Of a stretch of DNA of 64,000 nucleotides, positions 1 to 64,000 are shown in pieces. The notes beneath the pieces were generated by a model, which had not been told where the DNA came from, ran no database searches, and saw only the letters and a list, made by a program, of their open reading frames with translations. The position numbers were made by a program, and so were the translations under genes. Source of the stretch: Clostridia bacterium. Lineage in GTDB: Bacteria; Bacillota; Clostridia; Oscillospirales; CAG-272. The stretch spans positions 3,712 through 67,711 of the forward strand of contig JAFWBJ010000107.1 of NCBI GenBank assembly GCA_017507145.1. Direction: 5' to 3'. Each line of letters opens with the position of its first letter. The stretch's first letter is position 1.

Positions 1-666
1 TTCCGCCCCGGGCCGATCTTTGCCAATGTGATCATTGCCGATGAGCTCAACCGCGCCACGCCCCGCACCCAGTCTGCGCTGCTGGAGTGTATGGGCGAGC
101 GCCAGGTGACGGTCGACGGTGTGACGTATCCGCTTGCCGCCCCATTCTTCGTGGCAGCAACCCAGAATCCGCTTGAATCGCAGGGCACCTTCCCCCTGCC
201 CGAAGCCCAGATCGACCGCTTCCTGATGCGCATCTCGCTTGGCTATCCGGAGCGGGACAGCGAGCGCGCGATGCTGGACAACCACGGCGTCGCCTCCCCC
301 CTCTCCGCCTTGGCACCGGTCTGTACCAGAGAGGAGATCACCGCCGCGGTGGACGCCGTGCGCGGCGTGACGGTCAGCGATAAGGTCAAGGGCTATATTC
401 TTGATCTGGTGGCCGAGAGCCGCACCAGTGCCCGTGTACGGCTGGGCGTCAGCCCGCGCGGCGCGCTGGCACTGATGCATGCCGCTCAGGCCTATGCCGC
501 CATTGAGGGGCGCGATTTCGTACTGCCCGATGACGTGCGGAGTGTTGCCGTGCCGGTCATGGCGCACCGCATCATTTCGCGCTCCCAGAACGCGATCCGG
601 CTCAACGATACGGGCGAGAGCATTGTCGAGCTGATTCTGGACACCGTGCCCGCGCCCATTGACTGA
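1..666 (+). CDS. MoxR-family AAA+ ATPase, C-terminal part (5' end lies outside the window)
   Basis: The frame is open from base 1. FRPGPIFANVIIADELNRA...ATQNPLESQGTFPLPEAQIDRF is the MoxR Walker-B-to-lid region. A DUF58 gene follows 7 nt later, as in MoxR operons. Confidence 0.85.
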   Translation, partial: FRPGPIFANVIIADELNRATPRTQSALLECMGERQVTVDGVTYPLAAPFFVAATQNPLESQGTFPLPEAQIDRFLMRISLGYPERDSERAMLDNHGVASPLSALAPVCTREEITAAVDAVRGVTVSDKVKGYILDLVAESRTSARVRLGVSPRGALALMHAAQAYAAIEGRDFVLPDDVRSVAVPVMAHRIISRSQNAIRLNDTGESIVELILDTVPAPID

Positions 667-672
667 CGGATT

Positions 673-1875
673 ATGTTTTTTATCGCCATTTTCGCCGCGA
701 TCTTCCTTGTGCTGATCTGGCAGATCCGGCTTTACCGCAGGCGCAGCTTCGAGGACTTGACGTGCGAGATCCGGCTCAGCGCCGACGAGGCCTTTGTCGG
801 TGAGGATGTCTACCTCTTCGAGCAGGTGCGCAATGTTAAGCGCCTGCCCATGCCCTACCTCAAGGTGGAGGACGATCTCCCCGACGGGCTCCGCTTCATT
901 CTGTATGATACCGATGCCCAAACCGGCCGCCGCACGCCGAGACAGGTCCAGCACCTGCAGTCCCTCTTCTCCCTCGCCGGCAACAGCGAAATCAGCCGCC
1001 GCTGGCGGGTGCGCTGTCTGACCCGCGGCGTTTACCGTCTGGACAGCCTGCTGCTGGTCTCAACCGATGTGTTGGGGATGGCCACCCATTCCCGCTGCCT
1101 TCCGGCCACCGGTCGGGATGGCGAGACCGCAACTCTGGTTGTTCTGCCCAGCGCGATCGATCTGGAGGGTAATTTCGCGGCATCGCGCTATCTGTCGGGC
1201 GATGTGGTGCAGAACCACTGCCCGGTCTCTGACCCGCTGCGCATCTGCGGCACGCGCGCCTACCAGCCCGATGACCCGATGAACCGCATCAACTGGAAGC
1301 AAACGGCCGCCCACGGCACGCTTCTGGTCAATCAGGAGGAGCGCACGCTGCGCGAACGCTTCAATTTGATCCTCAACATGCAATCGCGCGGTGTTGAGCG
1401 CGATCCCGAAGTTCCCTCCAACCCCGCCGCCATCGAACAGTGCATCACCGTCTGCGCCTCCATCCTTGACCGGGTCGCAGCGGCCAATCTGCCCGTGCGG
1501 CTGATCGCCAACACCAGTCCGGCGCCCTTTCCCGAGGCTGTACCGGTCGATGACAGCGGTGTCGGTGCCGAGGTGCTGATGACTCCGGTCTATGAGGGCA
1601 GACGGGACACCATGACTGCGCTTCGTTTGCTGGCTGCCCTGCCTATGCGCTATTCGGTCTCCATCCAGCAGCTGCTGGCGCACATCGTGGACTATCCCCA
1701 TGCCTACGCAGAGGAGGGCAGCCTGATTCTGGTCACGGCATACATCGATCAGACAATGCTGGAGGTTCACGCTGCTCTGCGCGCCAGAGGCATTGCGCTG
1801 ATTTTCTACGTCACGACCACCCAGCACAATGTCCTGAACATTCCGCCCGAAGTTGAGGTTTACTACAAGATTTAG
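673..1875 (+). CDS. DUF58 domain-containing protein
   Basis: N-terminal TM segment. The TRAYQPDDPMNRINWKQTAAHGTLLVNQEE motif is typical of DUF58. It lies directly downstream of MoxR. Confidence 0.8.
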   Translation: MFFIAIFAAIFLVLIWQIRLYRRRSFEDLTCEIRLSADEAFVGEDVYLFEQVRNVKRLPMPYLKVEDDLPDGLRFILYDTDAQTGRRTPRQVQHLQSLFSLAGNSEISRRWRVRCLTRGVYRLDSLLLVSTDVLGMATHSRCLPATGRDGETATLVVLPSAIDLEGNFAASRYLSGDVVQNHCPVSDPLRICGTRAYQPDDPMNRINWKQTAAHGTLLVNQEERTLRERFNLILNMQSRGVERDPEVPSNPAAIEQCITVCASILDRVAAANLPVRLIANTSPAPFPEAVPVDDSGVGAEVLMTPVYEGRRDTMTALRLLAALPMRYSVSIQQLLAHIVDYPHAYAEEGSLILVTAYIDQTMLEVHAALRARGIALIFYVTTTQHNVLNIPPEVEVYYKI

Positions 1876-1885
1876 GAGGCAGCCT

Positions 1886-3337
1886 ATGGGAAAGCGAAAT
1901 GACCTGCATCCAACCGGCGCCAGCTGGATGGATCTTGCCGCCATGACAGCCGTATGCATGGTGGTGCTCCCCTTCTTTGCCTTGCTGTTTGCTACCTTCC
2001 CGTACGCATATGCCTGGCTGCGAATCCTGGTGATTCTCCTGTTTTTTGCCGCCGGCTGGGGCGTGCAGGGGCTGATCTGCCGCCTGCTGCGCTACACTCG
2101 GCCGAAGGAGGGCGGCGGATACGAGGTTAAGCGCAAATATTACCGCATCGGCCTGGCCCTGCCGGTCTGGGGGCTGGCTGCACTGGCGCTTTTCTTCCTC
2201 CCCAGGGTGGTTGATCGGTTGCTTTACGACATATCTTCACATAGTCTGGCATTTCGCTATGATGCCGATTCGGTTTTCCCGCTGATGGCCGGTGCGGTGG
2301 CTGCCGTCCTTCTTCTGCTTGGCAGTGCGGTGCGGCTCTATCCGTACACCCGTGTGCTTTCCATGCGCTCCTGTATGTCGTACATCGCCCTTTTCCTTGT
2401 GGGCTTCATGTTGGGCGGGGGCGGGATTTCTGCCTTCTGCCTGTTTGTCTTCGCTTTCTGCGCGGCTCTGCTTTTCAATCAGATCACCCTTGAGCGCGAA
2501 CTGCATACTCTCTCGCTTTCTGATATTCCCCGCGAGACCCGCATGGGCAGCATGCATGCCGTGCTGTGGCTGGGGGGGATTTTCCTCGGCGTCTGCGCGG
2601 TGCTGACGATAATTGTGGGCGGCGGGATGATGGTAGGAAGAATGTTCTTCTTTATGCTTTTGCGCGGCATGTTCGCCGGGGACGGCGCTGCGTCAGGGCA
2701 GTATCACTACGAAACCTCGGAGGAAATCATGGGCATGCTGCGCCGCTATATGGTGCGGGGCGGCGAGAGCCCGTGGCTCAATTATCTGCTGATGGTGCTC
2801 TTTGTGCTCGGTGTGGTGGCGGCGGTGCTGTGGCTGCTCCTGCGTCATAACGATGCGATCCGCCGTGCGCTGCACGCGCTTTGGTTGCGCATCGCCGAGC
2901 TGATCGAGTTCCTCTTCGGCGCCTCCACCCGCATCTATTACCGCGCGCAGGATGACGGCAAAGAGGTCAGCTACCGCGACGTCCGGCGCAAGCTGGACCT
3001 GCAGCATACGGCGCACATCGGCGCAGAGGCGGCCCGCATGAGCTGGCGGGAATTCCGCGGCCATCTGTCCGGCTATTCGGGCGACGGAGAGAAGCTCTGT
3101 TATGCGTATGCCGTGCTGGCCGCCGTTCTGCGGGAGCAGCCGGCTTTCCCGCTCCTCCGCTCGGATACCCCCCGCCGTATTGCGCAGAAGGTGCGCGCGA
3201 GAGGGCGGCACGAGGAACTGCGTGAGATTACCGCAGTGTATGAAATCATCCGCTATGCCGAGCGTATGCCGTCCGCTGAGACGGTCAGCCGTGCGCTCGC
3301 TCAGACCTGTACCATTCTGCAGGAATATTTATCCTGA
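1886..3337 (+). CDS. polytopic membrane protein with a soluble C-terminal domain (DUF4129-like), third gene of the MoxR cassette
   Basis: ATG at 1886 lies 6 nt after AGGAGG. There are many hydrophobic segments and a C-terminal helical region (SDTPRRIAQKV...AVYEIIRYAE). The family assignment is tentative. Confidence 0.6.
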   Translation: MGKRNDLHPTGASWMDLAAMTAVCMVVLPFFALLFATFPYAYAWLRILVILLFFAAGWGVQGLICRLLRYTRPKEGGGYEVKRKYYRIGLALPVWGLAALALFFLPRVVDRLLYDISSHSLAFRYDADSVFPLMAGAVAAVLLLLGSAVRLYPYTRVLSMRSCMSYIALFLVGFMLGGGGISAFCLFVFAFCAALLFNQITLERELHTLSLSDIPRETRMGSMHAVLWLGGIFLGVCAVLTIIVGGGMMVGRMFFFMLLRGMFAGDGAASGQYHYETSEEIMGMLRRYMVRGGESPWLNYLLMVLFVLGVVAAVLWLLLRHNDAIRRALHALWLRIAELIEFLFGASTRIYYRAQDDGKEVSYRDVRRKLDLQHTAHIGAEAARMSWREFRGHLSGYSGDGEKLCYAYAVLAAVLREQPAFPLLRSDTPRRIAQKVRARGRHEELREITAVYEIIRYAERMPSAETVSRALAQTCTILQEYLS

Positions 3338-3355
3338 TTGAAGGAGAGGAGAATC

Positions 3356-4090
3356 ATGATGCAATACGGACTCCAACTCTACAGCCTCCGCGACATGACG
3401 GGGGAGGACTTTGAAGGTGCACTGCGCACGGTCGCCGAGCTGGGCTACAGCTCGGTGGAAACGGCCGGCTTTTTCGGCCATAGCGCGGAGGAGGTCGCGG
3501 CGATGCTTGACCGCTATCACCTGACCATCAGTTCCTCGCACACCGGCTGGCGCGAGCTGACCCCCGACAAGCTGCCCGAGACCATTCGCTATCATAAAAC
3601 GCTCGGCAACCCCAGCATCATCGTCCCCGGTGCCGACCTCAGCACCCCTGCGAAGCTGGATGCATTCATCGATTTGCTCAATGATGCCGAGCCGAAGCTG
3701 GCCGCCGAGGGCATCGCGCTAGGCTACCACAACCACGATCACGAGTTTATGCCCAACAGCTGGGGCATCCTGCCCCACAGCGAGATTGAGCGGCGTACCC
3801 GCGTTGAACTGCAGATCGATACCTATTGGGCCTATGTGGCCGGGCTTGATCCGGTTGAGACCATCACCCGCCTGCGTGACCGCATCCGTAGCATCCACCT
3901 CAAGGACGGAGATCTGCAAAAGAAAGGCTTTGCGCTTAGCGAGGGTGCTGCTCCGGTGGCGGCCGTGCGCAAGAAGGCCATTGCGCTTGGCTTTGGCATG
4001 ATCGTCGAGAGTGAGGGCTGTGATCCCACCGGCGCAGAGGAGATCGGCCGCTGCATCCGCTACCTGCGCAAGCTGGATGCGGAAGATTAA
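3356..4090 (+). CDS. sugar phosphate isomerase/epimerase (xylose-isomerase-like TIM barrel)
   Basis: ATG at 3356 follows GAAGGAGAGGAG. YGLQLYSLRD...GYSSVETAGF...YHNHDHEF...IHLKD motifs are present. Confidence 0.75.
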   Translation: MMQYGLQLYSLRDMTGEDFEGALRTVAELGYSSVETAGFFGHSAEEVAAMLDRYHLTISSSHTGWRELTPDKLPETIRYHKTLGNPSIIVPGADLSTPAKLDAFIDLLNDAEPKLAAEGIALGYHNHDHEFMPNSWGILPHSEIERRTRVELQIDTYWAYVAGLDPVETITRLRDRIRSIHLKDGDLQKKGFALSEGAAPVAAVRKKAIALGFGMIVESEGCDPTGAEEIGRCIRYLRKLDAED

Positions 4091-4091
4091 G

Positions 4092-4129
4092 AAAAATCCG
4101 ACAGGACAAATGGTCCTGTCGGATTTTTT
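4092..4129. terminator. bidirectional intrinsic terminator between convergent genes
   Basis: AAAAATCCGACAGGAC-aaatg-GTCCTGTCGGATTTTTT. Confidence 0.8.
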
Positions 4130-5063
4130 ATGTACGCTTGACCGGCACACCGCAGTCATCAAGAAAAGCTGCGACCACCGCGCGGTAGCGCCGCGGATCG
4201 CGCATGAAGGACATGCCGTGCGCGGCATCGGGGAAGGTTTCCAGACGGCAGTGGCTGCCCGCGCATCGCGCAATTTCGCGGCTCATTTCACAGGGAACGA
4301 ACCTGTCATCCTCGCCGTGCAGAAGCAGGATCGGAACCTTTTCGGCCATCACCGATGCCAGCGGAGAAGCAGCGCGCAGGCTGAATCCTCCCCAGAGCCG
4401 GGCGCCCAGGCGGAGAAAGGGCATCGCAAGCCGCGGCGGAATCCCGCGCGCCCGGCAAACCCGGGCAATGATGGCCTCGGGAGCGCTGTACGGGCAGTCG
4501 GCGATGATGGCGCGCACATTGGGCGGCAGGTCAAGGTCGGCGGCCATGAGCACGGTGGCGGCCCCCATCGAAACGCCGGTGAGTACAATGGCAGAGGGGG
4601 CGTAGTGCGCGTTGGCGAAAGCGATCCAGGCCAGGCAATCCTCACGCTCGAGAATGCCAAAGGTGATTGCCCGGCCGCCGCTTTGTCCGTGGGCGCGCTG
4701 ATCGATGACCAGCGTGTTGTGTCCGGACTCGCGCGCCAGCTTATGCCCGCCGCAGAAGTCGCGGATGGCACTGCCGTGATAGCCGTGCATTTGGATCTGG
4801 AGCGGTGCACCGTCGGCTGTGTGATAATATCGACCGCAGAGGGTCACGCCGTCCTTTGCCTCTGTGTGCACCTCGGTGTAGGGCAGTGCTGCCATTTCGG
4901 TCATCAATTCCTGCATGCGCGGCCGATCGTGCTCATATTGCTCCCCCTCGGGCAGGGCGAGCGGATCGATATTCCGCGCCGGGGCGAAGGCCTCGCCGAA
5001 CGCCCACCGCGCGGCAACCAGGCTGGCGCCAACCGCCAGTAAAATTAGGATAAGTATCAGCAT
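4128..5063 (-). CDS. alpha/beta hydrolase with N-terminal membrane anchor
   Basis: Start at MLILILILLAVG (ATG 5063, AGGAGG 8 nt upstream). It has the GVSMGA nucleophile elbow and a C-terminal D...H. The longer 435-aa ORF has no RBS. Confidence 0.8.
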   Translation of the reverse strand: MLILILILLAVGASLVAARWAFGEAFAPARNIDPLALPEGEQYEHDRPRMQELMTEMAALPYTEVHTEAKDGVTLCGRYYHTADGAPLQIQMHGYHGSAIRDFCGGHKLARESGHNTLVIDQRAHGQSGGRAITFGILEREDCLAWIAFANAHYAPSAIVLTGVSMGAATVLMAADLDLPPNVRAIIADCPYSAPEAIIARVCRARGIPPRLAMPFLRLGARLWGGFSLRAASPLASVMAEKVPILLLHGEDDRFVPCEMSREIARCAGSHCRLETFPDAAHGMSFMRDPRRYRAVVAAFLDDCGVPVKRT

Positions 5064-5103
5064 TATTTGCCCTCCTATGGCTCTCGGATCCGATAATACT
5101 TTG

Positions 5104-5132
5104 ATTATACGCGCAAAGCCGAAGCTTGTCAA
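5104..5132 (-). promoter_or_regulatory. sigma-A-type promoter for the alpha/beta hydrolase gene
   Basis: On the minus strand: TTGACA (5132-5127), 17 nt, TATAAT (5109-5104). Confidence 0.6.
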
Positions 5133-5211
5133 GACCCGGCGAAAATTTGGTGCATGATGAACAAAAAAGACGGCGCACGATGGAAAACTTGCAAAAATAT
5201 CGCCGTCTCGC

Positions 5212-5240
5212 TTGACTTTTGGGGCAAATTGCCGTATAAT
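5212..5240 (+). promoter_or_regulatory. sigma-A-type promoter for the rpiR-like gene
   Basis: TTGACT, 17 nt, TATAAT. A GACGGCG...CGCCGTC inverted repeat (5169-5207) lies just upstream. Confidence 0.6.
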
Positions 5241-5299
5241 AATAAAAGATTTGTCTTCGAAAATCGCAATAGACGAAAAAGGAAAAAGAGGGGTGCAAT

Positions 5300-6166
5300 A
5301 TGGTAAAACAAGACCTGCTGACCACCATCGATGAACGGATGCCCGAGCTTTCCAAGGGGCAGAAGCAAATCGCCAACTATATTCTCGCACATTATGAAAA
5401 AGCCGCATATATGACGGCGTCGAAGCTCGGCGCATTGGTTGGTGTCTCCGAGTCTACCGTTGTCCGTTTCGCCATCGAGCTGGGCTTTGAGGGGTATCCT
5501 GAGCTGCAGCGTTCTCTGCAGGAGCTGATCCGTACCAAGCTCACCTCCTTCCAGCGCATTGAGGTGGCCAATAACCTGATCGGCGACGGCGATATGCTTG
5601 AGAAGGTGCTCAACTCGGATGCCGATCGTATCCGCCACACCCTGGAGTCTGTCGACCGCGAGGCCTTCCGCATCGCCGTGGACAAGATCATCGAGGCCCG
5701 CCGCATCTATATCATCGGCGTGCGCTCGTCCGCCGCGCTGGCCTCTTTTTTGAGCCAGAACTTCCAGCTGATCTTCGACAATGTACATTTTGTCCAGACC
5801 ACCTCGGGCAGTGAGATGTTTGAGCGCATCATGCGCATCGGCCCGGGCGACGTGATGATCGCCATCAGCTTCCCGCGCTATTCCAAGCGTACCATCAATG
5901 CGGTCGAATATGCCCGCGAGGCCGGGGCAAACGTCATTGCCATCACCGACAGCGTGCTCTCTCCCATCGCACAGTACGCCAACGAGCTGCTGACCGCACA
6001 GAGTGATATGGTCTCCTTCGTCGACTCGCTGGCCGCTCCCCTTAGCCTGATCAACGCTATGCTGGCCGCTGTATCGATGAAAAAACAGGATGAACTGAAC
6101 GTCCTCTTCCGCCGTCTTGAACGGATCTGGGACGAATACGACGTTTACGAAAAGAACCATGGCTGA
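5300..6166 (+). CDS. MurR/RpiR-family transcriptional regulator (HTH + SIS domain)
   Basis: N-terminal HTH_6-like segment (LSKGQKQIANYILAHYEKAAYMTASKLGALVGVSESTVVRF) and a C-terminal SIS domain (RIYIIGVRSSAALASF). Confidence 0.85.
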   Translation: MVKQDLLTTIDERMPELSKGQKQIANYILAHYEKAAYMTASKLGALVGVSESTVVRFAIELGFEGYPELQRSLQELIRTKLTSFQRIEVANNLIGDGDMLEKVLNSDADRIRHTLESVDREAFRIAVDKIIEARRIYIIGVRSSAALASFLSQNFQLIFDNVHFVQTTSGSEMFERIMRIGPGDVMIAISFPRYSKRTINAVEYAREAGANVIAITDSVLSPIAQYANELLTAQSDMVSFVDSLAAPLSLINAMLAAVSMKKQDELNVLFRRLERIWDEYDVYEKNHG

Positions 6167-7406
6167 GTCGGTTCGCCGTGTGGCCGTCGTGGGTGCCGGC
6201 GCGGCCGGGTTGATGGCTGCCGCGCATGCCGCACGGAATGGCGCGGAGGTCACCCTGTACGAGCGCAACGATCGCCCCGGGCGCAAGCTACGCATCACGG
6301 GCAAAGGGCGCTGCAACCTCACCAATGCCTGCACGACGGCTGAGTTCATGGAGGCTGTCCCCCGCAATGCGCGCTTCCTTTATGCCGCGCTTGCCCGCTT
6401 TGCGCCCGAGGACACGATGGCGCATTTTGAGGCGCTTGGCGTGCCGCTGAAGGTTGAGCGCGGCCGTCGGGTCTTTCCGGTTTCTGATCGCGCGGCGGAC
6501 ATCGTCGATGCGTTGGTCACCGATGTGCGCCGGGCAGGTGTGAAGACCGTTCATGCACGCGTGACCGGTCTGACGGTGGCCGACGGGGCAGTGACCGGCG
6601 TGCGCACCGCCGCGGGCGAATTTGCGCATGATGCCGTGATCCTGTGCACCGGCGGGATGTCCTATCCCGGCACCGGCTCGGACGGAGACGGCTATCGCCT
6701 GGCGCGCGAGGCCGGGCACACCATTACCCCGCTGACGCCTTCGCTTGTTCCCATCACCTCGGATGATCCCACCTGCCGCCGCCTCCAGGGCCTGTCGCTG
6801 AAAAATGTTGCCCTGCGCATCGTTTCGGTGCAGAGCGGGAAAACTGTCTACGACGATTTCGGCGAGATGATGTTCACGCATTTCGGCCTGACCGGACCGA
6901 TGATTCTGTCGGCTTCGGCCCATATCCAGGATATTGCGCCCGGGAAATATACCGCGGTCATCGACCTCAAGCCTGCGCTGGGGGATAAGCAGCTCGATAC
7001 GCGTCTCCTTGCCGATTTTACCAAATATGCCAACCGCGATTTCCTCAATGCCGTCGGCGATCTGCTCCCGCAGAAGCTGATCCCGATCGTGGTCGAGCGC
7101 TCGGGCATCGATCCGCGCAAGAAAGTTAATCTGATCACGCGCGAAGAGCGCCTTGCGCTCGGTGCCCTGCTCAAGGGGCTGACCATCCCTCTGCGCGGCT
7201 TCCGCCCCATTGACGAAGCCATCGTGACGGCGGGCGGCGTGCAGTTGAAGGAGATCGATCCCGGCAGCATGGCTTCCAAACTCGTCTCCGGCCTGTATTT
7301 CGCCGGCGAGCTGCTTGACCTTGATGCCTACACCGGCGGTTATAATCTGCAAATTGCCTTCTCCACCGCGGTGCTCGCCGGCGAGCACGCCGCCTGGGGA
7401 TGTTGA
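6159..7406 (+). CDS. HI0933/BaiN-like NAD(P)/FAD-dependent oxidoreductase
   Basis: VAVVGAGAAGLMAA dinucleotide fold, GRKLRITGKGRCNLTN, and C-terminal GLYFAGELLDLDAYTGGYNLQ. ATG 6159 overlaps the rpiR-like stop. Confidence 0.85.
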   Translation: MAESVRRVAVVGAGAAGLMAAAHAARNGAEVTLYERNDRPGRKLRITGKGRCNLTNACTTAEFMEAVPRNARFLYAALARFAPEDTMAHFEALGVPLKVERGRRVFPVSDRAADIVDALVTDVRRAGVKTVHARVTGLTVADGAVTGVRTAAGEFAHDAVILCTGGMSYPGTGSDGDGYRLAREAGHTITPLTPSLVPITSDDPTCRRLQGLSLKNVALRIVSVQSGKTVYDDFGEMMFTHFGLTGPMILSASAHIQDIAPGKYTAVIDLKPALGDKQLDTRLLADFTKYANRDFLNAVGDLLPQKLIPIVVERSGIDPRKKVNLITREERLALGALLKGLTIPLRGFRPIDEAIVTAGGVQLKEIDPGSMASKLVSGLYFAGELLDLDAYTGGYNLQIAFSTAVLAGEHAAWGC

Positions 7407-7423
7407 ACGAAAGGAAAAACACT

Positions 7424-8107
7424 ATGCTGAATATCGCACTTGACGGCCCCGGCGGGGCAGGGAAAAGTACCATTGCCAAGGCGGTTGCCGCCAGACTCGG
7501 CATCGTCTATGTGGACACCGGCGCACTCTACCGCACCATCGGGCTGCATGTCCGCCGCCGGAATGCCGACCCGTCCGACTGTGCCGCGGTTGAGGCACTG
7601 CTGCCTGAAATCAGCCTGGAGATCCGCTACGAGGATGGCGGCCAGCAGGTCTACCTGAACGGTACCTGCGTCGGCGATGCCATCCGCACACCCGAGATGT
7701 CGCATTATGCCTCGGCCGTGTCGGTGCATCCGCCGGTCCGCGCTTTCCTGCTGGAAACCCAGCGCAAGATCGCGCGCGAGAATAGCGTCATCATGGACGG
7801 CCGTGATATCGGCACCGTGATTCTGCCCGATGCGCAGGTGAAGATCTTTGTCACCGCATCGCCCGAATGCCGCGCGGAGCGCCGCTGGCGTGAGCTGGTT
7901 GCCAAGGGCATCGATACGACGCTTGAAGCTGTGCTGACCGAGATGAACGAACGCGACGCACGCGATGCGGGCCGCGAGCTTGCCCCCACCGCCGCCGCTG
8001 AGGACGCACTTCTCTTTGACAATACCGGTTTTGATCTTGCTCAGAGTGTGGCTTTTGTGCTGGGCGTGGTCGCCGGCAAGACCGGCATCCTGCCGCCGCG
8101 AGGTTGA
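7424..8107 (+). CDS. cmk: cytidylate kinase
   Basis: IALDGPGGAGKSTIAK P-loop, YVDTGALYR, and DGRDIGTVILPDA. Confidence 0.9.
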   Translation: MLNIALDGPGGAGKSTIAKAVAARLGIVYVDTGALYRTIGLHVRRRNADPSDCAAVEALLPEISLEIRYEDGGQQVYLNGTCVGDAIRTPEMSHYASAVSVHPPVRAFLLETQRKIARENSVIMDGRDIGTVILPDAQVKIFVTASPECRAERRWRELVAKGIDTTLEAVLTEMNERDARDAGRELAPTAAAEDALLFDNTGFDLAQSVAFVLGVVAGKTGILPPRG

Positions 8108-8111
8108 ACCG

Positions 8112-8750
8112 ATGGCAAAAAGCAAACAGAAAAACTCCAACAAATTCTATATTGTCGCGCATAAGCTGGTTGCGCGTACACTGCTCTGGTTCTTCCGCGT
8201 GAAGCTGATCGGCGCCGAAAACCTCCCGGCTGAGGGGGGATACATTTATTGCTCGAACCATATCTGTGCACTTGATCCGATCTTTGTCTGCGGCATTGGC
8301 CGCACGCAAGTGCATTACATGGCGAAGAAGGAGCTCTTCAAGATCCCCGTACTGTCGGCATTGATCCGAGCGCTGGGGGCATTCCCCGTCAATCGCGGGG
8401 GAGCCGACGTCGGCGCGATCCGCCGCGCCATCGAGCTGCTCCAGGCGGGGGAGAGCGTGGGCATTTTCATCCAGGGGCACCGTTACCGCGGTGTTCCGCT
8501 GCGCGAGACCAAGCCCAAGAACGGTGCGATTATGATTGCCGCCCGCGCGGGTGCGCCCATTATCCCGATCTGCGTGAAGATGAAGAACAACACCTTTTCG
8601 CTTTTCCGTCGGGTTGAAATGATCGTCGGCAAGCCCATTATGCCGGAGGCGCTTGGGCTGGAGGATCACGCCGGCGGCGAATTCTCCCGCGCGGCGCAGA
8701 TGGTGTTTGATCAGATTTGCCAGCTGGAGGAGCGTGCCGACCATGCCTGA
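8112..8750 (+). CDS. plsC: 1-acyl-sn-glycerol-3-phosphate acyltransferase
   Basis: NHICALDP (HX4D) motif, FPVNRG, and PIIPI. It lies in the conserved cmk-plsC-ispH order. Confidence 0.8.
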   Translation: MAKSKQKNSNKFYIVAHKLVARTLLWFFRVKLIGAENLPAEGGYIYCSNHICALDPIFVCGIGRTQVHYMAKKELFKIPVLSALIRALGAFPVNRGGADVGAIRRAIELLQAGESVGIFIQGHRYRGVPLRETKPKNGAIMIAARAGAPIIPICVKMKNNTFSLFRRVEMIVGKPIMPEALGLEDHAGGEFSRAAQMVFDQICQLEERADHA

Positions 8751-10770
8751 GCCTCAGATTACGATCGCAAAAAACGCCGGCTTCTGCTTCGGTGTTAAGC
8801 GGGCGACCGACCGTCTGGAGTCACTGATTGCCGAATCGGTCCCCGGGACGCGGATCTGCACACTCGGCCAGCTGATCCATAACCGCATTTATCAGGAATC
8901 GGTGGAATCGCGCGGCGTGCGCGTCGTGGATGCCAATGAAGCCGCTGCCCTGGCCGCCGATGCTGATGCCGAACACCCGGTGGTTGTGCTGATTCGTGCG
9001 CACGGGATCGAACGTGGGGTAGAGGAAATGCTGCGGACGCTTGCCGAACGCAATCCGCATTTTCGGCTGGAGGACTGTACCTGCCCCTACGTCAAGAAGG
9101 TACACCGTATCGCGGCCGAGAACTCGGGCGAGGATCGGATTTTTGTGCTGATCGGTGCCGCAGAACACCCCGAAGTCATCGGCATTATGAGCTATGTGCA
9201 GGGCGAGGGACACGTTTTTGGAAGCGCCGAAGAACTTGAACTGGCAATTCGACGAAACGAATTGGGCGATTTGTACAAAAAGACCGTCGCGATTGCGGCG
9301 CAAACGACCCAAAAACTGTCGGAATGGAAAAAATCAATCAAACTTTTCGAAAACCACTGTACAAATGCCGTAATTTTTGATACAATATGTAGTGTTACGG
9401 AAATTCGTCAAAAAGAGGCCGCAGATCTCTCTGCGCGCTGCGATGGGATGATCGTGATCGGCAGCCCGAACAGCTCCAATACCGCCAAGCTTTATGACAT
9501 TTGCCGCAGCCACTGTGCAGACACCCGCCTCATCGAAACGGCGGCTGATCTGCGCCTAACTGAACCATTTCCGCCTTTCATTCGGCTGGGAATAGCCGCC
9601 GGTGCATCGACGCCGGGCGGTATTATAGAGGAGGTATATAAAACCATGAGCGAAAATTTTGCACAAATGCTCGAAGAATCACTCACTACTTTAAATACAG
9701 GAGATACCGTCAAAGGCATCGTAACCTCGGTTACGAACAGCGAGCTGCAGCTTGACCTTGGTGCCAAGGTTACCGGCATTATCGTGGCTGATCAGATCAC
9801 CGACGATCCTTCTGTAAAGCTGACCGAGACCTATAAGGTCGGCGACGAAATCGAAGCCTTCGTAATTCGCGTCAGCGATCTCGACGGCGTTGCAACCCTG
9901 TCCAAGAAGCGCGTTGATGCCAACAAGAACTGGCAGCTGATTGTCGACGCGCAGGCCAACGATACTGTCCTTGAGGGCAAGATCGTTGAGGCTGTCAAGG
10001 GCGGCGTGATTGCCCTGACCAACGCAATCCGCGTTTTCATCCCCGGCGCGCACACCGGTGTGCCGAAGGATGGCGATCTGACCACCCTCGTTGGCCAGAA
10101 CGTTCGTTTTAAGATCATTGAGATCAAGGACCGCCAGCATCGCGCTTACGGTTCGATGCGTGCAGTTCTCCGCGAGGAGCGTAAGGCACGCGAGGCTGCT
10201 TTCTGGGCAGAGATCGAAGTTGGCAAGCAGTACACCGGCGTGGTCAAGAGCCTGACCAACTACGGTGCATTTGTTGACCTCGGTGGCGTTGACGGTATGG
10301 TACATACCTCCGAGCTGTCCTGGGCACGCATCAAGTCCCCCGCAGATGTCGTTTCTGTCGGCGAGACCCTGACCGTATACGTCAAGGATTTCGATCCTGA
10401 GAAGAAGCGCATCTCCCTCGGCTACAAGACCGCCGAGAGCAACCCCTGGTATATCTTCACCACCAACTATGCAGTTGAGGATATCATCACCGTTAAGGTT
10501 GTCAATATGATGCCCTTCGGCGCATTCGCGCAGATCATCGAGGGTGTCGATGGCCTGATCCACATCTCCCAGATCGCCCAGACCAAGATCGCAAAGCCGC
10601 AGGATGTGCTTGAGCTTGGCCAGGAGGTTGATGTAAAGATCACCGCCATCAACGAGGAGAAGCACACCGTCAGCCTGTCCATCCGCGCTCTGCTGGATGA
10701 TGCTCAGGCTGAAGCTGAGGCCGCTCCCGAGGCCGACGAGATCGTCTACTCTGACGACGCACAGGCTTAA
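8743..10770 (+). CDS. ispH: bifunctional 4-hydroxy-3-methylbut-2-enyl diphosphate reductase (IspH) / ribosomal protein S1 fusion
   Basis: The N-terminal ~285 aa are IspH-like (GFCFGVKRA, IRAHG, SSNT). The C-terminal part carries four S1 repeats (e.g. GVVKSLTNYGAFVDLGGVDGMVHTSELS). The ATG overlaps the plsC stop. Confidence 0.85.
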   Translation: MPEPQITIAKNAGFCFGVKRATDRLESLIAESVPGTRICTLGQLIHNRIYQESVESRGVRVVDANEAAALAADADAEHPVVVLIRAHGIERGVEEMLRTLAERNPHFRLEDCTCPYVKKVHRIAAENSGEDRIFVLIGAAEHPEVIGIMSYVQGEGHVFGSAEELELAIRRNELGDLYKKTVAIAAQTTQKLSEWKKSIKLFENHCTNAVIFDTICSVTEIRQKEAADLSARCDGMIVIGSPNSSNTAKLYDICRSHCADTRLIETAADLRLTEPFPPFIRLGIAAGASTPGGIIEEVYKTMSENFAQMLEESLTTLNTGDTVKGIVTSVTNSELQLDLGAKVTGIIVADQITDDPSVKLTETYKVGDEIEAFVIRVSDLDGVATLSKKRVDANKNWQLIVDAQANDTVLEGKIVEAVKGGVIALTNAIRVFIPGAHTGVPKDGDLTTLVGQNVRFKIIEIKDRQHRAYGSMRAVLREERKAREAAFWAEIEVGKQYTGVVKSLTNYGAFVDLGGVDGMVHTSELSWARIKSPADVVSVGETLTVYVKDFDPEKKRISLGYKTAESNPWYIFTTNYAVEDIITVKVVNMMPFGAFAQIIEGVDGLIHISQIAQTKIAKPQDVLELGQEVDVKITAINEEKHTVSLSIRALLDDAQAEAEAAPEADEIVYSDDAQA

Positions 10771-10782
10771 ATTGTTTTTCAA

Positions 10783-10820
10783 AATTCCCCTTCACCTCTG
10801 GTTGAAGGGGAATTCCTTTG
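10783..10820 (+). terminator. terminator-like hairpin after ispH/rpsA
   Basis: AATTCCCCTTCA-cctctggt-TGAAGGGGAATT followed by CCTTTG (weak U tract). Confidence 0.55.
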
Positions 10821-10867
10821 CGAAAATTGAACGATTCGAAACATACCGTAAAATTTCGAAAAAGGCC

Positions 10868-10896
10868 TTGCAAAATGCAAAAGAATCAAGTATAAT
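10868..10896 (+). promoter_or_regulatory. sigma-A-type promoter for the 10940 isomerase-nagB unit
   Basis: TTGCAA, 17 nt, TATAAT. Confidence 0.6.
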
Positions 10897-10939
10897 ACAC
10901 TTCAAGTATCTATATTGTATTTCGAAAGGAATATGGCAT

Positions 10940-11794
10940 ATGTATCAATTTCCGATTGGCGTAATGGTTAATTCTTTCCGCTGTGAGATGCACGATGCGA
11001 TCCGCCGCGCTGCCGGTATTGGGGCCAAGGGGCTGCAGATGTATTCCACTCGCGGCGCCTATGCACCTGAGAATCTCACCCCCGCCGCCCGTCGTGAACT
11101 GCTTGCCTTTGTGAAGGATCAGGGCCTCGTTTTTTCGGCCATCTGCGGTGACCTCGGCCGCGGTTTCCACAATCCGGAGCTGAATCCTGCGCTGATTGAA
11201 AAATCCAAGCGCATCCTTGACCTGGCCTGTGATCTGGAAACCGATGTGGTGACCACCCATATCGGCGTCATCCCCGAGGACAAGACCTGCGAGCGCTATG
11301 CCATCATGCAGGCCGCCTGTGCCGAGCTGGCCGCTTATGCCGACAGCGTTGGCGCGCATTTTGCGATCGAAACCGGCCCGGAGCCCGCTGCGACACTGCG
11401 CGATTTTCTTGATTCTCTGCATTCCACCGGCGTTGCAGTCAACCTCGACCCCGCCAATTTTGTCATGGTGACCGGCGATGATCCGGTGCAGGCTGTTTAT
11501 ACCCTCAAGGACTATATCGTCCATACCCATGCCAAGGACGGCGTTAAGCTGCGCGCATGCAATCCTTATGCGATTTATGAGAAAATCAAGGTTGAGGATG
11601 CAGTTCAGGAAGGAAAGGCATTTGCTGAGGTCCCGCTTGGGCAAGGCAGTGTTGACTTCGACGCCTATCTCACTGCACTGGATGCCATTGGCTATCGCGG
11701 CTTCCTCACCATCGAGCGCGAGGTCGGCGACGATCCGGCAAAGGATATTGCCGAGGCTGCCCGATTCCTTGAGACCAAAATTGCTACACTTTAA
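10940..11794 (+). CDS. sugar phosphate isomerase/epimerase (AP endonuclease 2/TIM barrel family)
   Basis: Start at MYQFPIGVM downstream of a consensus promoter. VVTTHIG...FAIETG...HTHAKDG...GFLTIERE motifs are present. Confidence 0.75.
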   Translation: MYQFPIGVMVNSFRCEMHDAIRRAAGIGAKGLQMYSTRGAYAPENLTPAARRELLAFVKDQGLVFSAICGDLGRGFHNPELNPALIEKSKRILDLACDLETDVVTTHIGVIPEDKTCERYAIMQAACAELAAYADSVGAHFAIETGPEPAATLRDFLDSLHSTGVAVNLDPANFVMVTGDDPVQAVYTLKDYIVHTHAKDGVKLRACNPYAIYEKIKVEDAVQEGKAFAEVPLGQGSVDFDAYLTALDAIGYRGFLTIEREVGDDPAKDIAEAARFLETKIATL

Positions 11795-11826
11795 TTTTTT
11801 CCTGCGTAAAGAAAGGAGTTCCCATT

Positions 11827-12552
11827 ATGATTCGTACTATTGTTTGTTCCGACTATGCGGAAATGTCCCGCCGTGCGGCGGATATTGTTGAGGCAGAGAT
11901 GCTGCTCAAGCCCGACTGCGTGCTGGGCCTGGCAACCGGCTCCACGCCCGAGGGCATGTATGCTGAGCTGGTCAAGGACAATCGCGACGGCAAGATCAGC
12001 TTTGCCGCCGTCCGTACCGTCAACCTCGACGAGTACTACCCCCTCGCCCCCGACAACGACCAGTCTTACCGCTATTTCATGAACTATCACCTTTTCGACA
12101 AGGTTGACATCGATAAGGCTAACACCAATGTGCCCGACGGCCTTGCCGCCGACACTGTCGCTGAGGGCCAGCGCTACGAGGCGCTGATTGATTCGATGGG
12201 GGGCATCGACCTGCAGGTGCTTGGCATCGGCCGCAACGGCCACATCGGGTTTAACGAGCCTGGGGCATCCCTTGATACCTACACCCATTGCACCGACCTT
12301 ACTCCCTCGACGATCGAGGCCAACTCCCGCAACTTCGCATCGATCGATGACGTGCCGAAGCAGGCGATGACGATGGGCATCGGTTCAATCTTCAAGGCAC
12401 GCCGTATCATCGTGATGGCATCGGGCAAGGAAAAGGCCGACGCCGTTGCCTGCATGCTGGCCGGTGAATTGGATACCAACTGTCCGGCAACTCTGCTCAA
12501 CCTGCACCGTGATGTGATTCTGATCGCTGACCGTGCCGCACTGGGCGAATAA
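11827..12552 (+). CDS. nagB: glucosamine-6-phosphate deaminase
   Basis: GLATGSTPEGMY, NLDEYY, and GIGRNGHIGFNEPG motifs. AAAGGAG RBS. Confidence 0.9.
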   Translation: MIRTIVCSDYAEMSRRAADIVEAEMLLKPDCVLGLATGSTPEGMYAELVKDNRDGKISFAAVRTVNLDEYYPLAPDNDQSYRYFMNYHLFDKVDIDKANTNVPDGLAADTVAEGQRYEALIDSMGGIDLQVLGIGRNGHIGFNEPGASLDTYTHCTDLTPSTIEANSRNFASIDDVPKQAMTMGIGSIFKARRIIVMASGKEKADAVACMLAGELDTNCPATLLNLHRDVILIADRAALGE

Positions 12553-12608
12553 GCTTAGCGAAAAATGCACAAGCGCTTATCCAAAACTGCATAATTAAAG
12601 AAACAAAT

Positions 12609-12659
12609 GAGGATTTTGCAAAAAAAACAAACTTTTTTTGCAAAATCCTCTTCCATTTT
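12609..12659 (+). terminator. intrinsic terminator after nagB
   Basis: GAGGATTTTGCAAAAAAA...TTTTTTTGCAAAATCCTC long hairpin with a T-rich tail. Confidence 0.7.
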
Positions 12660-12743
12660 GTTCACAGTTGTGCTATAATAATTTCATTACTTTGCCGTGG
12701 TAAAGCGATCGGCTTTGCAGACGGCTGCAAGGAGGATATCCTT

Positions 12744-14306
12744 ATGGATGCTAATCAGATTCAAACCCTCATTTCGATGGTGCTGTACATGTGCTGCGTC
12801 ACCGGCATCGGCATCTTTTTCGCCAAGCGGGCGAACAAGAGCTCAAACGATTATTTCCTCGGCGGACGCTCGCTCGGTCCGTGGGTCACAGCTATGAGTG
12901 CTGAGGCTTCCGATATGTCCGGATGGCTTTTGATGGGCCTCCCCGGTGTTGCTTACTGGTGCGGTATTGCTGATGCCGCTTGGACGGCAATCGGTCTTGC
13001 GGTTGGTACATATGTCAACTGGCTGCTGGTTGCACGCCGCCTGCGCCGTTATTCTGCGGTCGCTGGTGACGCCATCACACTGCCGGAGTTTTTCTCTGCC
13101 CGTTTCCGGGAAAAGAAGAAAATTATCATGACCATCGCAGCCCTTTTCATTCTGATCTTCTTCACCGTATACGCTGCATCCTGCTTTGTCACCTGCGGCA
13201 AGCTCTTCTCGGGTCTCTTCGACGCTAACTATCAGCTGATGATGATCCTCGGCGCACTCTTCGTGATTCTCTACACCTTCCTCGGCGGCTTCTTGGCCGA
13301 GAGTGCTTCCGACTTTATGCAGGCAATCGTCATGATCAGCGCGCTGTCTGTGGTGCTGATCCTCGGTACGGTCAACGCGGGCGGTATCGGTGCCGTGATT
13401 GAAAATGCCAAGTCGATCGATGGCTTCTGGACCTTCTTTGCGACGGCTACCCCCGAGACGGTTGACGGCGTGCAGCAGGTTGTGAACGGTGTCCCGCAGT
13501 TCGGCACAAAAACGCCCTATGGCGTGATGTCGATTGTATCCTGCATGGCGTGGGGCCTTGGCTATTTCGGTATGCCCCAGGTTCTGCTGCGCTTCATGGC
13601 GATCCGCAACGAAAAGGAGCTGCCGTTCTCCCGCCGTATTGCGACCGTCTGGGTCGTGATCTCGCTGTTTGCAGCAGTTATGGTCGGTGTGATCGGCCGT
13701 GCGCTCCATCCCGATGCAGCAGAGCTGATGACCAAATCGGGCGCCGAGAATGTCTTCGTCGTGCTTTCTCAGGGACTGCTTCCCGCACTGCTGGCCGGTA
13801 TCGTCATGGCCGGTATTCTTGCGGCTACCATCTCTTCCTCTGACTCTTATCTGCTCATCGCGGCATCTGCCGTTTCCAAGAATATCTACCAGGGCCTACT
13901 CAACAAGAAGGCTAGCGACAAGCAGGTCATGTGGGTCACCCGCGGCGTGCTGATCGCCATTTCGCTGATCGGTATTCTCATCGCGCTGGATGAGGACAGT
14001 GTTATCTTCCAGGTCGTTTCCTTCGCATGGGCAGGCTTCGGCGCCACCTTCGGCCCGCTGATGCTCTTCTCGCTCTTCTGGAAGCGTACCACCCAGCTCG
14101 GCGCGGTCGCCGGTATGCTGACCGGCGGTATCATGGTCTTCGTCTGGAAGCTGCTTATCAGCCGTCTGGGCGGTATCTTCGCCGTCTATGAGCTTTTCCC
14201 GGCCTTCGTCCTGGCTTCTGTCGCTATCGTCGTTGTATCCCTGCTCACCCCCAAGCCTTCGGCTGAGATCGAGGCTGACTTTGAGCAGGTATGTGCCAAA
14301 AGCTGA
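12744..14306 (+). CDS. putP: sodium/proline symporter (SSS family)
   Basis: About 13 TM segments. DYFLGGRSLGPWVTAMSAEASDMSGWLLMGLPG is the SSS/PutP signature region. AAGGAGG RBS. Confidence 0.8.
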   Translation: MDANQIQTLISMVLYMCCVTGIGIFFAKRANKSSNDYFLGGRSLGPWVTAMSAEASDMSGWLLMGLPGVAYWCGIADAAWTAIGLAVGTYVNWLLVARRLRRYSAVAGDAITLPEFFSARFREKKKIIMTIAALFILIFFTVYAASCFVTCGKLFSGLFDANYQLMMILGALFVILYTFLGGFLAESASDFMQAIVMISALSVVLILGTVNAGGIGAVIENAKSIDGFWTFFATATPETVDGVQQVVNGVPQFGTKTPYGVMSIVSCMAWGLGYFGMPQVLLRFMAIRNEKELPFSRRIATVWVVISLFAAVMVGVIGRALHPDAAELMTKSGAENVFVVLSQGLLPALLAGIVMAGILAATISSSDSYLLIAASAVSKNIYQGLLNKKASDKQVMWVTRGVLIAISLIGILIALDEDSVIFQVVSFAWAGFGATFGPLMLFSLFWKRTTQLGAVAGMLTGGIMVFVWKLLISRLGGIFAVYELFPAFVLASVAIVVVSLLTPKPSAEIEADFEQVCAKS

Positions 14307-14309
14307 TCA

Positions 14310-15149
14310 ATGAAATTTATTGCAAAACGCCGCCTCGCCCTGTGCCTGGCGGCCTTTTGTCTGGCGGCACTTTTGGTCTTTGGCAACCTGCCGCGCAGAC
14401 CGGACGGCCTTGAGGTGCGCGTGCTCAACATCGGTCAGGGCGATGCGGTGCTCTTTCGCACGGCCGATGCCTGTGTGCTGATTGATGCCGGCCCGAATTA
14501 CGCGGAGGAGAAGCAGTGCGCCGACCTCTGCGCGCTCGGTATCAAGCGCATTGATTTGCTGATTCTTACGCATCCCGACGAGGATCACATCGGAGGTGCC
14601 GACCTGGTGCTTGACCGCTTTACCGTGGAGCTGGTCTGCGTTGCGCCGCTGGAGAGCGATGCACCCAGCCACCTTCGCCTGCTGGAGACGGTTTCGGCGA
14701 CAGGAACAGCGATGCACGTCGGCCGTGCCGGTGACAGCTTTGCTTACGGGGAGCTGGAGCTCTTTCTGCTCGCGCCTGCCGCCGCATATGCCGATGCGAA
14801 CAATGCCAGCATCGTCACCCGCGTGACCTATGGCGAGACGGCAGTCCTGCTGATGGGCGATGCCGAGGAGGAGGCCGAGCTTGCCCTGCTGGCCGATCCG
14901 CCCACTCCGCTGATGGCTGATCTGCTCAAGCTTGGCCACCACGGCGCGAACACCTCGACCTCTGATGCCCTGCTCGATGCCGTCCGGCCAACCTATGCCG
15001 CAATTTCCTGCGGCTATGCCAACACCTACGGCCATCCTGCCCGCCGGGTAATCGATGCACTCAACGCGCGGGGGATCATCGTCGGCCGTACCGACCGCGA
15101 TGGTACGCTGATCTATCACAGTGACGGCAAGCGCCTGCGGCAATCTTGA
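14310..15149 (+). CDS. membrane-anchored MBL-fold hydrolase, ComEC C-terminal-domain-like
   Basis: N-terminal anchor, then VLNIGQGDAVLF...VLIDAG...THPDEDHIGG...LKLGHHG, as in the ComEC/Rec2 metallo-beta-lactamase domain. Confidence 0.7.
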   Translation: MKFIAKRRLALCLAAFCLAALLVFGNLPRRPDGLEVRVLNIGQGDAVLFRTADACVLIDAGPNYAEEKQCADLCALGIKRIDLLILTHPDEDHIGGADLVLDRFTVELVCVAPLESDAPSHLRLLETVSATGTAMHVGRAGDSFAYGELELFLLAPAAAYADANNASIVTRVTYGETAVLLMGDAEEEAELALLADPPTPLMADLLKLGHHGANTSTSDALLDAVRPTYAAISCGYANTYGHPARRVIDALNARGIIVGRTDRDGTLIYHSDGKRLRQS

Positions 15150-15157
15150 TATGAACA

Positions 15158-15197
15158 ATGCCGTACCGATCGCCCCCGATCGGTACGGCATGTTTTT
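15158..15197 (+). terminator. intrinsic terminator after the ComEC-like MBL gene
   Basis: ATGCCGTACCGATCG-cccc-CGATCGGTACGGCAT followed by GTTTTT. Confidence 0.8.
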
Positions 15198-16875
15198 ATA
15201 GATCCTGAATTTCGTCCAGATAGTCGTCGATGACGGCACCGTCCTCGATGAGGATGTCTCCGTATGCATCGATGGCGGCTTCATTGATCTGCTCGATGGC
15301 GGCATCCAGCATCAAGCCCATGGCTTTTGCCGCCGTATGCGCATCCGCGGTTCGGCCTGCGCGAATAGCGCGGACAATGTCCGCCAGACCGGCCGCCTGC
15401 AGAGCGGTTGAGAGGGAGTCGGACGAAGCAGGGCAGGGCACGTCCGGCTGCGGCGGCGGTGGCGCGGGCTGAGCCGGCGGCGCCTCCGGAGTCTCTTCCT
15501 CTGGCGCGAATGCTTCGACCAAACGGTGCGTCATCTGCCAGGATGCCCGCTCGATCTCGGCGGCGCGATCGGCCGAGAGGGTGGTGGACAGCGGCTCGTA
15601 GAAGGCGGCATAGCGCTTTTCTTCCTCGGCCTCAGCCCGCTTGGCCGGCGTCAGCGCCACTCTGCGCGGGAGCGCATCGGCCAGGTAGGCATCAACCAGC
15701 GCACGGATATCGTTGGGCAGGGCATAGAGCCCCAGCCGCGACTTGATGCCGAGATAGGCACGCAGGCGATTCTCGGTGTACTTGATGATGTCGGTGACCA
15801 GAAAGCGCAGCTCATGTGAGCGTGTGAAGCAGCAGTAATCCACCTCAATGCGGTATTTGTTCTCATGAGCGCAGAGCGCGCCGCCGAAGGCATCGCGGGA
15901 AAGGTGACTGTCCTGCATGCCGCCGCCCGAGAGCATGTGTTGGGGATTGTCGGCCACCGCCGCTACGACATAGGCCATCGCGCCGTAAATGTGCTTCTCA
16001 TACAGCGCGAGGTTCTCACCGGCCGCGAACTTGCTTTTATGGTAGTCATAGTTCGCGGCAAAGCGGATCAGCGCATCCACATAGCTTCCTCCAGCCGCGC
16101 CGGGGCGGTCCAGCCAGAATTCCTTGAGGGCAGAACCGGCGGCCAGCACCTCGGCCTCTTCTCCCAATGCCGCCGTCGGCGGCGGAAGGTGGTGGATCAG
16201 GCAGTAATCGCAGATCCATTCCCCAAGAAACCGGTCAAGACGGGGATAACGCGCGCGGTAGCCCTGCCAGAGCGCACAAAGGGCGGCAAGTCCCTCCGGC
16301 GGCGGGATCTCGCGGCCGAGATTGATGATTTCATAGAGGTAGAGGAGCAGATAGGTGTAGTCACAGTCGGGGTAAATCCCCTGCCGCACCTGCGAGCGCC
16401 AGTAGAGATACCAGGCAAGCCGGTTTTCGGTTAGCTGTGCATATTGCGGCACATAGGAGAAAAATGGCTCACGCGGGCAGGGAGGGGCATCGACATGGAG
16501 ATAACGCCGCGCATCGGCGACGAAACGCTCATAATAGTTGTAGGCCGACGGCCAGCGGTAGATGCGGACGGTGTGAATCAGCGAGTTCTCGGGCTGATAG
16601 GTGTCGATGGGCGGAGCCTTCTGCCGCACCGCCGCCGTGTCATGCGGGGGGATTGTGCGGTAGACCAGGGGCTGACCTTCGTCGGCAGGCCGCTGGGTCA
16701 GTTTGCGCTCTCCGTCATCAGCGGAGACGGAAGGCGGATCAACTGTCAGCTCGACCGGCTCGGTGGAGTGGGGCTGCGGAGGTGTTGGTGTTCGGCTTTG
16801 CTTGCGTGGAAGCAGTTCATCGATTGTCCAGAAACGGTCAAGCGCATCCTCACGCGATTTATCCTGCGGCATCAT
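15196..16875 (-). CDS. TerB-N / TerB-C domain-containing protein
   Basis: Pro-rich N-terminus. FFSYVPQYAQLTENRLAWYLYWRSQVRQG matches my recollection of the TerB_N core, and the acidic helical C-terminus (INEAAIDAYGDILIEDG...IDDYLDEI) looks TerB_C-like. The assignment comes from motif memory only. Confidence 0.6.
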   Translation of the reverse strand: MMPQDKSREDALDRFWTIDELLPRKQSRTPTPPQPHSTEPVELTVDPPSVSADDGERKLTQRPADEGQPLVYRTIPPHDTAAVRQKAPPIDTYQPENSLIHTVRIYRWPSAYNYYERFVADARRYLHVDAPPCPREPFFSYVPQYAQLTENRLAWYLYWRSQVRQGIYPDCDYTYLLLYLYEIINLGREIPPPEGLAALCALWQGYRARYPRLDRFLGEWICDYCLIHHLPPPTAALGEEAEVLAAGSALKEFWLDRPGAAGGSYVDALIRFAANYDYHKSKFAAGENLALYEKHIYGAMAYVVAAVADNPQHMLSGGGMQDSHLSRDAFGGALCAHENKYRIEVDYCCFTRSHELRFLVTDIIKYTENRLRAYLGIKSRLGLYALPNDIRALVDAYLADALPRRVALTPAKRAEAEEEKRYAAFYEPLSTTLSADRAAEIERASWQMTHRLVEAFAPEEETPEAPPAQPAPPPPQPDVPCPASSDSLSTALQAAGLADIVRAIRAGRTADAHTAAKAMGLMLDAAIEQINEAAIDAYGDILIEDGAVIDDYLDEIQDL

Positions 16876-16889
16876 ATCCCTCCTCGGTC

Positions 16890-16905
16890 AAGGTGTTAAC
16901 ACCTT
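16890..16905. promoter_or_regulatory. perfect 16-bp palindrome AAGGTGTTAACACCTT abutting the -10 box (operator-like)
   Basis: The sequence equals its own reverse complement. It spans roughly -1 to +15 of the TerB-N promoter. Confidence 0.5.
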
Positions 16906-16934
16906 ATTATACCACGGATCGCATGCCCTGTCAA
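16906..16934 (-). promoter_or_regulatory. sigma-A-type promoter for the TerB-N gene
   Basis: On the minus strand: TTGACA (16934-16929), 17 nt, TATAAT (16911-16906). Confidence 0.6.
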
Positions 16935-16954
16935 CGCATACTTTGCCTTCCAAT

Positions 16955-17260
16955 TTACCCCAGCTGCGACAGCGCACGGCAGATCACCCGGCAAATCTCG
17001 ACGAGTACCGCATCAAGCAGCGGGAAATCGGGCCAAAGTTCGGCCAGCTTTTCCTGCAGAAGCGCCAGCAGATGCCGGTCCAGCACGACCGTGCCGACCG
17101 ACAGACGGACGGTGATGCAGCCGGTGCTGACCTCACATACCCGGTCGATCCAGGCCGCGGCGGCTTCTGCGGCAGGGCGAAGCAGAATCAAGAGCCCAAG
17201 CAGCCCCGCCGCAAGCAGAATCCGCCCGGCGATCCCGATCATCGTTTTGATGTTTTTCAC
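16955..17260 (-). CDS. hypothetical small membrane-anchored protein downstream of spoIIP
   Basis: 101-aa ORF 15 nt after the spoIIP stop with an N-terminal TM segment. The RBS is poorly placed and I recognise no family. Confidence 0.4.
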   Translation of the reverse strand: MKNIKTMIGIAGRILLAAGLLGLLILLRPAAEAAAAWIDRVCEVSTGCITVRLSVGTVVLDRHLLALLQEKLAELWPDFPLLDAVLVEICRVICRALSQLG

Positions 17261-17275
17261 TCCTTTTCGTCCCGC

Positions 17276-18553
17276 TCAGCTACCCTTGATCATTTCCGCC
17301 AAGGTCTGCGCGACCAGCTCACCTGCGCGCAGCGCTTCGCCCAGACTGTTTCCGCTGGCCCCGATCTCCAGCAGCAAGGAGAGGGGCCCGAGGTGCTCGT
17401 TGAAGGCCGCCCCGCGCAAATAGACCGGCCGTGCAAAGTGCGGATAGTTCTGATTCAGCGCCTCGCGAAGCTGCAGGGCAAAGGCGAGATTGCGCTCCCA
17501 GTGCGGGAAGACCGCTCCCTTGTAGTCACTGCCGGCCAGAATCATCACCTGCGCCACCGCTTCGCCGTCGATGGCCACGACCGGCTTAACCAGCTCATTC
17601 TCGCCGCGGATCAGCGCATCGCGGTGCACGTCCAATATGTAGGCGATCGACGGATACTCAGCCAGATACGCGCGGATGGTCTCGGCGGCCCGCACATAAG
17701 CATCGCGGTAGGCGCTTTTGTCGTGCAGGATCACACAGTGCAGGGTGGGTACTCCCGACGCGGACAGCACCTCGGCCATGCGCGCGCCGACCGCCACGAC
17801 ATTCTCCTGCGGATCGCTTGAGCGGGCGTAGTCATCCGATGTGGGGTAAGAGATTGCCCCTTCCGGCGAGTAAGCCTCAGTGCCATGCGTGTGCAGGATG
17901 AGCACCAGCGGTTCTCCCGGCGGATAGATCGTGGCCGATGTATAGCTGTAAGACGGCAGAACATCATCCCGCTCGATCAGCGCGGCCAGATCGGGCGTGT
18001 AGGCCGTTTCGTTGCTGATGTAAAGTGAGCCGTACTCGGCCAGACTCAGATCCAGCGGCAGAATGGGCATCTCGCCTGCCGGGACCAGCTCGGGATCGTA
18101 GGCATAAACATCAAGCGGCCTGGCCGAGGCGGCGAGATCTTCTTCGGCGGTGAGCGGCGCAGTCTGGGCCGACGAGGGCGCCTGCGTCGTGTCAGCCAAA
18201 GCTGAATCGGCCGCATCCGGCAATCCCCGCCGCGTACCCGATCGGGGATAGAGCACCTGGCCGATCATCAACTCCAGCAGAGAATCCTCTCCTCGCTCGG
18301 CACCAATGCCGAGCACGCGGGTCAGGATCAGCCGGCGCAGATAGCCGTCTCCGCCATTCTGCATCTTTTGCACGGCTTGGACGCCAAGCAGACTCAAGGT
18401 CAGCAGGGCCGCTGATACCGTGACGCTGCACCACAGCGTATAAGCGCGGCGCAGGCGGCGGAGATGCTGCTGCTCAAGCTGTGGCTCTTGAATGGGTATT
18501 TCATGGGGCGGGGGCAGTTCGGGAATTTCGTTGCTTTGTTTTTGTTCGTCCAT
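17276..18553 (-). CDS. spoIIP: stage II sporulation protein P
   Basis: VLILHTHGTEAYSP...IAYILDVHRDAL...AFNEHL motifs. ATG 18553 follows GGAGGAT. It lies immediately downstream of gpr, as in Bacillus. Confidence 0.85.
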   Translation of the reverse strand: MDEQKQSNEIPELPPPHEIPIQEPQLEQQHLRRLRRAYTLWCSVTVSAALLTLSLLGVQAVQKMQNGGDGYLRRLILTRVLGIGAERGEDSLLELMIGQVLYPRSGTRRGLPDAADSALADTTQAPSSAQTAPLTAEEDLAASARPLDVYAYDPELVPAGEMPILPLDLSLAEYGSLYISNETAYTPDLAALIERDDVLPSYSYTSATIYPPGEPLVLILHTHGTEAYSPEGAISYPTSDDYARSSDPQENVVAVGARMAEVLSASGVPTLHCVILHDKSAYRDAYVRAAETIRAYLAEYPSIAYILDVHRDALIRGENELVKPVVAIDGEAVAQVMILAGSDYKGAVFPHWERNLAFALQLREALNQNYPHFARPVYLRGAAFNEHLGPLSLLLEIGASGNSLGEALRAGELVAQTLAEMIKGS

Positions 18554-18619
18554 CGCGATCCTCCATCCTGTTCGATTTGCGGTCTTGTCCGAGATAAGCA
18601 TATGCGCGGTGGGGGCGGT

Positions 18620-19516
18620 TTATTCCCCCACCGTGAAGGCAGTCTCGATGGCGTCGGCCAGCAGGCCCGAGATCTGTTCGCTGATGACATCGCTTTCCTT
18701 GGGCGATACGAAAAAACCACGTCCGTTTTCGAGGATCGCACGTAGGGTATCGCTGATTTCCCCGATTCCAGCCTGGCCCAACGCATCGTAAACCAGCGTT
18801 GAGGAATCAACTACCGTCGGCACCCCCAGCGCCAGCACCGGCCGCCCGACCGAGTCCTGGCAGATGGCACGGCGATGATTGCCGATTCCGGCTCCCGGTG
18901 CGATGCCGGCGCTGCACAGCTGTACGGTTGAAGCCAGCCGGGCGCAGGAACGTGCGGCCAGCGCATCAACCGCAATGACCAGATCGGGCTCGGCATTGAC
19001 GGCCGCACCGCGTACCAGCTCGACCGTCTCGATTCCGGTTTGCCCCAGTACGCCGGGCGCGAGCGCCGAGAGGGAACAGCGTCCGATTGCCGAATAAGCC
19101 TCCGGGGCATAATCGCGCAGATGCCGAGTGGCTGAGAGCTTCTGCACGGTCAGCGGGCCGATGGCATCAGCCGTGATCTCGCGGTTGCCCAGTCCTGCGA
19201 CCAGCACGCCGAATTCCGCGTCAGGCCGGCGGCCGGTCATCTCTTCGCTCAGCATGCGCAGCTGTTCGGCCAGCAGATCGCGGAACTGCGTGTATTCCTC
19301 TCCATCGAGTTTCCAGAGATCGGCTCGACTGAGCGTGATATAGCGGCCGACCGGTTTGCCGAGCGTTTTTGCCGCATCCTCCTCGAGAATGGAGAGATCG
19401 GTGCAGCTGATGCCGTGAATGACGCGCTCCTTGCTCTCAACGCCGGCCATGGGACCTGATAGAGGCGGCTTGGTTTCACAGGCGAGGTCGGTACGGGTGT
19501 AATCGGATGTGGGCAT
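18620..19516 (-). CDS. gpr: GPR endopeptidase (spore germination protease)
   Basis: RTDLACE, VAGLGNREITADAIGP, APGVLGQTGIET, DLVIAVDALAARS, and GVPTVVD. ATG 19516 follows GGAGGT. Confidence 0.85.
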   Translation of the reverse strand: MPTSDYTRTDLACETKPPLSGPMAGVESKERVIHGISCTDLSILEEDAAKTLGKPVGRYITLSRADLWKLDGEEYTQFRDLLAEQLRMLSEEMTGRRPDAEFGVLVAGLGNREITADAIGPLTVQKLSATRHLRDYAPEAYSAIGRCSLSALAPGVLGQTGIETVELVRGAAVNAEPDLVIAVDALAARSCARLASTVQLCSAGIAPGAGIGNHRRAICQDSVGRPVLALGVPTVVDSSTLVYDALGQAGIGEISDTLRAILENGRGFFVSPKESDVISEQISGLLADAIETAFTVGE

Positions 19517-19638
19517 AGTAACCTCCGTTTTCTCTGCCGGATTGTCAGAATGGACAGAGGTAGTTTCTGCCAGAAAAAACAGATTTATGCACATTCGGCC
19601 GTTTTGGCGCGCAACATGGATAAAAAAAAGAAAAGGGG

Positions 19639-19667
19639 TTGAAATTTTTGGCAAAATGCGGTATAAT
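19639..19667 (+). promoter_or_regulatory. sigma-A-type promoter P1 in the gpr/SBP intergenic region
   Basis: TTGAAA, 17 nt, TATAAT, about 205 nt upstream of the SBP start. Confidence 0.5.
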
Positions 19668-19775
19668 AAAATGAAGCAATGCAATGTGCCGATGTCACGG
19701 AACGGCAATGTGCACAAATATAATAGCCAAAAATTGTGCGAATGTCCAAATATTTTATCTGAACAGCGGAAAAGA

Positions 19776-19804
19776 TTGATTTGCAACCCGTTTCGTGGTA
19801 TAAT
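19776..19804 (+). promoter_or_regulatory. sigma-A-type promoter P2 for the OppA-like SBP gene
   Basis: TTGATT, 17 nt, TATAAT (TGG upstream), 68 nt before ATG 19872. Confidence 0.55.
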
Positions 19805-19871
19805 ATTTAGGTAACATTCGCTCTATGTTTGTTTTTGATTTTTTATGAGCATGAGGAGGAAAAACCCAACT

Positions 19872-21620
19872 ATGATGAAGCGATTGATGGCTCTGACCCT
19901 TTGCCTCTTTACTCTGCTGTCGGTCTTTGGCTGTGCCAAGCGCGACAAGCTGGAAGGCGAAGAAGATAAGGGTGCATTTATTAATATGTACCTCGGCACC
20001 GAGATTTATGATTTTGACCCCCAGCTGCCCGTTACCAATGACTCGGCAGTGAAGGTGATCAGTATGATATACGAGCCGCTGTTCTGCGTTGCTGAGAATG
20101 GCAAGCTTGAGAAAGCACTGGTCAAGAAGGTTGAGATCAAGGAAAACGATGTGAAGGGTGAGTATCAGATGATCCTGACCCTCAACGATACCTGTTGGAG
20201 CGACGGTACTTACGTTTCTGCAAACAATGTCGTATATTCCTGGAAGCGTATTCTCGAGCCCGATTTCACCAGCCCCGCCTGTGCTCTCCTCTTTGACGTC
20301 AAGAACGCCCGCGCCATCAAGGAAGGCGATGCTTCGATCGACGACCTTGGTGTTGCCGCGATTGACGAGCTGGTGATTGAAATTACCTTTGAGGGTAAGA
20401 TCGACTACGATCAGTTTATGCTTAACCTGGCCAGCTACGCCCTGGTTCCGCTGCGCGAGGATATCGTCAGCCGTTCGGCCGACTGGTCCAAGAAGCCCGC
20501 AACCACCGTTTGCAGCGGTCCCTTCATGCTCCGCCGCGTCACCTATGGCGAAGGCCTGATTCTCGAGCGTAACTCCTACTATTTCCGTGACACCGATAAG
20601 GAAGACGGAGACGTGCTCAATAAGTCGGTCAACCCCTACCGTATCGTCATCGACTTCACCAAGTCCACTGCCGACCAGGTGACCGATTTCACCACCGACC
20701 TGCTGTTCTACAACAACGAGATCGCCCTTGATCAGCGTGCTGCTTATGCAGAGACTGCTCAGATTACCGATCTTGCTTCGACGCATGCTTATTTCTTCAA
20801 CATGAGCAACCCGCTCTTCGAGAAGGCAGAGGTTCGCCGTGCCCTTTCGATGGCGCTTGACCGTGAGGCAATCGCAAAGGCCGTCGTCTTTGCAAAGCCC
20901 GCAACCGGTGTTGTGCCTTACGCCGTCTTCAATGGCAAGACCGCAGACTCCCTCTTCCGTGAGGTTGGCGGTTCGCTGATCACCACCACCGCAGATATCG
21001 CAGGTGCCAAGAGCCTGCTGGCTTCGGCCGGTGTCAATGGCGGCGAGTTCACGCTCACCCACCGCGCTGACGAAGTTGACCGCGCCGTTGCCGAGATGGC
21101 AAAGGCCGCTTGGGAGCAGCTCGGCTTCACCGTGACGCTGGTTGAACTCAGCTCTGAGAAGCCCGCTTCTGAGGTCGAGGCCATCAAGGACGATGCCTTC
21201 AACAAGGTATTTGCTGCCCGTAACTTTGACGTTATCGCGATCGATGCTTCTACGCTGACCGCCGATGCATACTCTATCCTCGCTCCCTTTGCCAAGCTCT
21301 TCTCCGGCCAGGGCATGGATATGACCACCGGCGAGTACCTCGCTTCTCCCCACATCACCGGCTACGACAGCGAGGCCTATAACGCAAAGATGGAAGAGGT
21401 TTACGCCGAGAAGGACATTGAGGCTCGCGCGGCTCTTCTGCATGAGGCAGAGAAGATCCTCGTTGAGGATATGCCCATTATTCCGGTTTACTTCAACCAG
21501 GATGCCGCAATCATCCATGATGATCTGACCGGTATCAAGAGCTTCTGGGGCGGTCTTCGCGATTTCCGCATGGCAAAGCTTGCTGACTACGGCCGCTTTA
21601 CCACCGCTGTTACCGAGTAA
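19872..21620 (+). CDS. ABC transporter substrate-binding lipoprotein, family 5 (peptide/nickel, OppA-like)
   Basis: Lipobox LLSVFGC. The family-5 SBP look includes YSWKRILEP and LERNSYYF. No permease or ATPase genes are adjacent. Confidence 0.8.
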   Translation: MMKRLMALTLCLFTLLSVFGCAKRDKLEGEEDKGAFINMYLGTEIYDFDPQLPVTNDSAVKVISMIYEPLFCVAENGKLEKALVKKVEIKENDVKGEYQMILTLNDTCWSDGTYVSANNVVYSWKRILEPDFTSPACALLFDVKNARAIKEGDASIDDLGVAAIDELVIEITFEGKIDYDQFMLNLASYALVPLREDIVSRSADWSKKPATTVCSGPFMLRRVTYGEGLILERNSYYFRDTDKEDGDVLNKSVNPYRIVIDFTKSTADQVTDFTTDLLFYNNEIALDQRAAYAETAQITDLASTHAYFFNMSNPLFEKAEVRRALSMALDREAIAKAVVFAKPATGVVPYAVFNGKTADSLFREVGGSLITTTADIAGAKSLLASAGVNGGEFTLTHRADEVDRAVAEMAKAAWEQLGFTVTLVELSSEKPASEVEAIKDDAFNKVFAARNFDVIAIDASTLTADAYSILAPFAKLFSGQGMDMTTGEYLASPHITGYDSEAYNAKMEEVYAEKDIEARAALLHEAEKILVEDMPIIPVYFNQDAAIIHDDLTGIKSFWGGLRDFRMAKLADYGRFTTAVTE

Positions 21621-21634
21621 TTCAATCCAATCGA

Positions 21635-21664
21635 GAGGCATCGGGCTTTCCCGATGCCTCTTTT
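21635..21664 (+). terminator. intrinsic terminator after the OppA-like SBP gene
   Basis: GAGGCATCGGG-cttt-CCCGATGCCTC followed by TTTT. Confidence 0.8.
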
Positions 21665-21671
21665 CCTGCCC

Positions 21672-21708
21672 AAAAAGCACCCCCGCATCCGACCGGATGC
21701 GGGGGTGC
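21672..21708 (-). terminator. intrinsic terminator after the DUF1294 gene
   Basis: A 14-bp stem GCACCCCCGCATCC/GGATGCGGGGGTGC with TTTTT on the minus strand. Confidence 0.8.
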
Positions 21709-21724
21709 TGCATTGTTGGAAAAA

Positions 21725-22012
21725 TCAAGGCCAGAGGAAAATCAGCACTGCCGCGAGGATAATCTGCGCAGCGATGATCAGCGGCAGGCCAATCATAAAG
21801 GATTTGTGCTGGGTTTTGTGCCGGATGACCTGCATCATCGCGTACATGGCGATTGCGCCGCCGAGCCCGGCGATGGTGAAGAGGGCCTTCTCCGGTGTGC
21901 GTCGGCCGGGCAGGCGCTTGGCGGCGATCTTGTCATAGAGTGTCACGAAAATCGCCACGGCCGAGATCAAGCCGAACCAGAGGTAAGGCAGCAGGCGGAG
22001 CAGCTCACTCAT
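21725..22012 (-). CDS. DUF1294 domain-containing membrane protein
   Basis: The 95-aa protein has YDKIAAKRLPGRRTPEKALFTIAGLGGAIAMYAMMQVIRHKTQH, typical of DUF1294. Its start overlaps the metY stop. Confidence 0.7.
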   Translation of the reverse strand: MSELLRLLPYLWFGLISAVAIFVTLYDKIAAKRLPGRRTPEKALFTIAGLGGAIAMYAMMQVIRHKTQHKSFMIGLPLIIAAQIILAAVLIFLWP

Positions 22013-23286
22013 GCCTTTGCCAGCGCCTGATCGAGGTCGGCGATGATGTCGTCGGCGTCCTCGATGCCGATCGACAGGCGGATCAGATCCGCCGAGATCC
22101 CGCAGGCAACCAGCTGCTCATCGTTCATCTGGCGGTGGGTTGTGCTGGCCGGATGGAGCACGCAGGTGCGGGCGTCGGCGACATGGGTGACGATAGCGGC
22201 GAGTCGGAGCGAATCCATGAAGCGGGTGGCTGCTTCACGACCGCCCTTGACGCCGAAGGAGATGACACCGCAGGTGCCGTTCGGCATGTACTTCTTGGCC
22301 ACCTCGTGATCGGGGCTGTCGGGCAGGGCAGGGTAGCTAACCCAGGAAACGCGCGGGTCATTGGCCAGCCAAGCTGAGATCTTCTCAGCGTTGGCGCAGT
22401 GCTGCTTCATGCGAAGCGCCAGTGTCTCAAGACCAAGGTTGAGCAGGAATGCGTTCTGCGGCGACTGGATCGAGCCGAGGTCGCGCATGATCTGTGCGGT
22501 CGCCTTGGTGATGAAGGCAGCCTTGCCGAAGTCCTTGGCATAGTTGACGCCGTGATAGGACTCATCGGGGGTGGTCAGGCCGGGGAATTTGTCGGTGTGA
22601 GCCAGCCAATCAAAGTTTCCGCTGTCAACGATTGCACCGCCGACGGCAGTCGCATGGCCGTCCATGTACTTGGTGGTCGAATGGGTCACAATGTCAGCAC
22701 CGAACTCGAAGGGACGGCAATTGACCGGCGTCGGGAAGGTATTGTCGACAACCAGCGGAACACCGTGCTTGTGCGCCGCATTGGCGAACTTCTCAATGTC
22801 AAGCACAACCAGCGACGGATTCGAGATCGTTTCGGCAAAAACCGCGCGGGTGTTGGGCCGGAATGCGGCTTCCAGCTCCTCAGCCGTGGCACGAGGATCG
22901 ACGAAGGTCGCCTCGATCCCCATCTTCTTCATCGTGACACCGATCAGATTGAAGGTACCGCCGTAAATTGCCGACGATGCAACAATATGATCGCCCGCCG
23001 AGCAGAGATTGAAGAGCGCGTAGAAATTGGCCGCCTGGCCGGACGAGGTCAGCATCGCAGCCACACCGCCTTCAAGCGCCGCAATCTTTGCCGCGACTGC
23101 ATCATTGGTCGGATTCTGCAGGCGGGTGTAGAAGTAACCGGATGCCTTCAGATCAAAGAGGTCGCCCATCTCCTCGCTGGAATCATATTTATAGGTTGTA
23201 CTCTGCACGATGGGCAGGATGCGGGGCTCGCCATTCTTCGGCGTGTAGCCAGCCTGCACGCATTTTGTCGCAATCTTGTAATCCAT
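22009..23286 (-). CDS. metY: O-acetylhomoserine aminocarboxypropyltransferase (sulfhydrylase)
   Basis: Start at MDYKIATKCVQAGY. PLP-lysine region HSTTKYMDGH. Cys/Met-metabolism PLP-enzyme family. Confidence 0.85.
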   Translation of the reverse strand: MDYKIATKCVQAGYTPKNGEPRILPIVQSTTYKYDSSEEMGDLFDLKASGYFYTRLQNPTNDAVAAKIAALEGGVAAMLTSSGQAANFYALFNLCSAGDHIVASSAIYGGTFNLIGVTMKKMGIEATFVDPRATAEELEAAFRPNTRAVFAETISNPSLVVLDIEKFANAAHKHGVPLVVDNTFPTPVNCRPFEFGADIVTHSTTKYMDGHATAVGGAIVDSGNFDWLAHTDKFPGLTTPDESYHGVNYAKDFGKAAFITKATAQIMRDLGSIQSPQNAFLLNLGLETLALRMKQHCANAEKISAWLANDPRVSWVSYPALPDSPDHEVAKKYMPNGTCGVISFGVKGGREAATRFMDSLRLAAIVTHVADARTCVLHPASTTHRQMNDEQLVACGISADLIRLSIGIEDADDIIADLDQALAKA

Positions 23287-23342
23287 TTTCTGTACCTTCT
23301 TTCGCGTGTATAGCAAAAATTCATGAAAGTTTTTCGGGATTC

Positions 23343-23396
23343 CAAAGCCCCTTTTTTCAAAAAGGGGCTTTGGTGGGGTGTGGGGCAAAGCCCCAC
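23343..23396 (-). terminator. two terminator-like hairpins after glnS
   Basis: GTGGGGC-ttt-GCCCCAC and CCAAAGCCCCTTTT-tgaa-AAAAGGGGCTTTGG on the minus strand. There is no clean trailing U tract. Confidence 0.5.
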
Positions 23397-23400
23397 GTTC

Positions 23401-25056
23401 TTACTTCTTCGGGAAACTGTCCTTGAGACCGACGATGCGGTTGAATGTGCCGGGATTCTTGGTGTCAAGGCAGTAGTAGCCGTTGCGGACAAACTGGAAC
23501 TTGTCGCCGGGCTTGGCATCGGCGAGCGAAGGCTCAACCATAGCGCCGTCAATGCGGGTCAGCGAGTCAGCATTGAGGAAGTCGAGGTAGCTCTTGCCTT
23601 CGGGTACATCAGCCGTGTTTTCGATGTTGAACAGCCGGTCATAGAGCATCAGCGTAGCAGGCTTGGCGTACTTCGCAGAGAGCCAGTGGATGGTGCCCTT
23701 GATTTTTCTGCCATCAAGCGGGTTTCCGTTCCCAGCCTCGAGGTCAGCCGTCGCATGAATGCACTTGATCGAGCCGTCCTCATTCTTCTCAATGCCGGCA
23801 TACTTGATGATATACCCGCCCATCAGGCGAACCTCGCCGTCGGGCTTGAGGCGGAAGAACTTCGGGGGCGGAACTTCAGCAAAGTCATCGGCATCAATAT
23901 AGATCTCGCGGGTCATGGGAACGTCGCGCGTGCCGAGCTCGGGCTTCTGCGGATGGTTGGGCAGGGCAAGGATCTCTTCCTTGTCGGCGGGATAGTTGTC
24001 AATCACGACTTTGATGGGGGTCGCGATGGCGATGCGGCGGAGCGCGTTCTCGTTGAGATCATCGCGCACGCAAGCCTCAAGCTGACGGACATCGACAGTG
24101 TGGTCGGTGTTAGTCACACCAGCCTCGCGGACGAAGGTGAAGAGCGCTTCAGGCGTGTAGCCGCGGCGGCGCAGCCCCTTCAGGGTGGGCAGGCGGGGGT
24201 CATCCCAGCCGTCAGCATAGCCTTCCTCGACCAGCTGGCGCAGATAGCGCTTGGACATGACCGTGTAGGTGATATTCATGCGGCCGAATTCCCACTGGTG
24301 GGGCTTCTTCTCAAAGCCGATCTTGTCGACCACCCAGTCGTAGAGCGGGCGGTGGTTGCGGAATTCGCTCGAGCAGAGCGAGTGGGTGATGCCCTCCAGC
24401 GCGTCCTGGATGGGATGCGCGAAGTCGTACATCGGATAAACGCACCATTCGTCGCCCTGACGGTGGTGGTGGATATGCTTGATGCGGTAGATGACCGGAT
24501 CACGCAGGTAGGGATTATCAGAGGAAGGATCGATCTTTGCGCGGAGGGTGCGTGCACCGTCGGGGAACTCGCCATTCTTCATGCGCTCGAACAGCTCAAG
24601 GTTCTCCTCCACCGAGCGATCACGGTAGGGGGAAGCCTTGGATGCGACCGAGCGGTCAGTGCCCTTGTAGTCGGCCAGATCGTTCTTGGAGAGGTCGCAG
24701 ACATAAGCGTCGCCCTGCTTGATCAGCTGAACGGCGAATTCATAGCACTTGCCGAAATAGTCCGAGCCGTAGAAGACACCGCCGGTGGGCGCAGCGCCCA
24801 GCCACTCCAGGTCCTCACGGATCGAGCGGACAAACTCATCGCTCTCCTTGGCGGGGTTGGTATCATCGTAACGCAGGTTGAACAGACCGCTGTACTTGTT
24901 GGCAATGTCGGTATTGATGCAGATAGCCTTGACCGAGCCGATGTGCAGGTAGCCGTTGGGCTCGGGGGGGAAGCGGGTGTGAATCTTCAGTCCGGGGTTG
25001 GCTGCGAGGTCGGCATCGACCACTTCTTCAATAAAATTCTTGGTGATTTCTTCCAT
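23401..25056 (-). CDS. glnS: glutamine--tRNA ligase
   Basis: TRFPPEPNGYLHIGS (HIGH), VMSKR (KMSKS), and NLRYDDTNP. Confidence 0.9.
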   Translation of the reverse strand: MEEITKNFIEEVVDADLAANPGLKIHTRFPPEPNGYLHIGSVKAICINTDIANKYSGLFNLRYDDTNPAKESDEFVRSIREDLEWLGAAPTGGVFYGSDYFGKCYEFAVQLIKQGDAYVCDLSKNDLADYKGTDRSVASKASPYRDRSVEENLELFERMKNGEFPDGARTLRAKIDPSSDNPYLRDPVIYRIKHIHHHRQGDEWCVYPMYDFAHPIQDALEGITHSLCSSEFRNHRPLYDWVVDKIGFEKKPHQWEFGRMNITYTVMSKRYLRQLVEEGYADGWDDPRLPTLKGLRRRGYTPEALFTFVREAGVTNTDHTVDVRQLEACVRDDLNENALRRIAIATPIKVVIDNYPADKEEILALPNHPQKPELGTRDVPMTREIYIDADDFAEVPPPKFFRLKPDGEVRLMGGYIIKYAGIEKNEDGSIKCIHATADLEAGNGNPLDGRKIKGTIHWLSAKYAKPATLMLYDRLFNIENTADVPEGKSYLDFLNADSLTRIDGAMVEPSLADAKPGDKFQFVRNGYYCLDTKNPGTFNRIVGLKDSFPKK

Positions 25057-25073
25057 GATGAGCATCCTTTCTC

Positions 25074-26768
25074 TCAAAGCGAATCACGCATCGTGCCGAT
25101 TCTGGCCAGCACGCGGTCGCGGCCGAGGATCTGCATGACGGTGTACATATCGGGGGAATTGAGCTTGCCGGTGACGGCGACGCGCAGGAACATACTGACG
25201 TCGGCGACATTGCCGCGGAAAGCATCGGGATTAGCCTTGTAGGCCTTCATATCGGACGCAAAGCCGATGGAATCGGCGATGGCCTTAATCTTTTCAAACC
25301 AGGCATTGCTGTCATCGGCGGGATCAAATCCGGCGCAGAAGGCATCGAAGACGGCCTTGATGTCCTCGGACGAGAACTTACCGCCAGCGGTGATGTCGTC
25401 CTGTACTGCGAAGCAGCTGTCGTAGAAGAAGCCCATGTAGGCCTTGATCTCACTCCACAGGCCGAAGTCCTTGCGGGGCTTCTTGCCGCCGCGGCCGATG
25501 GCGAGGATCGCCTTGGCATAAGCAGGATCGGCCGTCAGCAGGGCGGCGAATTCGGGATCAAACTCGGCAGCCCACGCGGCAGCACGGTCGTAGACCTCGT
25601 CGGCCGTCATGCGGGAGAGCACGTTTTTGGAGACATCATTCAGCTTCGGGAAGTCAACCAGACAGCCCGACGCGCTCATCTTCTTGATGTTGAAGGGGAA
25701 GTCGGTGTAGGGCTTGTCGGGATTCTGCATCCGCCACTCCTCAAAGTTGGAGTTGAGGATGGTCAGCAGGTACTCGCAGACGCTCTCGGTTGCATAGCCG
25801 AGACGGGTGTAGTCATCGACATTGCCGCCCATGTCGCGCTTGGAGAGCTTCTTCTTGTTGCCATTCTCGTCCAGCTTCATGACCTGCGCGGTGTGCATAT
25901 ACTTGGGCGCCTTGAAGCCGAGGTAACGGAAAAGCTGCAGATGCTTGGGCGCGCTGGGAAGCCACTCCTCGCCGCGGATGACGTGGGTGGTGTGCATCAG
26001 ATGATCGTCGACGGCGTGAGCAAAGTGGTAGGTGGGGATGCCGTCCGACTTGAGCAGAACGAAATCCTCGTCATTCTCGGGCATCTCAACCTTGCCCTTG
26101 ATGAGATCGGTGAAGACCACCTTCTTCTCGCTGTCGCCGTCCGAGAGGATGCGGAGCACCCACGGATGACCCGCGGCCAGATGTGCCTCGACCTCCTCAA
26201 CGGTGAACTGGCGCATAGCCAGCTTGCGCTGACGGGCCTCCTCGTTGGCGGCTTCGGTCCACTCCTTCGACTTGACCTCTGCCTTCTTGTCAACGGCCTG
26301 CAGCTCCTCGTACTCTTCCTCGGTGGTGAAGCAGGGGTAGGCCTTGCCTTCGGCCACCAGCTTCTTGGCGAAGACATGGTAGATGGGGCCGCGCTGGCTC
26401 TGCTTGTAGGGGCCGTACGCGCCCTTATCGGTGACATTGCCGTTCTCGTCAAGGATTGCACCCTCGTCGAACTCGACACCGTAGTGGGCCAGGGTTTTGA
26501 TCAGCTTCTCGGTCGCGCCGGCAACCTCGCGCTTGGCATCGGTATCCTCGATGCGGAGGTAGAACACGCCGTTCGACTGATGTGCCAGACGCTCATCAAT
26601 GGTTGCGCCGTACAGGCCGCCGAGGTGAACAAAGCCGGTCGGGCTGGGGGCAAAACGGGTCACCTTGGCACCCTCGGGCAGGTCGCGCGCCGGATAGCGT
26701 GCTTCCATCTCCTCGGGGGTAGCGGTGACGTTCGGGAAAAGCAGTTGGGCAAGATAAGCGTAATCCAT
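25074..26768 (-). CDS. gltX: glutamate--tRNA ligase (long ~560-aa form)
   Basis: RFAPSPTGFVHLGG (HIGH), KLSKR (KMSKS), and LRIEDTD. Confidence 0.85.
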   Translation of the reverse strand: MDYAYLAQLLFPNVTATPEEMEARYPARDLPEGAKVTRFAPSPTGFVHLGGLYGATIDERLAHQSNGVFYLRIEDTDAKREVAGATEKLIKTLAHYGVEFDEGAILDENGNVTDKGAYGPYKQSQRGPIYHVFAKKLVAEGKAYPCFTTEEEYEELQAVDKKAEVKSKEWTEAANEEARQRKLAMRQFTVEEVEAHLAAGHPWVLRILSDGDSEKKVVFTDLIKGKVEMPENDEDFVLLKSDGIPTYHFAHAVDDHLMHTTHVIRGEEWLPSAPKHLQLFRYLGFKAPKYMHTAQVMKLDENGNKKKLSKRDMGGNVDDYTRLGYATESVCEYLLTILNSNFEEWRMQNPDKPYTDFPFNIKKMSASGCLVDFPKLNDVSKNVLSRMTADEVYDRAAAWAAEFDPEFAALLTADPAYAKAILAIGRGGKKPRKDFGLWSEIKAYMGFFYDSCFAVQDDITAGGKFSSEDIKAVFDAFCAGFDPADDSNAWFEKIKAIADSIGFASDMKAYKANPDAFRGNVADVSMFLRVAVTGKLNSPDMYTVMQILGRDRVLARIGTMRDSL

Positions 26769-26786
26769 GTTGTTTATCCTCTATGT

Positions 26787-27410
26787 TCAAAATTTAATAT
26801 ACGGCTGAATCCGGTCAATGGCATCGGCCAGCACGGCGTGCTCACCATGGCCGGGGTAGATCGTCAGAGGCTCGTCCCGCATCGCAGCAAGCTGTCCCAG
26901 TGCATCACAGAGCGTCGACCAATCTCCGCCCGGCAGATCCGTGCGGCCGAAGCCGTCAGCAAAGAGGGTGTCGCCGGTAAAGAGGGCATCGCCCGCGCGG
27001 TAGCAAACGCAGCCGCCGGTGTGGCCGGGCGTGTGCAGAACCGTAAAGCGCAATGCGCCGAAGCTCAGCACCTCGCCGCCGTCAAGCAGCACCTCTGCCG
27101 GTCGGTGGCGGATGTCACGGCCAAGCATGGAGAGATAGCAGCTCTTGGCCGCGTCCTGGGGGAAATCGCTGTCGCCCCGGTGCAGATAAGCCTTGGCCGG
27201 GATGGCATCGCGCAGGTCGTCGAGTGACAGCATGTGGTCGAAATGGCCGTGCGTCAGCAGAATGGCATGCAGGCATAGCCCGTCTTCGCCCAGCGCATCG
27301 GTAATCTCCCGTACCGGGATACTGGGGTCAATCACCACCGCATCCTGTCCTTCGCTGACAAGGTAGCAGTTGGCCGACCAGCCCTTCCGGTGCAGATTCC
27401 GAACACGCAT
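26787..27410 (-). CDS. MBL-fold metallo-hydrolase (glyoxalase II-like)
   Basis: LLTHGHFDH, HTPGHTGG, and GDTLF motifs. First gene of the MBL-gltX-glnS string. Confidence 0.8.
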   Translation of the reverse strand: MRVRNLHRKGWSANCYLVSEGQDAVVIDPSIPVREITDALGEDGLCLHAILLTHGHFDHMLSLDDLRDAIPAKAYLHRGDSDFPQDAAKSCYLSMLGRDIRHRPAEVLLDGGEVLSFGALRFTVLHTPGHTGGCVCYRAGDALFTGDTLFADGFGRTDLPGGDWSTLCDALGQLAAMRDEPLTIYPGHGEHAVLADAIDRIQPYIKF

Positions 27411-27497
27411 CCGATCACATCCTCTCACACAAGATTTCCTATTTTATCATTATACCATACAATATGCCCAATGTCCAGAAATTTTTGCAAAAAGAAG

Positions 27498-27529
27498 CAA
27501 AAAATGAGGCTGCCAGAAGGCAGCCTCAT
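27498..27529 (-). terminator. intrinsic terminator after the sugar SBP gene
   Basis: ATGAGGCTGCC-ttct-GGCAGCCTCAT followed by TTTTT on the minus strand. Confidence 0.8.
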
Positions 27530-27538
27530 GGGGAAGCG

Positions 27539-29047
27539 TTAGTCGAAAATTTTCTGCAGGTTCTTGAGTTTGGTGGTCATCAGCCTCGAGCGGACGGCAG
27601 CGATGGCAGCCCAGGTGGTCTGATTCTGCGCAATCGCGGTACGGAAATCGGACTGCGGGATGAGCGAATTGGAGAAGATACGGCCGATATCGAAGGTGAC
27701 ATTCTCGCGGATGAGGTCGTACATCTCGGCCGAGACCGGATCGTCGGCATACTTGACCTTGAGCGTGATCTCAAAGAGTGCAGGGGTGACCTGGCGATAG
27801 CCCTCGGAAGCGAAGCACTCAAGGACGGCGGCCATCATCTCGGGATTGCGGCAGTCGGAGGGCAGTGCGTAGAGGGTGAAGGGGTTGCCCATGAGGGTGA
27901 TGTAGGAATCCTGGTTCTCGGTGTACTTAGGTACGGGAACAATGCCGTACTGTACGTCGGTGTTGGCAAAGGTGCGGATCGAGCAGCGTGCGCGGTCGAT
28001 GCAGAAGAGGATGCGCTTTTCGGCAAATGCATTCTGGTGAAGCACCGACTCGGTGTAAATGCTGTCCTCGGTGGTCCAGAGTTTGCTGTTGAGGAAGCTG
28101 ATGATGTCAACAACCTTTTCACTGCCGAAGGAGGGGGAAGGAATCAGCATGCCGTCTGCATCCTTCTCGACGAAGAGGTTGCCGGCACCGTAGAACCACG
28201 GTTCGGTATGAATACCGGAGGTCATGTAACCGAACTGGTCCTCACCGTCTTTCTGGGAGTTGCCGTTGAGGTCGCTGTAAACACCCTCGCACAGCTGGAA
28301 GAATTTCTCATAGGTCCACTGGTTGTTCTGCACCAGTTCCTGCGGGTTGGGCAGGTCATACTTGGCAAGCAGTTCCTTGTTGAAGAAGCAGGTGTACATC
28401 ATATACAGGGTGTTGGCCGAGATGTCACCCGATGCAAAATAAAGCTTGTCGTTGACGGTTGCCTCGGTGAGCAGACGCTCAGGCCACCAGGGCTGATCGA
28501 AATTGAGGTAGGGCAGATCGTAGAGGTTGTACAGCAGGCCCTGCGTTGCGCAGGCCGCGGTGCTCAGCGAGTAGGAAGCGATGATGTCATATTCATTTGC
28601 GCCCGCCTGGATGGCGATGTTGACGGCGCGGGCAAATTCGGATACGTTTTCACCGTTGCCGGGGATGCCATGGAAGGACATATCGATGTTCAGACGGTCC
28701 TCAACTTTGAGGTTGCGATTAAAGATGGCATCATTAACGGTTTCGCCGGTCTGGTTTTCCACCTGGAACTCCTCGTGCTCGACGTCGGACCAGGTCAGAA
28801 AGCTGATCGGCTCAGGCTTGCCGTCGGAACCAAACTTAAGGTCGCGCGGGAGATCATCCTCCAGATATCCGTTTTCATCCAGACCGTCATCGGTCGTTTC
28901 GGGTGCGGCGGTGGTGGTGTCGGCCGCGAGAGGAGCAGTGGTCGTGGGCGTGAAATCGGGCTGGTCCTTGGCGCAGGCCAGTACACCGATGGGGAGCATT
29001 GTGCAGAGCAGAATTGCGCAAAGAATACGGGTCGAGATGGTTCTCAT
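27539..29047 (-). CDS. ABC transporter extracellular solute-binding lipoprotein (family 1, sugar-type)
   Basis: Lipobox GVLACAK, a Thr/Ala-rich linker, and a large SBP_bac_1-like body. No adjacent permease genes. Confidence 0.75.
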   Translation of the reverse strand: MRTISTRILCAILLCTMLPIGVLACAKDQPDFTPTTTAPLAADTTTAAPETTDDGLDENGYLEDDLPRDLKFGSDGKPEPISFLTWSDVEHEEFQVENQTGETVNDAIFNRNLKVEDRLNIDMSFHGIPGNGENVSEFARAVNIAIQAGANEYDIIASYSLSTAACATQGLLYNLYDLPYLNFDQPWWPERLLTEATVNDKLYFASGDISANTLYMMYTCFFNKELLAKYDLPNPQELVQNNQWTYEKFFQLCEGVYSDLNGNSQKDGEDQFGYMTSGIHTEPWFYGAGNLFVEKDADGMLIPSPSFGSEKVVDIISFLNSKLWTTEDSIYTESVLHQNAFAEKRILFCIDRARCSIRTFANTDVQYGIVPVPKYTENQDSYITLMGNPFTLYALPSDCRNPEMMAAVLECFASEGYRQVTPALFEITLKVKYADDPVSAEMYDLIRENVTFDIGRIFSNSLIPQSDFRTAIAQNQTTWAAIAAVRSRLMTTKLKNLQKIFD

Positions 29048-29111
29048 GATGCGATTCCTTTCTGTGAATCAATTTGCAAAAAATACGGCAGAAGTCTGCC
29101 CGAGTCCAAAC

Positions 29112-29140
29112 ATTATAACATTATCTTGTCGTTTTGTCAA
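29112..29140 (-). promoter_or_regulatory. sigma-A-type promoter for the sugar SBP gene
   Basis: On the minus strand: TTGACA, 17 nt, TATAAT. Confidence 0.6.
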
Positions 29141-29240
29141 GCGAAAAGCCGAGTGGATTGCCGCCGCAGAGCCATCTTTGCGCAGAATCAGACAGATGCA
29201 CAAATCCGCATCGGCATTTTTGGCATATTTGCCGAAGGGT

Positions 29241-29269
29241 TTGACAAACCGTGCGAAATCGTGTATAAT
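29241..29269 (+). promoter_or_regulatory. sigma-A-type promoter for birA
   Basis: TTGACA, 17 nt (ending GTG), TATAAT. Confidence 0.6.
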
Positions 29270-29304
29270 GGTCGCATCAAGAACCGGAAGGGGGAAGGAT
29301 ACAG

Positions 29305-30051
29305 ATGAAGATGACCGGCGCCGATTTGCCCTGGCGGATAACCCATTATGCCAGCGTTGATTCGACCAATACCATGCTCAAGGCAATGGCCGCAGACGGC
29401 GAGCCGGAGGGCAGGGTACTGATCGCCGACCGACAGACCGCCGGTCGCGGGCGAATGACACGCAGCTTTTTCACGCCGCCCGGATGCGGCTTGTATATGA
29501 GCATCCTTTTCCGTCCCGATCTGCCCGCTGCCGATGCGCTGATGCTGACCCCGGCCGCCGCCGTCGCCGTGGCCGATGCGGTGGAGTCTGTGCTGGGCAT
29601 TGAGCTTGGCATCAAGTGGGTCAACGACCTCTTCTGTGACGGCCGCAAGGTCTGCGGGATCCTGACCGAATCGGCGTTTTCCGCCGATGGCAGACTTACT
29701 TATGCCGTGGTGGGCATCGGCCTCAACGTCCGCGCGCCGGCTGACGGTTTTCCGGCAGAACTGTCGAGTATCGCCGGAGCCCTTCTCCCCGCCGATGCTC
29801 CCGATTGCCGCCCGCAGCTGGCAACCGAAATTCTGCGGCGCTGTGCCGCATTTGTCTCGGCTCTGCCGCAAGTGCCATTTTTGCCTGCCTATCGCAGCCG
29901 CTCGGTGCTCGTTGACCGCGAGGTTTTGCTCAATCCCGGCGGCGATCGGGTCAAGGTGCTGGGCATCGATGATGCCTGCCGCCTGGTCGTACAGGATGGG
30001 GATGGGGTAAGCCGCGCCCTCTCCAGCGGAGAATGTAGTGTAGTGCTTTAA
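29305..30051 (+). CDS. birA: biotin--[acetyl-CoA-carboxylase] ligase (group I, no HTH domain)
   Basis: QTAGRGRMTRSF, KWVNDL, and GIGLNV motifs. At 248 aa there is no N-terminal DNA-binding domain. Confidence 0.85.
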   Translation: MKMTGADLPWRITHYASVDSTNTMLKAMAADGEPEGRVLIADRQTAGRGRMTRSFFTPPGCGLYMSILFRPDLPAADALMLTPAAAVAVADAVESVLGIELGIKWVNDLFCDGRKVCGILTESAFSADGRLTYAVVGIGLNVRAPADGFPAELSSIAGALLPADAPDCRPQLATEILRRCAAFVSALPQVPFLPAYRSRSVLVDREVLLNPGGDRVKVLGIDDACRLVVQDGDGVSRALSSGECSVVL

Positions 30052-30209
30052 GCACCTGCGCGTGTGACGCCGCATGTGATATATCTTTGCCAAACTGTAA
30101 ATTTTGCCGTGCTTTGCTTGCATTTCCGGAAGAAATCCAGTATAATACGAGCAGAGCAGTGGAGACATTCCATCTGCGGCTCTGCTTTTTCGGAAGGAGT
30201 CATTCTTCA

Positions 30210-30806
30210 ATGAAACACACATGGAAAGCCTTTTGGAAAGGGTATTCTTATAACATCGTCAAGATGTTCATCAATCAGTTTGCCATTGCCATCTTCGGCC
30301 TGACGCTGGCCTTGGCCACCGGCAAGAGCGGCAATGACAAGCTTGAGCTGATTTGCAGCATCTTTTCAGTGCTGTTCTACCTTTTCCTGATCTACACGAT
30401 GATCTGGGAGGTCGGCGCCGCCGACGGCGTCCGTGTCGAGGCGGGACGTGCCAAGGCATCACCCTTGCGCGGCCTGTATATGGCGCTGTTTGCCAATATC
30501 CCGAATATCATTCTCGCCCTGCTGATCTGCATTTCGTTCCCCTTCGCTGCTGCGCAGGAATGGGCGGGCAACACCTGTGCCATCTCGAAATTTATTGCCT
30601 TACTGCTGGAGGGCATGTACACCGGCCTGCTTTCACTGGAGATCGGCGGTGTGCAGCTCAATCAAATGGCATGGCCCTTTGCGGTGATCGTGCTCCCCGC
30701 GCTCATCACCTCGACTCTCAGCTATTACTTCGGCATGCGGAATTTTCGCCTGCTCGGCCTCTTTGGCCTTGCCCCCTCTGCCGATACGGGGAAACCGAAG
30801 AAATAA
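30210..30806 (+). CDS. hypothetical polytopic membrane protein
   Basis: ATG 30210 lies 8 nt after GGAAGGAG. About 5 hydrophobic segments. I recognise no family, and it is not BioY-like. Confidence 0.55.
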   Translation: MKHTWKAFWKGYSYNIVKMFINQFAIAIFGLTLALATGKSGNDKLELICSIFSVLFYLFLIYTMIWEVGAADGVRVEAGRAKASPLRGLYMALFANIPNIILALLICISFPFAAAQEWAGNTCAISKFIALLLEGMYTGLLSLEIGGVQLNQMAWPFAVIVLPALITSTLSYYFGMRNFRLLGLFGLAPSADTGKPKK

Positions 30807-30971
30807 GCCAAATGAAAAAAGGGGTGTCGCGCTTATTTGCGCGACACCCCGTCGAGTTTGATTTGGCGGCGGAAACGCCGCCATTTGGGGCTTTTTAAGC
30901 CCCAAACCATCAAACATCGTTTCAAATTCCTTCGGAATTTCTGAAAACGCGGCTTTGTTGCCGCTTTTTCA

Positions 30972-31006
30972 GAGGGGCTGCCGCTAACGCGACAGCCCCT
31001 TTTTCT
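30972..31006 (+). terminator. intrinsic terminator closing the 30821-31005 hairpin cluster
   Basis: AGGGGCTG-12 nt-CAGCCCCT followed by TTTTCT. Confidence 0.65.
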
Positions 31007-31030
31007 GCGCTCGGCCCCGCTCGGCGCCAC

Positions 31031-31059
31031 TTGACAAATCTGCCGCTTTGCGGTATAAT
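31031..31059 (+). promoter_or_regulatory. sigma-A-type promoter for the Xer-type recombinase gene
   Basis: TTGACA, 17 nt, TATAAT. Confidence 0.6.
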
Positions 31060-31107
31060 CAAACCGTCAAGCGATACCCCATCAACGGATACGAAAGAGG
31101 TGAAATC

Positions 31108-32160
31108 ATGGCACAGATCATCGAACTGGCGCAAATGCCCCCCCTCGTGGTGGAATTTGCACGCTATAAGCAGGTCATTCAGGGATGCTCCCCCCGCACG
31201 GTCAATGAATACCTCTTTGATCTGCGCACCTTCTTCCGTTATCTCCGCGCAGCCGAGCTGGGTATCGATCCGGCTTCGGAAGACTTTCTTGCAATCGACA
31301 TCCGTGATTATTCGCTGGACGAGATCGCCGCCATTACCACCGAGCAGATCTACGCTTTTTTGATGTATACCTCCGACGTGCGGGCGAATCTGTGGGCAGC
31401 GAAGGCACGCAAGCTGTCGGCCCTCAAGGCCTTTTTCAAATATCTGACCACCAAGCGCGGCCTGCTGGAAAAGAATCCGGCCATCGATATTGAGTCTCCC
31501 AAGCCCAAGAAATCCCTGCCGAAGGTGATGTCGCTGGACGAAAGCCTGACCCTTCTGCAAACCATCGCCGCAGATACCGAATCCCCCACCCGCGTACGCG
31601 ACTACGCCATCGTCACCCTTTTCCTCAACTGCGGTATGCGTCTGTCCGAGCTGGTCGGCATTAACCTCAACGATGTTGACCGCGAACTGCGCTCGATGCG
31701 CGTACTGGGCAAGGGCGCCAAAGAGCGCATCATTTACCTCAACGATGCCTGCCGCGATGCCATCCTGGCCTACCTTCCCCTGCGCCTGCCGCCCGACTGC
31801 AAAGCCAAGCCTACCCCCGCGCTCTTCCTCTCAAGCCGCCATCAGCGCATCAGCGTCAAAACCGTGCAGTGGATGGTGCAGAAGTATCTGGCCATGGCCG
31901 GCCTTGAAAGCCGGCACTATTCGGTCCATAAGCTGCGCCACACCGCCGCGACGCTGATGTACCAATCGGGGCAGGTCGATGTGCGCGTGCTCAAGGACAT
32001 TCTCGGCCACGAGCAGCTCAACACCACCCAGATCTACACCCACATCAGCGATGCGCAGATGGAGGATGCCATGCGGCAGAACCCCCTGTCCTCGGTCAAA
32101 GCCAAGCCGCGCCAAAAGCCGCTTTCCCGTGACGAGGATGTCGAATCGGAAGAAAAATGA
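31108..32160 (+). CDS. tyrosine recombinase, XerC/XerD type
   Basis: N-terminal SAM-like domain (TVNEYLFDLRTFFRYL). Catalytic region RLSEL...HKLRHTAATLMY...LGHEQLNTTQIYTH. Consensus promoter upstream. Confidence 0.85.
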   Translation: MAQIIELAQMPPLVVEFARYKQVIQGCSPRTVNEYLFDLRTFFRYLRAAELGIDPASEDFLAIDIRDYSLDEIAAITTEQIYAFLMYTSDVRANLWAAKARKLSALKAFFKYLTTKRGLLEKNPAIDIESPKPKKSLPKVMSLDESLTLLQTIAADTESPTRVRDYAIVTLFLNCGMRLSELVGINLNDVDRELRSMRVLGKGAKERIIYLNDACRDAILAYLPLRLPPDCKAKPTPALFLSSRHQRISVKTVQWMVQKYLAMAGLESRHYSVHKLRHTAATLMYQSGQVDVRVLKDILGHEQLNTTQIYTHISDAQMEDAMRQNPLSSVKAKPRQKPLSRDEDVESEEK

Positions 32161-32241
32161 AAAAATTTGTGAATTCTCTTGCAATTATCGGCCAAGTCCT
32201 GTATAATATCTTATTGTAATGAAAAATTTTGGAGGTTAAAT

Positions 32242-32574
32242 ATGTCTCTCTTTGCCCTTACCGCGACCGGTTCTGCAGCCAATCAGGGCGGCGGCCTTAC
32301 GATGATCATTATGATTGTCGTCATGCTTGCCGTGATGTATTTCTTTATGATCCGTCCCCAGAAAAAGCAGGAGCGCGAGACCAATGAAATGCGCAATTCG
32401 CTGAAGGTCGGCGACGAGATCACCACCATCGGCGGCATCATCGGTGCTGTTGTTTCGATCCACGAGGATTCGCAGACGCTGGTCATTGAAACCACGCGCG
32501 ACCGCACCAAGATCCGCATCCACAAGTGGGCTGTCCGTCAGATCGACGTTCACGCCGACGACGCAGACAAATAA
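32242..32574 (+). CDS. yajC: preprotein translocase subunit YajC
   Basis: MIIMIVVMLAVMYFFMIRPQKKQ...LKVGDEITTIGGIIG. GGAGG RBS. Confidence 0.85.
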   Translation: MSLFALTATGSAANQGGGLTMIIMIVVMLAVMYFFMIRPQKKQERETNEMRNSLKVGDEITTIGGIIGAVVSIHEDSQTLVIETTRDRTKIRIHKWAVRQIDVHADDADK

Positions 32575-32638
32575 ACAGCGCATAAATCTCCCGCACGGTG
32601 CATAGCATGAAACAAGCACTGTGAAGGGAGATTTTGCC

Positions 32639-33094
32639 ATGTCGAAGAAAAAACACGCATCGGCCGCGCGCCGGCTTCCCGCCTCAGCCGATCCCGCCGG
32701 CGGATTTGTCCGCGCGATGATCTCAGCCGGGCAGGGGACGCTATGGGCCTGCCTGATTGGGGTAGTTCTGCTTTTTGCCGCCGCGGCCCTTGCCGGCGCA
32801 CAGGATGATCCGCAGCGTCTGGTCCGGCCGCTCGGTTATGCGGTCAGCGGCGTTGTGGCTATGCTGGCCGGGGGAATTGCGGTTCGGCGCAATGGCAGGG
32901 CCGCACTGCTTTGCGGCGTGCTGACCTCGGCCTGTGTGTTGCTTTTGTTTTTTATTTTATCGCTTATTCCCGCCCCCGCGGGGAGCGAATCGCTTCCCGT
33001 ATGGCTTTCCCTGCTTTTGCACAGCGCAGTGCCTCCACTCTCGGTATGCGGTGCCTTTCTTGGCCGAAAACGAGGGAAACACAAGCCGCGCTGA
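32639..33094 (+). CDS. hypothetical membrane protein (4 TM)
   Basis: ATG 32639 follows GAAGGGAG. Hydrophobic Ala/Leu-rich segments. No family recognised with confidence. Confidence 0.5.
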   Translation: MSKKKHASAARRLPASADPAGGFVRAMISAGQGTLWACLIGVVLLFAAAALAGAQDDPQRLVRPLGYAVSGVVAMLAGGIAVRRNGRAALLCGVLTSACVLLLFFILSLIPAPAGSESLPVWLSLLLHSAVPPLSVCGAFLGRKRGKHKPR

Positions 33095-33124
33095 GCCGCG
33101 CAGGGCATCGATCAGGAGGTTTAT

Positions 33125-34156
33125 ATGCACACCGACCGACTTGCCCAACTCCCCGCCGCCCTTTTGCCGTGGTATGCCGCATCGGCCCGCGACCTGCCCT
33201 GGCGCGCTGACCGTGAGCCGTACCATGTCTGGCTGTCCGAGATTATGCTCCAGCAGACCCGGGTTGAGGCAGTGCGGGGCTATTATGCCCGCTTTCTCGC
33301 CGCCTTGCCCGACATCGCCGCCCTTGCGGCCGCCCCCGAGGAGCAGGTGCTCAAGCTCTGGGAGGGCCTTGGCTATTACAGCCGTGCGCGCCAGCTCTGC
33401 CGTGCCGCCCGTGAGATCATGACCCGTCACGGCGGGCAGTTTCCCCGCACCTTTGCGGAGATCCGTGCGCTGCCCGGTATCGGCGACTACACCGCCGGGG
33501 CGATCGCTTCGATCTGCTTCGGCATGCCGACCCCCGCGGTTGACGGCAATGTCCTTCGGGTCATCAGCCGCATTTGCGCCGAGGAGTCCTGCATCGACCT
33601 GCCTGCCACCAAAGCGGCTTACCGCGATGGATTGGCCGCCGTCTACCCGGTGGGGCAGTGCGGCGAGTTTACGCAGGCGCTGATGGAGCTCGGTGCGACC
33701 GTCTGCATCCCGCGCGGTGAACCGCGCTGTGCCGAATGTCCCTGCGCTGCCTTTTGTGCTGCGAAGCAGAAGGGCAACCCCGAGGCCTATCCGGTTCGCG
33801 CCGCCAAGCGCGCCCGGCGCATCGAGGAGCGCACGGTCTTCCTTCTGCGCTGCGGCGGACGCCTGGCCATCCTGCGCCGCCCGCCGACGGGACTGCTCGC
33901 CGGCCTGTGGGAGCTGCCCAACCAGTTGGCCGTTTTGTCGGCAGAAGAGGCCTTTGCCCAGGCAGAGGAGTGGGGCTGTGCGCCCATGTCGGTCGGTGCA
34001 CCGATCGAAAAAACACACATTTTTACGCATGTCGAGTGGCGAATGCGCGCCTATCCCATCGAATGTGCGGCCGATATCCCGCCCTTCGTTTGGGCCGGCG
34101 AAGCGGAGCTGGACGAGGATTACGCTCTGCCCAGCGCCTTCCGACTGTTTGTATGA
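33125..34156 (+). CDS. mutY: A/G-specific adenine DNA glycosylase
   Basis: PYHVWLSEIMLQQTRV, HhH LPGIGDYTAGAI, the Fe-S cluster cysteines CIPRGEPRCAECPCAAFC, and a NUDIX-like C-terminal domain. Confidence 0.9.
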   Translation: MHTDRLAQLPAALLPWYAASARDLPWRADREPYHVWLSEIMLQQTRVEAVRGYYARFLAALPDIAALAAAPEEQVLKLWEGLGYYSRARQLCRAAREIMTRHGGQFPRTFAEIRALPGIGDYTAGAIASICFGMPTPAVDGNVLRVISRICAEESCIDLPATKAAYRDGLAAVYPVGQCGEFTQALMELGATVCIPRGEPRCAECPCAAFCAAKQKGNPEAYPVRAAKRARRIEERTVFLLRCGGRLAILRRPPTGLLAGLWELPNQLAVLSAEEAFAQAEEWGCAPMSVGAPIEKTHIFTHVEWRMRAYPIECAADIPPFVWAGEAELDEDYALPSAFRLFV

Positions 34157-34201
34157 AAAAAGGGAACGATCAGCTGATCGTTCCCTCGTTTTTTTGTGGG
34201 G

Positions 34202-35827
34202 CTATTTGTTGAAATACATCTCAACGCCGCTCTCCCAGAGCGGGTAGGGGGATACCGGCACATCGTAGACCGTCATACCGAGGTGAGTTCCGCTGAAGGC
34301 GGTAAAGCCGGTCGAGCCGGTTTTGCCGACGGCCTGTCCGGTGGTGACGGTGTCACCGACGCTGACGCTGATCTCGCTCAGATGCGCGTACCAGCTCTTG
34401 AGGCCGTAGCCGTGCTCAACGACAACCATTTTGCCGGAAAGGTCGGTCGTGCCGGTGTAGATGACACGGCCGTTGTTGACGGCGGGGACATCGGTGCCAG
34501 CGTGCGTGTAGAAGTCAACGCCGGCGTGGCGATAGGTCTGCTTGGTGGCGAGAATGGTGCGGAAACGGCCGATACCGGTTACGATGGTCCACTTCAGATC
34601 GGTATCGTAGTCGATAAATCTGCCTTCGAAATAACGGGTCGAGTCTGCCGTTTTGCAGAGCTCGGCGGCCAGCTTGTCAAAGGTGTTGAGTGCATTCTCA
34701 TTGCGGTGCGCGGTGACCAGGGTGGCCGAGATGTCATAGTTGTGCGTACCGAAGGTTTTTTCCTTGACGCTGAGATTGATGGTCTGCTTGGTGATGCCGT
34801 AGGAGACGGTGAAGGTATAGGACGGGCTGTAATCGAGATCGTAGGAGATCGGGATCAGCGCGTGGACGTACTTGCCGTCTGCGAAGAAGGTGGGCGTGTA
34901 GTTGATGGAGGGCTCGCTGGAGAAGCTGATCTTGCTGATATCAGCCACGTTGATGCCGCTGAGCACGACAAACTCACCCGGCTCGATCGGACCGCTGGTG
35001 CCGAGATAGAACTCAGCGGGCGCCACCACATCGGCCTCAAAGCGATAGCTTGCATTGCCGTGGTAATTGCGGGTGCTGTCCTCGTACCAGTTGGCGTTCA
35101 GCTCAAAGGTGAATTTCTTGGACTCCCTGATATCAATGGCCGAGAGCTGGTCATAGCTGCCGTCAAAGATCATGGTAGCGCCGTCGTAGACCTTAACAGC
35201 AACCGAATCGGGGGGAATGGTGAAATCAAAGGAGATACCGCCGTCCATGGTGTAGGCGCTGACACCCGAAACGGTGTCCAGCCCGCCGCGGTTGATGAAG
35301 CTGCCGTTGGCGGCGCGGTAATTCCAGGCAATCGACGCAGGCATGATGGCCTCGCCGCTCATCGTGCGCAGAACGGGGGCAACAGATTCGGCATAAAGCG
35401 CGAGTGCATAGGGCGTAGAAACGAACTTGGCCGCCTGCTCCGAGCGAATCTGGTGAACCGCACCGAGCTCGTCCACATAATAGCACTGCTCGGCATCGGC
35501 AGAGAAATAGTATTTGTAATCAACCGTTTTTTTGCCGGTGTGGAAGGTAACCTTGTAGAAGTTGTGACCGACCAGCTGAGCGGGAAGCTCACTGCGCGGG
35601 ACAGAATTCTCATTCATCTCGCTGAAGAGTGCCACGATGTCGTTGCCGTCCTCGGAAGCGGCAATTTTGAACACAGAGCCCTGCGGATCGGCAATTTCCA
35701 TGCGATCGATGCCCTTGGCACTGACCGGCGCATCGCGGTTGATGGCATAGCTGGCGATGGCCAGATAAGTCGGCAAGAACAGTGCGACAACGCAGAGAAT
35801 GGATATAATCAACTTTTTCACGTTCAT
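34202..35827 (-). CDS. M23-family metallopeptidase with long N-terminal domain
   Basis: N-terminal anchor (ATG 35827, AAAGGAG RBS). The C-terminal HAGVDFYTHAGTDVPAVNNGRVIY...VVVEHGYGLKSWYAHL...SGTHLG is the LytM/M23 domain. Confidence 0.8.
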   Translation of the reverse strand: MNVKKLIISILCVVALFLPTYLAIASYAINRDAPVSAKGIDRMEIADPQGSVFKIAASEDGNDIVALFSEMNENSVPRSELPAQLVGHNFYKVTFHTGKKTVDYKYYFSADAEQCYYVDELGAVHQIRSEQAAKFVSTPYALALYAESVAPVLRTMSGEAIMPASIAWNYRAANGSFINRGGLDTVSGVSAYTMDGGISFDFTIPPDSVAVKVYDGATMIFDGSYDQLSAIDIRESKKFTFELNANWYEDSTRNYHGNASYRFEADVVAPAEFYLGTSGPIEPGEFVVLSGINVADISKISFSSEPSINYTPTFFADGKYVHALIPISYDLDYSPSYTFTVSYGITKQTINLSVKEKTFGTHNYDISATLVTAHRNENALNTFDKLAAELCKTADSTRYFEGRFIDYDTDLKWTIVTGIGRFRTILATKQTYRHAGVDFYTHAGTDVPAVNNGRVIYTGTTDLSGKMVVVEHGYGLKSWYAHLSEISVSVGDTVTTGQAVGKTGSTGFTAFSGTHLGMTVYDVPVSPYPLWESGVEMYFNK

Positions 35828-35875
35828 CGGCAAACTCCTTTGTTCGAAAAAGGTGGATGTAACTATACATCCTAT

Positions 35876-35904
35876 ATTATACACCATTTTTCTCCGCGGG
35901 TCAA
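35876..35904 (-). promoter_or_regulatory. sigma-A-type promoter for the M23 peptidase gene
   Basis: On the minus strand: TTGACC, 17 nt (ending GTG), TATAAT, followed by the GGATGTA-tagt-TACATCC hairpin at the mRNA 5' end. Confidence 0.55.
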
Positions 35905-35984
35905 GCATTATTTTGCCGGATTAACGATTAGTTTCGCGAAGTTTGCCATGTATTCCTGCGCCGCAGAAGTGCGCAGAATATGAC

Positions 35985-36019
35985 AAAAATGCCTCTGCGC
36001 AGAAATTCTGCGCAGAGGC
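35985..36019 (-). terminator. intrinsic terminator after the DUF1015 gene
   Basis: GCCTCTGCGCAG-aattt-CTGCGCAGAGGC followed by ATTTTTGT on the minus strand. Confidence 0.8.
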
Positions 36020-36026
36020 GGCTTGT

Positions 36027-37286
36027 TTATTTGATTTTTCTTGCTTCAAGGTAATAGCGCTTATCCTCGGCGTGGCCCATCGAGAAGGTTTTGCGGGGCA
36101 GAGCGCCGTCGAAGAGGACGGTGCGGAAGAGCTGATCCTTCTCCATGCCGTCGAAGAGGAAGCCGATGGCATTCGGCCGTCCGGCAAGCGTGCGCAGAGA
36201 ATTCTCGCCGTGGATGTAGTCAATCTCGGCATCGGGATGGGCTTGTGCATAGCGGTCAAGGAAGGTCTGCAGCGTGCCGACTGTCAGTTGCTGCTCGGCA
36301 TGGGGCAGCGCGACCGTGCGGCTGCCGTCCGCCCAGACAGCTTCCACCTGCTGTCCCTCAACACAGCCCTTCAGCGTGCCGGCATAAGCCTCAAGCTCAG
36401 CCAGCAGAGCGGCAGGATCAACGCCGAATACCACGCGGTAGATCGGCTCAAAGGCAAGCCCGCTGTCGTGCAGATTGACCACCTCACACAGGGCATAACG
36501 CGCCGGATGGTTCAGCGCCGCATCGCCCAGCGCAGCTTTGATCTCCTCATAAGATGCCTTGGCCGATGCCAGCGAGTGATTGCCGTCGCCGACCGCGAAG
36601 AGCAAGGGCGCGGTCTTGGCGCCGTATTTTTCCGCCATCGCTTCAGTCGTGCCCAGCGCCGCGAGCGCCGCCTGCACACCCGCCACAGCGTCAGCATCCA
36701 GCCAACGGCCCGAAACATGGCCGCCGCCCAGCATCAGATCGAAATCATACGCCGTATCCAGCGTATCGGCGCGCGCGGCGACCGGCTCAATGACGGTGCG
36801 TGCGGGGTCATCGATGAGCAGCATCACATGGGGCAGCTCAAGGGGAGCATCGCGGCGGATCGCCACACGGGGCGGGATGCGCGAAAGCACCGTTCCCTCG
36901 GTTGCCCGGATGGGCGTCTGCGCACCGCGGGTGTAGTCGTATGCTTCCAGATCGATCGCGCCGATGATGCCCAGCCGATGTGTGCCATCCGATTGCGTGC
37001 GGTCAAGGAAGAGAAGCTTGCCCGGATGGCAGACCAGCACATCGCGCAGCGCGTCGTGCATGGCGGCGTTGATGGCCGGAATGCGAGCCTCAGCTTCGCC
37101 CAGCCAAACCTCGGGCAGCGTCAGACGAAGCGTAGAGGGAGCATCGCCAACCTCCGCGATGACCTGAGCCCAGTATTCGGGCTCGCTGGTGAACTGATCG
37201 CAGGCCACAACCGCCCAGCGGCGGCCGTCGGTGCGGGTGAAATCGGGGAGCAGAATGTCAGCGGGAAAGAAGCAGGATTTCATCAT
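36027..37286 (-). CDS. DUF1015 domain-containing protein
   Basis: FFPADILLP...WAVVACDQFTS and overall length fit the DUF1015 family. The start may be the second ATG (37283). Confidence 0.7.
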   Translation of the reverse strand: MMKSCFFPADILLPDFTRTDGRRWAVVACDQFTSEPEYWAQVIAEVGDAPSTLRLTLPEVWLGEAEARIPAINAAMHDALRDVLVCHPGKLLFLDRTQSDGTHRLGIIGAIDLEAYDYTRGAQTPIRATEGTVLSRIPPRVAIRRDAPLELPHVMLLIDDPARTVIEPVAARADTLDTAYDFDLMLGGGHVSGRWLDADAVAGVQAALAALGTTEAMAEKYGAKTAPLLFAVGDGNHSLASAKASYEEIKAALGDAALNHPARYALCEVVNLHDSGLAFEPIYRVVFGVDPAALLAELEAYAGTLKGCVEGQQVEAVWADGSRTVALPHAEQQLTVGTLQTFLDRYAQAHPDAEIDYIHGENSLRTLAGRPNAIGFLFDGMEKDQLFRTVLFDGALPRKTFSMGHAEDKRYYLEARKIK

Positions 37287-37420
37287 ATATCCTTTCCAAA
37301 ATGATTTTTTTGCAGCAAAGCGGTTTGTCTGTGTATAAAACTATATCATAAAATGTCGTATTTTGCAAGATGCGGCATCACATTTATAAAAAAAGCAGGA
37401 TATTTTCGAAAAAAAAATGG

Positions 37421-37449
37421 TTGCAATCGCAACGATTGTGTGCTATAAT
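37421..37449 (+). promoter_or_regulatory. sigma-A-type promoter for the ABC exporter gene
   Basis: TTGCAA, 17 nt (ending TGTGC), TATAAT. The CAATCG-caa-CGATTG inverted repeat lies in the spacer. Confidence 0.55.
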
Positions 37450-37507
37450 AAGCATGAAAATTTGAAAATGGGAAAGGCTCCGCCGCGGCGGGGAAGGTAA
37501 ATGATGG

Positions 37508-39523
37508 ATGGGTCCGATCGGACGCAGAGATTTTCAGTATGAAAAAGTGCCCAAACCGACATCTGTGCGTGATATACCACGCTATCTGCGTGAACTGTTC
37601 GGCGGCTTTTTCGGCCGCATGCTCTATGTGTTCCGCCTGGTGTGGCAGGCCGCGCCATGGATTTTGTTTGTCAAAATGTTCATGGCCCTCTTCAACGGTA
37701 TTATGCCGCTGATCGGTTCGTATCTGTCCAAGGATGTCATCAACGGTCTTCAGTTGGCGTTGGAAACCCACCTCGGCGGAACGGCTCCCGATTTTCGCCC
37801 GATCATGTTCTCACTGGTCTGGTTCTTCACCTATCGCATTGCCAACCAGATTGTTACCCGGGTCAGCACGGCCATTACGACCATCTCGGGCGAGATGGTG
37901 GTCAATCACATCAAGGTGATGATCATGGAGAAAGCCAAGCAGCTTGACCTTGCCAGCTTTGATATGCCCGCCTTCTACGAGCGGCTGGAGAACGCCAACC
38001 GTGAGGCCGGCAACCGCCCCATTCAGGTGCTGACCGCAACTTTTGACATCATCAGCAACCTCGTCAGCGTCATCAGCTACATCATTGTCCTCGGCGCCGT
38101 CACGCCGCTTGCGCCCATTGCCATGATCCTGGTGGCCATCCCGTCGGCGATTGTCAATTTCATCTACCGCCGCAAGCATTACAGCTATATGCGCTTCCGC
38201 TCCAAGGAGCGCCGGCAGATGAACTATTTCTCGGGCCTGTTGGTCAACAAGGATGTCGTCAAGGAAATCCGTCTCCTTGACCTCTCGGATAACCTCATCG
38301 GGCGCTACAAAACAGTCTTCAGGCAGTATTTTTCCGGCCTGCGCCGGCTGATCCTCAGCGAGCACGCCTGGCATGTGCTGACCTCCGTTCTGCATGCCGT
38401 GGTGAACTGCGTCTTTTTCCTGCTCATCGCCTACCGGGTATTCGAGGGGACACTGATGATCGGCGACTATACCTTCTACACCGGCGCGCTGACCTCCATT
38501 TCGTCGGGGGTTGCTTCGCTGATTTCGATCAGCGCCACCATCTACGAGGGCACGCTGTTTATCGACAATCTCATCGCATTCATGAAGGAAGAGCAGACGG
38601 TGCTCCCGCGCCTCCCTGAGCCTGCCCGGATTGCGCACGGCATTCCCCATACCATTGAATTCCGCAACGTCAGTTTTCGTTATCCCGGTACCGAGCGGGA
38701 CGTGATCCGCAACCTCAACCTGACCATTGAAGCGGGAGAGACGGTGGTGATCGTCGGACTCAACGGCGCCGGCAAGACAACGCTGATCAAACTGCTCACC
38801 CGGCTCTACGACCCCACCGAGGGGGAGATCTATCTGGACGGCCGCGACCTGCGTGACTACGACGTCAAGGACCTCTATTCGGTCTTCGGCATCATTTTCC
38901 AGGATTACGGCCATTACGCGGTGACCGTTGCCGAGAACATCACCTTCGGCAATCTCCGGCGCGAGGCGGATGATGCGGCTGTGCGAGCTGCCGCCGAGCA
39001 GGCCGGAGCGGCGGAATACATCGAAGCGCTGCCCGATCAATACAATACCCCGCTGATGCGCATTTTCGAGCGAAACGGTACCGAGCTCTCCGGCGGTCAG
39101 TGGCAGAAACTGGCCATTGCCCGCGCCTTCTACGCCGATTCGGATATCCTCATCCTGGATGAGCCGACCGCCGCGCTTGACCCGATGGCTGAGCAGGAGA
39201 TTTTCAACCAGTTTGACACCCTGCGTCAGGGTAAGACCACAATTTTTGTCTCGCACCGACTCTCCAGCGCAACCTCCGCCTCCAAGGTGGTTGTGCTGGA
39301 ACACGGCCGCATCATCGAAGAGGGCAATCACTATGCGCTGATGCAGCAGCAGGGACGGTATTATGCCCTCTTCACCACGCAGGCAAGGCGATATGTGGAG
39401 GGCAGCGAGGATCGCCCGGCAGCCGAGCAAGATCAGGGCAGCCGCCATCCCGACCGACCGCCGCACCGCCCCGATGCTGTCCGCGCCGGCAGAAGGCGCG
39501 AATATGCCGATTTCGATGAATAA
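37508..39523 (+). CDS. ABC exporter, fused permease/ATP-binding protein
   Basis: Six-TM N-terminal domain. Walker A GLNGAGKTT, signature LSGGQWQK, Walker B ILILDEP. There is an unusual ~45-aa charged C-terminal tail. Confidence 0.85.
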   Translation: MGPIGRRDFQYEKVPKPTSVRDIPRYLRELFGGFFGRMLYVFRLVWQAAPWILFVKMFMALFNGIMPLIGSYLSKDVINGLQLALETHLGGTAPDFRPIMFSLVWFFTYRIANQIVTRVSTAITTISGEMVVNHIKVMIMEKAKQLDLASFDMPAFYERLENANREAGNRPIQVLTATFDIISNLVSVISYIIVLGAVTPLAPIAMILVAIPSAIVNFIYRRKHYSYMRFRSKERRQMNYFSGLLVNKDVVKEIRLLDLSDNLIGRYKTVFRQYFSGLRRLILSEHAWHVLTSVLHAVVNCVFFLLIAYRVFEGTLMIGDYTFYTGALTSISSGVASLISISATIYEGTLFIDNLIAFMKEEQTVLPRLPEPARIAHGIPHTIEFRNVSFRYPGTERDVIRNLNLTIEAGETVVIVGLNGAGKTTLIKLLTRLYDPTEGEIYLDGRDLRDYDVKDLYSVFGIIFQDYGHYAVTVAENITFGNLRREADDAAVRAAAEQAGAAEYIEALPDQYNTPLMRIFERNGTELSGGQWQKLAIARAFYADSDILILDEPTAALDPMAEQEIFNQFDTLRQGKTTIFVSHRLSSATSASKVVVLEHGRIIEEGNHYALMQQQGRYYALFTTQARRYVEGSEDRPAAEQDQGSRHPDRPPHRPDAVRAGRRREYADFDE

Positions 39524-39590
39524 ATATGCACAAAAACGCTTCTCCCCGGCGAGGATTGCTGTATGCAATCCCGAAATTGCCCGGCCCCTC

Positions 39591-39619
39591 TTGACAGATT
39601 TCGCGTTTTTTCATATAAT
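39591..39619 (+). promoter_or_regulatory. sigma-A-type promoter for aspartate kinase
   Basis: TTGACA, 17 nt, TATAAT, 112 nt upstream of the GTG start. Confidence 0.6.
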
Positions 39620-39653
39620 AATTAACATCAAAGGCCGGCGGGGCTCCCCGCTG

Positions 39654-39685
39654 TGCCGACCCGCCGCGCTGTCCGGCAGTTTTTT
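39654..39685 (+). terminator. leader terminator/attenuator hairpin upstream of aspartate kinase
   Basis: UGCCGAC (39654-60) pairs with GUCCGGCA (39671-78, one bulge), followed by G+UUUUUU (39679-85). It lies between the promoter and the start codon. Confidence 0.5.
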
Positions 39686-39730
39686 GGATGACAGCACAAT
39701 ATTTTATGCAGAAAAAAGGAGATTCCACCC

Positions 39731-41047
39731 GTGCAGGTTAAGGTAGTCAAATTCGGCGGCAGTTCGCTGGCCGATGCAGAACATTTCAGACAGGTTGCAT
39801 CCATTATCGGAGCAGATGAGTCGCGCCGTTATGTCGTTCCCTCCGCGCCCGGAAAGCGCTTCCCTGAGGACACTAAGGTCACCGACATGCTGTATACCTG
39901 TTACGAGATGGTGCGCCGCGGGGAGGATATCACCGACATCTTCGGTCAGATCCGCGCGCGGTATAACAGCATCATTGAAGAGCTGGGCATCGATTACTCG
40001 CTGGAGGATGAGCTGACCTTCGTGCGCGGTGCGCTGCTGCACAATTCCGGCCGTGACTATGCCGCCAGCCGCGGCGAGTATCTCAACGGCATCATCCTCG
40101 CCAAATATCTCGGCTTCGATTTCATCGATGCCGCAAATGTGATCTTCTTCCGCGATGACGGTACGTTTGACGCCGAGCATACCAATGCTATCCTCGGTGA
40201 GGTGCTCCGCCGCCATCCCCGTGCGGTCATTCCCGGCTTCTACGGCTCAATGCCCAACGGTACCATCAAGACCTTCTCTCGCGGAGGGTCCGATATTACC
40301 GGCTCGATCGTTGCCCGTGCTGCCGAGGCCGACCTCTACGAGAACTGGACCGACGTGTCGGGCTTTCTGATGGCGGATCCCCGTATTGTCGAAAATCCCC
40401 TGCCCATTGAAACCATCACCTACCGCGAGCTTCGTGAGTTGTCCTACATGGGCGCTACCGTTCTGCATGAGGATGCCATTTTCCCGGTTCGCTTTGCCGG
40501 AATCCCGATCAACATCCGCAACACCAACCGCCCCGATGACGCCGGCACCATGATCGTCGCGCAGACCGATAGCTATGATCCCGATCATGTCATCACCGGT
40601 ATCGCCGGCAAGAAGGGCTTCTCGGTTATCACCATCGAGAAGGATATGATGAACGCCGAGATCGGTTTTGGCCGCCGCGTGCTGGAAGTGCTGGAAGAGG
40701 AGAAGATCAGCTTCGAGCACCTGCCCTCCGGCATTGATACGATGAGCATCGTCATCAATACGCAGGAGATGGAGGAGCACCGTGACCGTCTCCTTGCCCA
40801 GATTTGTAAGAGCGTCAATCCCGACAGCATCTCGGTTGAAGATGGCCTGGCATTGATTGCCATCGTCGGACGCGGTATGGTCAAGGCAAAGGGTACAGCT
40901 GCCCGCGTCTTCCGCGCTGTTGCCGATGCTTCGGTCAATATCCGCATGATTGACCAGGGCTCGTGCGAGCTGAACATCATCATCGGTGTCGAAGCACACG
41001 ACTTTGAGAACGCCATGCGGGCCATCTATGCCGAGTTTGTGAAATAA
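39731..41047 (+). CDS. aspartate kinase
   Basis: GTG start 7 nt after AAAGGAG. VVKFGGSSLAD, SRGGSD, and C-terminal ACT repeats (ALIAIVGRGM). Confidence 0.9.
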   Translation: MQVKVVKFGGSSLADAEHFRQVASIIGADESRRYVVPSAPGKRFPEDTKVTDMLYTCYEMVRRGEDITDIFGQIRARYNSIIEELGIDYSLEDELTFVRGALLHNSGRDYAASRGEYLNGIILAKYLGFDFIDAANVIFFRDDGTFDAEHTNAILGEVLRRHPRAVIPGFYGSMPNGTIKTFSRGGSDITGSIVARAAEADLYENWTDVSGFLMADPRIVENPLPIETITYRELRELSYMGATVLHEDAIFPVRFAGIPINIRNTNRPDDAGTMIVAQTDSYDPDHVITGIAGKKGFSVITIEKDMMNAEIGFGRRVLEVLEEEKISFEHLPSGIDTMSIVINTQEMEEHRDRLLAQICKSVNPDSISVEDGLALIAIVGRGMVKAKGTAARVFRAVADASVNIRMIDQGSCELNIIIGVEAHDFENAMRAIYAEFVK

Positions 41048-41064
41048 TCGCCGACCATAACAGT

Positions 41065-41120
41065 GCCCCCGTCCATCAGCTGTCGCTGTGCGGACGGGGG
41101 CTTGATTTATTTGCTTTTTT
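41065..41120. terminator. terminator between convergent aspartate kinase and ICMT genes
   Basis: GCCCCCGTCC-16 nt-GGACGGGGGC followed by a T-rich tail (TTGATTTATTTGCTTTTTT). Confidence 0.7.
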
Positions 41121-41791
41121 CACCAGAAGAAGGGAATCAGCCGGTATTTGACCTTTTGCTGATACGCCCGGTATCCCGCAAGCTCGGCCGCGAGGAATTG
41201 CTCCTCATATTTGATGCGCCGGGCAATGATGAACGGGTATGCGAGGAAAATCAGAAAGGCATAGACCGAACCCAGCACCAGCGGCATCGCCAAAAACAGA
41301 AGAAGGGTCGCGCTGTACATCGGGTGTCGAACAATGCCGTATAGCCCGGTGTCGATCACGCGCTGATTCTCCTGCACCTCGATGGTGCGGCTGAGATAGG
41401 TGTTCTCTCTGAGCACCTCGGCATAGAGGAGATAGGCCGCGAGGAAGAGCGCCGCCGCGCCGATGATGGCCGGGCGGGGCAGGGTGTACCAATCGAACCG
41501 GCGGCCAAGCCCGGCCACAATGAAGCCGGCCATGAACATCAGCCCGCTCAGCTTCACCACAAGATCCTGCTCGCGCTGCTTCTCCTTTGCGTTGAGCCGG
41601 CTGGCCAGAAGCATGGGATTTTTGCACATCATGACCAGCCCCGCGGCGAACATCGGCACAAAGAGAATGGCCATCAGCAGCCAGCCCGCAAAGAAGTTCA
41701 GTGTGCCCGCCGGCAGGAAGATCAGCACCCCCACCAGCAGAACGCCGAGCAGAAATTTTGCCATGGCCTGCATGAATAATTTTGGGGTCAT
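41120..41791 (-). CDS. isoprenylcysteine carboxyl methyltransferase (ICMT)-family membrane methyltransferase
   Basis: Multi-TM protein. DTGLYGIVRHPMYSATLLLFLAMPLVLGS is the ICMT/PEMT-type motif. Confidence 0.7.
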   Translation of the reverse strand: MTPKLFMQAMAKFLLGVLLVGVLIFLPAGTLNFFAGWLLMAILFVPMFAAGLVMMCKNPMLLASRLNAKEKQREQDLVVKLSGLMFMAGFIVAGLGRRFDWYTLPRPAIIGAAALFLAAYLLYAEVLRENTYLSRTIEVQENQRVIDTGLYGIVRHPMYSATLLLFLAMPLVLGSVYAFLIFLAYPFIIARRIKYEEQFLAAELAGYRAYQQKVKYRLIPFFW

Positions 41792-41806
41792 GAAAATCCC
41801 CCTCTC

Positions 41807-41835
41807 TTTACAAAAACAGGATTTTGTGATACAAT
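41807..41835 (+). promoter_or_regulatory. sigma-A-type extended -10 promoter pointing antisense into the HIT gene
   Basis: TTTACA, 17 nt ending TGA, TACAAT. The next plus-strand gene starts at 42283, beyond the minus-strand HIT gene. Confidence 0.45.
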
Positions 41836-41871
41836 ATGAGGGTACGGCATCGTCGGCGTGCCCGAGCGGGT

Positions 41872-42210
41872 TTATGCCATCGATTCGGGCAGCTTCTTTC
41901 CGCCGAGCAGGTGGAAATGCATATGACGCACACTCTGACAGCCGTCCTCACCGATGTTGGTGATGATGCGGTAGCCGTTGGTCAGCCCCTCCGCTGCGGC
42001 AATCTTCGGAATGGCGGCAAAGATAGCGGCGACAGCTGCGCTGTTGTCGGCCGTGATCTCGTCAGCCGAGGCGATGTGTGCTTTGGGAACGACCAGCACA
42101 TGCACCGGCGCCTGCGGGTTGATATCGCGGAAGGCGTAAACAAGCTCGTCCTCGTAGACCTTGCCCGAGGGAATCTCACCGGCGATAATTTTGCAGAACA
42201 GACAGTCCAT
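41872..42210 (-). CDS. HIT-family (histidine triad) nucleotide-binding protein
   Basis: MDCLFCKIIAGEIP...RHMHFHLLGG. Only the 3' third of the 413-aa track ORF is coding. Confidence 0.85.
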   Translation of the reverse strand: MDCLFCKIIAGEIPSGKVYEDELVYAFRDINPQAPVHVLVVPKAHIASADEITADNSAAVAAIFAAIPKIAAAEGLTNGYRIITNIGEDGCQSVRHMHFHLLGGKKLPESMA

Positions 42211-42282
42211 AAACAGACCTCGCTTTCGTTTTTTTTTCATTTTACCATAAATTTTATCTAAAGTCAATTCGGAGTGTTGCGG

Positions 42283-43101
42283 ATGTACAAGATTTTTGAT
42301 ATTCATACTCACACCTATCCCGAGGCGATTGCTGAGCGCGCCGTCCAAGCCCTTGGCCGCTTCTATGATTTTGTGCCCGAAGGGAAGGGCACTTATGCCG
42401 AACTGGAGCAGCTTGGTCATACCGCTGAGGTCAGCGGCTTCCTGCTGTTTTCGGTTGCCACCAACGCCCACCAGGTGCCGAAGGTCAATGACAGCATCGC
42501 CGCGCTGGCTGCCCGCTCGCGTGAGCAGGGCTATGAGACGGTTGGCTTTGCCGGCATGCACCAGGACTATCCCGATTTTGACGGCGAGATCGCGCGTGCC
42601 CGGGCCATGGGCCTGCGCGGTGTGAAGCTTCACCCCGACATCCAGGGCATCGACATCGATGACCCCAAACTCCTCCCCCTCTATGCCATCCTGGAGCGAG
42701 AGGGCATGCCGGTCTATTTCCACATCGGCGACAACCGCCCGCAATATCCCCACTCCACCGTGCACAAGCTGCTGCACGTGCTCGATCGCTACCCCGATCT
42801 TGAGGTGGTGGCGGCCCATCTGGGCGGCTATCAGGCCTGGATGGATGCTCCCCTGCTGGCGCAGAATCCGCGCGTTTGGTTTGACACCTCGTCTGCGCTC
42901 TGGGCCATGACGCCCGCATATGCCGGTGAGCTGATCCATCGCCTCGGCACCGATCGGGTCATGTTCGGCACCGACTATCCCGTCAAGGTTTACGCGACCG
43001 AGCTTGCCCGTTTCTTTGCCATCGATCTGACCGAGGACGAGCGCCGCGCGATCCTCTATGACAATGCCGCCCGCTTCCTCGGGCTGGACAAGCTGAGCTG
43101 A
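42283..43101 (+). CDS. amidohydrolase-family (Amidohydro_2-like) metal-dependent hydrolase
   Basis: IFDIHTHTYP...GVKLHP...YFHIGD...HLGG...FGTDYP. The stop overlaps the recQ start (TGATG). Confidence 0.75.
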   Translation: MYKIFDIHTHTYPEAIAERAVQALGRFYDFVPEGKGTYAELEQLGHTAEVSGFLLFSVATNAHQVPKVNDSIAALAARSREQGYETVGFAGMHQDYPDFDGEIARARAMGLRGVKLHPDIQGIDIDDPKLLPLYAILEREGMPVYFHIGDNRPQYPHSTVHKLLHVLDRYPDLEVVAAHLGGYQAWMDAPLLAQNPRVWFDTSSALWAMTPAYAGELIHRLGTDRVMFGTDYPVKVYATELARFFAIDLTEDERRAILYDNAARFLGLDKLS

Positions 43102-44957
43102 TGCAGGACGCAAAACACGCCGTCCTGCGGGACGTGTTCGGCTATCATGCCTTTCGCGGCGGCCAGGAGAAACTGATCGATGCGGTGCTGGCCGGTCGCG
43201 ATGTGCTGGCCGTCATGCCGACAGGCGCGGGAAAGTCGCTTTGCTTCCAAGTCCCCGCGCTGATGTTCGAAGGCATTACGCTGGTCATCTCGCCGCTGAT
43301 CTCGCTGATGAAGGACCAGGTCGGCGCGCTGCGCCAGAACGGCGTCCGCGCCGCTTACATCAACAGCTCACTAACTCCCGCGCAGATCGATCGCGCGCTG
43401 GAGAACGCCCGATATGGCATGTATAAGCTCATCTACGTCGCTCCCGAACGCCTTCTGACCGATTCCTTCCTTGCCTTCGCTTCTGCGGTGAAGATCGATT
43501 TTCTCGCCGTTGATGAAGCTCACTGCGTCTCCCAGTGGGGCCAGGATTTCCGACCGGGCTATCTCGACATTGCCGAATTCGCCGCTCGTCTGCCCCGGCG
43601 GCCGGTCATCGGGGCCTATACCGCCACCGCGACAGCTGCCGTCCGCGAGGATATCCTGCATCTTTTGCATCTGCGCGATCCGTTTGCCTGTTCGACCGGC
43701 TTTGACCGACCGAATCTGCGCTTTGAGGTTATCCACGCCGCCGGGCGTGAGAAGACGGCCCGCCTGCACAGCTTGCTCGGCGAGATGCCAGGGCAGAGCG
43801 GCATCGTCTACTGCGCGACTCGCAAGAATGTGGAAGAGGTCTGCGACGCCCTGCGCGCCGCGCATATTCCTGCCACGCGCTATCACGCCGGCCTGGACGA
43901 AGCCGAGCGCCGGCAAAACCAGGACGATTTCCTCTATGACCGCGCACCCATCATGGTTGCCACCAATGCCTTCGGCATGGGGATCGACAAGTCCAATGTC
44001 TCCTTTGTCATCCATTACAATCTGCCCAAGGATATGGAGAGCTACTATCAGGAAGCCGGCCGCGCCGGCCGCGACGGCAGTGCCGCCCGCTGCGTTTTGC
44101 TCTATGCACCGGCCGACGTCCGGCTCAATCAGTTCCTCATCGAGCACAGCGAACCGAACGAAGACATTTCTCCCGCCACCCGTGCCATCCTGCGCGAACG
44201 GGAAGAGGAGCGCCTGCGTCAGATGACCTTCTATGCCACTACGCCTGACTGTCTGCGTGCCTTTATCCTCCGCTATTTCGGCGAGACGGCACCCGCGCGC
44301 TGCGATAACTGCGGGAACTGCCTCTTTGCCGGCGAAGAATGTGATGTTTCGGACGAGGCGCGCCTGATTCTGCGCTGTGTGGCTCAAACCGGCGAGCGCT
44401 ACGGCGTGGGGATGATCGTCAATCTTCTGCGCGGTGCCAAAGATACGCGCACAGCCCGGTTCGATTCGGCCGAGCTTCCCCTTCTGGGGGCACTGCACGA
44501 CACCGATGCTGCCCGCATCAGAGAGTTGATCTCCCTTCTGCTCAGCGGCGGCTTCCTTTCCCGCACCGAGGGGGAATATCCCATTCTGCAGCTTGGTGCG
44601 CGCGCCGACGAGGTGCTCTGCGGTAATCGCCGTATTGTGGCGCGCCTGCGCAGCCGGCCGGCCAAAAAGAAAGCGAAGCCCACAACGTCCGCTCCCACGC
44701 TGCCCTTCCATGAAGCAGGACCGCCCGATGCCGATCTCTATGAAGCCCTTCGCCGCCTGCGCAGCAAGCTGGCCGAGCGTGCGGGTATCCCGGCTTATGC
44801 GGTGCTGACCAATGCGACCTTGCTTGAACTTGCCGTTTACCGCCCGACCACACCCGATGCGCTTCTTGCCATCAACGGCATCGGCCGTGTGAAATACGAG
44901 CGCTGGGGAGAAGCCCTGCTTAGTCTGATCCGCGCACATGCTGACCGCGCGAATTGA
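43101..44957 (+). CDS. recQ: ATP-dependent DNA helicase RecQ
   Basis: MPTGAGKSLCFQ, VDEAHCVSQWGQDFRP, a Zn-binding CDNCGNC, then RQC and a C-terminal HRDC region. Confidence 0.9.
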   Translation: MQDAKHAVLRDVFGYHAFRGGQEKLIDAVLAGRDVLAVMPTGAGKSLCFQVPALMFEGITLVISPLISLMKDQVGALRQNGVRAAYINSSLTPAQIDRALENARYGMYKLIYVAPERLLTDSFLAFASAVKIDFLAVDEAHCVSQWGQDFRPGYLDIAEFAARLPRRPVIGAYTATATAAVREDILHLLHLRDPFACSTGFDRPNLRFEVIHAAGREKTARLHSLLGEMPGQSGIVYCATRKNVEEVCDALRAAHIPATRYHAGLDEAERRQNQDDFLYDRAPIMVATNAFGMGIDKSNVSFVIHYNLPKDMESYYQEAGRAGRDGSAARCVLLYAPADVRLNQFLIEHSEPNEDISPATRAILREREEERLRQMTFYATTPDCLRAFILRYFGETAPARCDNCGNCLFAGEECDVSDEARLILRCVAQTGERYGVGMIVNLLRGAKDTRTARFDSAELPLLGALHDTDAARIRELISLLLSGGFLSRTEGEYPILQLGARADEVLCGNRRIVARLRSRPAKKKAKPTTSAPTLPFHEAGPPDADLYEALRRLRSKLAERAGIPAYAVLTNATLLELAVYRPTTPDALLAINGIGRVKYERWGEALLSLIRAHADRAN

Positions 44958-45029
44958 CAAAGATGCTTTCCCGCGGAAATAAAGTTTTGTTAAGATGGCC
45001 GATTTTTCTCCGAAAATCACTGATTTCTC

Positions 45030-45058
45030 TTGCGCAAATCAGGAAAAAGGTGTATGAT
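45030..45058 (+). promoter_or_regulatory. candidate promoter for the PHP-metNIQ unit
   Basis: TTGCGC, 17 nt, TATGAT. The -10 lies inside the first copy of a 23-bp tandem repeat. Confidence 0.4.
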
Positions 45059-45087
45059 ATAAGTGGAAAAAGGTGTATGATATAAGT
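45042..45087. repeat. perfect 23-bp tandem duplication (GGAAAAAGGTGTATGATATAAGT x2)
   Basis: 45042-45064 and 45065-45087 are identical, read directly from the sequence. Confidence 0.95.
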
Positions 45088-45164
45088 TAAGATACGATTC
45101 GATGGCTAACTGTCGGAAAATATGAGAAAGAGAACCTTCGCACGGAAGGCGATGAGGAATTATC

Positions 45165-45857
45165 ATGCGTTATAAAACCGAACTCCATCTGCATAATTCA
45201 GAGGTTAGCAATTGCGGCAAGGTTCCCTCCCGGGATTCGGCCGAAATCTATGTCGCGCACGGCTATTCGACCATTGTCGTTACCAACCACATGAGCAAAT
45301 TTACCTATAAGAATAAGAACTTCGATCATTCTGCACTTCCGTGGAAAGAAAAATGTGATTTTTTCATGAGCGGCTATCATGCAATGGTCGAAGCTGCCGC
45401 CGGCCGCTTTAACGTGCTCTTCGGCATGGAGCTTCGCTCCAACACCAACGACAACGATTACCTCATCTACGGCATGACCGAGGATTTTATGCGTTCCTGC
45501 CCTGAGATGATGGATATACCCATCAAGCAGCTGGTGCCGATGGTCCGCGAGGCCGGCATGCTCTTCTTCCAGGCGCACCCCTTCCGCAATAATATCAAGA
45601 TCACTGATCCCGCACTGCTTGACGGTATTGAGATTTACAATGGACACCCCGGTCACGACTCCCGCAACGAGATCGCTGAGCTTTGGGCGAAGAAGTTCAA
45701 CCTGCTCACCTCTTCGGGCACCGACTTCCACGATCCCGATCACATTCCGGTTGGCGGCATCGAAACCGATTTCCCCATCACGTCCAATGCGATCCTGCTC
45801 AAGACCCTGCGCGAGGGAAATTATTCCATCATCCGCGACGGATCGGCCCAGATTTGA
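45165..45857 (+). CDS. PHP-domain phosphoesterase
   Basis: ELHLHNSEVSNCG...VVTNH...FQAHPFR...SGTDFHD metal-ligand pattern of the PHP family. Confidence 0.75.
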   Translation: MRYKTELHLHNSEVSNCGKVPSRDSAEIYVAHGYSTIVVTNHMSKFTYKNKNFDHSALPWKEKCDFFMSGYHAMVEAAAGRFNVLFGMELRSNTNDNDYLIYGMTEDFMRSCPEMMDIPIKQLVPMVREAGMLFFQAHPFRNNIKITDPALLDGIEIYNGHPGHDSRNEIAELWAKKFNLLTSSGTDFHDPDHIPVGGIETDFPITSNAILLKTLREGNYSIIRDGSAQI

Positions 45858-45931
45858 TCCCTCCCGCATGAGGCAGCCCGCCGCCGGAGCTGCCGCATTG
45901 ACCCATTTCCGGCGGAGAATTGAGGGTTTTT

Positions 45932-46951
45932 ATGCAGCACAACGAGCAGCCCATTATTGAAATATCCGGCCTGCGTAAGGTTTTTCATACCAAGCAGGGC
46001 GATTTCACCGCGCTTGACGGCATTGATCTGACGATCGGCGCGGGCGACATCTTTGGCATCATCGGCCTCTCGGGCGCGGGGAAGAGTACCCTCGTCCGCT
46101 GTATCAACTATCTGGAGCGGCCGACCGAGGGAACCATCCGCTTTGACGGCATGGTGCTTGGGATGCTCAGCCAGACCGAATTGCGTGAGGCAAGACGGTC
46201 GATGGGCATGATCTTCCAGCAGTTCAATCTGCTGATGCAGCGCACGGCGCTGGGCAATATCTGCCTGCCGCTGGAGATTGCCGGCGTGCCTCGCAAAAAG
46301 GCAGAAGAACGGGCCCGCGAGCTGCTTGAGCTGGTCGGTCTGCCCGACCGCGCCGATGCCTATCCCGCCCAGCTCTCGGGCGGACAGAAGCAGCGTGTTG
46401 CTATCGCGCGCGCACTGGCGACCAACCCCAAGGTCCTCCTCTGCGACGAGGCCACCTCTGCCCTTGATCCCACCACCACCCGCTCGATTCTTGCTCTGCT
46501 CAAGGAGATCAACCAGAAGCTCGGCATTACGATCGTGGTCATTACGCACGAAATGCGTGTCATCGAGGAGATCTGCCGTCATGTTGCCATTATCGACAAC
46601 AGCCGCATCGCCGAAGTCGGCGAGGTCGAGGAGATCTTCGTCAATCCGCGCTCCGAGATTGCCCGCCGCCTCATCTTCCCCGACGGCATGCCGGTCGAGC
46701 GTCTGGGCAGCGAGCGCTGTGTGCGGATTGTGTTCGACGGCAACTCTTCCTTTGAGCCGGTGCTGGCGAATCTGGTCCTGGAGTGCGGGACTGCGGTCAA
46801 TATCCTCTTCGCCGATACCAAGGACATCGACGGCCGCGCCTTCGGGCAGATGCTGATTCAGCTTCCGGACGATGAACTTGCCCAAAAGCGCGTCTTCAAT
46901 TATCTCAACCGTACCGGAATTTCGCATAAGGAGGAATCGATCCATGCTTGA
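45932..46951 (+). CDS. metN: methionine ABC transporter ATP-binding protein
   Basis: GLSGAGKST, LSGGQKQRVAIARAL, LLCDEATSALD, and a C-terminal NIL domain. Confidence 0.9.
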   Translation: MQHNEQPIIEISGLRKVFHTKQGDFTALDGIDLTIGAGDIFGIIGLSGAGKSTLVRCINYLERPTEGTIRFDGMVLGMLSQTELREARRSMGMIFQQFNLLMQRTALGNICLPLEIAGVPRKKAEERARELLELVGLPDRADAYPAQLSGGQKQRVAIARALATNPKVLLCDEATSALDPTTTRSILALLKEINQKLGITIVVITHEMRVIEEICRHVAIIDNSRIAEVGEVEEIFVNPRSEIARRLIFPDGMPVERLGSERCVRIVFDGNSSFEPVLANLVLECGTAVNILFADTKDIDGRAFGQMLIQLPDDELAQKRVFNYLNRTGISHKEESIHA

Positions 46952-47606
46952 TCCCGCCATTTGGTCATTGATTGGCCGCAGCATTCTGGAAACCTTCTAC
47001 ATGGTTCTGGTTTCAACCTTTGCGTCGTATGTGATCGGCCTTCCGCTCGGTGTTTTGCTGGCCATCACCGACAAGGACGGTATTACCCCCTGCGCACCCG
47101 TCTATGCCGCACTTGGCTTTGTCATCAACGTCCTGCGCTCGGTCCCCTTTCTGATCCTGATGATGACCATCCAGCCCCTCACCCGTGCCATCGTCGGCAC
47201 CGTGCTGGGCTCCACGGCAACCATCGTTCCGCTGGTGGTCGGCGCATCTCCCTTTATCGCCCGCATGGTCGAATCATCGCTCAAGGAGGTCGACAGCGGC
47301 GTGATTGAAGCGGCAACTTCGATCGGCTGCTCGCCGATGCAGATCGTCTGGAAGGTGCTTCTGCCCGAAGCACGCCCCTCGCTGACGGTTGGCGCAGCGA
47401 TTTCGATCACCACCATCCTCGGTTACAGCGCGATGGCCGGCTTTGTCGGCGGCGGCGGACTTGGTTCGGTTGCCACTAACTACGGCTACTACCGTTACCA
47501 GGCCGATGTGATGTACATCATCGTCATCATTCTGGTCATCATCGTGCAGATTTTCCAAGAAGTCGGTATGCGCGCGTCCCGTCACCTGGACAAACGCATT
47601 CGCTGA
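46944..47606 (+). CDS. metI: methionine ABC transporter permease
   Basis: Five-TM MetI-type permease. ATG 46944 follows AAGGAGG and overlaps the metN stop. Confidence 0.9.
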   Translation: MLDPAIWSLIGRSILETFYMVLVSTFASYVIGLPLGVLLAITDKDGITPCAPVYAALGFVINVLRSVPFLILMMTIQPLTRAIVGTVLGSTATIVPLVVGASPFIARMVESSLKEVDSGVIEAATSIGCSPMQIVWKVLLPEARPSLTVGAAISITTILGYSAMAGFVGGGGLGSVATNYGYYRYQADVMYIIVIILVIIVQIFQEVGMRASRHLDKRIR

Positions 47607-47634
47607 TAAAGAAATTTTTTAGGAGGAATCCCCC

Positions 47635-48441
47635 ATGAAACGCATTTTCTGTCTGATTCTTGCCCTGGTTCTCTGCGCACTTCCGCTCTGCAGCTGCGGC
47701 GGCGGACGCGATGAGAACACCCTTCTCGTCGGTGCCAGCATCACCCCCCATGCCGAAATTCTTCGCCAGTGCGTCCCGCTGATGAAGGATAAGGGTTATA
47801 CGCTGGAGATCCGTGAGTTTGAGGACTACGTCATTCCCAACACCGCGCTTGAGTCGGGTGAGCTGGATGCTAACTACTTCCAGCACAAGCCCTACATGGA
47901 TGACTTCAACGCCAACAACGGTACCCACCTCGTTGCCGCTGCTTTCATTCACTATGAGCCGTTCGGCCTCTACGCCGGTAAGATCGCCAAGATTGAGGAT
48001 CTCGCAAACGGTTCGACCATCATCGTTCCCAACGACGGCACCAATGAGGCCCGCGCACTGATGCTGCTTGAGGCTCAGGGCCTGATCAAGCTCAAGGCAG
48101 ATGCCGGCTTCACCGCAACGGTGATCGACATCGCCGAGAATCCCAAGAACCTCACCATCAAAGAGGTTGACGCCGCCCAGCTTGCCCGCTCGCTGCAGGA
48201 TGTGGATATGGCCGTCATCAACGGCAACTACGCCATCCAGGCCGGTCTGAACCCCGCAACTGATGCCATCGCCATGGAGGATGCCACCGGCGGCGCAGGC
48301 ACCTACGCCAACATCATCTGCGTCAAGGAAGGCAACGAGAACGATCCGCGCGTCAAGGCCCTGATCGAGGTGCTCCAGAGCGAGACCATCAAGAACTATA
48401 TCAACGAAACCTACAAGGGTTCGGTCGTTCCGATGAACTAA
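47635..48441 (+). CDS. metQ: MetQ/NlpA-family methionine-binding lipoprotein
   Basis: Lipobox LPLCSCGG. LDANYFQH and NGNYA motifs of NlpA/MetQ. Confidence 0.9.
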   Translation: MKRIFCLILALVLCALPLCSCGGGRDENTLLVGASITPHAEILRQCVPLMKDKGYTLEIREFEDYVIPNTALESGELDANYFQHKPYMDDFNANNGTHLVAAAFIHYEPFGLYAGKIAKIEDLANGSTIIVPNDGTNEARALMLLEAQGLIKLKADAGFTATVIDIAENPKNLTIKEVDAAQLARSLQDVDMAVINGNYAIQAGLNPATDAIAMEDATGGAGTYANIICVKEGNENDPRVKALIEVLQSETIKNYINETYKGSVVPMN

Positions 48442-48448
48442 AACCGAA

Positions 48449-48479
48449 AGCGCCCTGCCATTCGGCAGGGCGCTGTTTT
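48449..48479. terminator. bidirectional terminator between metQ and the esterase gene
   Basis: AGCGCCCTGCC-attc-GGCAGGGCGCT followed by GTTTT. Confidence 0.8.
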
Positions 48480-50415
48480 ATTCTTTCGGAACCAGCATCA
48501 GCGACTCCATATTGACAAAATTCAGGGAGCAGCCGTGCTTGACAAAACGGAAATTCATACGCTCGATCTCGCCCTCCGGCAGACCGCCGAGGTGCACTGC
48601 ATAAGCATCCCAGCCGTCTCCCAGCACGTCTGTTTTTTCAATCGGCAGCGTCACCGCGTTGCCTTCTGTGTAAATCACTTCCAGCTGTGCATCCAGATTG
48701 ACGGTATTGTATAAATGCAGACGAAGGGCAGCATAATTCTGCAAATCAAGCCGATTGTAGGGATATGCTTTCACAAACACCCCGAAATTTTCTCCCTCGG
48801 CGGCGATGCGCAGACTTCCGTCCGTCTGGGTAAATGCCCGATCCGGACAGATCTCCGTGCCGCCAAGCGGCTGCCATATGGGACGGTAGAAGCAGTCCGG
48901 CAGACCGTCATGCGGTTGGTTCACCCAGACAGAGGTGCGGTGCAGATCCAGCCACGGCTTGCATTCGATTTTTATCGGCTTGTCCTGCTGGGTGGAAAAG
49001 GGCGCCACCGGGAATTCGCCGGCGAACAGATTCACCCCTTCCTCCAAAGAGGAGTAAGCGTAGGCTGCATGCAGCGGATTGCGCAGACACGGATGATATA
49101 CGGCCAGCGTATCCGGTGCCACGATTTCCCCCCGGGCTGCCATGTACAGGCCGTCTTTGCCGGCAATGTAAAGGCCGCGCAGCTTTTCGCCGCGGATATG
49201 CAGCCCGGAAGAGACATGCATGAAGCGAATCAGCAGACGGTTTCCTTCCTGCTTGTACGAATGCATCACGGCTGGCGTACGCTGTGTATCGCGGCCGTAA
49301 CAATTGCTTTCGGCCAGAAGGGCAAGACGGAAGCCTACATCGTATTTGTTGGAGGGATGAATGGGGTGATTGGGAAAATGAAATGACCAAATCGGCGGCA
49401 GATCTCCGATGGGCATGAAGGCGAATTTGTTTGGGTTCTCGACTGCGGTATCGATCAAAGCCTGATTCAGCGTGCCCACGCGGGTCTCGCCGCTCTTTCC
49501 GTAGGACCAATGAAACAAAAGGGAAGAGATCATCATAAATGCCTGCGGATCGACAGCGAAGCGCTTGGCATAGGCGCTGTGATAGCAGTGCAGATATGCC
49601 CGGTAGATTTTCCGTTCGAATTCCCGGGCGCTGTCGGTTTCGCCCTGATACCAGATAATGCCGCGGATCCGAACGCCCAGAAGAGGTGCAATCTTGCAGT
49701 TGTAAAGGCAGTAGGATTGATGGTAGTTTTCCGATTCGTGCTGATTCCAGGTTTCCTCATCGGGGAAAAGGTTGAACTCGGTAAATTTCGCAGACAGAAC
49801 CGGATCAGCCAGTACATCCGCCTCGGGAAGCCAGGCGCGCATATTGCTGCCGCCCCAAGCGGCATTGAGAATCCCGACGGGAATGCGATTATTCAAATAT
49901 CCGGTCAGTTCTTTGAGAAATGCTGTGCCGACAGCAGAAGCTGCCAGGAGCAGGTCACGGTTGTGCGCATCGCACCAGCTTCCGCCCAGCACATCGGAGG
50001 GCTGGCGGGGGAATTCGGCAGAGTCTTTGTCGGCGGGATAATCCTGCACAAAGATACGGATTGGCAGATCGGCCAGCGTGTCCAGATATGCATTGCATCC
50101 CGGCATGATGGCGTTGGTAAAAGCCATGTTGGATTGGCCGGAAGCAAGCCAGAGTTCACCGAAGAGAATATTTTCCAAGAGCAGCTCGTCGCCGTCGAAC
50201 AGCTGCAGGGTATACGGCTGCAGAGATGCGGCGGGAGTGTAAATCTCAGCCGAAAAATACCCATCCGAAACGGAAGCGGCGGCTTCTGTTACGGTATGGC
50301 CATCCAGTATCAGCCGGATCGATACAGAGGAACCGCCGGCTGTTCCCCGCAGGGTAAGTGTGGAATTTTGCTGAAACAGTGCACCGGATGAAAATACGGC
50401 AGGAAGACGGATCAT
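48478..50415 (-). CDS. sialate O-acetylesterase-like (SASA/SGNH-type) carbohydrate esterase with C-terminal extension
   Basis: Start at MIRLPAVFSSG. LASGQSNM and IIWYQGETDS motifs of the SASA family. No signal peptide. Visibly lower GC than its neighbours. Confidence 0.7.
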   Translation of the reverse strand: MIRLPAVFSSGALFQQNSTLTLRGTAGGSSVSIRLILDGHTVTEAAASVSDGYFSAEIYTPAASLQPYTLQLFDGDELLLENILFGELWLASGQSNMAFTNAIMPGCNAYLDTLADLPIRIFVQDYPADKDSAEFPRQPSDVLGGSWCDAHNRDLLLAASAVGTAFLKELTGYLNNRIPVGILNAAWGGSNMRAWLPEADVLADPVLSAKFTEFNLFPDEETWNQHESENYHQSYCLYNCKIAPLLGVRIRGIIWYQGETDSAREFERKIYRAYLHCYHSAYAKRFAVDPQAFMMISSLLFHWSYGKSGETRVGTLNQALIDTAVENPNKFAFMPIGDLPPIWSFHFPNHPIHPSNKYDVGFRLALLAESNCYGRDTQRTPAVMHSYKQEGNRLLIRFMHVSSGLHIRGEKLRGLYIAGKDGLYMAARGEIVAPDTLAVYHPCLRNPLHAAYAYSSLEEGVNLFAGEFPVAPFSTQQDKPIKIECKPWLDLHRTSVWVNQPHDGLPDCFYRPIWQPLGGTEICPDRAFTQTDGSLRIAAEGENFGVFVKAYPYNRLDLQNYAALRLHLYNTVNLDAQLEVIYTEGNAVTLPIEKTDVLGDGWDAYAVHLGGLPEGEIERMNFRFVKHGCSLNFVNMESLMLVPKE

Positions 50416-50464
50416 AACAGCGATGCGGGCAAATTGCCCTTCTCCTCTTTGTTTACTGTGGTTT

Positions 50465-50493
50465 ATTATACAACAGATCAAGGAAATTTGCAA
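50465..50493 (-). promoter_or_regulatory. sigma-A-type promoter for the SASA-like esterase gene
   Basis: On the minus strand: TTGCAA, 17 nt, TATAAT. Confidence 0.55.
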
Positions 50494-50633
50494 GATATTC
50501 CGCGCCTGAGAATTTACCATTTTCGGCATGGATGTTTATCATTTTTTTTACACATGCGTTTAATCAATTGTTTTTTTCCTGCTTATGTGCTAAACTGAAA
50601 ATACCATCTTGGCCAGGGGAGGTTTGGATCAAC

Positions 50634-51638
50634 ATGATTGATACGGAGGCCAAAAAGAAATATTTTGATCAAGGTGTGGAGCTGTTTGACGGTGATCCGG
50701 CGAAACCCGAAACCTGTATTTATCGGCTGACGGAGTCGGGTGTTCATTTTCGGCTGCATGAGATCGATTCCGGTCTTGGCGGCGATCCCGTGGAAATTGT
50801 ACAGTTCACCGATGTGCATTTCAATTTCTGCAATGAGAAGGACCGGGAAAACCGGGAGCTGCAGGGGACGCTGGAAAAACGCAAATGGTTGTCCAACGCT
50901 GCGTCTGTTGTTAGCTGTCAGAAGGCAATGGAATACGCATCCTTCTTCGATCAGACGGTCATTACCGGTGACATTCTGGATTACCTTTCGGATGGCGCAA
51001 TCGACCTGATGTGGGAGCACATTTGGAACGTAGATCCGGACGTGCTCTGTGCGGTAGGCGGTCATGAGTTCACGCGGCAGGTGCAGACCGGCATGCCGGA
51101 TCAGACCTCTTTTTCATCCCGCCGTGCTACGGTGCAGGCGGCATGGAAGCATAGGATTGATTATGTATCCAAGATCGTCGGTGATAAGGCGATGGTTATC
51201 GTCATGGACAATAATTACGCCAGCTTTTACGACAGCCAGGTCGAGCCGCTGCGTGCCGATCTCGCCCTGGCGCGTGAGAAGGGATATGCAGTACTGCTGT
51301 TTATGCACGAACCGATCAGTACCGGCAGGGAAGCGGATCGGGCTGTCAAGGCCATCCACGTCTATGACGGAGAATATTACGACATCTATGAAAAATGCTG
51401 TGCCGGAGCCCATTCCGGAGGCGTCACTGCGACCGTGTACCGCATGATTACCGAGAACGCTGATTTGGTGCGCGGTATTTACGTCGGCCACCTGCACAGC
51501 GCCTATTATACCGAGGTGATCGGCAGTTATCTGGATGAGTCCGAGGTGCGCCGGGAAAAGATGATCCCACAGTTTGTGCTGGAGGGAAATCCCTATGACA
51601 AGCACTGCGGGCATGTGCTGAAAATTACCGTGAGGTGA
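50634..51638 (+). CDS. calcineurin-like metallophosphoesterase
   Basis: VQFTDVHFN, TGDILDY, GGHEF, and VGHLHSAYY motifs. No signal peptide. Confidence 0.7.
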   Translation: MIDTEAKKKYFDQGVELFDGDPAKPETCIYRLTESGVHFRLHEIDSGLGGDPVEIVQFTDVHFNFCNEKDRENRELQGTLEKRKWLSNAASVVSCQKAMEYASFFDQTVITGDILDYLSDGAIDLMWEHIWNVDPDVLCAVGGHEFTRQVQTGMPDQTSFSSRRATVQAAWKHRIDYVSKIVGDKAMVIVMDNNYASFYDSQVEPLRADLALAREKGYAVLLFMHEPISTGREADRAVKAIHVYDGEYYDIYEKCCAGAHSGGVTATVYRMITENADLVRGIYVGHLHSAYYTEVIGSYLDESEVRREKMIPQFVLEGNPYDKHCGHVLKITVR

Positions 51639-51697
51639 GATTTTCGGCATCCGATCAGGGATAAGTTTTCTTTGTTATTTTTCTTACAGGAGTACAT

Positions 51698-52933
51698 ATG
51701 GCAACGTATTATCTTTCGGCAAACGGCTGTGACAGCCAGGACGGTCTGACACCGGAGACGGCATGGAAAACCATAGACAAGATCAATCAGATGCTGCAGG
51801 GCGGCGACACCGTATGCCTGCACTGCGGTGATACTTTTTGGGGGAAAATCTTTCCTCCGCGCGAGAACGTCACCGGAACGCCAACCACCTACACCTCTTA
51901 CGGTGAAGGGCCAAAACCGATTGTCAGCCAGTATAAGACTGCTCTGCCCGATGCATGGGAGGATTGCGGGGACGGCGTGTGGAAGCTGGACCTGAAGAAT
52001 ACGGCGAAATTCACCGGAAACGTGACAGAACTGGATACCAATGTCGGATTCTTGAACATCGACGGCAGCATATACCCCCGGAAGTGCTTTTCGCCCGATA
52101 GCCTGGAACTGCAGTGGGATTTCTGGAACGATGACCGGTATGTGTATGTCAAATCCAGCGCAGATCCCGCTTCGTTGGCCAGGACAATCTGTTTTGCCTG
52201 CAACATCAAATGCATGCGCTTTGCGGATGATCTTCTTGTGGAGAATATCATATTCAAGGGGGCCGGTGCCCACGGAATTTCCGGGACGGCACACCGTGCG
52301 ATGGTAAGAAATTGCGAATTCCATGAAATTGGCGGTTCCCAGCTGCCCGGCTTTTCGGTTCCCAACACCCGCTACGGAAACGGCGTAGAATGTTGGACCG
52401 ATTCCTCTGACGTTCTTGTGGAAAACTGTCGTTTCTCCGGGATTTATGATGTTGCCATTACCATGCAGGGCAATCGGGTGAAGAGCGGCTGGATCAATAT
52501 GACCTTCCGGGGTAACGTGATGTGGAATTGCCAGCAGTGTTTTGAAATCTGGTCTTCCGGAGAACTGCCTGAAACCGGCTTTGTGAACTGTGTGTTTGAA
52601 CAAAATGTGTGCATCGACTCGGGCTACTGCTGGGGCTATGCGGTGCGGCCGTACAAGCTCTGCGCGGCACATCTGCTGCTCTACGAGCTGAAATGTCCCC
52701 GCTGTGACATCGTGATCCGCAACAATACCTTCTGGCAGGCCAGGGTCTCGCCGATCTACAAATCCGGAGGCCCCGGACAGATCCCCTCTGACTATCGGAT
52801 CACCGGCAACACCTTTTTCCTCTCTCCCGGGCAGGATGTGGCATACCGGGACGGCTGTACGGAGGATGAATATCAGGCCTTCTATGACAGGCTCCGTGCG
52901 GAAAACCATCTTGTAGAAACCGCTTATGCATAA
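51698..52933 (+). CDS. right-handed parallel beta-helix repeat protein (pectate-lyase-fold)
   Basis: The N-terminus YYLSANGCDSQDGLTPETAWKTIDKIN...GGDTVCL is typical of beta-helix glycan enzymes, with repeated G..V.NC.F motifs. No signal peptide. Confidence 0.7.
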   Translation: MATYYLSANGCDSQDGLTPETAWKTIDKINQMLQGGDTVCLHCGDTFWGKIFPPRENVTGTPTTYTSYGEGPKPIVSQYKTALPDAWEDCGDGVWKLDLKNTAKFTGNVTELDTNVGFLNIDGSIYPRKCFSPDSLELQWDFWNDDRYVYVKSSADPASLARTICFACNIKCMRFADDLLVENIIFKGAGAHGISGTAHRAMVRNCEFHEIGGSQLPGFSVPNTRYGNGVECWTDSSDVLVENCRFSGIYDVAITMQGNRVKSGWINMTFRGNVMWNCQQCFEIWSSGELPETGFVNCVFEQNVCIDSGYCWGYAVRPYKLCAAHLLLYELKCPRCDIVIRNNTFWQARVSPIYKSGGPGQIPSDYRITGNTFFLSPGQDVAYRDGCTEDEYQAFYDRLRAENHLVETAYA

Positions 52934-52938
52934 GAAAA

Positions 52939-52984
52939 AACACGCTCCCGCCTTTCTCAAAAGAGATCGGTGGGAGCGTGTTTC
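52939..52984. terminator. hairpin between the beta-helix gene and the tRNA-Arg 3' end
   Basis: AACACGCTCCC...GGGAGCGTGTT with an inner TCTC/GAGA stem. A-run before and T-rich sequence after. Confidence 0.6.
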
Positions 52985-53061
52985 TGGCCCGCCCTACAGG
53001 ATTCGAACCTGCGACCATCGGAATCGGAATCCGGTACTCTATCCAGCTGAGCTAAAGGCGG
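52985..53061 (-). tRNA. tRNA-Arg (anticodon CCG), CCA encoded
   Basis: Hand-folded 77-nt cloverleaf. Acceptor CCGCCUU/AGGGCGG, D-arm GCUC-AGCUGGAUA-GAGU, and anticodon loop UUCCGAU. T-arm GCAGG-UUCGAAU-CCUGU, discriminator G, then CCA. Its own consensus promoter lies just upstream. Confidence 0.85.
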
Positions 53062-53071
53062 CTACCTAAAT

Positions 53072-53100
53072 AGTATACCACAAAATCCCGGATTTGTAAA
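53072..53100 (-). promoter_or_regulatory. sigma-A-type promoter for tRNA-Arg
   Basis: On the minus strand: TTTACA, 17 nt ending TGG, TATACT. The predicted start is only a few nt before the mature tRNA 5' end. Confidence 0.6.
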
Positions 53101-53136
53101 GACTTTTTGGAAATTTACTGCGGCTTTTTTCTGCGC

Positions 53137-53352
53137 TTATCCTTGGTTTTCTTTGTCGATATCCGGTTGAACAGGCTTGCAAGACGCCGAGTCCGTCCTT
53201 TGATGCGGTTGGCTTTTCGGCTTTTCCGTGGAGGGACACTTTTCGGCGGGGGACTCTTCCGCCTGCTCGGCATGTCCCCAATACTTCTCGCGCAGTTCTT
53301 TCGGAAAGTAGTCTTCCGGTTCGACATAGCGAATTTCGATTTTCTTCTTCAT
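53137..53352 (-). CDS. hypothetical small protein (71 aa from MKKK) between the S24 repressor gene and tRNA-Arg
   Basis: ORF in the 335-bp gap. The N-terminus (MKKKIEIRYVEPEDYFPKELREKYW) looks ordered and the rest is Pro/Glu/Lys/Ser-rich. There is no convincing RBS, so coding status is uncertain. Confidence 0.3.
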   Translation of the reverse strand: MKKKIEIRYVEPEDYFPKELREKYWGHAEQAEESPAEKCPSTEKPKSQPHQRTDSASCKPVQPDIDKENQG

Positions 53353-53396
53353 GATGATATGTACAACCTTGGTCAATGCGATTTTTTATCGGTGCA

Positions 53397-54161
53397 TTAC
53401 TTTTGCTTTGCCTTCATGCGCCCGACCACGCGGCCGCAGCAGACGAAGCTGCTGGCCGATGTTACCGGGATGGGAGCATAGGCAGGATTGAGCGAGATCA
53501 GACGGTCGCCGCCCCAAACCTTGACGTAACCCTCGCCGTCCAGAATGAAGATGCCAACCTCACCCTCGCTGACGCTGTCGGTTTGCTCAACCAGAAGCAG
53601 ATCACGGTCGTTGAAGCGGGGCTCCATACTGTTGCCGCTGATGCGCAGCACAAAATCTGCAGCAGGGTTTGCTTCGGCAGGGATAGTGATCGGCTTGGCA
53701 CCGCTGTCCTCGAGATAAGCGCCGGTGCCGGCAGAGACGGGCAGGTGATAGAGGGGAAGGGTGCGCTGATTCCGGACCGTCTTGGGTGGGGACAGGCGGA
53801 TCGCGCGGTGTGCCGACTGCTCGCCGCCGGCCGCCGGTGCATATCCGGCCTCATGCTGTATCAGCAGAGAAACCGCCTTCTGTCCGCGCGCATCCAGGCT
53901 GCGGTACTGTTCGATTAACGAAATCTCGTCGGTGGTGAGGGTGTAGTTATGGGTGTTCTCAGGTGTGCCGTAAACGGCAAAGTCAAGCGAAAGGCCGAGG
54001 GCCTGGCAAATTGCGGTCAGATTGCCCAGCTTGGGTGAGTCGTTCATACCGGCCAGCAGCTTGCTCAGCGTGCCCATCGGTACGCCGCTGACGGCAGAAA
54101 GCTGCTCGTTGGTCATGCCGAGCTCAGCCTTGCGTGTTTTGAGACGAGATACATAATCCAT
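53397..54161 (-). CDS. XRE-family HTH + S24 peptidase (LexA/CI-like) autocleavable repressor
   Basis: N-terminal HTH_XRE (LGMTNEQLSAVSGVPMGTLSKLLAG). Ala-Gly site in LPVSAGTGAYL, Ser in ISGNSMEP, and Lys in GYVKVW. ATG 54161 lies 7 nt after AAAGGGGA. Confidence 0.85.
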   Translation of the reverse strand: MDYVSRLKTRKAELGMTNEQLSAVSGVPMGTLSKLLAGMNDSPKLGNLTAICQALGLSLDFAVYGTPENTHNYTLTTDEISLIEQYRSLDARGQKAVSLLIQHEAGYAPAAGGEQSAHRAIRLSPPKTVRNQRTLPLYHLPVSAGTGAYLEDSGAKPITIPAEANPAADFVLRISGNSMEPRFNDRDLLLVEQTDSVSEGEVGIFILDGEGYVKVWGGDRLISLNPAYAPIPVTSASSFVCCGRVVGRMKAKQK

Positions 54162-54194
54162 GATTTTGTCCCCTTTTGTTCCATTGTTGAACAT

Positions 54195-54223
54195 AGTATA
54201 GCACAAAAATACGGTTTTGTAAA
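54195..54223 (-). promoter_or_regulatory. sigma-A-type promoter for the XRE-S24 repressor gene
   Basis: On the minus strand: TTTACA (54223-54218), 17 nt ending TGC, TATACT (54200-54195). Confidence 0.6.
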
Positions 54224-54230
54224 GAGGTTT

Positions 54231-54255
54231 CGGAAAAATAATTCCGCGATCGGAA
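54231..54255. promoter_or_regulatory. operator-like repeat cluster CGGAA-N6-TTCCG-N4-CGGAA
   Basis: Pentamers at 54231-35, 54242-46 and 54251-55, immediately upstream of the repressor gene's -35 box. Confidence 0.45.
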
Positions 54256-54306
54256 AAATTATTTTTGAAAAAATAAAAAAATATTTCCAAAATAAGAAAA
54301 ATACTA

Positions 54307-54335
54307 TTGACAAACCGAAAAAACTATGCTATAAT
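54307..54335 (+). promoter_or_regulatory. perfect consensus sigma-A promoter for the small membrane protein gene
   Basis: TTGACA (54307-12), exactly 17 nt (ending TGC), TATAAT (54330-35). Confidence 0.65.
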
Positions 54336-54348
54336 AAGGCCAAGAAAG

Positions 54349-54362
54349 TTCCGATAACGGAA
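54349..54362. promoter_or_regulatory. operator-like inverted repeat TTCCG-ATAA-CGGAA
   Basis: It has the same TTCCG-N4-CGGAA architecture as 54242-54255. It lies between the -10 box and the RBS of the small membrane protein gene. Confidence 0.45.
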
Positions 54363-54374
54363 AGGATGGAAATC

Positions 54375-54659
54375 ATGAACAGAACGATCAACCTCAACAC
54401 CGCTCCCCGTCATACGCTCCGCCCCACCTTCGGCGATTGGATGGCATTGCTCTTTGCATGCCTGCGCTGCCTGTTTGCGCACCGTGAGGTCCGCATTGGT
54501 ACACGGGTCTTTTTCGGCGGTACTGCGTTCTTGATGATGCTTGGTGTTGTTGGTGCGATCGAGTGCGGCAGCATGGCCATGCTGCCCGGCGGCCTGCTTT
54601 GTTTGGGCCTGATGGTCGTTTCCTTCCTTATCCTTCGCGGCTTGACCGAGGAGGTCTGA
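54375..54659 (+). CDS. hypothetical small membrane protein (94 aa, 2-3 TM) divergent from the S24 repressor
   Basis: Downstream of a perfect TTGACA-17-TATAAT promoter. ATG 54375 lies 8 nt after AAAGGA (an in-frame ATG at 54366 is too close to the RBS). Hydrophobic segments are FFGGTAFLMMLGVVGAI and LPGGLLCLGLMVVSFLIL. A strong terminator follows. Confidence 0.5.
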   Translation: MNRTINLNTAPRHTLRPTFGDWMALLFACLRCLFAHREVRIGTRVFFGGTAFLMMLGVVGAIECGSMAMLPGGLLCLGLMVVSFLILRGLTEEV

Positions 54660-54711
54660 GTCCCTTTTTGCCTCCACGCCTGCTGTCACAGGCTGAGGAT
54701 AGATGATCTGC

Positions 54712-54750
54712 AAAAAAAGACGTCCAACCACAGTTGGACGTCTTTTGCTT
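54712..54750. terminator. bidirectional terminator between the small membrane protein and permease genes
   Basis: AAAAAAAGACGTCCAAC-caca-GTTGGACGTCTTTTGCTTTT, with an 11-bp stem. Confidence 0.85.
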
Positions 54751-54767
54751 TTACCGGTGCAGATCGC

Positions 54768-55919
54768 TCACACAAGGAAGAGCGATACCAGAGTCAGCAC
54801 GCCGAGGAAGCCGAAATTCAGCACGGTGAAGAGCGCAATATAGCTGCGCGTCTTCTCGGGATAATGCGTGGTGTAGATGCGGAAGGTGATGAGACTGGCC
54901 AGCGAAGCGATAAGCGTGCCGGCACCGCCGATATTCACGCCGATCAGCAGGGCGGGGTAGTTTTCGGTGAACTGCGAAAGCAGAATAGCAGAGGGCACAT
55001 TGCTAATGAACTGGCAGGACACCACCGCCGTCAGCAGCGTGCTTTTTTCAAGCAGCATCGAGAAGAGCATGCGGATGGGGGCGATTCGTGACATATTGCC
55101 GGCGAAGATGAAGAAGCAGACGAAGGTCAGCAGAAGCGGGTAGTCGACTTTCTTGAGCGCATCGCGGTCCATGGGAAGCAGGATGGCAAGGGTCAACAGA
55201 ATTCCGATCGGGTAGGGGATAACGCGGAAGACGATCAGAATGGTTGACGCGAAGAGTGCGAGATAAAGCGCCGTCTTGCCGATGGGGAGCTTCTCTTCTT
55301 CGGTGGTTACGACCAGCGGCTCGCGCGGGATGAAGAGGCAGATAAGAAAGATCAGCGCGATCGAAACGGCGAAGGGGAGGGCCATGATGCGCATAAACTC
55401 ACCGTTGGGGATGTTGAAACAGGTGTAGAGATAGAGATTCTGCGGATTGCCGAAGGGGGTGAGCATACCGCCGAGGTTAGCGGCGATGTTCTGCAGAATG
55501 AAGGTCAGCGCCATGTACTTCTCGCGGCCGGTGGAGGAGAGCACCAGATAGCCCAGCGGCAGGAAGGTCAGGAGCGCCATGTCGTTGGCGATGAGCATCG
55601 AGCCGATGAAGGTGATGCAGACCAGCGCGAAGACTGCCGAGCGCGTATTGCCCGCACAGCGCACGATTTTGCGCGCGAGGATGGTGAAAAAGTGCAGATT
55701 TTTCAGTGCGCAGATGACGGCAAGGGTGCAGAAGAGACAGGCCAGCGTTTTGTAATCGAAATAATCGAGATACGCGGCATCGGGGGGGACAAAGATGGCC
55801 GAGAGCGCCGCAGCCAGCATGGCGATGACCAAAACGGCATTTTTGCGGACAAACTCTGCCGGAGAAAAGGGAAGGGACGGAAGATGCGGCTGGCGATGAA
55901 TTCGAACCTGCGATTGCAT
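54768..55919 (-). CDS. ArsB/NhaD-superfamily anion permease (citrate-transporter/SLC13-like)
   Basis: About 10-12 TM segments. IANDMALLTFLP and GGMLTPFGNPQNLYLY motifs. GAGGTAG RBS. Confidence 0.7.
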   Translation of the reverse strand: MQSQVRIHRQPHLPSLPFSPAEFVRKNAVLVIAMLAAALSAIFVPPDAAYLDYFDYKTLACLFCTLAVICALKNLHFFTILARKIVRCAGNTRSAVFALVCITFIGSMLIANDMALLTFLPLGYLVLSSTGREKYMALTFILQNIAANLGGMLTPFGNPQNLYLYTCFNIPNGEFMRIMALPFAVSIALIFLICLFIPREPLVVTTEEEKLPIGKTALYLALFASTILIVFRVIPYPIGILLTLAILLPMDRDALKKVDYPLLLTFVCFFIFAGNMSRIAPIRMLFSMLLEKSTLLTAVVSCQFISNVPSAILLSQFTENYPALLIGVNIGGAGTLIASLASLITFRIYTTHYPEKTRSYIALFTVLNFGFLGVLTLVSLFLV

Positions 55920-55974
55920 ACAACAACTACCTCAAACAAAAAATCAGCGCGTATCGGGATACGCGAACTGAATT

Positions 55975-56003
55975 AGAATAGCACAAAACCGTCATTTTTT
56001 CAA
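55975..56003 (-). promoter_or_regulatory. sigma-A-type promoter for the anion permease gene
   Basis: On the minus strand: TTGAAA, 17 nt ending TGC, TATTCT. Confidence 0.5.
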
Positions 56004-56106
56004 GCGGTTGGATGAATTTTCGGAAAAATCAGCATTTTTCACGCAGAATCCCCCCAAAAAGCTGCCTTCCATGGTCAGCTTCACAAAAGAAAAATGGCGC
56101 GCAAGC

Positions 56107-56135
56107 TTGCATTTTTTCGAAAAAAGGGGTATAAT
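56107..56135 (+). promoter_or_regulatory. sigma-A-type promoter for the HAD-HAD-SiR-like unit
   Basis: TTGCAT, 17 nt, TATAAT. Confidence 0.6.
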
Positions 56136-56184
56136 AAATTCGATTGGATTTGATACGAACACCAGTTAAGGAGAGGGCACGCTC

Positions 56185-56982
56185 ATGGCGCAACGAATGG
56201 CAATTTTTTTCGATATTGACGGTACGATTCTGCCGCACGGCATGAACGCAATTCCGCCAGAAACGATAGCGGCGATTCGCGCGGCGCAGGCAAACGGCCA
56301 CCTCTGTTTTATCAATACCGGTCGAGAAGAAGCAACCATTGAGCGCTTTTTACGCGAAGCGGGATTTGACGGCATCATCGCCGGCCTCGGGCTGTCTGCA
56401 CGGATGGGGGATAAGGTGCTCTGGCGCCATCCGCCGAATGAAGCGATGACCCGCCGCGTGCTGGAGGCTTCCCGTGCCTGCGGTGTGCGGGTGCTCTTCG
56501 AGGGAAACGAGGCCACTGGCTATGACGGCTGGCGATTTCCGCCCAACGAAGAGGAGCAGGCGATCATCGCGGCCAACCGCGCACAGGGTAGGAAGATTGT
56601 GATCTTTGGCGAGCATGATCCGCTCATCGTAACGAAATTCACTGTGACACCCCGTTGGGGTGGGGATGAAGCGCGCTTTTTATCGATGCTCGGCGACAGC
56701 GTGCAGGTCCTCTCTTACGGCACCGGCTGGCATGAAATCGTCCCGCCGGGGTTCGACAAAGGCACGGCTATGCAGCGCATGCTGGATTACCTCGGCCTGC
56801 CGCTCGCGCAGTCGATCGCGGTCGGCGACAGCCTCAACGACCTCTCTATGCTCACCCTTTGCCCCAATGGCGTGGCCATGGGCAACGGTATTGCGAAGGA
56901 GTATCCCGTTTCCTTTGTCACGCTGCCCTGCACCGAGGGCGGGATTCCACACCTGCTCCGCCACTTCGGCCTGATCGATTGA
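56185..56982 (+). CDS. Cof-type HAD-IIB family hydrolase (paralog 1)
   Basis: FFDIDGTILP motif I, NTGR, and GDSLNDLSML motif IV. AAGGAGAGGG RBS. Confidence 0.85.
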   Translation: MAQRMAIFFDIDGTILPHGMNAIPPETIAAIRAAQANGHLCFINTGREEATIERFLREAGFDGIIAGLGLSARMGDKVLWRHPPNEAMTRRVLEASRACGVRVLFEGNEATGYDGWRFPPNEEEQAIIAANRAQGRKIVIFGEHDPLIVTKFTVTPRWGGDEARFLSMLGDSVQVLSYGTGWHEIVPPGFDKGTAMQRMLDYLGLPLAQSIAVGDSLNDLSMLTLCPNGVAMGNGIAKEYPVSFVTLPCTEGGIPHLLRHFGLID

Positions 56983-57007
56983 TTTCTCTATGCGAAAGGA
57001 TTTTACG

Positions 57008-57832
57008 ATGACCAAACAAATGGTTATATTTTTCGATATTGACGGCACGCTTCTGCCCGAAGGACACACGGAAGTGCCGGAGGATGCGCTCTCCGCGATC
57101 CGCGCGGCGCAGGAGAACGGGCATCTCTGCCTGATCAATACCGGCCGTGCGCTCGGCCATATCGAGCCCTATCTGCGCGGCCTGGGGCTCGACGGGATCG
57201 TGTCGGGCTGCGGGACGATGGCGGAGGTGCACGGGGAGATTTTCTGGCAGCATCCTGCGCTCGATCTCGATGCCAGCCGCCAGCTGATCGAGAACGCCCG
57301 CGCCTGCGGCTTGACCCTGATCTACGAAGGCTACGATGCGCTGGCCTATGACCTCTATGCCAGCCCGATCACCGGCAAAGAGCGCGAGACCTATTCCTTT
57401 GCCGAAGGGCGAGGGCGCAAGCTGGTTCTGCTCGGCGAGCATGACAGCTTTCCTGTGCTGAAGTTCCTCATTGACAAGTCGCGCGGCGGTGACGTTGCGC
57501 GCTTCCACGCCATGACGCCAGGCTTTGATTTTGTCAACTTCAATGCCCGCTGGGAGGAGTGCACCCCCTGCGGCTACGACAAAGGGAAGGCGCTGATCGG
57601 CGTGATGGAGCACCTTGGCCTGCCGCTCGAACAGTCGATTGCGGTCGGCGACAATACCAATGACCTGCCGATGCTCCGTGTCTGCCCCAACAGCGTAGCC
57701 ATGGGCAACGGCACGGCAAAAGAGCATCCCGTCTCGTTCATCACCCGCCGCTGTGACGACGGCGGCATTGCCCATATGCTGCATCATTTCGGCCTTTGCT
57801 CGGATCCGGCTGAATTGCAGCAGCAACGATAA
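57008..57832 (+). CDS. Cof-type HAD-IIB family hydrolase (paralog 2)
   Basis: FFDIDGTLLP, INTGR, and GDNTNDLPML. Collinear similarity to the preceding gene along its whole length. Confidence 0.85.
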   Translation: MTKQMVIFFDIDGTLLPEGHTEVPEDALSAIRAAQENGHLCLINTGRALGHIEPYLRGLGLDGIVSGCGTMAEVHGEIFWQHPALDLDASRQLIENARACGLTLIYEGYDALAYDLYASPITGKERETYSFAEGRGRKLVLLGEHDSFPVLKFLIDKSRGGDVARFHAMTPGFDFVNFNARWEECTPCGYDKGKALIGVMEHLGLPLEQSIAVGDNTNDLPMLRVCPNSVAMGNGTAKEHPVSFITRRCDDGGIAHMLHHFGLCSDPAELQQQR

Positions 57833-57855
57833 TCTTCACAGAAAGGACCATAATC

Positions 57856-58737
57856 ATGCAGAAATTGACAGCAGAACAAATTAAATCGGTCAAGGGCCAG
57901 GGCTTTTTGCGCAATCGCGGCACCGACTGCTTCTCGGGCCGTGTCGTATCGGCCGCAGGCCTCTTTACCGCTGACCAGCTCACCGTCCTCGCCGAGGCCG
58001 CCCGCCGCTTCGGCAACGGCACGCTGATCAACACCGCCAGACAGTGCATCGAGCTGCCCGGCATCCCGTATGAGCAGATCCCGGCCGCACAGGCGTATCT
58101 TGCCGAAGCTGACTGCGGCATCGCGTTCGGTGGTACCGGCGCCAAGATCCGCCCCATCGTCGCCTGCAAGGGCACGACCTGCGTTTACGGAAACTGCGAC
58201 ACCCTCGGCCTTGCGCGCAAGATCCACGAGCAGTATTATCTCGGTAAAGCCGACCTCAAGCTGCCGCATAAATTCAAGATCGCCGTCGGCGGATGCCCCA
58301 ACAGTTGCATGAAGCCCTCGATCAACGATTTCGGCATCGAGGGACGCCGCGTTCCGATCCTCAACAGCGTTTTCTGCCGCGGCTGCGCCAGATGCGCCGT
58401 AGAAGCGGCATGTCCCGGCAAGGCAGCCCATGTGCAGGACGGCAAGCTGGTCATCGGAACCAACTGCCTTTCCTGCGGCGTGTGTATCGGTAAGTGTCCC
58501 TTTGGCGCGATTGCCGCTGAGGCTGAGACGGTCTATCAGATCTATGTCGGCGGCACCTGGGGGAAGAAGCGCCGCACCGGTACCCCCCTTTCCCGCTTTG
58601 TCCGCGAGGAGGAGATCCTCCCCCTGCTTGACCGCGCGCTGGCCTGGTTTGCCGAATATGCCGAACCCGGTGAGTGGTTCGGCGCTGCGATCGACCGCAT
58701 CGGCATGGAGCAGCTTGAGGCTTATCTCTTTGCATAA
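57856..58737 (+). CDS. small nitrite/sulfite-reductase-like Fe-S protein with inserted 4Fe-4S ferredoxin domain
   Basis: NIR_SIR ferredoxin-like half-domain at the N-terminus. Cys clusters ACKGTTCVYG and GGCPNSC, plus CRGCARCAVEAC and CLSCGVCIGKCP. Confidence 0.7.
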   Translation: MQKLTAEQIKSVKGQGFLRNRGTDCFSGRVVSAAGLFTADQLTVLAEAARRFGNGTLINTARQCIELPGIPYEQIPAAQAYLAEADCGIAFGGTGAKIRPIVACKGTTCVYGNCDTLGLARKIHEQYYLGKADLKLPHKFKIAVGGCPNSCMKPSINDFGIEGRRVPILNSVFCRGCARCAVEAACPGKAAHVQDGKLVIGTNCLSCGVCIGKCPFGAIAAEAETVYQIYVGGTWGKKRRTGTPLSRFVREEEILPLLDRALAWFAEYAEPGEWFGAAIDRIGMEQLEAYLFA

Positions 58738-58755
58738 CCGTACATCATCCGTTTT

Positions 58756-58797
58756 CGGCCGCCCCGTCTTCTGCGATGGAGCGGCCGTGTTTTTTTG
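58756..58797 (+). terminator. intrinsic terminator after the SiR-like gene
   Basis: CGGCCGC-18 nt-GCGGCCG followed by TGTTTTTTT. Confidence 0.7.
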
Positions 58798-58849
58798 CCT
58801 GGAAAACCCGTTTCCGGCCAAAAATTCGCAACCTGCCAAGCCGATGGTG

Positions 58850-58857
58850 CATATACT
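58850..58857 (+). promoter_or_regulatory. possible mother-cell (SigE/SigK-type) -10 element upstream of sigK
   Basis: CATATACT fits the CATAcanT-type -10 of SigE promoters and lies 39 nt upstream of the sigK ATG. The -35 is not convincing. Confidence 0.3.
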
Positions 58858-58895
58858 GCCAACAGATGCCCGAAATTGGGCAGAGGAGGATAGTT

Positions 58896-59573
58896 ATGCT
58901 GATCTCGCTTTTTCGCTCGGCCGCACAGTTTTTATTTTTGTTTTTGGGGATTTCCACGCCGCAGAATTTTCCGCCGCCCCTGCCGGTAGAGGTTGAGCGC
59001 GCCTGCTTCGCACGTGCCCGCGAAGGAGACGAGGAGGCGCGCGCAAAGCTGATCGAGCACAATCTGCGCCTGGTTTCGCATATCGTGCGCAAATATTACG
59101 GCACCAGCCGCAACAGCGAGGATCTGGTTTCCATCGGCACCATCGGCCTGATCAAAGCCATCGACTCCTTTCGCATTGAAAACGGCGCCAGGTTCGCCAC
59201 CTATGCCGCGCGCTGTATTCAGAATGAGATCCTCATGCACTTTCGCGCGCAGAAGAAGCTGGGCTGTGAGGTGTCCATCCACGAAACCATCGATACCGAC
59301 CGCGACGGCAATCCCCTGACCTACATCGATATCATCGCAACCGAGGATACCATCGCTGACGACCTTGACCGCCGCATGCGCACCGCCCGTGCATTGGAGC
59401 TTGTCCGCACCGCGCTGGATGAACGCGAGCGGCAGATCATCGTCATGCGCTATGGCCTTGGCAGCGCGCCGCCCCAGACGCAGCGGGAGGTTGCGGGGCA
59501 GCTTGGCATTTCGCGTTCCTATGTCTCACGCATTGAAAAAGCCGCGCTGGAAAAGCTTCGTGCGGGGCTGTAA
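58896..59573 (+). CDS. sigK: RNA polymerase sporulation sigma factor SigK (pro-sigma-K, uninterrupted)
   Basis: LIEHNLRLVSHIVRKY, ATYAARCIQNEILMHFRAQKK, and GISRSYVSRIEKAAL match SigK rather than SigE. Hydrophobic pro-sequence ending ...QNFPPPLP. GAGGAGG RBS. Confidence 0.8.
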   Translation: MLISLFRSAAQFLFLFLGISTPQNFPPPLPVEVERACFARAREGDEEARAKLIEHNLRLVSHIVRKYYGTSRNSEDLVSIGTIGLIKAIDSFRIENGARFATYAARCIQNEILMHFRAQKKLGCEVSIHETIDTDRDGNPLTYIDIIATEDTIADDLDRRMRTARALELVRTALDERERQIIVMRYGLGSAPPQTQREVAGQLGISRSYVSRIEKAALEKLRAGL

Positions 59574-59711
59574 TTGGCTCTTTCCTCCTGTACGGCAAAA
59601 AAATCCATCGATTTTAAAAAAAATATTGCCGAATCCTCACGGAATATGGTATAATAAAAGAAGTCAATTGCTGTTTGGCAAGCCTGAATGAATCGATCAA
59701 GGAGACGGGCT

Positions 59712-60911
59712 ATGGTGAAGAAAAAGAAAAAATGGATGCGGCCGCGGCATCGCGTGGTGCGCAATCTCGCATACTGCATCCTCAGACCGTATATGGCACT
59801 GCGGTACGGCATCCGCATCGAGCGCTTCCGCGAGCAGGGGGATCGGCAGTATCTGGTCCTCTTCAATCATCAGACCCCGTTCGACCAGTTTTTCGTCGGC
59901 AGCTGCATCCGCGGCCCGGTTTACTATCTGGCCAGCGAGGACCTCTTCTCCAAAGGTTGGGTTTCGTCCCTGATTCGCTACCTGGTCGCCCCCATTCCCA
60001 TCAAGAAACAGACGACCGACGTCAGCGCCGTGCTCAACTGCATCCGCGTGGCGCGAGAGGGCGCAACCATCGCCCTTGCCCCCGAGGGAAACCGTACATA
60101 CAGTGGCAAAACCCGGCCGTTCAAGGCATCGATCGTTCCGCTGATCCGCAAGCTGAAGCTGCCTGTGGTCGTTTTCCGTATTGAGGGTGGCTACGGCGCT
60201 GAGCCGCGTTGGAGCAATGTGATCCGCCATGGGCCGATGCGTGTCTACGCTGCCCGAGTTATCGAGCCCGAGACGGTTGCGGCCTTGAATGATGAGGCAC
60301 TGTATGCCGAGCTGGTCGATGCGCTTGCCGTGGACGAGAGCACTTCGGGCGGCCTCTATCCGCATAAGCGCGCCGCCGAGTATCTGGAGCGCGCCGTCTA
60401 CGTCTGTCCGCATTGCGGACTCGCCGCCTTCCGCAGCGAGGGCGATCGGATCACCTGTCAGACGTGTGGACTGCAGGCGCGTTATCTGCCTGACAAAACC
60501 CTGGTTGGCGTCGGCGGGGAGTTCCCCTTCCGCACCGTTGCCGATTGGTATGATTATCAAGAAGATTTCGTCCGCGGCCTGGACCTTTCCGTCTGGCTGG
60601 ATACGCCGCTTTTCCGCGATACCGTCTGCCTGCGTGAGGTCGTGCTGAACCGGCGCAAGAAAGTCCTCTTCCGTGAGACCGAGAGCGCACTTTGGGGCGA
60701 TCGGATCACGGTGGGCGATAAAGTAATCCCCTTTGATGCCATCAGCACCGCCGCTGTGCTGGGCCGCAACAAGCTGAACCTCTATGTTGACGGCAAGGTG
60801 TATCAGTTCAAGGGAGACCGGCGCTTCAATGCGCTCAAGTATGTCAATATCTATTATCATCATCAAAATCAGAAAGAGGTAGACCGCAATGGAGAATTTC
60901 TGGGACTCTAA
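59712..60911 (+). CDS. lysophospholipid acyltransferase-family protein with C-terminal Zn-ribbon-containing extension
   Basis: NHQTPFDQ (HX4D), APEGNRT, and a CPHCG...CQTCG pair in the C-terminal ~200 aa. AAGGAG RBS. Confidence 0.75.
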   Translation: MVKKKKKWMRPRHRVVRNLAYCILRPYMALRYGIRIERFREQGDRQYLVLFNHQTPFDQFFVGSCIRGPVYYLASEDLFSKGWVSSLIRYLVAPIPIKKQTTDVSAVLNCIRVAREGATIALAPEGNRTYSGKTRPFKASIVPLIRKLKLPVVVFRIEGGYGAEPRWSNVIRHGPMRVYAARVIEPETVAALNDEALYAELVDALAVDESTSGGLYPHKRAAEYLERAVYVCPHCGLAAFRSEGDRITCQTCGLQARYLPDKTLVGVGGEFPFRTVADWYDYQEDFVRGLDLSVWLDTPLFRDTVCLREVVLNRRKKVLFRETESALWGDRITVGDKVIPFDAISTAAVLGRNKLNLYVDGKVYQFKGDRRFNALKYVNIYYHHQNQKEVDRNGEFLGL

Positions 60912-62271
60912 TGTTTGGGGAACAATCAATCTGATTGCCGTTCTGCTGATGAGCCTGCTGGCGGCAAACATGCTGAAAAAATCGGTCAAGTTTCTGCGCG
61001 TGTCGCTGATCCCGACTTCGGTGCTCGGCGGCGGCATCCTGCTTGTGTTTTCGGGTATCTATATCCTGTGCACGGGCGAGAACGTGTTTAATACCGAGTT
61101 CTTCGGCGGAAGAGGCTCAGCTCTGCTCGAGACTATTACCTATCACACGCTGGCACTCGGCTTCATTGCCTCGGCACTGAAAACCACCGAGGGCAAGCTT
61201 TCCCGCCGCCGCACGGTGGAGATCTTCGACACCGGCGTGACCACCGTTTCAACATATCTGCTTCAAGGCGTGGTTGGTATGGCCATTACCATGGTGGCTG
61301 CGCTGGTGATGAATAATTTCTTCCCGGCCGCAGGAATCCTGCTGCCCTTCGGCTATGGCCAGGGGACCGGACAAGCCCTCAACTACGGCGGTATTTTCGA
61401 GCACGATTTTGGCTTTGACGGCGGAAAAAGCTTTGGCTTGACCGTTGCCGCGCTCGGCTTCCTTTCGGCCAGTATCGGCGGCGTTATTCACCTCAATCTG
61501 CTCAAGCGCCGCGGCAAGATCCTTTTGCCCAGCGGTGAGGAGGGAAGTCTGTCGTCGGAGGAGATCCAGTCGGACTGCGAGATCCCGATGCAGGGCAGCA
61601 TGGACAAGATTACCGTGCAGATGGCGATCATTGCCGCCGCATATTTCCTTTCGTATCTGATGATGCTTCTGCTTGGCAAACTGGTGCCGGGCTTCAAGTC
61701 GGTCATCTACGGCTTCAACTTCATCCTCGGCGTTCTCAGCGCCGCCCTGGTGAAAGCGATCCTGAATTTCCTACGCCGGAAGGGAATGGTCAAAAAGCAG
61801 TATACCAACAACTTCCTGCTGACCCGCTGCAGCAACTTCTTCTTTGACATCATGGTGGTCGCCGGCATTGCGGCCATTCGCCTCAGCATCCTCGAACGCT
61901 ATTGGGGAATTCTTGCTATCCTCGGTGTGGCCGGTGCTGTGATTACCTATTGCTATACACACTTTGTCTCCAAGAAGCTTTTCCCGGACTATGCCGAGCA
62001 GCAGTTCTTAATGATGTACGGCATGCTGACCGGCACAGCAAGCACTGGTATCATTCTCCTGCGTGAGATGGACGGAAACTTCGGAACGCCGGCTGCCGAT
62101 AATATGGTCTATCAGAATTTCCCGGCCATCGTATTCGGTTTTCCGCTGATGTTCTTAGCGACGCTTGCTCCTGTCCGCCCCGGACTGACCCTGGTGATTC
62201 TGTCCCTTTTCTTTGCGGTGCTGAATCTCATCCTCTTCCGCGGATGGATCTTCCGAAAGAAAAAGAAATAA
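60889..62271 (+). CDS. sodium/glutamate symporter-like (GltS/ESS-family) membrane transporter
   Basis: About 11-12 TM segments. The N-terminal LLAANMLKKSVKFLRVSLIPTSVLGGG resembles the GltS N-terminus. The family call is tentative. Overlaps the upstream gene by 23 nt. Confidence 0.55.
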   Translation: MENFWDSNVWGTINLIAVLLMSLLAANMLKKSVKFLRVSLIPTSVLGGGILLVFSGIYILCTGENVFNTEFFGGRGSALLETITYHTLALGFIASALKTTEGKLSRRRTVEIFDTGVTTVSTYLLQGVVGMAITMVAALVMNNFFPAAGILLPFGYGQGTGQALNYGGIFEHDFGFDGGKSFGLTVAALGFLSASIGGVIHLNLLKRRGKILLPSGEEGSLSSEEIQSDCEIPMQGSMDKITVQMAIIAAAYFLSYLMMLLLGKLVPGFKSVIYGFNFILGVLSAALVKAILNFLRRKGMVKKQYTNNFLLTRCSNFFFDIMVVAGIAAIRLSILERYWGILAILGVAGAVITYCYTHFVSKKLFPDYAEQQFLMMYGMLTGTASTGIILLREMDGNFGTPAADNMVYQNFPAIVFGFPLMFLATLAPVRPGLTLVILSLFFAVLNLILFRGWIFRKKKK

Positions 62272-62278
62272 GTTTTCG

Positions 62279-62310
62279 GCCTCCGAGACATAGCCTCGGA
62301 GGCTGTTTTC
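62279..62310 (+). terminator. intrinsic terminator after the GltS-like gene
   Basis: GCCTCCGAG-acatagc-CTCGGAGGC followed by TGTTTTC. Confidence 0.75.
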
Positions 62311-62626
62311 TCCGGAATTATTTTTGGTTCTCCGGCGCGTATTTGGTGAAAATGTGACCGGTGACAACCGGAAAACGTGCAGAATAGCTTTACCAGCGCC
62401 GGAACGGCGGCGCGTGATGCGCTTCATTTTGCCGCTCTTTCGATAACACGTTCGCGGTGCCGACAGAATCCGCAGAATATCGAAAAAAATTGCCATTCAT
62501 ATTTCTATCATGGCCGACAATAATAATGCCAGAGGACGCGCCGGAAACGTCGCGGACTCAATTCAAATAGATTGTTGACACGTCCGCGACGCAATCGTGA
62601 GCGCGACGGCACAGAAGGAGTATATC

Positions 62627-62824
62627 ATGGCAAGCAACAAGACTCTTGTTCCCGAAGCAAAGGAAGCTCTTGACCGTTTCAAGATGGAGGCAGCAGCCGA
62701 GGTTGGCGTAAACCTCTCCCAGGGCTACAACGGTGACCTGACCGCAAAGCAGGCCGGCTCGGTCGGCGGCCAGATGGTCAAGAAGATGATCGAGAAGTAC
62801 GAGAACGAGATCAAGACCAAATAA
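62627..62824 (+). CDS. alpha/beta-type small acid-soluble spore protein
   Basis: 65 aa. LVPEAKEALDRFKMEAAAEVGV...LTAKQAGSVGGQMVKKMI is the SASP signature. GAAGGAG RBS and a strong terminator. Confidence 0.9.
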   Translation: MASNKTLVPEAKEALDRFKMEAAAEVGVNLSQGYNGDLTAKQAGSVGGQMVKKMIEKYENEIKTK

Positions 62825-62840
62825 CCATGCCGCAAGGCGG

Positions 62841-62870
62841 AAGAGACGGGCACAGCCCGTCTCTTTTTTG
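62841..62870 (+). terminator. intrinsic terminator after the SASP gene
   Basis: AAGAGACGGGC-aca-GCCCGTCTCTT followed by TTTT. Confidence 0.8.
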
Positions 62871-62938
62871 CCGAAAAAAGAGAGGATGCTGCGAGATAAT
62901 TTGTATTGATAATATCAAAAGTATTATTGAATAGAATA

Positions 62939-62967
62939 TTGCTTTTCGGTGTGGAATCGTGTACAAT
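62939..62967 (+). promoter_or_regulatory. sigma-A-type promoter for the FAD oxidoreductase gene
   Basis: TTGCTT, 17 nt ending GTG, TACAAT. Confidence 0.5.
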
Positions 62968-62976
62968 AAAGGTGTC

Positions 62977-63075
62977 ATGATGATTATGCATATTTTGGAT
63001 GCATGCGCCCCGGAGCAGAGCGAATCCGGTTGGTATATGGCCAGCGCGGTATATGCACCGTATTTTTCGAAATGA
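62977..63075 (+). CDS. possible 32-codon upstream ORF (MMIMHILDACAPEQSESGWYMASAVYAPYFSK)
   Basis: Read by eye in the leader of the next gene. AAAGGTG precedes a cluster of ATGs. The TGA stop overlaps the GAGGT Shine-Dalgarno of the downstream gene. No conservation data. Confidence 0.2.
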   Translation: MMIMHILDACAPEQSESGWYMASAVYAPYFSK

Positions 63076-63085
63076 GGTAAGACAG

Positions 63086-64000
63086 ATGAGTGAGAACAGC
63101 GTCAAATTGACAAAGAACATTCCGGTAGCCCATACTTGTGACGTGCTGGTTGTGGGCGGCGGTCTCGGCGGTGTGGCGGCGGCGATTGCGTCTGCACGTG
63201 CCGGTGCGAAGACCATTCTGATGGAGAGAAACACCTTCTTGGGCGGCGTGGCAACGGCCGGTCATTGCTGCTCAGTTTTTAACTGTATGTTCAGCCATGA
63301 CCATGAGCTGCTGGTCAAAGGCCTCCCGTTTGAGATTACCCAGTATCTTGCCGAGCACGCAGGCCCCGGCGTGACCTGGCAGAAGCATCGCGGTCATGTG
63401 ATTTATGACGTCGAGTTGGGTAAGCTGGCGCTGATGGATATGGTCACCGAGAGCGGCGTTAAGGTGCTGCTCGGCGCGGCGTGCGCGGATGCCATCGTCG
63501 AGGACGGAGAGATCCGCGGCGTGGTTTTTGTTGGCCGCAATGGCCTTGAGGCAGTCTCGGCCAAGCGCGTTATCGACGCCACCGGTGACTCGGATGTTGC
63601 TGCCCTTGCCGGCTCGACCATCAAGACTATGCACGGTAAATCAACCTATTGCTTCCGCGTCGGTAATGTCGATGTGGACAGGTTCATTCAGTATTTTATC
63701 GACCATCCGGGCGAGTACCCCGATTACATGGACATCGAGTGGACCTTCGACGATGCACTTGCCCAGTATCGCGAGAACGGTACCTTCCTCTTCCCGCACG
63801 GCGGCGGACATCAGCTTTCGCTGGTCAAGCAGGCCTGCGCCGACGGCCGCTTCAGCGAGGTCTGGGAGGATATCGTGGCGATGGATGCTATGCAGATGCA
63901 CGCCATCCGTAAGAACGGCACCGTCCATTTCATCACCGGCTTCTTTACGCTGGACACACTCAACAGCGACGAAATGAGCATGCGTATCCAGCAGGGCAAG
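63086..64000 (+). CDS. FAD-dependent oxidoreductase (FAD_oxidored/GlcNAc-related type), 3' end outside the window
   Basis: Not in the ORF track because there is no stop before the window end. ATG 63086 lies 7 nt after GAGGT. CDVLVVGGGLGGVAAAIASARAGAKTILMERNTFLGG Rossmann motif and IDATGDSDV. The frame is open for 305 codons. Confidence 0.75.
   Translation, partial: MSENSVKLTKNIPVAHTCDVLVVGGGLGGVAAAIASARAGAKTILMERNTFLGGVATAGHCCSVFNCMFSHDHELLVKGLPFEITQYLAEHAGPGVTWQKHRGHVIYDVELGKLALMDMVTESGVKVLLGAACADAIVEDGEIRGVVFVGRNGLEAVSAKRVIDATGDSDVAALAGSTIKTMHGKSTYCFRVGNVDVDRFIQYFIDHPGEYPDYMDIEWTFDDALAQYRENGTFLFPHGGGHQLSLVKQACADGRFSEVWEDIVAMDAMQMHAIRKNGTVHFITGFFTLDTLNSDEMSMRIQQGK

Follow-up and report, generated by a model that had tools for sequence, protein, structure and literature searches.

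A conserved chromosomal XRE-S24 repressor and a divergent small membrane protein gene form a two-gene module in uncultured gut Clostridia

Introduction

A 64-kb stretch of clostridial DNA, analysed here at its full length and referred to as the window, carries a two-gene regulatory module composed of a repressor of the phage-CI-type XRE-S24 class and a divergently transcribed gene for a 94-aa protein, which represents a new family of membrane proteins whose members have two or three helices. The two genes are conserved together in related species, with the layout of promoters and operators retained in the loci that bear the pair, and they probably form a chromosomal switch of the CI/HdiR/FddR type. 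Taken as a whole, we read the module as an autoregulated, cleavage-inducible repressor that would drive a stress-induced membrane effector, a reading to which we assign a probability of about 0.55. The preliminary description of this locus had proposed a non-canonical LexA-like module; below we examine both proteins, the DNA between them and their relatives, and weigh this reading against its alternatives.

Results

The repressor belongs to the phage-CI-type XRE-S24 class

The features of the module are collected in Table 1, and all those listed in the preliminary description lie at the positions it gave. The combination of an XRE-type HTH with an S24 domain, already noticed in the preliminary description, is borne out by Pfam, which places HTH_3 at aa 10-60 of the repressor (E 4e-9; HTH_26 and HTH_31 also match the N-terminus) and Peptidase_S24 at aa 137-246 (E 1.4e-19), and the PHROGs family phrog_4, "transcriptional repressor", matches aa 5-251 (E 4e-33). 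In Foldseek comparisons of the AF2 model (mean pLDDT 82), the N-terminal domain retrieves 434 Cro and P22 c2 with TM scores of 0.85-0.89, and the C-terminal domain retrieves the LexA C-terminal domain (TM 0.74, 31% identity) and also that of lambda CI. The cleavage loop has a low pLDDT, as expected of a flexible loop. The three self-cleavage motifs that had been read in the protein, PVSAGTG, GNSMEP and GYVKVW, are all in place, and their key residues A144, G145, S178 and K214 are invariant among the 24 homologues aligned, as are V142 and S143 that precede the cleavage bond. The DNA-binding domain is extremely conserved in the same alignment.

Table 1. Features of the repressor/small-gene module (positions in the window unless given as aa)
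Feature	Position	Strand	Description
Repressor gene	53397-54161	minus	254 aa; XRE HTH and S24 peptidase domain
Repressor HTH region	aa 1-65		XRE/434-type, five helices
Repressor extra helices	aa 77-107		two, conserved
Repressor linker	aa 112-126		disordered
Repressor C-terminal domain	aa 132-250		S24, LexA/CI-type
Ala144-Gly145 codons	53727-53732	minus	predicted self-cleavage bond, in PVSAGTG; read from sequence
Ser178 codon	53628-53630	minus	predicted nucleophile, in GNSMEP; inside the S24 match
Lys214 codon	53520-53522	minus	predicted general base, in GYVKVW
O4, weak putative operator	54179-54192		TTCCATTGTTGAAC; 3 bp from repressor -10; PWM 9.4 bits
Repressor promoter	54195-54223	minus	TTTACA-17-TATACT with TG extension; 10/12 in consensus scan
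O3, putative operator	54242-54255		TTCCGCGATCGGAA; exact palindrome, ~60 bp upstream of repressor transcription start; PWM 19.4 bits
O2, putative operator	54285-54298		TTCCAAAATAAGAA; just 5' of small-gene -35; PWM 25.0 bits, the best in the window
Small-gene promoter	54307-54335	plus	TTGACA-17-TATAAT with TG extension; 12/12 consensus match
O1, putative operator	54349-54362		TTCCGATAACGGAA; exact palindrome between small-gene -10 and RBS; PWM 17.3 bits
Small membrane protein gene	54375-54659	plus	94 aa, divergent from repressor
Intrinsic terminator	54715-54756		bidirectional, between convergent small gene and CitMHS transporter gene

The repressor shares with canonical LexA the S24 domain, the Ala-Gly bond and the Ser/Lys dyad. 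It is not a canonical LexA: the winged helix LexA_DNA_bind (PF01726) was not found in it by Pfam, and the LexA model TIGR00498 reaches 32 bits (cut-off 110.95), over aa 116-249 only. It is a member of the phage-CI-type XRE-S24 class (COG2932/phrog_4), which includes HdiR and FddR. The architecture that had been called non-canonical is thus present, but it is no oddity, being the ordinary layout of phage CI, HdiR and FddR. The family is labelled merely "helix-turn-helix domain-containing protein" or, wrongly, "repressor LexA".

Full-length relatives of the repressor occur in 389 phage records, including Streptococcus, Staphylococcus and Clostridium phages, with identities of at most 33.5%; the best of these matches, Streptococcus phage repressors among them, lie at 29-33.5%. 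In 2.9 million viral contigs, a search that depends on peptide patterns gave no full-length relative, and the partial matches are HTH-only relatives of aa 1-104. The location is not that of a prophage immunity region either, as the flanks are housekeeping genes and the viral contigs hold partial matches alone. The protein therefore fits the co-opted chromosomal subgroup exemplified by HdiR and FddR, rather than a phage repressor in place; chromosomal co-opted XRE-S24 repressors have already been published (PMC8565304, PMC13148647).

Phased palindromes bracket both promoters

The two genes are separated by a 213-bp intergenic region that contains up to four TTCC-N6-GGAA palindromes bracketing both promoters (O1 to O4; Table 1). 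The small-gene promoter had been described as textbook-perfect, which it is, and the 12/12 match recurs in 54 of 55 non-redundant related loci. It is a promoter of the sigma-A type rather than one specific to sporulation. The further claim that it would be very strong is weakened by the window itself, which contains seven exact TTGACA-17-TATAAT sequences, and 11 at no more than one mismatch versus 0.12 expected by chance; since the perfect consensus is common in this genome, the promoter alone does not mark the small gene as exceptionally strongly driven. On the other strand, the repressor-promoter elements TTTGTAAAG / TATA.. are kept in relatives.

The operator-like inverted repeat reported between the small-gene -10 and RBS corresponds to O1, whose centre lies ~20 nt past the -10. 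This position is itself conserved, a putative operator being centred 19-20 nt past the -10 in 39 of the 55 loci and 19-22 nt past it in 41. Note that the repeat holds its distance to the -10, not to the RBS, and that it is met again upstream of promoters; both points speak for a DNA operator, and a reading of the 5'-UTR hairpin of the small gene as an RNA element was rejected, Rfam giving tRNA only. O2 was detected independently as repeat family D1 and has equivalent sites in two related loci (L002 and L005). In relatives O3 keeps its place, ~80 nt away from the ATG of the repressor, even at loci devoid of the small gene. O4 covers the likely transcription start of the repressor, and a TTCC-N6-GGAA-like site is found at its position in L002, L025, L010 and many others.

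From O4 to O1, the centres are separated by 63, 43 and 64 bp. Across loci, 85 of ~130 intervals between centres measure 62-64 bp, the rest lying mainly near 31, 42 and 52 bp. The palindromes are strongly concentrated upstream of the repressors. The exact form TTCCG-N4-CGGAA occurs only twice in the 64 kb, at O1 and O3, and beyond the intergenic sites the operator PWM finds no site of at least 12 bits in the window. Exact TTCC-N6-GGAA is present at 2.56 per kb within 330 bp upstream of repressors and at 0.052 per kb elsewhere, a 49-fold enrichment. A candidate for an extra operator ~1070 nt after the repressor start (L038, L039, L066, L070 and L041) was rejected, because it falls inside conserved coding sequence, LSDFGNE. 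Overall, the layout of promoters and operators is conserved in the pair-bearing loci, and the palindromes around the repressor's own promoter, in loci with or without the small gene, match at the sequence level what autoregulation would predict.

The unit is closed by a terminator and has housekeeping flanks

The strong terminator predicted after the small gene is supported by a perfect 14-bp stem at 54715-54746 (inverted repeat I5, 100% complementary) followed by UUUUGCUUUU, with a 4-nt loop, an A-run before the stem and TTTTGCTTTT after it; the 101-nt stretch folds at -36.7 kcal/mol (z = -4.2). In agreement with the preliminary description, no phage genes are present within ~10 kb on either side of the pair, which is flanked by housekeeping genes. 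A tRNA-Arg gene lies 335 bp from the module, with its 3' end pointing away from it, and the sole integrase-family gene encodes a Xer-like recombinase 22 kb off. Downstream of the repressor, a 79-aa ORF (53137-53376, minus strand) was not counted in the module: it has no tblastn match in any related locus, and its 71-aa ATG-start form (53137-53352) has no family match.

The small gene encodes a new family of membrane proteins

The 94-aa protein was said to have no recognisable domain, and it indeed goes unmatched in Pfam, PHROGs, NCBIfam and PADLOC; neither LysM nor any other Pfam domain was found in it, and it carries no name in the sources searched. A reading of the module as a defence system was discarded, PADLOC being empty for the repressor as well. 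The start at 54375 is preceded by an in-frame ATG at 54366 that is not conserved in relatives. The AF2 model (mean pLDDT 72) displays three helices at aa 19-35, 42-63 and 69-93, so that aa 19-93 are spanned and the protein is almost wholly membrane-embedded. Foldseek of this model against the PDB gave just generic helical hairpins, all with E>1.

The protein appeared at first to be an orphan, word-index and single-sequence searches giving 1 and 5 matches. This was wrong: the family was recovered via the neighbours of the repressor and a profile, the single-sequence searches having missed its members because the family evolves fast. The small ORF is under purifying selection, with a median dN/dS of 0.15 and a maximum of 0.33 over 42 pairs. 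Conserved positions in the family are G57, G60, E63, G65 and G72, with 84% of members having E63 and 85% a second Glu, at residue 83 in the numbering of the window's protein. The C-tail is short and positively charged in most members (family net +1.95), whereas the subfamily of the window is without the second Glu and its C-tail is acidic. The loop between helices 2 and 3 has five residues and is the only K/R-free loop of the protein; the N-tail carries 3.3 K+R, and helix 1 is just 71% hydrophobic.

The two genes travel together

Phylogenetic profiling of the gene pair had been suggested as a check, and its outcome supports the pairing. At E<=1e-10 the repressor has 2416 homologues, and its relatives are found in 337 species-level genomes, 80 of which were retrieved and are all from uncultured gut Clostridia; the relatives are uncultured MAGs throughout. 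Among the MAGs in which the pair is present are GCA_052831745.1, GCA_017407835.1, GCA_965355955.1 and GCA_045542075.1. Across species the repressor identity ranges from 47% to 74%. The divergent small gene is present in 61 of 87 repressor loci (~70%), always adjacent, and no copy of it was found apart from the repressor. In the reverse direction, three clusters of the small protein lead to six places, and in each of the six the neighbour combines HTH_3 and S24. The pair usually sits in a gpr-spoIIP housekeeping neighbourhood, beside these sporulation genes in most species; the window and L002 have lost the spoIIP adjacency but kept the pair, and neither a move relative to spoIIP/gpr nor an inversion relative to the CitMHS gene has separated the two genes. 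The repressor and the small gene are a real two-gene regulatory module. In the remaining ~30% of repressor loci the small gene is absent, yet O3 and O4 are kept, indicating that the repressor is not dedicated to the small gene; it may have other targets or another role.

Discussion

A model for the switch

In the model that we favour, dimers of the XRE-S24 repressor would bind the TTCC-N6-GGAA palindromes of the intergenic region, O4 and O3 bracketing the repressor promoter and providing autoregulation, and O2 and O1 bracketing the promoter of the divergent gene. Since the spacings of 63, 43 and 64 bp are whole helical turns, the dimers would lie on one face of the DNA, where they would probably cooperate via their S24 domains and keep both promoters shut. 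A signal, most likely RecA on single-stranded DNA after DNA damage, would stimulate self-cleavage, in which the Ser178/Lys214 dyad is predicted to cut Ala144-Gly145; as this parts the DNA-binding half from the oligomerising half, repression would collapse. The derepressed consensus promoter would then give a monocistronic transcript, whose product would be a small inner-membrane protein in which a third hydrophobic helix precedes a hairpin of two helices with an outer loop free of K/R. Induction of the small gene by DNA damage is a plausible inference; some S24 regulators answer other signals or cleave without RecA, such as IrvR (PMC7101444) and PrlP (PMC12273997).

Relation to known systems

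The two-domain fold is common to the repressor and to lambda, 434 and P22 CI (phrog_4), and so, as predicted here, is the presence of several operators between divergent promoters, one pair of them serving autoregulation. By analogy with phage CI, cooperative binding via the C-terminal domains is plausible. The module differs in that it is not in a phage, and in that the divergent gene encodes a membrane protein, not Cro, and is immediately followed by a terminator. The operators of lambda OR are adjacent, ~24 bp apart, whereas the putative ones described here are ~63 bp apart and bracket each promoter.

A close parallel in organisation is with FddR of Francisella, likewise a chromosomal CI-type HTH-S24 protein in which Ala-Gly, Ser and Lys are kept (PMC13148647). 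FddR regulates itself by way of a palindrome in the region of its promoter, as is predicted here, and both are self-contained, clade-conserved divergent units with one uncharacterised gene, that of FddR being of unknown function (PMC13148647). They differ in phylum, in repressor lineage and in operator (GTG-N11-CAC for FddR), and the module described here has up to four phased operators and a small polytopic membrane protein as cargo; FddR is backed by RNA-seq and EMSA, our module by sequence comparison. HdiR of Lactococcus and Streptococcus and the non-canonical LexA of Bacteroidetes also combine an XRE/CI-type N-terminus with S24, and are chromosomal stress or DNA-damage repressors of likely phage origin (PMC8565304). 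HdiR has umuC-type mutagenesis cassettes or recA under its control, and the proteins of Bacteroidetes a full SOS regulon (PMC8565304); the present repressor has no close sequence relationship to them, and no such targets are known for it.

The likeness to lexA/yneA and lexA/sosA drawn in the preliminary description holds for the geometry. As with YneA, SosA, ChiZ and DivS (PMC6851548), the gene of a small membrane protein is divergent from that of an S24 repressor, here with a putative operator over the small-gene 5' UTR, through which repression is inferred to act. SOS division inhibitors lack sequence similarity across lineages, so that gene position is the usual clue to them (PMC6851548). 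The likeness does not extend to the regulator, which is not LexA, has no winged helix and has an operator other than GAAC-N4-GTTC, nor to the build of the product: YneA, SosA, ChiZ and DivS have one TM and an extracellular C-terminus, with LysM in YneA and ChiZ (PMC6851548), while the 94-aa protein is devoid of LysM, has two or three helices in the membrane and carries practically no extracellular domain.

Alternative readings

By analogy with these inhibitors, the most likely role of the effector would be that of a transient checkpoint inhibiting septal cell-wall synthesis or division, and we propose only tentatively that the 94-aa protein is a division inhibitor. The Glu and Gly motifs that lie inside the membrane would fit a pore-former or a toxin as well. 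With the same switch, the effector could then be a membrane-permeabilising toxin or holin-like protein that depolarises or perforates the membrane, leading to dormancy or persistence, as with SOS-induced peptides of the TisB type, or to altruistic lysis. Class I holins have three TM in an N-out/C-in arrangement and a charged cytoplasmic C-tail. The 94-aa protein is nearly all membrane-embedded, with three modelled helices, a K/R-free loop between the last two and a positive tail in most members, so an N-out/C-in three-TM reading is possible; the conserved glycines, the conserved acidic residues within or beside the membrane and the apparent tightness of repression, with its several putative operators, point the same way. 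However, the K+R content of the N-tail and a helix 1 of just 71% hydrophobicity fit class I holins less well, the window subfamily departs from this picture in both its missing Glu and its acidic tail, the protein is unmatched in phage records and PHROGs, no type I toxin-style antisense RNA or translational brake was found (Rfam tRNA only), and no endolysin or other lysis gene, as a holin cassette would have, is adjacent in any locus examined. We consider such an effector unlikely. A change of signal rather than of effector is a less probable alternative still: the repressor would sense a developmental cue or a stress of the envelope, acid, heat or oxidative kind, it would cleave itself constitutively or with the aid of a protease, and the small protein would take part in the response to envelope stress or in one linked to sporulation. 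In favour of this, the product of the switch is a membrane protein, gpr and spoIIP are neighbours in most species, HdiR responds to heat too (PMC8565304), and IrvR and PrlP are RecA-independent or stress-responsive XRE-S24 regulators (PMC7101444, PMC12273997). Against it stand the invariance of the complete cleavage apparatus, a C-terminal domain that superposes on LexA/CI domains solved with RecA filaments, the sigma-A type of the small-gene promoter and the loss of spoIIP adjacency in the window and L002 with the pair intact.

Two further readings concern the standing of the repressor itself. It could be the main DNA-damage regulator of the clade, replacing LexA as in Bacteroidetes (PMC8565304), with the small gene merely the nearest member of its regulon. 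This would accord with the spread of the family over several hundred species-level genomes, usually in one neighbourhood, with the extreme conservation of its DNA-binding domain and with the retention of the repressor, along with its own operators, at loci that lack the small gene. No canonical lexA was found in the window or in ~720 kb of related loci, but absence from less than 1 Mb of scattered sequence says little on whole genomes, and Clostridia usually have a canonical LexA. In 723 kb, the Cheo box GAAC-N4-GTTC, through which canonical LexA represses DNA-repair genes in Firmicutes, occurs 12 times versus ~11 expected, and these sequences hold no core SOS gene. No TTCC-N6-GGAA was seen upstream of MutY or RecQ, almost no other DNA-repair genes being present in the sequence covered, and the strongest extra PWM matches fall inside conserved coding sequence. 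A replacement of LexA is unlikely in our view. At the other extreme, the module could have no host function and be what decay has left of the immunity region, cI and the first early gene, of a prophage or integrative element. The best family match is a phage repressor family, phages hold full-length CI-like relatives and viral contigs HTH-only ones, and a tRNA gene lies nearby; this tRNA, however, has its 3' end facing away, the lone integrase-family gene is the distant Xer-like recombinase, no phage repressor exceeds 33.5% identity, and the viral contigs gave no full-length relative in the pattern-dependent search. Both genes are selected and conserved across species, with housekeeping flanks and a terminator that closes the unit right after the small gene, and we regard decay as highly improbable.

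Significance

The autoregulated switch that we favour would add a large uncultured Firmicutes lineage to the short list of domesticated phage-type S24 stress switches, at present Streptococcaceae HdiR, Bacteroidetes and Francisella FddR. The regular 63-64-bp phasing of the operators around two promoters makes a clear prediction of cooperative or looped repression, and the module, being 1.4 kb long and self-contained, is transferable to B. subtilis or E. coli. A bolder version, which we hold to be improbable as it stands, is that a domesticated CI-type repressor, not LexA, serves as the principal damage sensor and that its partner founds a new class of polytopic damage-induced effectors. If this were true, the effector would be an intramembrane division inhibitor acting on the septal synthase, or a controlled permeabilising suicide or dormancy factor, and the four in-phase operators would make a loop-clamped, all-or-none switch. 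The small membrane protein family, so far without annotation, could represent a damage checkpoint or toxin of a new type.

Repressor class

The repressor carries an HTH_3 domain (aa 10–60) and a Peptidase_S24 domain (aa 137–246; Pfam), and its top family match is phrog_4, "transcriptional repressor" (PHROGs, E 4e-33, aa 5–251). The preliminary description of an XRE-type HTH joined to a complete S24 apparatus is borne out: all three motifs are present, and A144, G145, S178 and K214 are invariant in 24 aligned homologues (50–74% identity). The AlphaFold model (mean pLDDT 82) comprises a five-helix XRE domain, a conserved helix pair (aa 77–107), a disordered linker and a beta-rich C-terminal domain. 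In Foldseek searches, the C-terminal domain resembles the LexA CTD (TM 0.74, 31% identity) and also lambda CI fragments, the matches including structures solved on RecA filaments, and the N-terminal domain resembles 434 Cro and P22 c2 (TM 0.85–0.89), in agreement with the sequence-level comparison. The NCBI LexA equivalog gives 32 bits versus a cut-off of 111 and matches the C-terminal half only. The repressor is not a LexA, but a CI-type XRE-S24 protein of the co-opted chromosomal subgroup; no canonical lexA was found in the 64-kb window or in ~720 kb of related loci.

The two-helix extension following the HTH (aa 66–107, ~53841–53966) is strongly conserved (PENTHNYTL..EI.LIE.YR.LD..G). Stand-alone HTH proteins spanning repressor aa 1–104 are present in viral contigs (L087–L090, 37–47% identity). 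The HTH half also aligns with SinR (1b0n_A; Foldseek), a hint of a helical oligomerisation or antagonist-binding element.

Features of the repressor/small-gene pair and exact consensus promoters in the window (PWM, operator weight matrix)
Feature	Position	Strand	Detail
Repressor ORF	53397–54161	−	254 aa
Lys214, predicted general base	53520–53522	−	GYVKVW, read directly from sequence
Ser178, predicted nucleophile	53628–53630	−	GNSMEP, read directly from sequence
Predicted cleavage bond Ala144-Gly145	53727–53732	−	PVSAGTG, read directly from sequence
O4, candidate operator	54179–54192		TTCCATTGTTGAAC, PWM 9.4 bits
O3, candidate operator	54242–54255		TTCCGCGATCGGAA, PWM 19.4 bits
O2, candidate operator	54285–54298		TTCCAAAATAAGAA, PWM 25.0 bits
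Small-gene promoter	54307–54335		TTGACA-17-TATAAT + TG extension, 12/12
O1, candidate operator, inverted repeat	54349–54362		TTCCGATAACGGAA, PWM 17.3 bits
Small gene	54375–54659	+	94 aa, divergent from repressor
Perfect hairpin + U-tract	54715–54756		14 bp, between small gene and convergent CitMHS transporter gene
Exact TTGACA-N17-TATAAT	5104–5132, 16906–16934, 29112–29140, 29241–29269, 31031–31059, 39591–39619, 54307–54335		

Conservation of the gene pair

Searching with the small protein alone is misleading as to the extent of its family: it returned one cluster in a word-indexed database and five representatives by exhaustive phmmer. The repressor has 2416 homologues at E ≤ 1e-10, and the contigs of homologues 74, 67 and 53% identical each carry a divergent 93–106-aa gene lacking a Pfam domain, the products being 57, 40 and 26% identical to the window protein, respectively. 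With each GTDB species represented by a single genome, 337 genomes encode a relative of the repressor. The top 80 consist entirely of MAGs from uncultured bacteria, most of them recovered from the gut of ruminants and humans; their labels read Clostridia, Eubacteriales or Oscillospiraceae, and include two Lachnospiraceae and two Clostridium sp. The nearest of these species representatives shares 72% identity, which means that the source species itself is not represented.

An HMM built from the small proteins and run against all six-frame ORFs of the loci detected the small gene in 61 of 87 loci (57 of the 81 non-redundant loci with sufficient upstream sequence), always divergent and immediately upstream of the repressor, with a start-to-start distance of 170–420 bp. 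In the reverse direction, three independently looked-up small-protein clusters led to six places, all with an HTH_3 + S24 neighbour. None of the 44 small-protein profile matches has a name or a Pfam domain. The pair, for which the preliminary description proposed phylogenetic profiling, is a conserved unit rather than a one-off. Our literature search for the repressor family or its partner in Clostridia found no description.

The small membrane protein

The 94-aa protein was said to lack a recognisable domain, and indeed has no match in Pfam, PHROGs, NCBIfam or PADLOC. Its AlphaFold model, from 45 sequences (mean pLDDT 72), contains helices at aa 19–35, 42–63 and 69–93, and no informative structural neighbour of this model was found. 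Over 55 family members, mean K+R and net charge are 3.3 and +1.0 in the N-tail, 1.4 and +1.2 in the helix 1–2 loop, 0.07 and about 0 in the five-residue helix 2–3 loop, and 2.5 and +1.95 in the C-tail. Read by the positive-inside rule, this distribution predicts a hairpin of helices 2 and 3, its short loop on the outer side and its two ends in the cytoplasm; helix 1, only 71% hydrophobic, either crosses the membrane as a third span or lies in the cytoplasm as an amphipathic helix. G57, G60, E63, G65 and G72 are conserved in the family, and a second Glu is found at the equivalent of residue 83 of the window protein in 85% of members (Ser in the window's own subfamily). The low dN/dS (median 0.15, maximum 0.33; Nei-Gojobori, 42 pairs) indicates that the small gene is translated and constrained. 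The strong terminator claimed to follow it is present as a perfect hairpin with a U-tract.

Promoters and candidate operators

The small-gene promoter matches the consensus at 12/12 positions in 54 of 55 loci. The exact sequence occurs seven times in the window, and 11 times with one mismatch allowed, versus 0.12 expected. This ~57% GC genome and its relatives use perfect sigma-70 promoters with unusual frequency. The consensus noticed earlier is therefore real, but is no evidence of unusual strength.

The inverted repeat reported downstream of this promoter was found as O1, one of four TTCC-N6-GGAA palindromes in the intergenic region; within the window, exact TTCCG-N4-CGGAA occurs at O3 and O1 only. 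Across non-redundant loci, the 330 bp preceding the repressor contain exact TTCC-N6-GGAA at 2.56 per kb, compared with 0.052 per kb elsewhere (~49-fold). Conserved candidate positions abut the repressor-promoter −10, over its start, lie ~60 bp upstream of the repressor transcription start, and lie directly upstream of the small-gene −35; in 41 of 55 loci a further centre falls 19–22 nt after the small-gene −10. Neighbouring centres in the window are 63, 43 and 64 bp apart; across loci, 85 of ~130 intervals measure 62–64 bp, and minor groups lie near 31, 42 and 52 bp. These spacings are close to whole helical turns, so that each promoter would be bracketed by two same-face candidate sites, from which we infer that repression may be cooperative and possibly looped. 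Loci without the small gene retain the repressor promoter, O4 and O3, suggesting that more than the small-gene target keeps the repressor in place.

A strong operator-like sequence, TTCCGATTTCGGAA, recurs ~1070 nt past the repressor start (L038 5068, L066 5072, L039 1152, L070 2399, L041 1554), and most of the loci concerned lack the small gene. The sequence falls within the coding region (for ..LSDFGNE..) of a conserved 280-aa ORF, of unassigned function, directly downstream of the repressor, and was taken as coincidental coding conservation.

Genomic neighbourhood

The genes identified in the window (cmk, an ispH-S1 fusion, spoIIP, gpr, an oligopeptide-binding protein, mutY, recQ, ABC transporters, HAD phosphatases, a sigma factor and, 22 kb away, a Xer-like recombinase) are those of an ordinary chromosome, as expected from the earlier claim that phage genes are absent around the pair. 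The fusion is a single 705-aa ORF (8653–10770, +) with LytB/IspH and three S1 RNA-binding domains, of ispH-rpsA type. Among 2.9 million viral contigs, matches to the repressor are HTH-only (aa 1–104, ≤47% identity) or weak and S24-only; GenBank phages encode full-length CI-type relatives at ≤33.5% identity and no match to the small protein. Together with the chromosomal context, this argues against a prophage switch.

In most relatives the pair adjoins spoIIP and gpr, whereas in the window it lies ~35 kb from both, implying that it moved as a unit. Its orientation beside the same CitMHS gene is reversed between the window (53397–54659 and 54768–55919) and the related locus L002 (5501–7985), the CitMHS gene being convergent with the small gene in the former and with the repressor gene in the latter; CitMHS proteins are 86% and repressors 74% identical. 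Inverted repeats flanking the window pair are weak (15 nt at 80%, 53331–53345 and 54805–54819). The usual site in relatives follows spoIIP and a ~105-aa gene; in the window, a 559-aa TerB_N/TerB_C protein (15196–17260, −) stands there beside spoIIP (17276–18601). It matches the PADLOC model SngA of the Shango defence system (E 2.9e-53); no helicase or ATPase resembling SngB or SngC was recognised beside it.

A tRNA-Arg(CCG) gene (52985–53061, −) lies 335 bp beyond the repressor stop, its 3′ end facing away from the module, with its own promoter (TTTACA-17-TATACT, 53100..53072) and, directly downstream, a 21-nt inverted repeat (52938–52983) that is probably its terminator. The intervening 71–79-aa ORF (53137–53376, −) is probably spurious, or else confined to this species: its 71-aa ATG-start form (53137–53352) has no family match, and tblastn with the 79-aa form matched none of the related loci.

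Discussion

The observation made in the preliminary description is confirmed and its interpretation partly supported. We consider it probable (about 0.8) that the repressor binds the candidate TTCC-N6-GGAA operators, autoregulates and represses the small gene. Predicted self-cleavage is the likely inducing step. RecA and DNA damage are the slightly favoured putative trigger; IrvR and PrlP are exceptions to the RecA/DNA-damage rule (PMC7101444, PMC12273997).

As to the effector, a divergent gene for a small membrane inhibitor of division recurs beside lexA in Gram-positives, and YneA, SosA, ChiZ and DivS have a single TM and an extracellular C-terminus (PMC6851548). The likeness to lexA/yneA and lexA/sosA drawn earlier holds for gene position but not for protein build, which the window protein does not share; it represents a new family. 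Very small intramembrane inhibitors, SidA and DidA of Caulobacter, act on FtsW and FtsN. With this precedent a mostly membrane-embedded division inhibitor is conceivable, and we tentatively propose that the small protein may block division. A membrane-permeabilising toxin or holin-like protein is a less likely reading, and some other role takes up the rest.

Chromosomally co-opted XRE/CI-type S24 regulators are known already: HdiR of Streptococcaceae and, in Bacteroidetes, the LexA proteins of non-canonical type (PMC8565304), as well as IrvR and PrlP; new here is the membrane-protein family attached to such a switch. The interest lies mainly in how compact, widely conserved and readily testable the switch is, and in its link to membrane proteins that lack annotation.
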